IMG/VR virus record: IMGVR_UViG_3300014804_000067 | From: a virus | Taxonomy: Duplodnaviria > Heunggongvirae > Uroviricota > Caudoviricetes | Length of the DNA stretch: 5,430 nucleotides | Reading direction: 5' to 3' (one strand) | Shown: positions 1 through 5,430 of the stretch, one piece after another | Position numbering within the stretch: the stretch's first letter is position 1 | How the letters are laid out: the number at the start of each line of letters is the position of its first letter | Made by a program: the position numbers and the translations under genes | Notes under the pieces: generated by a model | What the model was told of the DNA's origin: nothing | Seen by the model: the letters and a program-made list of their open reading frames with translations, nothing else | Database searches by the model: none

Positions 1-10
1 GGTGAGTGAT

Positions 11-139
11 ATGGATTTCGACACAATCATGGAAAAGGCTTACGAAGAATACTTCGAAGGTCTTGCCGAAGGCGAAGAAGCTCTCAGCTTCAACGAATTT
101 AAACAGGCGCTTTCCAGTTCGGCAAAATCTAACGGCTGA
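11..139 (+). CDS. Hypothetical small acidic protein (42 aa from ATG 11; may instead continue from upstream of the window)
   Basis: Open frame from position 2 to TGA 137..139; ATG at 11 preceded by GGTGA (1..5). Translation MDFDTIMEKAYEEYFEGLAEGEEALSFNEFKQALSSSAKSNG. Below the size cutoff of the ORF track. Not recognised. Confidence 0.3.
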   Translation: MDFDTIMEKAYEEYFEGLAEGEEALSFNEFKQALSSSAKSNG

Positions 140-168
140 TAAGCGAAACAGCACCGCGAGGAATCAGT

Positions 169-387
169 ATGCAGAAACGAGAACCCGTCATCATCGCGCC
201 AGACTATACCGATGATGAACTTTATGAGTGGATGCACCAGAAAATTAATGCAGCGTAGGATCTGAAATGGGCCAATGAAGCCAGGGCTAAGCAGGCTGAA
301 AATCTGTCCGCTCTGGAGCAGGATATCACTAATCTGGAAAAAGCAGCGGCATTAAGCATTGCCAGAATGATTACATACCCGCGTTAA
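169..387 (+). pseudogene. Small prophage ORF (72 codons) interrupted by an in-frame amber codon at 256..258; the 5' part alone would give a 29-aa product
   Basis: SD GAGGA at 158..162, 6 nt before ATG 169. Translation MQKREPVIIAPDYTDDELYEWMHQKINAA, then TAG, then the same frame stays open for 43 more protein-like codons (DLKWANEARAKQAENLSALEQDITNLEKAAALSIARMITYPR) to TAA 385..387. No alternative ORF covers 259..409. Confidence 0.4.
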
Positions 388-409
388 TAGCTAACCAACG
401 AGGCTAATA

Positions 410-811
410 ATGGAATTTAAAGATTTACCAGTACCATTCCAGGAAATGGCATCTAATGTGGTTCGCTCTCAACTGGCGACTCTTGACCTGAGTACTGTAG
501 AAAAGGAAACCATCGATACTATATCCGGTAACGTGCGTCGTGCCTTTATAGGTCTGTATGAAGAGAAGCGCCTATTCGGCGGACAGAATTCGACTGAAAA
601 CAAGAATCAAGCAAATGATGAGAAGCTGAAACACATTATCGCCTTACTTTTGGAAGACGCAAAACGTCTACAGCAACTGGAACCAAATGCAGGCACAGAG
701 GCCCGCATTTGGATTGCCATGAAATCACTCAAATGTGAAAGCAGTGATTATTTCAAAACAACAATTAAAACTACTCAACTTTCGGGAGAGCTACTGAAGA
801 AATTGCCATAA
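410..811 (+). CDS. Hypothetical protein, 133 aa
   Basis: ORF-track ORF; GAGG at 400..403, 6 nt before ATG 410; follows the previous ORF after a 22-nt spacer. Not recognised. Its last ~25 codons run into the AT-rich island and overlap the 3' end of the minus-strand ORF. Confidence 0.6.
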   Translation: MEFKDLPVPFQEMASNVVRSQLATLDLSTVEKETIDTISGNVRRAFIGLYEEKRLFGGQNSTENKNQANDEKLKHIIALLLEDAKRLQQLEPNAGTEARIWIAMKSLKCESSDYFKTTIKTTQLSGELLKKLP

Positions 812-965
812 GAGCACGGTCTTTCTCTTGTTCTGCAAGATGAGCATTAATACCTGGTATGGTTTTTTCAAATTTATCTATCTGTTGAATAACAACTTCG
901 CGGTATACGTTTGTATTTGTACCACCAAGCGCAGCCGTTAATGCAGAAAGCATATTTAGTATCAT
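771..965 (-). CDS. Hypothetical small protein, 64 aa (MILNMLSALTAALGGTNTNVYREVVIQQIDKFEKTIPGINAHLAEQEKDRALMAISSVALPKVE), stop-start coupled to the 27-codon ORF; alternatively the 3' part of a single frameshifted gene
   Basis: Minus-strand sequence reads cac-TGA-t-ATG: the upstream ORF stop (969..967) is followed after one nucleotide by ATG (965..963). No SD of its own. Same frame as ORF-track ORF 771..1055. Lies in the ~30% G+C island. Confidence 0.4.
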   Translation of the reverse strand: MILNMLSALTAALGGTNTNVYREVVIQQIDKFEKTIPGINAHLAEQEKDRALMAISSVALPKVE

Positions 966-966
966 A

Positions 967-1050
967 TCAGTGCGATATGAAAAGAATCCTGATAGCTTCA
1001 TCTTGTTTTTCAATAATAGATTGCAGGGCCTCAATTTGCTTTTTATCCAT
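967..1050 (-). CDS. Short upstream ORF, 27 aa (MDKKQIEALQSIIEKQDEAIRILFISH), with the strongest ribosome-binding site in the window
   Basis: On the minus strand AGGAGG (plus 1056..1061), spacer GTGAA, ATG (1050..1048); stops at TGA (969..967). The ORF track instead lists 771..1055 starting at a GTG that directly abuts the SD, which is an implausible spacing. Confidence 0.35.
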   Translation of the reverse strand: MDKKQIEALQSIIEKQDEAIRILFISH

Positions 1051-1055
1051 TTCAC

Positions 1056-1624
1056 CCTCCTGAGGGTTGGTAATTAAGGAGTTCTCCACGGGTCAGGTGG
1101 AGTGCGTGCGCCGGACACGGGTGAGCATCCGGCACTGACAGTTTACTGAAAAGGATATATCCCTGAAAAGTCAGGGCATAACACGAAAGCGCCCGGCGAA
1201 GTTAGTCTCTCTGTATAGGTCGTCATTAAATTTTCGTCGACCGCGCGCTTCCGGTTGTGGCACTCCGCGAAATGGCGCGGCGGTAAGTATGGCGGGGTTA
1301 TTCCTTCCCCGTTGAGGACACCGGGTTGTCAGGTTGACCATACGCTTAAGTGACAACCCCGCTGCAACGCCCTCTGTTATCAATTTTCTGGTGACGTTTG
1401 GCGGTATCAGTTTTACTCCGTGACTGCTCTGCCACCCTTTTTAAAGTGAATTTTGTGATGCGGTGAATGCGGCTATGCGCACGCGGAACAGTTAAAACCG
1501 TAAAGTGGTCTTTTACGGGGCGTAACGGGCATCCTTCTGTATTCCGGCGTTAATTGTTAACTGGTTAACGTCACCTGGAGGCACCAGGCACTGCATAACA
1601 AAATTCATTGTTGAGGACGCGATA
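1056..1624. other. ORF-free, GC-rich, hairpin-dense intergenic region; candidate structured RNA or regulatory region
   Basis: No credible ORF in six frames (only an Arg-rich TTG-start minus ORF). G+C about 60-67% in 60-nt samples against about 30% in the adjacent island. Perfect inverted repeats at 1110..1133 (6-bp stem), 1161..1176 (6-bp stem, 4-nt loop), 1323..1359 (9-bp stem, 19-nt loop), 1498..1518 (7-bp stem) and 1574..1588 (5-bp stem). Confidence 0.4.
1549..1568. promoter_or_regulatory. Three GTTAA(C) repeats at 7-8-nt spacing upstream of the 1625 gene; possible operator or protein-binding site
   Basis: cGTTAAttGTTAACtgGTTAACg: GTTAA at 1549..1553, 1556..1560 and 1564..1568; the last two are palindromic GTTAAC hexamers. 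No convincing sigma70 -35/-10 pair could be aligned to it. Confidence 0.25.
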
Positions 1625-1813
1625 ATGGAAACGTTATTACCAAACGTTAATACGTCTGAAGGTTGTTTTGAAATTGGTGTCACTATCAGTAACCCTGTAT
1701 TTACTGAAGATGCCATTAACAAGAGAAAACACGAACGGGAGTTATTAAATAAAATATGCATTCTTTCAATGCTGGCCCGTTTACGTCCGATACAAAAAGG
1801 ATGTGCACAATGA
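1625..1813 (+). CDS. Hypothetical small protein, 62 aa
   Basis: GAGGA at 1613..1617, 7 nt before ATG 1625. Its stop TGA (1811..1813) overlaps the ATG (1810..1812) of the next gene in an ATGA arrangement. Not recognised. Confidence 0.55.
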   Translation: METLLPNVNTSEGCFEIGVTISNPVFTEDAINKRKHERELLNKICILSMLARLRPIQKGCAQ

Positions 1814-2001
1814 ATACAGCATTTGCACTTGTTCTGACAGTTTTTCTTGTTTCCGGAGAGCCAGTTGATATTGCAGTCAGTGTTCACAGGACAATGCAGG
1901 AGTGTGTGACTGCAGCAACCGAACAGAAAATTCCCGGTAACTGTTACCCGGTCGATAAAGTTATTCACCAGGATAATAACGAAATCCCGGCAGGTCTTTA
2001 A
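1810..2001 (+). CDS. Small prophage protein, 63 aa, with a hydrophobic N-terminal segment (MNTAFALVLTVFLVSGEPVDIAVSV...); resembles from memory the small DUF1482-type proteins of E. coli lambdoid prophages
   Basis: AAAGGA at 1795..1800, 9 nt before ATG 1810; ATGA overlap with the upstream gene. The ORF track extends this frame to ATG 1756, which has no SD. The N-terminus looks like a signal peptide or transmembrane helix. Family assignment is recollection only. Confidence 0.6.
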   Translation: MNTAFALVLTVFLVSGEPVDIAVSVHRTMQECVTAATEQKIPGNCYPVDKVIHQDNNEIPAGL

Positions 2002-2093
2002 AACAGTTCCGTAATAAATATCCGGTTTCATTCTTATATGCCAGCAATGGCAGGGATTTGTTCACCCTTAAATCTGTAATGAGGTAAAACAAA

Positions 2094-4584
2094 ATGAGTA
2101 AAGTCTTTATTTGCGCCGCCATTCCGGACGAACAGGCAATAAAGGAAGAAGGTGCAGTCGCTGTAGCCACTGCCATTGAAGCCGGTGATGAACGTCGCGC
2201 CCGCGCAAAATTTCACTGGCAATTCCTGGAACATTATCCGGCTGCTCAGGACTGCGCTTATAAATTTCTTGTCTGCGAGGATAAACCCGGTATACCCCGC
2301 CCTGCCCTAGATTCCTGGGATGCTGAATATATGCAGGAAAACCGCTGGGATGAGGCGTCTGCTTCCTTTGTCCCGGTTGAGACTGAATCAGATCCGATGA
2401 ACGTCACTTTTGACAAGCTGGCCCCTGAAGTACAGAACNNNNNNNNNNGTACAGAACGCTGTCATGGTTAAGTTCGACACATGTGAAAACATCACCGTTG
2501 ATATGGTGATTAGCGCGCAGGAACTGTTGCAGGAAGACATGGCAACATTCGACGGACATATCGTTGAAGCGTTGATGAAAATGCCAGAAGTTAACGCCAT
2601 GTATCCGGAGCTTAAGCTGCATGCCATCGGGTGGGTTAAGCATAAATGTAAGCCTGGTGCCAAATGGCCCGAAATTCAGGCAGAGATGCGCATCTGGAAA
2701 AAACGTCGCGAAGGTGAACGCAAGGAAGCCGGAAAATACACGTCTGTTGTTGATCTCGCCCGCGCCAGAGCCAATCAACAGCACACTGAAAATTCAACAG
2801 GAAAAATCAGCCCGGTCATTGCTGCCATTCATCGCGAATACAAGCAGACATGGAAAACACTGGATGACGAACTGGCCTACGCTCTCTGGCCTGGTGATGT
2901 GGATGCCGGAAACATTGACGGCAGCATCCATCGCTGGGCAAAAAATGAAGTTATCGACAACGACCGCGAAGACTGGAAGCGTATCTCGGCATCAATGCGC
3001 AAACAGCCTGAAGCACTTGGCTATGACCGTCAGACTATTTTTGGCCTTGTCCGTGAACGTCCGATCGACATTCACAAAGATCCCGTGGCGCTGAACAAAT
3101 ACATCACTGAATACCTGACTACAAAGGGCGTGTTTGAAGATGAAGGAACAAATCAGAGCACAACTAATACTCTCCCGTCGCCAGTACCAGAAGCTGATGC
3201 AGTGGAAACGGCAATGCCGGACAACGAAAAAACCGAATGCAAAGTGGAAGTCGAACCATCTGTAGAGCGTGAGGGGCCGTTCTACTTCCTCTTCACCGAC
3301 AAGGATGGCGAAAAATACGGTCGCGCAAACAAACTTTCTGGTCTGGATAAGGCGCTGGCTGCCGGGGCAACTGAAATCACGAAAGAAGAATATTTTGCCC
3401 GCAAAAACGGCACATACACAGGTTCACAACAAAATACTGATGCATCTGACACGACCGCACAACCAGACCTGGTAAAAGTTACCGCTGACGAAGTAAACAA
3501 AATTATGCAGGCAGCCAGTATCAGCCAGCCTGACGCCGATAAGTTGCTTGCTGCCTCTCGCGGAGAATTTGTTGCAGGGATTAGCGACCCGAATGATCCG
3601 AAATGGGTAAAGGGGATTGAAACCCGCGATTCTGTAGACCAGAACCAGCAAGAATCGGAACAGAACGACCAGAAAGCGGAACAAAACAGCCCAAATGCGT
3701 TACAAAACGAGCCAGAAACGAAACAACCTGAACCAGTAGTGCAACAGGAACCGGAAAAGATCTGCACCGCCTGCGGTCAGACCGGCGGCGGCAACTGCCC
3801 TGATTGTGGCGCGGTGATGGGCGACGCAACATACCAGGAAACATTCGATGAAGAGTATCAGGTTGAAGTTCAGGAAGATGATCCGGAGGAAATGGAAGGC
3901 GCTGAACATCCACACAAGGAGAACACTGGCGGCAATCAGCATCACAATAGCGATAATGAAACTGGCGAGACGGCAGATCACCCAATTAAGGTGAACGGTC
4001 ATCACGAAATCACATCCACCAGCAGGACGTGTGACCATCTAATGATCGACCTTGAAACCATGGGAAAAAATCCTGATGCCCCGATCATCTCAATAGGTGC
4101 AATATTTTTCGATCCGCAAACCGGAGATATGGGACCGGAATTTAGTAAGACTATCGATCTGGAAACTGCTGGCGGGGTCATTGATCGGGACACCATTAAA
4201 TGGTGGCTTAAGCAATCACGCGAAGCGCAATCTGCCATTATGACCGATGAAATCCCGTTAGATGATGCACTGTTACAATTGCGGGAATTTATCGACGAAA
4301 ACTCCGGTGAATTTTTTGTTCAGGTTTGGGGAAATGGAGCCAACTTCGACAACACGATTTTGCGCCGTTCATACGAACGGCAGGGGATCCCCTGCCCGTG
4401 GCGTTACTACAACGATCGCGATGTACGCACAATCGTTGAGCTGGGGAAAGCCATAGACTTCGATGCCAGAACGGCTATTCCATTCGAAGGTGAGCGCCAT
4501 AATGCACTTGATGACGCCCGTTACCAGGCAAAATACGTTTCAGTTATCTGGCAAAAACTGATCCCGAGTCAGGCTGATTCTTAA
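2094..4584 (+). CDS. Large prophage exonuclease (~820 aa once the gap is resolved): N-terminal region recalled as exodeoxyribonuclease VIII/RecE-like, acidic Q/E/N/P-rich linker, C-x2-C-x7-C-x2-C zinc ribbon, C-terminal DEDDh 3'-5' exonuclease domain
   Basis: GAGG at 2080..2083, 10 nt before ATG 2094. The 2094 frame (ORF 2094..2471) and the 2410 frame (ORF 2410..4584) both encode VQN either side of the N run, and removing the 10 N plus one copy of the 9-mer joins them as ...DKLAPEVQNAVMVKFDTCENITV.... Cys codons at 3763, 3772, 3796, 3805. Exo motifs: DLETMG (D 4048, E 4054), WGNGANFDNT (D 4348), HNALDD (H 4498, D 4513). The TTG 'start' at 2410 is an artefact. Confidence 0.85.
2439..2448. other. 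Scaffold gap (10 N) flanked by a direct 9-bp duplication GTACAGAAC (2430..2438 and 2449..2457); probable unmerged contig overlap
   Basis: Read directly: gaaGTACAGAACnnnnnnnnnnGTACAGAACgct. It causes an apparent +1 frame change inside the exonuclease gene. Confidence 0.9.
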
Positions 4585-4596
4585 TGTTCAACTGTC

Positions 4597-4627
4597 GCCG
4601 GTTGTGACTGGTATTCTGCAACCGGCG
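4597..4627. repeat. Perfect 9-bp inverted repeat with a 13-nt loop between the exonuclease gene and xis; possible RNA stem-loop or protein-binding palindrome
   Basis: CGCCGGTTG (4597..4605) and CAACCGGCG (4619..4627) are exact reverse complements. No T-tract follows, so it is not a canonical intrinsic terminator. Confidence 0.4.
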
Positions 4628-4656
4628 CTCGTCTGATGTAAGAGATAAAGAAATCG

Positions 4657-4908
4657 ATGAGCGAAGTAATCATGATTGTCTCTCCCGGCAAATGGGTATC
4701 CGAAGAGCAGTTAATTGCGCTGAAAGGAATAAAAAAAGGTACGTTAAAAAAGGCCCGGGAAAAATCGTTTATGGAAGGAAGGGAATATAAGCATGTCGCT
4801 CATGACGGTATGCCATGGGATAACAGTCCATGCTTTTACAACCTGGAAGAAATTGATCGCTGGATTGAGCGCCAGGCATCAGCGAGACCAAGACGTCATC
4901 TTACTTGA
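4657..4908 (+). CDS. xis: Excisionase-like protein (Xis family), 83 aa
   Basis: Sits between the recombination gene and the integrase. Translation contains KWVSEEQL...GREYKHV...YNLEEIDRWIE, a GREY motif followed by a hydrophobic residue as in lambda Xis (DGREYLF). SD is weak (purine-rich AAGAG/AAAG); an alternative start is ATG 4672. Confidence 0.7.
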   Translation: MSEVIMIVSPGKWVSEEQLIALKGIKKGTLKKAREKSFMEGREYKHVAHDGMPWDNSPCFYNLEEIDRWIERQASARPRRHLT

Positions 4909-4942
4909 CTAAAAGCCACACTAACTAATGAGAGAAGTTGAA

Positions 4943-5430
4943 ATGAAATATCCGACAGGCGTGGAAAACCATGGAGGGAAATTACGTATCTGGTTTGTTT
5001 ATAAAGACGTAAGAGTCAGGGAAAATCTGGGGGTTCCTGACACAGCAAAAAACAGGCGCGTTGCAGGTGAACTACGCTCCTCTGTTTGTTACGCAATAAA
5101 AACTGGTGTTTTCGACTATGCAAAACAGTTTCCCTCCTCACGCAATCTGGAAAAATTTGGTGAGGCCCGACAAGATTTAACCATAAAAGAACTGGCTGAA
5201 AAATTTCTGGCACTGAAAGAAACTGAAGTCGCCAAAACATCACTCAACACATACCGTGCCGTCATCAAAAATATCCTGAGCATAATCGGTGAAAAAAATC
5301 TTGCCTCATCGATTAATAAAGAAAAATTACTGGAGGTTCGTAAAGAGTTACTGACTGGATACCAGATCCCCAAAAGTAACTATATTGTTACACAACCAGG
5401 GAGATCGGCTGTAACTGTAAATAATTACAT
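4943..5430 (+). CDS. int: Tyrosine integrase, N-terminal arm-binding and core-binding part; 3' end truncated by the window edge
   Basis: ATG 4943 preceded by purine-rich GAGAGAAG; an in-frame ATG at 4928 lacks an SD. Translation MKYPTGVENHGGKLRIWFVYKDVRVRENLGVPDTAKNRRVAGELRSSVCYAIKTGVFDYAKQF... resembles from memory the N-termini of lambdoid prophage integrases (for example Rac IntR, LPTGVE..IRIWF). No stop before 5430. Absent from the ORF track because it is open-ended. Confidence 0.85.
   Translation, partial: MKYPTGVENHGGKLRIWFVYKDVRVRENLGVPDTAKNRRVAGELRSSVCYAIKTGVFDYAKQFPSSRNLEKFGEARQDLTIKELAEKFLALKETEVAKTSLNTYRAVIKNILSIIGEKNLASSINKEKLLEVRKELLTGYQIPKSNYIVTQPGRSAVTVNNY

What the first reader, a model, noticed from the sequence alone, without database searches (positions are those of the whole stretch)
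169..387. In-frame amber (TAG) codon splitting an otherwise continuous 72-codon small ORF
The SD-initiated ORF at 169 reads 29 codons, hits TAG at 256..258, then the same frame continues for 43 protein-like codons to TAA at 385..387. No other frame can account for 259..409 in this tightly packed operon. This could be a recent nonsense mutation (a single C-to-T transition from CAG), a sequencing error, or a gene expressed at full length only in an amber-suppressing host.
Basis: seen in the sequence. Interest (0 to 1): 0.45.

Follow-up and report, generated by a model that had tools for sequence, protein, structure and literature searches.

The report
Amber nonsense mutation in prophage ydfC
The in-frame TAG is a single C-to-T nonsense mutation (Gln30 to stop) in ydfC, a small prophage gene of unknown function in E. 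coli, so this is an ordinary, rare knockout allele and not a new coding mechanism.

Summary
An ORF with a Shine-Dalgarno site starts at 169, meets TAG at 256-258, and the same frame runs on for 42 sense codons to TAA at 385-387. The gene is ydfC, the third gene of the dicBF operon (ydfA-ydfB-ydfC-dicF-dicB-ydfD) of Qin-like lambdoid prophages of E. coli. E. coli K-12 and every other homologue examined have a sense codon at position 30, almost always CAG (Gln). Six fetched loci are identical to window 1-407 except for C at 256.

A 41-mer centred on the TAG finds nothing in 5,426 complete E. coli genomes or in IMG/VR. The same 41-mer with CAG finds 2,631 copies. The TAG allele does recur in two metagenome contigs. 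One is essentially the window's own contig. The other is a different prophage mosaic, so a one-off sequencing error is unlikely.

Homologues down to about 43% identity keep a 68-72-codon frame. The predicted fold is one long helix (residues 15-69), and the stop removes about 73% of it.

There is no suppressor tRNA in the window, no other in-frame TAG, and a neighbouring ORF ends in TAG.

Verdict: a recent, rare, probably neutral inactivating mutation in a dispensable prophage gene. Low interest.

The parts
11..139 (+). ydfB (42 aa), the gene upstream of ydfC in the dicBF operon. It is intact.
   Evidence: Annotated as ydfB in the matching E. coli records. Reading frame seen.
158..162 (+). Shine-Dalgarno GAGGA, 6 nt upstream of the ydfC start codon.
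   Evidence: Read directly from the sequence.
169..255 (+). ydfC codons 1-29. This is the only part that is still translated and it is the most conserved part of the family.
   Evidence: Residues 1-29 are nearly invariant among homologues.
256..258 (+). Premature amber codon TAG, which replaces CAG (Gln30). The change is C to T at 256.
   Evidence: Alignment with K-12 and strain 2013C-4991. Six loci differ from window 1-407 only at position 256. The TAG 41-mer has 0 hits and the CAG 41-mer has 2,631 places in complete E. coli genomes.
259..384 (+). ydfC codons 31-72. The sequence is intact but lies downstream of the stop. It encodes most of the predicted long helix.
   Evidence: The translation is identical to the commonest YdfC protein allele. 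The helix spans residues 15-69 with pLDDT of about 95. phrog_1744 covers residues 1-68.
385..387 (+). The normal ydfC stop codon TAA.
410..811 (+). Next gene in the operon, a 133-aa ORF (phrog_1363, unknown function) with its own GAGG ribosome-binding site at 400-403. It would be the first gene exposed to any polar effect.
1386..1437 (+). DicF small RNA. It fixes the operon identity and is given here as context.
   Evidence: Rfam RF00039, 70.1 bits against a gathering score of 48, E = 1.8e-14.

Best explanation
The window is the early left-arm operon of a Qin-like lambdoid prophage of E. coli. Its gene order is ydfB, ydfC, a 133-aa ORF, a convergent 94-aa ORF, DicF, dicB, a DUF1482 gene (ydfD), exonuclease, excisionase and integrase. 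The ORF at 169-387 is ydfC, normally a 72-aa protein. A single C-to-T transition at 256 turned codon 30 from CAG (Gln) into TAG. In an ordinary E. coli host, release factor 1 would end translation there (inferred). The product would be a 29-residue N-terminal peptide that lacks about 40 of the 55 residues of the predicted long helix, so the protein is most likely inactivated (inferred). The mutation looks recent, because the 42 downstream codons carry no further damage and still encode the commonest YdfC sequence (shown). It is probably neutral (inferred). The literature describes the operon's promoter as repressed by DicA and DicC. YdfC has no known function. Other prophages lack ydfB and ydfC altogether or carry frameshifted or deleted ydfC alleles. 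Strong polarity on downstream genes is not expected (inferred). Only 151 nt become ribosome-free before the next gene's own ribosome-binding site, and that stretch is not C-rich.
For: Gene identity: megablast hits in 3,368 of 5,426 complete E. coli genomes, annotated ydfB/ydfC. The K-12 Qin annotation and two same-architecture genomes agree. DicF lies at 1386-1437. The published operon description is in PMC5069750.

Point mutation: the alignment shows TAG against CAG. Of 73 fetched full-length copies, 71 have CAG and 2 have TAG. Six loci are identical to window 1-407 except at position 256.

Rarity: the TAG 41-mer gives 0 hits and the CAG 41-mer gives 2,631 places in 2,236 genomes. The TAG 41-mer gives 0 hits in IMG/VR.

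The base is real: the same T is present in metagenome contigs L005 and L006. L006 is a different mosaic.

The full-length protein is the norm: 113 homologues are mostly 72 aa. Position 30 is Q, N, S or R and never a stop, and the frame is kept at 68-72 codons down to about 43% identity. dN/dS is 0.19-0.29 for codons 1-29 and 0.38-0.69 for codons 31-72. phrog_1744 covers residues 1-68.

Structure: a single helix spans residues 15-69, with mean pLDDT 87.

Dispensability: frameshifted and deleted alleles exist (P0073, P0075, P0079, P0103, P0105). Prophages L007-L009 have ydfA followed directly by the 133-aa ORF, with no ydfB or ydfC.

No rescue route seen: there is no in-frame start after the TAG other than Met67. 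There is no tRNA gene. The TAG is the only internal stop in the window's checked genes (the integrase start was not checked in the correct frame), and the 94-aa ORF ends in TAG. The C/G ratio of 259-409 is 0.89.
Against: There are no reads, so base 256 cannot be verified directly. The window is a draft scaffold with an N gap. Loss of function is inferred, not shown. The retained 29 residues are the most conserved part of the family and could keep some activity. The allele sits on two different prophage backgrounds although it is absent from all complete genomes. A brand-new private mutation would not be expected to show that pattern, and it remains unexplained. The host genome is unknown, so a suppressor cannot be excluded.
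Confidence: 0.85

Rival explanations
1. The T at 256 is a sequencing or assembly error, and the real sequence is CAG with an intact ydfC.
For: The window is a draft metagenome scaffold. It has a 10-N gap flanked by a 9-nt artefactual duplication, and 20 substitutions separate it from its sister contig L005. The allele is absent from all 5,426 complete genomes.
Against: The same T is present in L005 (OJPD01003113.1), which is a separate assembly version. It is also present in L006 (OKSB01010657.1), a different WGS set and a different prophage mosaic. None of the 20 differences between the window and L005 lies in ydfC. The site is not in a homopolymer.
Confidence: 0.07
2. The gene is still expressed at full length, either through an amber-suppressor tRNA in the host or through low-level natural read-through of UAG by tRNA-Gln. 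Read-through by tRNA-Gln would restore the wild-type Gln. My recollection, not checked here, is that Gln insertion at UAG has been reported in suppressor-free E. coli. Under this reading the TAG acts as a dose reducer and not as a knockout.
For: The downstream 42 codons are undamaged. The allele is found on two prophage backgrounds, so it has persisted or spread. A CAG-to-TAG change is the one case where a Gln-inserting suppressor gives back the exact wild-type protein (established knowledge).
Against: There is no tRNA gene in the window. Only one in-frame TAG occurs in the window's checked genes, and a neighbouring ORF uses TAG as its stop. The stop is not conserved in any homologue. From my own knowledge, suppressor alleles are rare in natural E. 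coli and UAG followed by G is a fairly efficient terminator. Undamaged downstream codons are equally expected for a recent mutation.
Confidence: 0.05
3. TAG is reassigned to an amino acid, as in the stop-codon-recoded gut phages. Alternatively, the 29-aa ORF is the genuine gene product and the rest is untranslated.
For: The source is a metagenome, and recoded phages are found in gut metagenomes (established knowledge). The first 29 residues are the most conserved part of YdfC.
Against: This is an E. coli lambdoid prophage 97-99% identical to prophages in standard-code E. coli. There is a single in-frame TAG in 5.4 kb, and TAG is used as a stop by the 94-aa ORF. No homologue ends at residue 29, and all 21 aligned family members continue to 65-94 residues. 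The family profile covers residues 1-68.
Confidence: 0.01

Closest known systems
ydfC of the E. coli K-12 Qin cryptic prophage (dicBF operon: ydfA-ydfB-ydfC-dicF-dicB-ydfD)
   Same: The window is 97-98% identical to K-12 in DNA over ydfB-ydfC. It has the same start, the same frame and the same 72-codon length, and the stop is at the same position (TAA here, TAG in K-12). ydfB lies upstream and DicF and dicB lie downstream.
   Different: Codon 30 is TAG, not CAG. His23 replaces Arg23. A 657-bp two-ORF module (408-1064) lies between ydfC and the DicF leader and is absent from K-12. Unlike Qin, the prophage arm here has an uninterrupted exonuclease, xis and int.
ydfC of same-architecture prophages, for example E. 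coli VR50 (NZ_CP011134.1) and 2013C-4991 (NZ_CP027355.1)
   Same: The gene order ydfA-ydfB-ydfC-ORF-DicF-dicB-DUF1482-exonuclease-xis-int is the same in both, and VR50 also carries the convergent minus-strand ORF. VR50 is 97.2% identical over 2.4 kb. 2013C-4991 is identical over window 1-407 except at position 256.
   Different: Those copies encode intact 72-aa YdfC.
Other decayed ydfC alleles in E. coli (frameshifts P0073, P0075, P0079, P0105; 31-residue in-frame deletion P0103)
   Same: They are independent inactivating lesions in the same small prophage gene, which shows that it is repeatedly lost.
   Different: Those are indels. This allele is a clean nonsense substitution.
Classical amber mutants (CAG to TAG) that are suppressible by supE/glnV
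   Same: It is the same mutational class. A Gln-inserting suppressor would restore the wild-type sequence (established knowledge).
   Different: Here it is a natural allele in a metagenome. No suppressor is in evidence and no selection for conditional expression is known.

Membership tests
YdfC family (NCBI 'protein YdfC'; PHROG phrog_1744) | Sequence similarity over the full length of the family profile | tested here: met
   The conceptual translation with Gln at position 30 matches phrog_1744 at E = 1e-39 over residues 1-68 of a 68-position profile. It is 93-97% identical to the top-ranked proteins that NCBI names YdfC. Neither Pfam nor NCBIfam has an HMM for this family.
YdfC family (NCBI 'protein YdfC'; PHROG phrog_1744) | Uninterrupted reading frame of about 68-72 codons | tested here: not met
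   TAG at codon 30. The locus is therefore a ydfC pseudogene or truncated allele, not a functional member.
YdfC family (NCBI 'protein YdfC'; PHROG phrog_1744) | Position in the dicBF operon, downstream of ydfA/ydfB and upstream of DicF and dicB | tested here: met
   ydfB lies at 11-139, DicF at 1386-1437 and dicB at 1625-1813.
Stop-codon-recoded (TAG to amino acid) phage genes | Many in-frame TAGs across genes, and TAG not used as a terminator | tested here: not met
   There is one internal TAG in the window's checked genes. The 94-aa ORF (771-1055, minus strand) terminates in TAG.
Stop-codon-recoded (TAG to amino acid) phage genes | Suppressor tRNA encoded by the element | tested here: not met
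   ARAGORN finds no tRNA in the 5.4-kb window. The rest of the prophage and the host are not available.
Programmed stop-codon read-through genes | The stop codon is conserved at the same position in homologues | tested here: not met
   71 of 73 fetched copies have CAG. Divergent homologues have Q, N, S or R at this position. There are 0 TAG hits in complete genomes against 2,631 CAG hits.
Host-suppressed amber allele (supE-type) | The host carries an amber-suppressor tRNA allele | not testable with these tools
   Only metagenome contigs of 4-5 kb carry the allele. The host genome is not linked to them.

The most novel reading that the evidence does not exclude
The TAG-bearing ydfB-ydfC block is not a dead allele but a maintained variant. 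It has moved by recombination onto at least two prophage backgrounds. Either the nearly invariant 29-residue N-terminal peptide is functional on its own, or a trickle of full-length YdfC is made by Gln read-through of UAG.
Probability: 0.04. Interest if true: 0.3.

Novelty: already known. Interest (0 to 1): 0.07.

Why it matters
It matters little beyond annotation. The locus should be labelled as ydfC interrupted by a premature amber codon (a pseudogene or truncated allele), not as a 29-aa gene or a recoding event. It adds one more example of small accessory genes in the dicBF operon of E. coli prophages decaying by nonsense, frameshift and deletion. That pattern is consistent with YdfC being dispensable to the lysogen. 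The only mildly interesting point is that the same rare allele sits on two prophage mosaics, which illustrates module exchange among lambdoid prophages.

Tried and rejected
1. Genuine 29-aa protein. Rejected, because no homologue ends there and the family profile is full length.

2. Another gene on another frame or strand over 259-409. Only 26-aa and 45-aa ORFs exist, and the 45-aa product is not on record as a called gene.

3. Recoding or a suppressor encoded nearby. There is no tRNA, there is a single in-frame TAG, and TAG is used as a stop next door.

4. Mutational hotspot. There is no Dcm site (CCWGG) at 256, and the nearest is at 281. By inspection, C256 is not the methylated cytosine of the GCGC at 253-256.

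5. Re-initiation after the stop. There is no in-frame ATG, GTG or TTG before Met67.

6. Strong Rho polarity. The 151-nt ribosome-free stretch has a C/G ratio of 0.89 and no C-rich window. Polarity is judged unlikely but was not tested.

7. Function of YdfC. Pfam and NCBIfam give nothing significant. PHROG lists the family as unknown function. PDB sequence hits are only non-significant matches to coiled coils, with E of 0.2-0.85. The literature says the function is unknown. No fold search was run, because a single long helix gives uninformative matches.

8. Tracing the samples behind OJPD01 and OKSB01. No paper mentions them.

It was rerun with P0001 as the first row.

Full report
**1. Observation**

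The window reads ATG at 169-171, six bases after GAGGA at 158-162. Then come 29 sense codons, TAG at 256-258, and a further 42 sense codons in the same frame to TAA at 385-387. The correct number is 42, or 43 if the TAA is included. Its total of 72 codon positions is right. The other frames over 259-409 offer only a 26-aa ORF on the + strand and a 45-aa ORF on the - strand. The 45-aa product is not on record as a called gene in the large protein index.

**2. What the gene is**

Window 100-450 matches 3,368 of 5,426 complete E. coli genomes at 90-99% identity. The features under the match are annotated ydfB and ydfC. In K-12 the matching locus is the Qin prophage, with the order dicA - ydfA - ydfB - ydfC - (dicF) - dicB - ydfD - exonuclease - int.

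Rfam places DicF at window 1386-1437 (70.1 bits, gathering score 48). The window continues with dicB (1625-1813), a DUF1482 gene or ydfD (1810-2001), a 3'-5' exonuclease, an excisionase (4657-4908) and the start of an integrase. The same architecture occurs in 189 complete genomes. It includes the extra 133-aa ORF and the convergent 94-aa ORF between ydfC and DicF. One example is E. coli VR50 at 97.2% identity, where ydfC is an intact 72-aa gene.

**3. The TAG is a C-to-T substitution of CAG**

- The three-way alignment with K-12 and strain 2013C-4991 shows CAG in both where the window has TAG.
- Of 73 full-length copies extracted from all fetched loci, 71 have CAG. The two with TAG are the metagenome contigs L005 and L006.
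- Six loci (L002, L015, L020, L028, L041, L048) are identical to window 1-407 at every base except C at 256.
- I used a 41-mer with the variant base at its centre, so that every 28-base megablast seed must include that base. With T it finds nothing in the 5,426 complete genomes. With C it finds 2,631 places in 2,236 genomes.
- The TAG 41-mer is also absent from IMG/VR.

**4. Is the base real?**

A TAG-specific 28-mer finds two metagenome contigs.

- **L005 (OJPD01003113.1, 5,411 nt).** It has the same ends as the window. It lacks the window's 19-nt N-run plus duplication and differs at 20 other positions, none of them in ydfC. It is a sister assembly of the same or a very similar population.
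- **L006 (OKSB01010657.1, 4,155 nt).** This is a different mosaic. Over window 1-407 it differs only at position 402. It lacks the 657-bp module at 408-1064. It is only 94.8% identical over the next 2.6 kb, and the differences begin immediately after the junction. Its other genes are intact.

The same T in separately assembled contigs makes a random error unlikely. I could not find out whether the two WGS sets come from related samples. Why so rare an allele sits on two backgrounds is left open. It could be one mutation moved by recombination, samples from the same cohort, or recurrence.

**5. The full-length frame is the functional unit**

- The protein search returns 113 relatives, all from E. 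coli or E. albertii and mostly 72 aa long.
- In an alignment reaching down to about 43% identity, every member continues past position 29. Position 30 is Q, N, S or R. The frame is kept at 68-72 codons in the great majority. A set of hydrophobic positions in the C-terminal part (L32, L46, I53, L56, A60, L62) is nearly invariant.
- Against four divergent homologues, dN/dS is 0.19-0.29 for codons 1-29 where it could be computed. It is 0.38-0.69 for codons 31-72, at dS of 0.5-0.84. Purifying selection on the downstream part is real but moderate.
- phrog_1744 aligns to residues 1-68 of its 68-position profile.
- AlphaFold2 on a 23-sequence alignment predicts a short N-terminal extended segment and one continuous helix spanning residues 15-69, with block pLDDT of 94-97 and a mean of 87.
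- PDB sequence hits are only non-significant matches to coiled coils.

The stop therefore removes about 40 of the 55 helical residues.

**6. Consequences (inferred)**

In a standard E. coli host, translation would end at codon 30 and give a 29-residue peptide. There is no in-frame ATG, GTG or TTG before Met67, so a C-terminal fragment is not expected. The ribosome-free stretch is only 151 nt long and is not C-rich (C/G ratio 0.89). The next ORF has its own GAGG site at 400-403. I therefore expect little Rho-dependent polarity on the 133-aa ORF, DicF or dicB, but this was not tested.

The downstream codons still encode the commonest YdfC protein allele, so the mutation is recent.

The gene appears dispensable:

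- Frameshifted alleles exist (P0073, P0075, P0079, P0105).
- A 31-residue in-frame deletion allele (P0103) exists.
- In loci L007-L009 the 133-aa ORF follows ydfA directly, with no ydfB or ydfC.

**7. Rivals**

- **Sequencing or assembly error.** This remains possible because the window is a draft scaffold with an N gap, but it is weakened by L005 and L006. I give it about 0.07.
- **Suppression or read-through.** I found no positive evidence for it. There is no tRNA gene in the window. The TAG is the only internal stop in the window's checked genes, and the neighbouring 94-aa ORF ends in TAG. The stop is not conserved in homologues. It cannot be excluded without the host genome, and a Gln-inserting suppressor or near-cognate read-through would restore the wild-type residue. 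I give it about 0.05.
- **TAG recoding or a genuine 29-aa protein.** These are effectively refuted.

**8. Comparison with the known, and verdict**

This is the known gene ydfC, carrying a classical CAG-to-TAG amber mutation. It meets the sequence and synteny criteria of the YdfC family but fails the intact-frame criterion, so it should be annotated as a ydfC pseudogene or truncated allele. Nothing here is mechanistically new. Interest is low (0.07). The most novel reading left open is a maintained allele in which the conserved 29-residue peptide or leaky read-through is functional. I give that about 4%.

Noticed in passing
window 2430-2457: A run of 10 N (2439-2448) is flanked by a 9-nt duplicate GTACAGAAC. 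It throws the 3'-5' exonuclease ORF (2094..4584) out of frame. The sister contig L005 and genome L002 read straight through without these 19 nt, so this is a scaffolding artefact. Fifteen of the 20 substitutions between the window and L005 cluster at 2309-2484, which suggests a strain-variant bubble at the join.
   Followed up: yes
window 1386-1437 (+) and 1449-1602 (+): There is a clear DicF small RNA (RF00039, 70.1 bits). It is followed by a sub-threshold match to STnc100 (34.9 bits against a gathering score of 47) in the leader upstream of dicB.
   Followed up: partly
window 408-1064: A 657-bp module holds a 133-aa ORF (410-811 +, phrog_1363) and a convergent 94-aa ORF (771-1055 -, phrog_18692) whose 3' ends overlap by 41 nt. 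Both are of unknown function. The module is absent from K-12 Qin and from L006. In L007-L009 the 133-aa ORF follows ydfA directly and replaces ydfB and ydfC.
   Followed up: partly
window 169-387; loci L090-L097: YdfC residues 1-29 are nearly invariant, while the C-terminal helix diverges. L096 has dS = 0 over codons 1-29 but 0.65 over codons 31-72, which indicates a mosaic recombination joint inside ydfC near codon 35. Several contig-end partial proteins (P0090, P0095, P0097) start at residues 29-31, probably because assemblies break at this repeat boundary.
   Followed up: partly
L006 (OKSB01010657.1) 156-562 compared with window 1-407: The rare TAG allele sits on two different prophage mosaics, with and without the 657-bp module and with 94.8% identity downstream. 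It is nevertheless absent from all complete E. coli genomes. Whether this reflects recombination, related samples or recurrence is unresolved.
   Followed up: partly
L004 (JAIIUG010000151.1): A 2.5-kb contig that carries E. coli ydfB-ydfC-DicF (98.8% identical to window 1-407, with CAG at codon 30) is deposited as part of a 'Collinsella sp.' MAG. This is almost certainly binning contamination.
   Followed up: no
protein P0103 (homologue set): This is a 41-aa in-frame deletion allele of YdfC. Residues 30-60 are lost, and GCAGCG occurs at both deletion endpoints (by inspection of the window's own ydfC sequence). It is seen on 13 contigs and is another recurrent decay form of the gene.
   Followed up: no

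What the first reader, a model, noticed from the sequence alone, without database searches (positions are those of the whole stretch)
771..1061. AT-rich minus-strand cassette: a strongly initiated 27-codon ORF stop-start coupled to a 64-codon ORF (or a frameshifted gene)
The only minus-strand genes in the window sit in an island of about 30% G+C (18/60 G+C in both 841..900 and 961..1020), inside an otherwise ~50% G+C rightward operon. The best SD in the window (AGGAGG, 5-nt spacer, ATG at 1050) opens a frame that ends after 27 codons. One nucleotide past that stop (TGA-t-ATG) a 64-codon frame begins with no SD of its own. This is either a termination-reinitiation pair, which is typical of leader/effector or toxin-antitoxin-like small gene pairs, or a gene carrying a +1/-1 frameshift. 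Neither protein is recognisable to me. Inversely oriented low-GC inserts in phage early regions are classic moron, anti-defence or abortive-infection loci.
Basis: partly seen in the sequence, partly recalled or inferred. Interest (0 to 1): 0.65.

Follow-up and report, generated by a model that had tools for sequence, protein, structure and literature searches.

The report
Frameshift-split prophage gene, not a gene pair
The two small back-to-back reading frames are the two halves of one conserved 92-codon prophage gene of unknown function, broken here by a single extra base, so the finding is an ordinary pseudogene and not a new coupled gene pair.

Summary
The ORF anatomy is as described. On the minus strand, AGGAGG, a 5-nt spacer and ATG 1050 open a 27-codon ORF ending at TGA 969-967. 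One base later, ATG 965 opens a 64-codon ORF ending at 771. This is not an evolved stop-start pair. E. coli E2348/69 and 042 carry one uninterrupted 92-codon ORF here (WP_000358771.1, phrog_18692, function unknown). The window has one extra T in a T-run (T3 to T4; + strand A4 at 980-983). Of 126 complete E. coli genomes with the locus, 121 have the shorter run and 5 have the window's T4 allele, so it is an inherited mutation and not just a read error. The intact gene is real: Salmonella orthologues are 71-73% identical with dN/dS 0.08-0.25, and more distant 90-93-aa relatives exist. It encodes a soluble, acidic, predicted three-helix 10-kDa protein with no significant family or fold match. It always lies near a prophage immunity region, and where the neighbouring genes show the early operon's direction it is antisense to it. 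Here it sits inside the dicBF operon, next to the DicF precursor. Some related prophages lack it or carry a different small gene in the same slot. My reading is a decayed copy of a moron-type accessory gene. Interest is low.

The parts
771..1050 (-). Pseudogene allele of the 92-codon prophage gene (WP_000358771.1 family, phrog_18692). It is 280 nt here against 279 nt in intact alleles.
   Evidence: Alignment with E2348/69, 042 and JE86-ST05. Translation of the intact allele. Full-length PHROG match, E 5.9e-63. The 279-nt span is conserved in the even sample of 60 of 127 genomes.
1056..1061 (-). Shine-Dalgarno AGGAGG, 5 nt before ATG 1050. This is the native ribosome-binding site of the 92-codon gene.
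   Evidence: Sequence. Motif count. GGAGG/GGAGA is conserved ahead of the ATG in the Salmonella orthologues and L010; L011 has only GGA.
967..1050 (-). 5' fragment ORF of 27 codons: native residues 1-23, then four out-of-frame residues (FISH), then TGA.
980..983 (-). Frameshift site. The run is T4 on the coding strand (A4 on + strand) where intact alleles have T3 (CTT TCA becomes CTT TTC A).
   Evidence: Alignment column 118. With a 61-nt probe, 5 genomes match at 100% and 121 match over 60 nt with one base fewer.
771..965 (-). 3' fragment ORF of 64 codons, equal to native residues 29-92. Its ATG is the internal Met29 codon of the intact protein. Native residues 24-28 (SYRTD, including the family-invariant Arg26) are lost from both products.
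771..811 (.). 41-nt convergent 3' overlap between the 92-codon gene and the + strand 133-codon gene. The overlap length is the same in Salmonella and in a P2-like context.
   Evidence: E. coli annotations; Salmonella; L010.
410..811 (+). Convergent neighbour, a 133-aa hypothetical protein (phrog_1363). Its C-terminal half is homologous to the 71-aa Salmonella neighbour.
1066..1385 (+). Structured DicF-precursor region, homologous to the K-12 Qin ydfC-dicF spacer. It forms the sequence upstream of the minus-strand gene. Homology with K-12 starts at about window position 1066, about 15 nt upstream of the ATG at 1050.
   Evidence: Alignment with K-12. [quoted passage not shown]
1386..1437 (+). 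DicF sRNA gene. It shows that the cassette sits inside a dicBF-type early-left operon.
   Evidence: Rfam RF00039, 70.1 bits, E 1.8e-14.

Best explanation
The 'cassette' is one gene, not two. It is a 92-codon accessory gene of E. coli/Salmonella temperate prophages (WP_000358771.1, phrog_18692). It lies on the strand opposite to the early-left (dicBF) operon, between a 133-codon gene and the DicF precursor. In this window's lineage one extra T entered a T3 run at codon 24. The frame started by the strong SD and ATG 1050 now runs into TGA after 27 codons. The rest of the gene survives as a 64-codon frame that happens to begin at the internal Met29 codon, one base after that stop. The TGA-t-ATG junction is therefore an accident of the frameshift and not an evolved coupling signal. 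The predicted 39-residue first helix is cut in two and the invariant Arg26 is lost, so I infer that the allele is non-functional (a pseudogene in a decaying prophage). For the intact gene, my best inference is a small soluble three-helix protein made from the repressed prophage. It would be a moron in the same position and orientation as sieB of lambda/Rac (orientation recalled from memory, not checked here). I expect it to be silenced by convergent early-left transcription on induction and to act on superinfecting phage or on dicBF expression. Shown: the frameshift, the single-ORF state of relatives, purifying selection, and the position and orientation. Inferred: loss of function, expression in the lysogen, and the biological role.
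For: 1) E2348/69 and 042 carry a single 279-nt ORF at the same place. The window and JE86-ST05 differ from it by one extra T, at alignment column 118.
2) A 61-nt probe over the site finds the locus in 126 of 5426 complete E. coli genomes. Five match at 100% (the T4 allele) and 121 match over 60 nt, one base fewer.
3) In an even sample of 60 of the 127 genomes that match the intact gene, 56 span exactly 279 nt at 99.3% identity or more. Three are the frameshift lineage at 280 nt, and one is a 57-nt partial match.
4) The intact protein matches phrog_18692 end to end, 1-92 of 92, E 5.9e-63.
5) Salmonella orthologues of 93 aa are 71-73% identical. dN/dS is 0.08-0.25, and differences fall mostly at third codon positions (9/0/28 between the two Salmonella alleles).
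6) A profile search of 1.84 billion representative proteins adds four more distant full-length relatives of 90-93 aa.
7) The T4 allele carries a linked substitution (K45N) that is shared by the window and JE86-ST05. It occurs on two different upstream backgrounds, so it is inherited.
8) The same prophage has a second inactivating mutation: ydfC has CAG to TAG at 256-258.
9) The AlphaFold model (pLDDT 76) has helices at 3-41, 48-59 and 69-84, and the break falls inside helix 1.
10) The gene lies near the immunity region or integrase in every related locus. Where the neighbouring genes show the early operon's direction (Salmonella lambdoid loci and P2-like L010), it is on the opposite strand. 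In L016 and L011 a PL-like promoter match reads antisense through it.
Against: No expression data exist for either allele. The consensus scan found no sigma-70 promoter for the minus-strand gene within the scanned region (window 600-1650, i.e. up to about 600 nt upstream). Reinitiation at an ATG one base after a stop is mechanistically possible, so the two fragments could both be made and might retain partial activity. The window comes from a draft assembly (N-run at 2439-2448), so an independent read error at a homopolymer cannot be strictly excluded for this particular sequence. The role proposed for the intact protein rests on position alone. Pfam gave no match, and PADLOC, NCBIfam and PDB gave nothing significant.
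Confidence: 0.92

Rival explanations
1. It is a genuine translationally coupled two-gene module (leader peptide plus effector, or a toxin-antitoxin-like pair) that works through termination-reinitiation at TGA-t-ATG.
For: A strong SD sits on the first ORF and none on the second, and the stop and start are 1 nt apart. Three of seven family members give a weak NCBIfam hit to a RelB-like antitoxin, best E 0.013 at 15.7 bits against a cut-off of 50.
Against: 121 of 126 complete genomes, the Salmonella orthologues and the distant relatives all have one continuous 90-93-codon ORF. The second ATG is an internal Met codon of that ORF. No toxin-antitoxin, defence or toxin family is matched above threshold. 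The protein has no hydrophobic segment typical of small toxins; the best 19-residue Kyte-Doolittle score is 0.9-1.2.
Confidence: 0.03
2. It is a sequencing or assembly error in this window, and the true sequence carries the intact 92-codon gene.
For: The lesion is a one-base length change in a homopolymer. The window is from a draft scaffold, with a 10-N gap flanked by a 9-nt duplication inside the exonuclease gene. Other database members show frameshifts at the A6 run that look like read errors, for example P0016 from E. coli DEC2C.
Against: The identical T4 run is present in five complete genomes from at least three independent strain sets (JE86-ST02/05, SW070917, UCPROB-001/002). It is also in protein clusters P0010 and P0012 from other sources. 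The window shares the linked K45N substitution with JE86-ST05. A run of four is short for a systematic homopolymer error.
Confidence: 0.08
3. Programmed ribosomal frameshifting or transcriptional slippage at the T-run restores a full-length protein, making the locus a regulated recoding site.
For: The shift lies in a short T-run (CTT TTC).
Against: Nearly all relatives encode the protein in one frame, so there is no conserved recoding arrangement. From general knowledge of recoding sites, a run of 4 is far below the lengths at which slippage is efficient. I did not notice a downstream stimulatory structure or a slippery heptamer in the sequence, but I ran no dedicated search for one.
Confidence: 0.02
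4. There is no protein-coding gene at all. The AT-rich stretch acts only as an antisense or transcription-interference element, or as spacer, inside the dicBF operon.
For: No promoter was predicted. The family is tiny and taxonomically narrow. tblastn against 50,697 deposited phage genomes gave no match.
Against: dN/dS is 0.08-0.25, with substitutions concentrated at third positions in exactly this frame. The ORF length of 90-93 codons is kept down to 33-45% identity. Most members have a strong conserved SD. By my own estimate, a 92-codon open frame in 37% G+C DNA is expected by chance with probability of about 0.002.
Confidence: 0.03

Closest known systems
WP_000358771.1 / phrog_18692: 92-aa hypothetical protein of E. 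coli and Salmonella lambdoid prophages
   Same: It is the same gene at the same position and orientation. The window's two ORFs correspond to residues 1-23 and 29-92 of this protein at 95% or more identity.
   Different: The window's copy has a +1 T insertion that splits it. NCBI's PGAP annotates the same allele in JE86-ST05 as a 76-aa hypothetical protein, WP_225380399.1. No function is known for the family.
sieB of lambda, P22 and Rac (superinfection exclusion gene lying antisense within the PL operon; recalled from memory, not tested here)
   Same: It is a small accessory gene close to the immunity region, on the strand opposite to early-left transcription, and therefore a candidate for expression from the repressed prophage (for the position of this family).
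   Different: There is no sequence similarity; no PHROG or Pfam link to SieB was found. As I recall, SieB is about twice as long and is a membrane protein. This protein has no hydrophobic segment.
AroQ-class chorismate mutase (E. coli EcCM 1ECM; M. tuberculosis Rv0948c 2QBV)
   Same: Both have three helices of similar lengths (long H1, short H2, medium H3). There is weak similarity in a constant register over residues 2-61, including R26, a GGT(K/R) loop and R50-E51. hhalign scores are 20-24 against 10.5 +/- 1.8 for column shuffles and 12.8 for the reversed profile. NCBIfam NF005894 is hit by 3 of 7 members, best E 6.4e-5.
Translationally coupled leader/effector pairs such as mok-hok
   Same: A stop codon and the next start lie within a few bases, and the second ORF lacks its own SD.
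   Different: The arrangement is not conserved. It is one broken ORF. The products are not hydrophobic peptides.

Membership tests
phrog_18692 / WP_000358771.1 prophage protein family | Full-length sequence match to the 92-position family profile | tested here: met
   The intact E2348/69 allele matches 1-92 of 92, E 5.9e-63. The window's DNA differs from it by 1 indel and 2 substitutions in 280 nt.
phrog_18692 / WP_000358771.1 prophage protein family | One uninterrupted ORF of 90-93 codons | tested here: not met
   The window has a T3 to T4 insertion at 980-983 that splits the ORF into 27 + 64 codons. It is therefore a pseudogene allele of the family and not an intact member.
phrog_18692 / WP_000358771.1 prophage protein family | Location next to the immunity / early-left region of a temperate prophage, on the strand opposite to early-left genes | tested here: met
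   The window has ydfB, ydfC, the 133-aa gene, dicF, dicB, exonuclease, xis and int all on +, and this gene on -. The same holds in E. coli 042 and E2348/69, in Salmonella and in P2-like L010. In L011 and L016 the gene is convergent with the cI-like repressor, and a PL-like promoter match reads antisense through it.
Translationally coupled two-gene module (leader/effector or toxin-antitoxin) | Two separate ORFs conserved as such in relatives | tested here: not met
   121 of 126 E. coli genomes have the shorter run that preserves one ORF. All Salmonella orthologues and all distant relatives examined have one ORF.
Translationally coupled two-gene module (leader/effector or toxin-antitoxin) | Match of either product to a known toxin, antitoxin or defence family | tested here: not met
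   Pfam gave none. PADLOC gave nothing significant. NCBIfam gave only a sub-threshold RelB-like hit, 15.7 bits against a cut-off of 50.
AroQ chorismate mutase | Sequence match above the family threshold (Pfam CM_2 or NCBIfam) | tested here: not met
   The best hit is NF005894 at 22.7 bits against a cut-off of 73. There is no CM_2 hit. A profile search of PDB sequences finds no chorismate mutase at E up to 10.
AroQ chorismate mutase | Catalytic residues (EcCM Arg11', Arg28, Lys39, Glu52; residue list from memory) | tested here: not met
   Candidates for Arg28 (R26) and for Arg51/Glu52 (R50/E51) are present. The Arg11 equivalent is Q or L in the E. coli and Salmonella members. No basic residue aligns with Lys39/Arg46.
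AroQ chorismate mutase | Fold similarity of a confident model to solved chorismate mutases | tested here: not met
SieB superinfection exclusion proteins | Sequence homology and membrane segments | tested here: not met
   There is no PHROG or Pfam link to SieB. The best 19-residue hydropathy score is 0.9-1.2, below the usual transmembrane threshold.
Programmed recoding site | Two-frame arrangement conserved among relatives, with a slippery motif | tested here: not met
   Relatives are in a single frame. The run is only 4 nt long.

The most novel reading that the evidence does not exclude
The intact 92-aa protein may be a previously unrecognised class of lysogen-expressed prophage factor. It would be a dimeric three-helix protein remotely derived from the AroQ chorismate-mutase fold but catalytically degenerate. 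It would be encoded antisense to the early-left operon, so that its expression and that of DicF/DicB exclude each other through convergent transcription or RNase III cleavage of sense-antisense duplexes. It would act in superinfection exclusion or in keeping the toxic dicBF operon silent. The slot it occupies, between the last early-left ORF and the DicF precursor, would be a dedicated exchange site for such small antisense morons.
Probability: 0.1. Interest if true: 0.55.

Novelty: already known. Interest (0 to 1): 0.15.

Why it matters
As written, the finding would have suggested a new coupled small-gene system in a phage early region. It does not, and the practical value lies in removing a false lead and annotating the locus correctly as a frameshifted pseudogene of WP_000358771.1. 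There is some residual interest. The intact gene is an uncharacterised, clearly selected, narrowly distributed prophage gene. It sits antisense inside the medically relevant dicBF (DicF/DicB) operon of about 2% of E. coli genomes, including EPEC E2348/69 and EAEC 042. The slot also holds alternative small genes in other strains. That makes it a cheap candidate for a phage-exclusion or dicBF-regulation screen, but nothing here shows such a function.

Tried and rejected
- Function by sequence. Pfam gave no match. PADLOC and NCBIfam gave nothing above threshold. PHROGs gave only an unknown-function family.
- Chorismate-mutase lead. I followed it with hhalign against the verified MtCM and EcCM sequences and a 4-sequence chorismate-mutase alignment, using reversed and shuffled controls. 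The signal is above the controls but weak and is not backed by structure. I rejected it as a classification and kept it as a low-probability lead.
- Family expansion. A word-indexed search found 22 clusters, all E. coli or Salmonella. An exhaustive HMMER search of 1.84 billion representatives found 14 hits. tblastn against 50,697 phage genomes found nothing. A scan of species-representative genomes confirmed nothing.
- Promoter. The consensus scan of window 600-1650 found none on the minus strand. By eye, the only candidate is a weak 8/12 match, TTTTCA-18-TAAACT, around 1140-1170.
- The apparent conserved 5' leader of the cassette. The hairpins at about 1085-1135 show compensatory changes between loci, and a CUCCU:AGGAG pairing could mask the SD. 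This region turned out to be the DicF-precursor region shared with K-12, which lacks the gene. Its conservation is therefore explained by dicF processing, and I do not claim it as a regulatory leader.
- Literature. There were no papers mentioning WP_000358771, WP_225380399 or phrog_18692. The dicBF papers describe K-12, which lacks this gene.
- Toxin-antitoxin or type I toxin idea. I rejected it because there is no hydrophobic segment, no conserved partner gene apart from whatever lies convergent to it, and no family hit.
Full report
**Context**

The window is the early-left arm of an E. coli lambdoid (Qin/dicBF-type) prophage. On the + strand it carries:
- ydfB (11..139)
- ydfC (169..387)
- a 133-codon hypothetical gene (410..811, phrog_1363)
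- the DicF sRNA (1386..1437, Rfam 70.1 bits, E 1.8e-14)
- dicB (1625..1813)
- a DUF1482/ydfD gene (1810..2001)
- a large exonuclease gene
- xis (4657..4908)
- the start of int

The reported feature is the only minus-strand coding region.

**Observation**

The anatomy is exactly as described.
- AGGAGG lies at 1061..1056, followed by a 5-nt spacer and ATG 1050.
- A 27-codon ORF follows, ending at TGA 969..967.
- After one base, ATG 965 opens a 64-codon ORF ending at TAG 773..771. It has no SD of its own.
- The island as a whole is 37.1% G+C against 46.3% for the window. That places it in the lowest 1.7% of 280-nt windows.

**What it is**

A megablast of 600..1300 found full-length matches in 125 complete E. 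coli genomes. In E2348/69 and 042, RefSeq annotates one 279-nt minus-strand gene here, WP_000358771.1. Its translation is MDKKQIEALQSIIEKQDEAIRILSYRTDMILNML...SSVALPKVE.

Aligned base by base, the window differs by one extra T in a T-run: GGATTCTTTCAT in intact alleles, GGATTCTTTTCAT here. On the + strand this is A4 at 980..983.

The consequences follow directly:
- The 27-codon ORF is native residues 1-23 plus four out-of-frame residues (FISH).
- The 64-codon ORF is native residues 29-92, and its ATG is the internal Met29 codon.
- The TGA-t-ATG junction is an accident of the shift.
- Residues 24-28 are lost, including Arg26, which is invariant across the family.

**How common each allele is**

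- A 61-nt probe centred on the site hits 126 of 5426 complete genomes. Five match at 100% (JE86-ST05, JE86-ST02, SW070917, UCPROB-001, UCPROB-002). The other 121 match over 60 nt, one base fewer.
- With the intact 279-nt gene as query, 127 genomes match. In an even sample of 60, 56 span exactly 279 nt at 99.3% identity or more. Three are the frameshift lineage at 280 nt, and one is a 57-nt partial match.
- PGAP annotates the frameshift allele in JE86-ST05 as a 76-aa protein starting at an internal ATG.

**Error or mutation**

The window is from a draft scaffold. A 10-N gap with a 9-nt flanking duplication sits inside the exonuclease gene. Several points argue that the T4 allele is nonetheless a real, inherited mutation:
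- It is present in five finished genomes from several projects.
- It is present in protein clusters from other sources (P0010, P0012).
- It is linked to a substitution (K45N) shared by the window and JE86-ST05.
- It sits on two different upstream backgrounds. The window has ydfB and ydfC upstream, while JE86-ST05 has neither. No complete genome matches window 1..2400 above 97.2%.

The same prophage carries a second inactivating change, CAG to TAG at codon 30 of ydfC (256..258). That fits a decaying element.

**Is the intact gene real**

Yes.
- Salmonella prophages encode 93-aa orthologues that are 71-73% identical.
- Nei-Gojobori dN/dS is 0.17-0.25 between E. coli and Salmonella, and 0.08 between two Salmonella alleles. 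Differences by codon position are 9/0/28.
- A profile search of 1.84 billion representative proteins found only 14 hits. Four of them are distant full-length relatives of 90-93 aa at 33-45% identity.
- The intact protein matches phrog_18692 over its whole length.
- tblastn against 50,697 deposited phage genomes found nothing. In the databases searched here, I found the family only in bacterial genome and metagenome contigs with prophage-type neighbours.

**What the protein looks like**

- It is 10.3 kDa with pI 5.7 and has no hydrophobic segment.
- AlphaFold predicts three helices at 3-41, 48-59 and 69-84, with mean pLDDT 76 from a shallow alignment.
- The frameshift falls inside helix 1.
- Pfam gave no match, and PADLOC and NCBIfam gave nothing above threshold.

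One lead was pursued. Three of seven family members hit the NCBIfam chorismate-mutase model NF005894 (best E 6.4e-5, 22.7 bits against a cut-off of 73). hhalign against the verified M. tuberculosis and E. coli AroQ sequences aligns residues 2-61 in a constant register. Scores are 20-24, against 10.5 +/- 1.8 for shuffled columns and 12.8 for the reversed profile. However, probabilities are only 7-27% and no structure search returns a chorismate mutase. A family-profile search of PDB sequences finds none either. Two catalytic positions are not conserved. I do not classify the protein as AroQ.

**Surroundings and likely role**

- K-12 Qin lacks both the 133-codon gene and this gene. There, ydfC is followed by a 340-nt spacer and then dicF.
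- Window 1066..1437 is homologous to that spacer plus dicF. Homology begins at about window position 1066, about 15 nt upstream of the cassette's ATG. The AGGAGG belongs to the insert.
[quoted passage not shown] This explains its conserved hairpins. It also means that early-left transcription crosses the 92-codon gene in antisense.
- The C-terminal half of the 133-codon gene occurs in 168 genomes. In the two I examined of the 41 more divergent copies (RM10809-3 and CU37RT-2), an unrelated 57-codon minus-strand ORF replaces the 92-codon gene. The homology break lies at the neighbour's stop codon, about 811/812. The site therefore behaves as an exchangeable slot for small antisense genes.
- The 3' ends of the 92-codon gene and its convergent neighbour overlap by 41 nt in E. 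coli, in Salmonella and in a P2-like prophage where the neighbour is an unrelated 214-aa protein.
- In L011 and L016 the distant homologues lie just beyond the 3' end of a LexA-type cI gene, and a PL-like promoter match reads antisense through them. One further copy lies next to a P4-type integrase.
- There is no conserved partner gene, so it is a single-gene module.

By position and orientation it resembles sieB of lambda and Rac (from memory). My working model for the intact gene is a moron made from the repressed prophage and shut off by convergent early-left transcription on induction. I put this at about 50%. It rests on inference only: no promoter was predicted for it in the window and no expression data were found.

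**Verdict**

Its headline interpretation (a stop-start coupled pair or toxin-antitoxin-like cassette) is refuted by its own stated criterion, and its alternative (a frameshifted gene) is correct. The locus is a pseudogene allele of a catalogued but uncharacterised prophage gene, which is ordinary.

Noticed in passing
window 169..387 (stop at 256..258): ydfC carries a premature TAG at codon 30, where K-12 and E. coli 042 have CAG. The rest of the 72-codon frame is intact. This is a second inactivating mutation in the same prophage arm.
   Followed up: partly
window 2430..2457: A run of 10 N is flanked by a direct 9-nt duplication (gtacagaac) inside the exonuclease gene. It adds 19 nt relative to the 2472-nt gene of E2348/69. 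It is a scaffold gap or assembly artefact that splits the ORF into 2094..2471 and 2410..4584.
   Followed up: partly
window 1386..1437 and 1449..1602: A canonical DicF sRNA (Rfam 70.1 bits) is followed by a sub-threshold match to STnc100 (34.9 bits against a gathering score of 47, E 5e-5) in the dicF-dicB spacer.
   Followed up: no
window 771..811; L005 6242..6282; L010 489..529: The 41-nt convergent overlap between the 92-codon gene and its neighbour is the same length in E. coli, Salmonella and a P2-like prophage. The neighbour's last 10 or so residues (LSGELLKKLP, LSEALLKKCT, IPEELLIRCS) are similar even where the rest of the neighbour is unrelated. Those residues are encoded antisense to the conserved C-terminus (ISSVALPK.E) of the 92-aa protein.
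   Followed up: partly
L013 1802..1975 (-) and L012 1803..1987 (-): In the two examined representatives (CU37RT-2, RM10809-3) of the 41 E. coli genomes with a more divergent 133-codon gene, the slot holds an unrelated 57-codon minus-strand ORF (MQVDIISPVTDPYACAHQ...). It has its own GGAGG SD. In RM10809-3 that ORF is itself frameshifted.
   Followed up: partly
window 1085..1135 (compare L005, L009, L010, L012): Two GC-rich hairpins lie just upstream of the cassette: GUGCCGGA...UCCGGCGCAC, and CUCCAC...GUGGAG. The second shows compensatory stem changes between loci (CCACACG/CGUGUUGG, UCCCAAC/GUUGGGA). On the minus strand, a CUCCU segment could pair with the AGGAG SD (fold z-score -2.4). The region is shared with K-12, which lacks the gene, so it most likely serves DicF precursor processing on the + strand.
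   Followed up: partly
L016 1000..1028 (-) and 845..865 (+); L011 718..746 (-): In lambdoid contexts of distant homologues, a PL-like promoter match lies between cI and the homologue and reads antisense through it (strong in L016: TTGACA-17-GATTAT preceded by TG, 10/12; weaker in L011: 9/12). In L016 a hairpin terminator follows the homologue's stop codon.
   Followed up: no
protein clusters P0009, P0013, P0014, P0016-P0018: Several other database members of the family are truncated by frameshifts, mostly at the A6 run GAAAAAACC (window 858..866 on the + strand). Some probably reflect homopolymer read errors in older draft genomes, and others may be independent inactivations.
   Followed up: no
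window 600..1300 against E. coli genomes: The DicF-precursor part of the query recurs in about 4300 of 5426 complete E. coli genomes, with up to 8-10 places per genome. The 92-codon gene is present in only 127.
   Followed up: no

What the first reader, a model, noticed from the sequence alone, without database searches (positions are those of the whole stretch)
1056..1624. 570-bp ORF-free, GC-rich, hairpin-dense region inside a phage operon: candidate structured non-coding RNA
Phage early operons are normally gene-dense, yet no credible ORF exists here on either strand. Composition jumps to about 60% G+C (40/60 in 1081..1140, 36/60 in 1261..1320) directly next to the ~30% island. At least five perfect inverted repeats are present (1110..1133, 1161..1176, 1323..1359, 1498..1518, 1574..1588). 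A long structured non-coding segment between an inversely oriented small-gene cassette and downstream small genes could be an sRNA, an RNA antitoxin, a cis-regulatory leader or a decayed gene.
Basis: seen in the sequence. Interest (0 to 1): 0.55.

Follow-up and report, generated by a model that had tools for sequence, protein, structure and literature searches.

The report
DicF small RNA and processing spacer
This gene-free stretch is the long-known spacer of the prophage dicB operon: it carries the 53-nt cell-division-inhibiting small RNA DicF, flanked by folded RNA segments from which RNase III and RNase E cut it out, so it is real but already explained.

Summary
Window 1056-1624 has no conserved ORF, and all five listed hairpins exist. 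GC reaches 60-67% only in sub-windows (51.7% overall). The region is orthologous (about 93% identical) to the 567-nt ydfC-dicB spacer of E. coli K-12 prophage Qin. Rfam places DicF (RF00039) at 1386-1437 (70.1 bits, threshold 48). Pfam identifies DicB at 1625-1813.

Published K-12 work describes a 190-nt DicF precursor (5' end by RNase III), the 53-nt DicF (5' end by RNase E, 3' end at its own terminator) and a 72-nt form (3' end by RNase III on read-through RNA). Those lengths put the two RNase III cuts near 1248 and 1456. Each falls inside a long predicted helix (1177-1206/1225-1259 and 1445-1465/1589-1609).

The DicF-to-dicB segment is a well-supported structured RNA: 18 of 35 pairs show compensatory changes. 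The same segment precedes kil/kilR, terB and other small genes in other phages. It scores below threshold for STnc100. K-12 Rac sRNA KilS occupies the DicF position. The decayed-gene and RNA-antitoxin readings are not supported.

Verdict: already known, low interest. This copy has a rare mismatch in the DicF terminator stem.

The parts
1056..1063 (-). Ribosome-binding region (AGGAGG on the minus strand) of the frameshifted phrog_18692 gene to the left. It is not part of the RNA element.
   Evidence: Read directly from the sequence. The 27-aa ORF starting at 1050 matches positions 1-23 of phrog_18692. Intact 92-aa homologues start with the same ATG.
1065..1176 (+). 5' leader of the spacer, equivalent to the ydfC 3' UTR in K-12, with small hairpins 1084-1102, 1110-1133 and 1161-1176. 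It is the least conserved, mosaic part. Function unknown.
   Evidence: Homology to K-12 starts at about 1065. In other loci the homology starts at 1056, about 1080, about 1105 or about 1160. Column identity is 0.66-0.85. Fold z = -1.3, not significant.
1177..1259 (+). Helix A: a long imperfect helix (1177-1206 paired with 1225-1259) with a variable apical loop (about 1207-1224). Inferred RNase III substrate that gives the 5' end of the 190-nt DicF precursor, with the cut near 1248-1253.
   Evidence: Pair probabilities are 0.82-0.97. On 24 variants 98.3% of cells are paired against 23-39% when partners are slid, with 3 double changes. z = -2.3. The 190-nt species with an RNase III-dependent 5' end is published (PMC10448788). 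The position is inferred by counting back from the DicF 3' end.
1262..1384 (+). Module B: body of the 190-nt precursor, a very conserved block with hairpins 1265-1280, 1291-1313 and 1323-1359. It ends at the RNase E site (1384/1385).
   Evidence: 94-100% column identity over 114 copies. It is found alone in the P1/P7 ban-operon leader (annotated 'dicF-like region' in P1) and in cdtI and Stx2c phages. Covariation is inconclusive and two registers are possible for the last hairpin.
1385..1441 (+). DicF sRNA (53 nt, 1385-1437) with its Rho-independent terminator: stem 1400-1411 paired with 1423-1436, then U-tract 1438-1442. It carries a C1402.A1434 mismatch.
   Evidence: Rfam RF00039 at 1386-1437, 70.1 bits against a gathering score of 48, E = 1.8e-14. 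Identical to K-12 dicF (b1574) except G to A at 1434. The A is present in 4/115 copies, and the hairpin is -12.4 against -15.9 kcal/mol.
1445..1609 (+). Module C: structured DicF-dicB leader. It has a closing helix (1445-1456/1598-1609 plus 1458-1465/1589-1596), inner hairpins 1469-1484, 1546-1555/1563-1572 and 1574-1578/1584-1588, and a variable segment (1496-1545) holding the 1498-1518 hairpin. Inferred RNase III substrate giving the 72-nt DicF 3' end near 1456.
   Evidence: Pair probabilities are about 1.0. z = -3.9, 0/300 shuffles. On 28 variants, 35 pairs are 96% paired against 30-42% slid, 18 pairs have compensatory changes against 6.9 +/- 1.8, and 0/500 shuffles reach the observed value on any measure. 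The 72-nt RNase III product is published (PMC9438474 and PMC5069750). Sub-threshold STnc100 match of 34.9 bits against a gathering score of 47. The 1498-1518 hairpin lies in an insertion present in about 9% of copies and absent from K-12.
1613..1617 (+). Shine-Dalgarno (GAGGA) of dicB, 7 nt before the ATG and just 3' of the closing helix.
   Evidence: Read directly from the sequence.
1625..1813 (+). dicB, the 62-aa cell-division inhibitor and the gene served by the spacer.
   Evidence: Pfam PF05358 DicB, E = 4.3e-38, full length 1-62/62. Annotated as dicB in the 99.6%-identical JE86-ST05 locus.

Best explanation
Window 1056-1624 is the intercistronic spacer of a dicBF-type (pL-like) operon of a Qin-like lambdoid prophage of E. 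coli. The + strand is transcribed as part of a polycistronic early RNA. Part of the transcription stops at the intrinsic terminator that forms the 3' half of DicF (1400-1441). RNase III then cuts the long helix at 1177-1259 to give a roughly 190-nt precursor. RNase E cuts at 1384/1385 to release the 53-nt Hfq-binding sRNA DicF, which represses ftsZ and other host mRNAs by base pairing. Polymerases that read through the terminator transcribe a second structured segment (1445-1609) and then dicB. RNase III cuts the 20-bp closing helix of that segment near 1456. This gives a 72-nt DicF form and, by inference, separates the dicB mRNA from the upstream RNA. Shown here: identity and orthology, the helices and their evolutionary support, and the absence of coding potential. 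Taken from K-12 experiments: the RNA species and the nucleases. Inferred here: the assignment of the two RNase III cuts to these two helices, and the effect on dicB expression.
For: DicF covariance model match at 1386-1437, 70.1 bits against a threshold of 48. DicB Pfam match, E = 4e-38, directly downstream. About 93% identity over 1065-1624 to the K-12 ydfC-dicB spacer, where dicF (b1574) is annotated at the aligned position. The spacer is present in 4717 of 5426 complete E. coli genomes, and phage Tritos annotates DicF in the same place. Published RNA species are 190 nt (5' end needs RNase III), 53 nt (5' end needs RNase E) and 72 nt (3' end by RNase III on full-length RNA), with no internal promoter found (PMC10448788; PMC9438474; PMC5069750). 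Counting these lengths from the DicF ends gives about 1248 and 1456. Both lie inside the two longest high-probability helices of the region. Helix A is 98.3% paired on 24 variants against 23-39% slid. Module C has 18 of 35 pairs with compensatory changes and 0/500 shuffles reaching the observed value, with z = -3.9. No conserved ORF is present and no Pfam family matches in six frames.
Against: There is no expression or end-mapping data for this strain. The exact RNase III cleavage nucleotides could not be recovered from the papers held: the coloured letter in Fig. S1 is lost and the numbering 813/814 is not defined in the text. The assignment to helices therefore rests on RNA lengths estimated from gels. 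This DicF copy has an uncompensated C.A mismatch in the terminator stem (4/115 copies carry the A, 2 of them compensated), so termination efficiency and sRNA stability may differ from K-12. The genes upstream differ from K-12: ydfB and ydfC are replaced by a 133-aa ORF and a frameshifted minus-strand gene. The repressor and promoter lie outside the window. Module B and the 1065-1176 leader have no demonstrated role.
Confidence: 0.95

Rival explanations
1. The spacer is a decayed or unrecognised protein-coding gene, for example the 59-aa phrog_8854 family on the + strand or the 70-aa minus-strand ORF.
For: Mechanical ORFs exist at 1171-1383 (minus, 70 aa) and 1255-1353 (plus, 32 aa). Two plus-strand frames match phrog_8854 (E = 4e-07 and 3e-19), and an in-frame upstream extension of dicB matches phrog_24763 (E = 7e-20). 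Several phage records annotate 'hypothetical protein' here.
Against: No Pfam match in any frame. The minus-strand ORF is intact in 3/115 distinct copies. The phrog_8854-type ORF varies from 13 to 76 aa and reaches 55 aa or more in only 20/115 copies. Two different frames feed the same C-terminus. Variable sites are 12/16/15 over codon positions 1/2/3, with no third-position excess. In this window the phrog_24763-type extension has no ATG, GTG or TTG start before the dicB ATG (sequence). MG1655 annotates no protein between ydfC and dicB.
Confidence: 0.02
2. The conserved blocks act mainly at the DNA level, as linker sequences at module boundaries that promote homologous recombination among lambdoid phages, and the hairpins are incidental.
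For: The region sits at mosaic junctions. Homology to relatives starts at four different left edges. Modules B and C occur separately in unrelated contexts such as the P1/P7 ban leader and upstream of kil, terB and Rha genes. Core blocks are 95-100% identical across otherwise different prophages.
Against: Compensatory base changes in module C (18 of 35 pairs, 0/500 shuffles), in the terminator stems at the DicF slot and in helix A show selection on RNA pairing, which a DNA-only role does not predict. RNAs from this region are documented in K-12. A recombination role may coexist with the RNA role but cannot be the main explanation.
Confidence: 0.05
3. DicF, or another RNA from the spacer, is an RNA antitoxin that neutralises the toxic dicB gene in cis or in trans.
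For: DicB is toxic when expressed, and the sRNA lies directly upstream of it. Prophage type I and type III toxin-antitoxin systems have this general layout (general knowledge). The same slot-plus-leader arrangement precedes other toxic small genes such as kil and 36-aa hydrophobic peptides.
Against: The best DicF:dicB-mRNA duplex (-28.6 kcal/mol) is no better than with shuffled DicF (mean -28.0, 41% of shuffles as good). The RNA is on the same strand as dicB, so it is not antisense. There are no tandem repeats of the type III kind. Published work shows DicF and DicB both inhibit division rather than oppose each other.
Confidence: 0.02
4. The left part of the region (about 1056-1176) serves the minus strand, as the promoter and 5' UTR of the phrog_18692 gene, rather than the dicBF RNA.
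For: The minus-strand gene starts at 1050 with its Shine-Dalgarno at 1056-1061, so its promoter must lie to the right, inside the finding. This part is the least conserved and thermodynamically unremarkable.
Against: No sigma-70-like promoter is found on the minus strand in 700-1900. The same sequence (1065-1176) follows ydfC in K-12, where no minus-strand gene is present, so it is not specific to that gene. The gene itself is frameshifted here.
Confidence: 0.1

Closest known systems
DicF sRNA (Rfam RF00039; dicF b1574) and the ydfC-dicB spacer of prophage Qin, E. coli K-12
   Same: Same position (directly upstream of dicB), same length class (569 against 567 nt) and about 93% identity over 1065-1624. 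DicF is identical apart from one base. Both long helices and module B are present.
   Different: G to A at 1434 creates a C.A mismatch in the terminator stem. The apical loop of helix A differs (1207-1235). A 13-nt insertion forms the 1498-1518 hairpin. Upstream genes differ: ydfB and ydfC are absent, and a 133-aa ORF and a frameshifted minus-strand gene take their place. The prophage still has apparently intact exonuclease, xis and int genes.
KilS sRNA (b4833) upstream of kilR in prophage Rac, E. coli K-12
   Same: Same cassette architecture: a helix-A-like stem, an sRNA ending in a GGCGG...CCGCC stem plus U-tract, an almost identical module C, then a small division-inhibitor gene. The KilS 5' end lies in the 3' arm of the helix-A equivalent.
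   Different: The seed sequence is unrelated to DicF. Module B is absent. The downstream gene is kilR, not dicB. KilS was reported as possibly having its own promoter (PMC8175672).
STnc100 (Rfam RF02076) / PasD prophage sRNAs
   Same: Module C aligns to the full-length STnc100 model in all Escherichia copies examined. It shares the closing helix (model positions 30-37 with 141-148) and the CACCNGGAGGCACCNGGCAC hairpin.
   Different: Scores are 33-37 bits, below the gathering score of 47. Bona fide STnc100 and PasD are reported near late-region genes such as Q, LpxR and lysis genes, not in the pL-type operon (bioRxiv 10.64898/2026.05.13.724894).
'dicF-like region' of the phage P1/P7 ban-operon leader
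   Same: It contains module B (77-82% identical over window 1265-1361), followed by an intrinsic terminator, just downstream of a repressor-controlled early promoter. P1 and P7 also carry a module C copy immediately upstream of tciA/terB.
   Different: There is no DicF sequence and no helix A. The terminator hairpin is unrelated (GCCCATC...GGGTGGGC). The downstream genes are tRNAs.
RNase III-processed early leaders of phage lambda (N leader, sib) and the HK022 put RNAs
   Same: By analogy only, from general knowledge: structured RNA in the pL operon that is cut by RNase III or that modifies terminator read-through. Module B has two stem-loops spanning about 70 nt upstream of a terminator, as put does (PMC9378689).
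   Different: There is no sequence similarity: HK022 is not among the 61 phage records matching module B. No functional evidence exists. Not tested structurally.

Membership tests
DicF sRNA (Rfam RF00039) | Covariance-model score at or above the curated gathering score | tested here: met
   70.1 bits against 48, E = 1.8e-14, model positions 1-52 of 52 at window 1386-1437 on the + strand.
DicF sRNA (Rfam RF00039) | 3' Rho-independent terminator: a G+C-rich stem followed by a U-tract | tested here: met
   Stem 1400-1406/1430-1436 plus 1408-1411/1423-1426, followed by UUUUU at 1438-1442. It is weakened by a C1402.A1434 mismatch, -12.4 against -15.9 kcal/mol for K-12.
DicF sRNA (Rfam RF00039) | 5' and central seed regions that pair with ftsZ, xylR, pykA and manX mRNAs | tested here: met
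   Window 1385-1433 is identical to K-12 DicF, whose pairing was shown experimentally (PMC5069750). The targets themselves are not in the window.
DicF sRNA (Rfam RF00039) | Generated from the dicBF polycistronic RNA by RNase E (5' end) and by termination or RNase III (3' end) | not testable with these tools
   This needs Northern blots or end-mapping in rne and rnc mutants. Only the conserved sequence context of the cleavage sites was checked.
dicBF operon of Qin-type lambdoid prophages | dicB directly downstream on the same strand | tested here: met
   Pfam DicB, E = 4.3e-38, at 1625-1813.
dicBF operon of Qin-type lambdoid prophages | Control by a DicA/CI-type repressor and a pL-like promoter upstream | not testable with these tools
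   The promoter and repressor lie outside the window. The closest relative, JE86-ST05, has a divergent regulator pair upstream, but it is not homologous to the window left of about 405.
STnc100 (Rfam RF02076) | Covariance-model score at or above the gathering score | tested here: not met
   34.9 bits against 47 in the window. Scores are 32.7-36.8 bits in five related Escherichia loci. Only L211 holds copies above threshold.
STnc100 (Rfam RF02076) | Genomic context of described members (late region, Fels-1-type neighbours) | tested here: not met
   Here the element lies between DicF and dicB in the early operon. Published contexts differ.
HK022 put-type cis-acting antiterminator RNA (considered for module B) | Sequence or structure relatedness to putL/putR, and terminator read-through dependent on the element | tested here: inconclusive
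   There is no sequence similarity: HK022 is absent from the 61 phage records hit. A two-hairpin layout upstream of a terminator is present. The structural comparison and functional test were not done.
Protein-coding gene (phrog_8854) | Reading frame and length conserved among homologues, with third-position bias of substitutions | tested here: not met
   ORF length ranges from 13 to 76 aa and reaches 55 aa or more in 20/115 copies. Variable sites are 12/16/15 by codon position.

The most novel reading that the evidence does not exclude
The most novel reading not excluded is that the spacer is one instance of a portable three-part cassette used by lambdoid and P1-type phages to express toxic small genes. 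The parts are (i) an RNase III helix, (ii) a 'slot' in which different sRNA seeds (DicF, KilS and at least six others) are mounted on one conserved terminator scaffold, and (iii) module C, a covarying RNase III-gated leader distantly related to STnc100/PasD. Module C would couple terminator read-through to expression of whatever toxic gene follows (dicB, kil, terB or membrane peptides), and it may itself be released as a stable RNA. Module B, shared with the P1 ban leader, might influence processing or read-through of the terminator that always follows it.
Probability: 0.3. Interest if true: 0.45.

Novelty: already known. Interest (0 to 1): 0.15.

Why it matters
For the scan, it matters as a calibration point. 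A tool-free reader flagged a real structured non-coding RNA locus from sequence alone, and it turns out to be DicF, one of the oldest known bacterial sRNAs. Biologically, nothing new is needed to explain the region. The modest added value is comparative. The DicF-dicB segment has strong covariation support as a structured RNA. It recurs upstream of unrelated toxic or division-inhibiting genes. DicF and KilS sit in the same slot of the same cassette. If followed up, that could help explain how prophages keep toxic early genes quiet yet inducible, and how new phage sRNAs arise by seed swapping on a fixed scaffold.

Tried and rejected
1. The genome-contig scan with a 17-base DicF pattern returned mostly chance hits in unrelated phyla.
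2. I looked for the exact RNase III cleavage nucleotide in PMC10448788, its supplement, and two global RNase III mapping papers. It could not be recovered, so the positions are inferred from RNA lengths.
3. Faubladier & Bouche 1994 and the P1 genome paper are not held in the library.
4. The HK022 put analogy for module B found no sequence similarity. The HK022 record is too sparsely annotated to locate put, and the paper text holds no put sequence. I dropped it as untested.
5. Covariation for module B does not discriminate between two alternative registers of the last hairpin (1323-1331/1351-1359 against 1332-1336/1354-1358), and neither is better than controls.
6. The decayed-gene and small-protein readings were rejected.
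7. The RNA-antitoxin reading was rejected.
8. The promoter and terminator scan found nothing above chance in 700-1900. The one terminator-like hit is the 1498-1518 hairpin read on the minus strand, against an expectation of 1.1.
9. The minus-strand fold z-score of -3.3 was not taken as evidence for an antisense RNA, because the complement of a structured RNA also folds.

Full report
**What is there.**
The window is one arm of a lambdoid prophage read on the + strand. From left to right it holds small ORFs, a 133-aa ORF (410-811, phrog_1363), a minus-strand gene (771-1050) and the finding (1056-1624). Then come dicB (1625-1813, Pfam DicB, E = 4e-38), a DUF1482/ydfD-like gene, a large Rv2179c-type exonuclease, an excisionase (DUF1233) and the start of an integrase. 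An Rfam scan of the whole window gives one match above threshold: DicF (RF00039) at 1386-1437 on the + strand, 70.1 bits against a gathering score of 48. It also gives a sub-threshold match to STnc100 at 1449-1602 (34.9 bits against 47).

**Check of the observation.**
All five inverted repeats are present as perfect stems at the stated coordinates, and the two GC counts are exact.
- The region as a whole is 51.7% GC, not 60%.
- Perfect stems of 6 bp or more number 5, against 1.8 +/- 1.3 in dinucleotide shuffles. Stems of 5 bp or more number 18, against 7.8 +/- 3.0.
- The whole-region fold has z = -2.0.
- By segment, only 1445-1609 (z = -3.9) and 1177-1259 (z = -2.3) are clearly better than shuffles. 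Coding controls give z between -1.0 and +0.9.
- Mechanical ORFs do exist in the region, but they are not conserved (see 'Non-coding status' below).
- The first six bases are the reverse complement of the ribosome-binding site of the minus-strand gene.

**Orthology.**
The 569 nt match 4717 of 5426 complete E. coli genomes, usually at 90-95% identity and often in several copies per genome. In MG1655 the aligned region is the 567-nt ydfC-dicB spacer of cryptic prophage Qin, with dicF (b1574) annotated inside it. The pairwise alignment is about 93% identical from window 1065 onward. Most RefSeq records annotate nothing here. Phage Tritos annotates DicF.

**What the literature already explains.**
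In K-12 the operon is transcribed from dicBp, which DicA represses.
- A 190-nt DicF species has a 5' end that depends on RNase III. The 53-nt DicF has a 5' end that depends on RNase E. No internal promoter was found, and both ydfABC-dicF and read-through ydfABC-dicF-dicB-ydfD transcripts are inferred (PMC10448788).
- The 3' end of the 53-nt form is made by Rho-independent termination. A 72-nt form arises from RNase III cleavage of the full-length RNA (PMC9438474; PMC5069750).
- DicF binds Hfq and represses ftsZ, xylR, pykA and manX.

**Mapping onto the window.**
DicF is 1385-1437.
- Counting 190 nt back from its 3' end gives about 1248-1253, in the 3' arm of the long imperfect helix 1177-1206/1225-1259 (pair probabilities 0.82-0.97).
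- Counting 72 nt forward from 1385 gives 1456. That is the one-base interruption of the 20-bp closing helix 1445-1456/1598-1609 plus 1458-1465/1589-1596 (probabilities about 1.0).
- Both are plausible RNase III substrates. The assignment is my inference from RNA lengths, because the exact nucleotides could not be recovered from the papers held.
- A cut on the 3' arm of the closing helix would leave dicB with a leader of about 25-30 nt that keeps its GAGGA ribosome-binding site (1613-1617). This is also inference.

**Evolutionary support for the structures.**
From about 300 loci (IMG/VR scans, phage and genome records) I extracted 114 distinct full-length copies. The core (1236-1500 and 1546-1600) is 95-100% conserved. 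The apical loop of helix A and the stretch 1496-1545 are variable. The left edge is mosaic.
- **Helix A (24 variants):** 98.3% of cells are paired against 23-39% when partners are slid. There are three double changes, all from one diverged sequence.
- **Module C (28 variants):** of 35 pairs, 96% are paired against 30-42% slid. Eighteen pairs have compensatory changes against 6.9 +/- 1.8 in shuffles, and 0/500 shuffles reach the observed value on any of the five measures. For example, the closing helix GUGAAUUUUGUGAUGCGGUG/CACUGCAUCACAAAAUUCAU is replaced by CAGACCUUGCAAUGCAGUG/CACUGCAUUGCAAGGUCUG in L217, L220 and L258.
- **Module B (1262-1384):** it is too conserved to test, and two alternative registers of its last hairpin score alike.

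**Non-coding status.**
- Pfam finds nothing in any of the six frames.
- The 70-aa minus-strand ORF is intact in 3/115 copies.
- PHROGs gives two small unknown-function families. The first is phrog_8854, which matches two different + frames. Its ORF ranges from 13 to 76 aa among copies and reaches 55 aa or more in only 20/115. Two frames converge on one C-terminus, and substitutions are 12/16/15 over the codon positions.
- The second is phrog_24763. It is an in-frame upstream extension of dicB that has no canonical start codon in this window.
- These behave as gene-caller artefacts on conserved non-coding DNA. DicF pairs with the dicB mRNA no better than shuffled DicF does.

**Wider context (beyond the finding).**
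The spacer is modular.
- Module B occurs alone, followed by an intrinsic terminator, in the P1/P7 ban-operon leader just after the C1-controlled promoter. P1 annotates it as a 'dicF-like region'. It also occurs in cdtI and Stx2c phages.
- Module C directly precedes kil/kilR in Stx, Rac and related phages, terB/tciA in P7 and P1, a Rha/Ash protein, and 36-aa hydrophobic peptides.
- The DicF position is a slot. At least eight unrelated 5' sequences are mounted on the same GGCGG...CCGCC stem plus U-tract, with compensatory changes between alleles.
- In K-12 Rac that slot holds the annotated sRNA KilS (b4833), followed by an almost identical module C and kilR. The KilS 5' end lies in the 3' arm of the helix-A equivalent. 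The paper that named KilS does not mention DicF.
- Module C matches the full-length STnc100 model in all Escherichia copies, but always below threshold. Bona fide STnc100 and PasD lie in late-region contexts. I therefore do not file module C as STnc100.

**Peculiarity of this copy.**
G1434A puts a C.A mismatch in the DicF terminator stem, and the Rfam alignment marks it. The A occurs in 4/115 copies. Two of those also carry T1402, which restores pairing. The predicted hairpin weakens from -15.9 to -12.4 kcal/mol. This could shift the balance from termination (DicF) toward read-through (dicB). That effect is untested.

**Verdict.**
The feature is already known: it is DicF with its processing spacer. 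The novel residue is comparative and speculative (the cassette view, and module C as an RNase III-gated leader). Interest is low.

Noticed in passing
window 771-1050 (minus strand); frameshift at 980-983: The 'inverse small-gene cassette' is one phrog_18692 gene (92 aa, unknown function) split into 27-aa and 76-aa ORFs by one extra A in a homopolymer run. Eight of 11 homologues in other loci are intact. It is either a pseudogene or a homopolymer sequencing error.
   Followed up: yes
window 1402 and 1434: This DicF copy has an uncompensated C.A mismatch in its terminator stem. The A at 1434 is in 4/115 distinct copies, and two of those are compensated by T1402. The predicted hairpin is -12.4 against -15.9 kcal/mol, which may favour read-through into dicB.
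   Followed up: partly
window 2439-2448 (N-run) and flanks 2430-2457: A run of ten Ns is flanked by a duplicated GTACAGAAC inside the exonuclease gene. The span 2094-4584 is 19 nt longer than the single 2472-nt exonuclease CDS of the near-identical JE86-ST05 locus. This is a scaffolding artefact that splits one gene into two ORFs.
   Followed up: partly
window 1445-1609; L293-L297, L076, L217, L220, L258: The structured DicF-dicB leader (module C) recurs immediately upstream of unrelated small toxic or division-related genes: kil/kilR, terB/tciA in P7 and P1, a Rha/Ash protein, and 36-aa hydrophobic peptides. It matches STnc100 only below threshold.
   Followed up: yes
L301 (NC_000913.3 1418229-1418502, Rac prophage) compared with window 1177-1624: K-12 sRNA KilS occupies the same slot as DicF in an otherwise homologous cassette upstream of kilR. 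Its annotated 5' end lies in the helix arm where the DicF precursor is cut by RNase III, so KilS may also be a processing product. The KilS paper does not mention DicF.
   Followed up: partly
window 1262-1384; L076 2498-2618 (P1), L297 89-212 (P7), L298 1509-1631 (cdtI): The conserved block upstream of DicF (module B) is also the leader of the P1/P7 ban operon and of cdtI and Stx2c early operons. In each of these records examined it is followed by an intrinsic terminator. Its function is unknown, and covariation is uninformative because it is so conserved.
   Followed up: partly
window 1157-1353 and 1526-1639 (+ strand): PHROG families phrog_8854 and phrog_24763 appear to be built from spurious ORF calls on this non-coding spacer. 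Several phage records annotate 'hypothetical proteins' over it.
   Followed up: yes
window 1-405: The left end of the window (small ORFs at 2-139 and 169-258, the latter followed in frame by another open stretch after a TAG) is not homologous to the otherwise 99.6%-identical JE86-ST05 prophage. That prophage has a DUF1391 (ydfA-like) gene there. There is a mosaic junction near 405.
   Followed up: partly
L294 (PP818812.1, 'Actinobacillus phage vB_Apl-pPE4') 1590-1760: This record carries an E. coli-type cassette (DicA-like repressor, module B, module C, kil) with a tandem duplication of the sRNA slot plus the first 25 nt of module C. The stated host looks surprising for such a sequence.
   Followed up: no
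L205, L212, L213, L216, L223, L231, L253 (IMG/VR contigs): The hairpin motif TCACCNGGAGGCACCNGGCAC occurs two or three times per contig in some phages, at spacings of about 250-480 nt or about 3 kb. Module-C/STnc100-like elements can therefore be present at several places in one phage genome.
   Followed up: no
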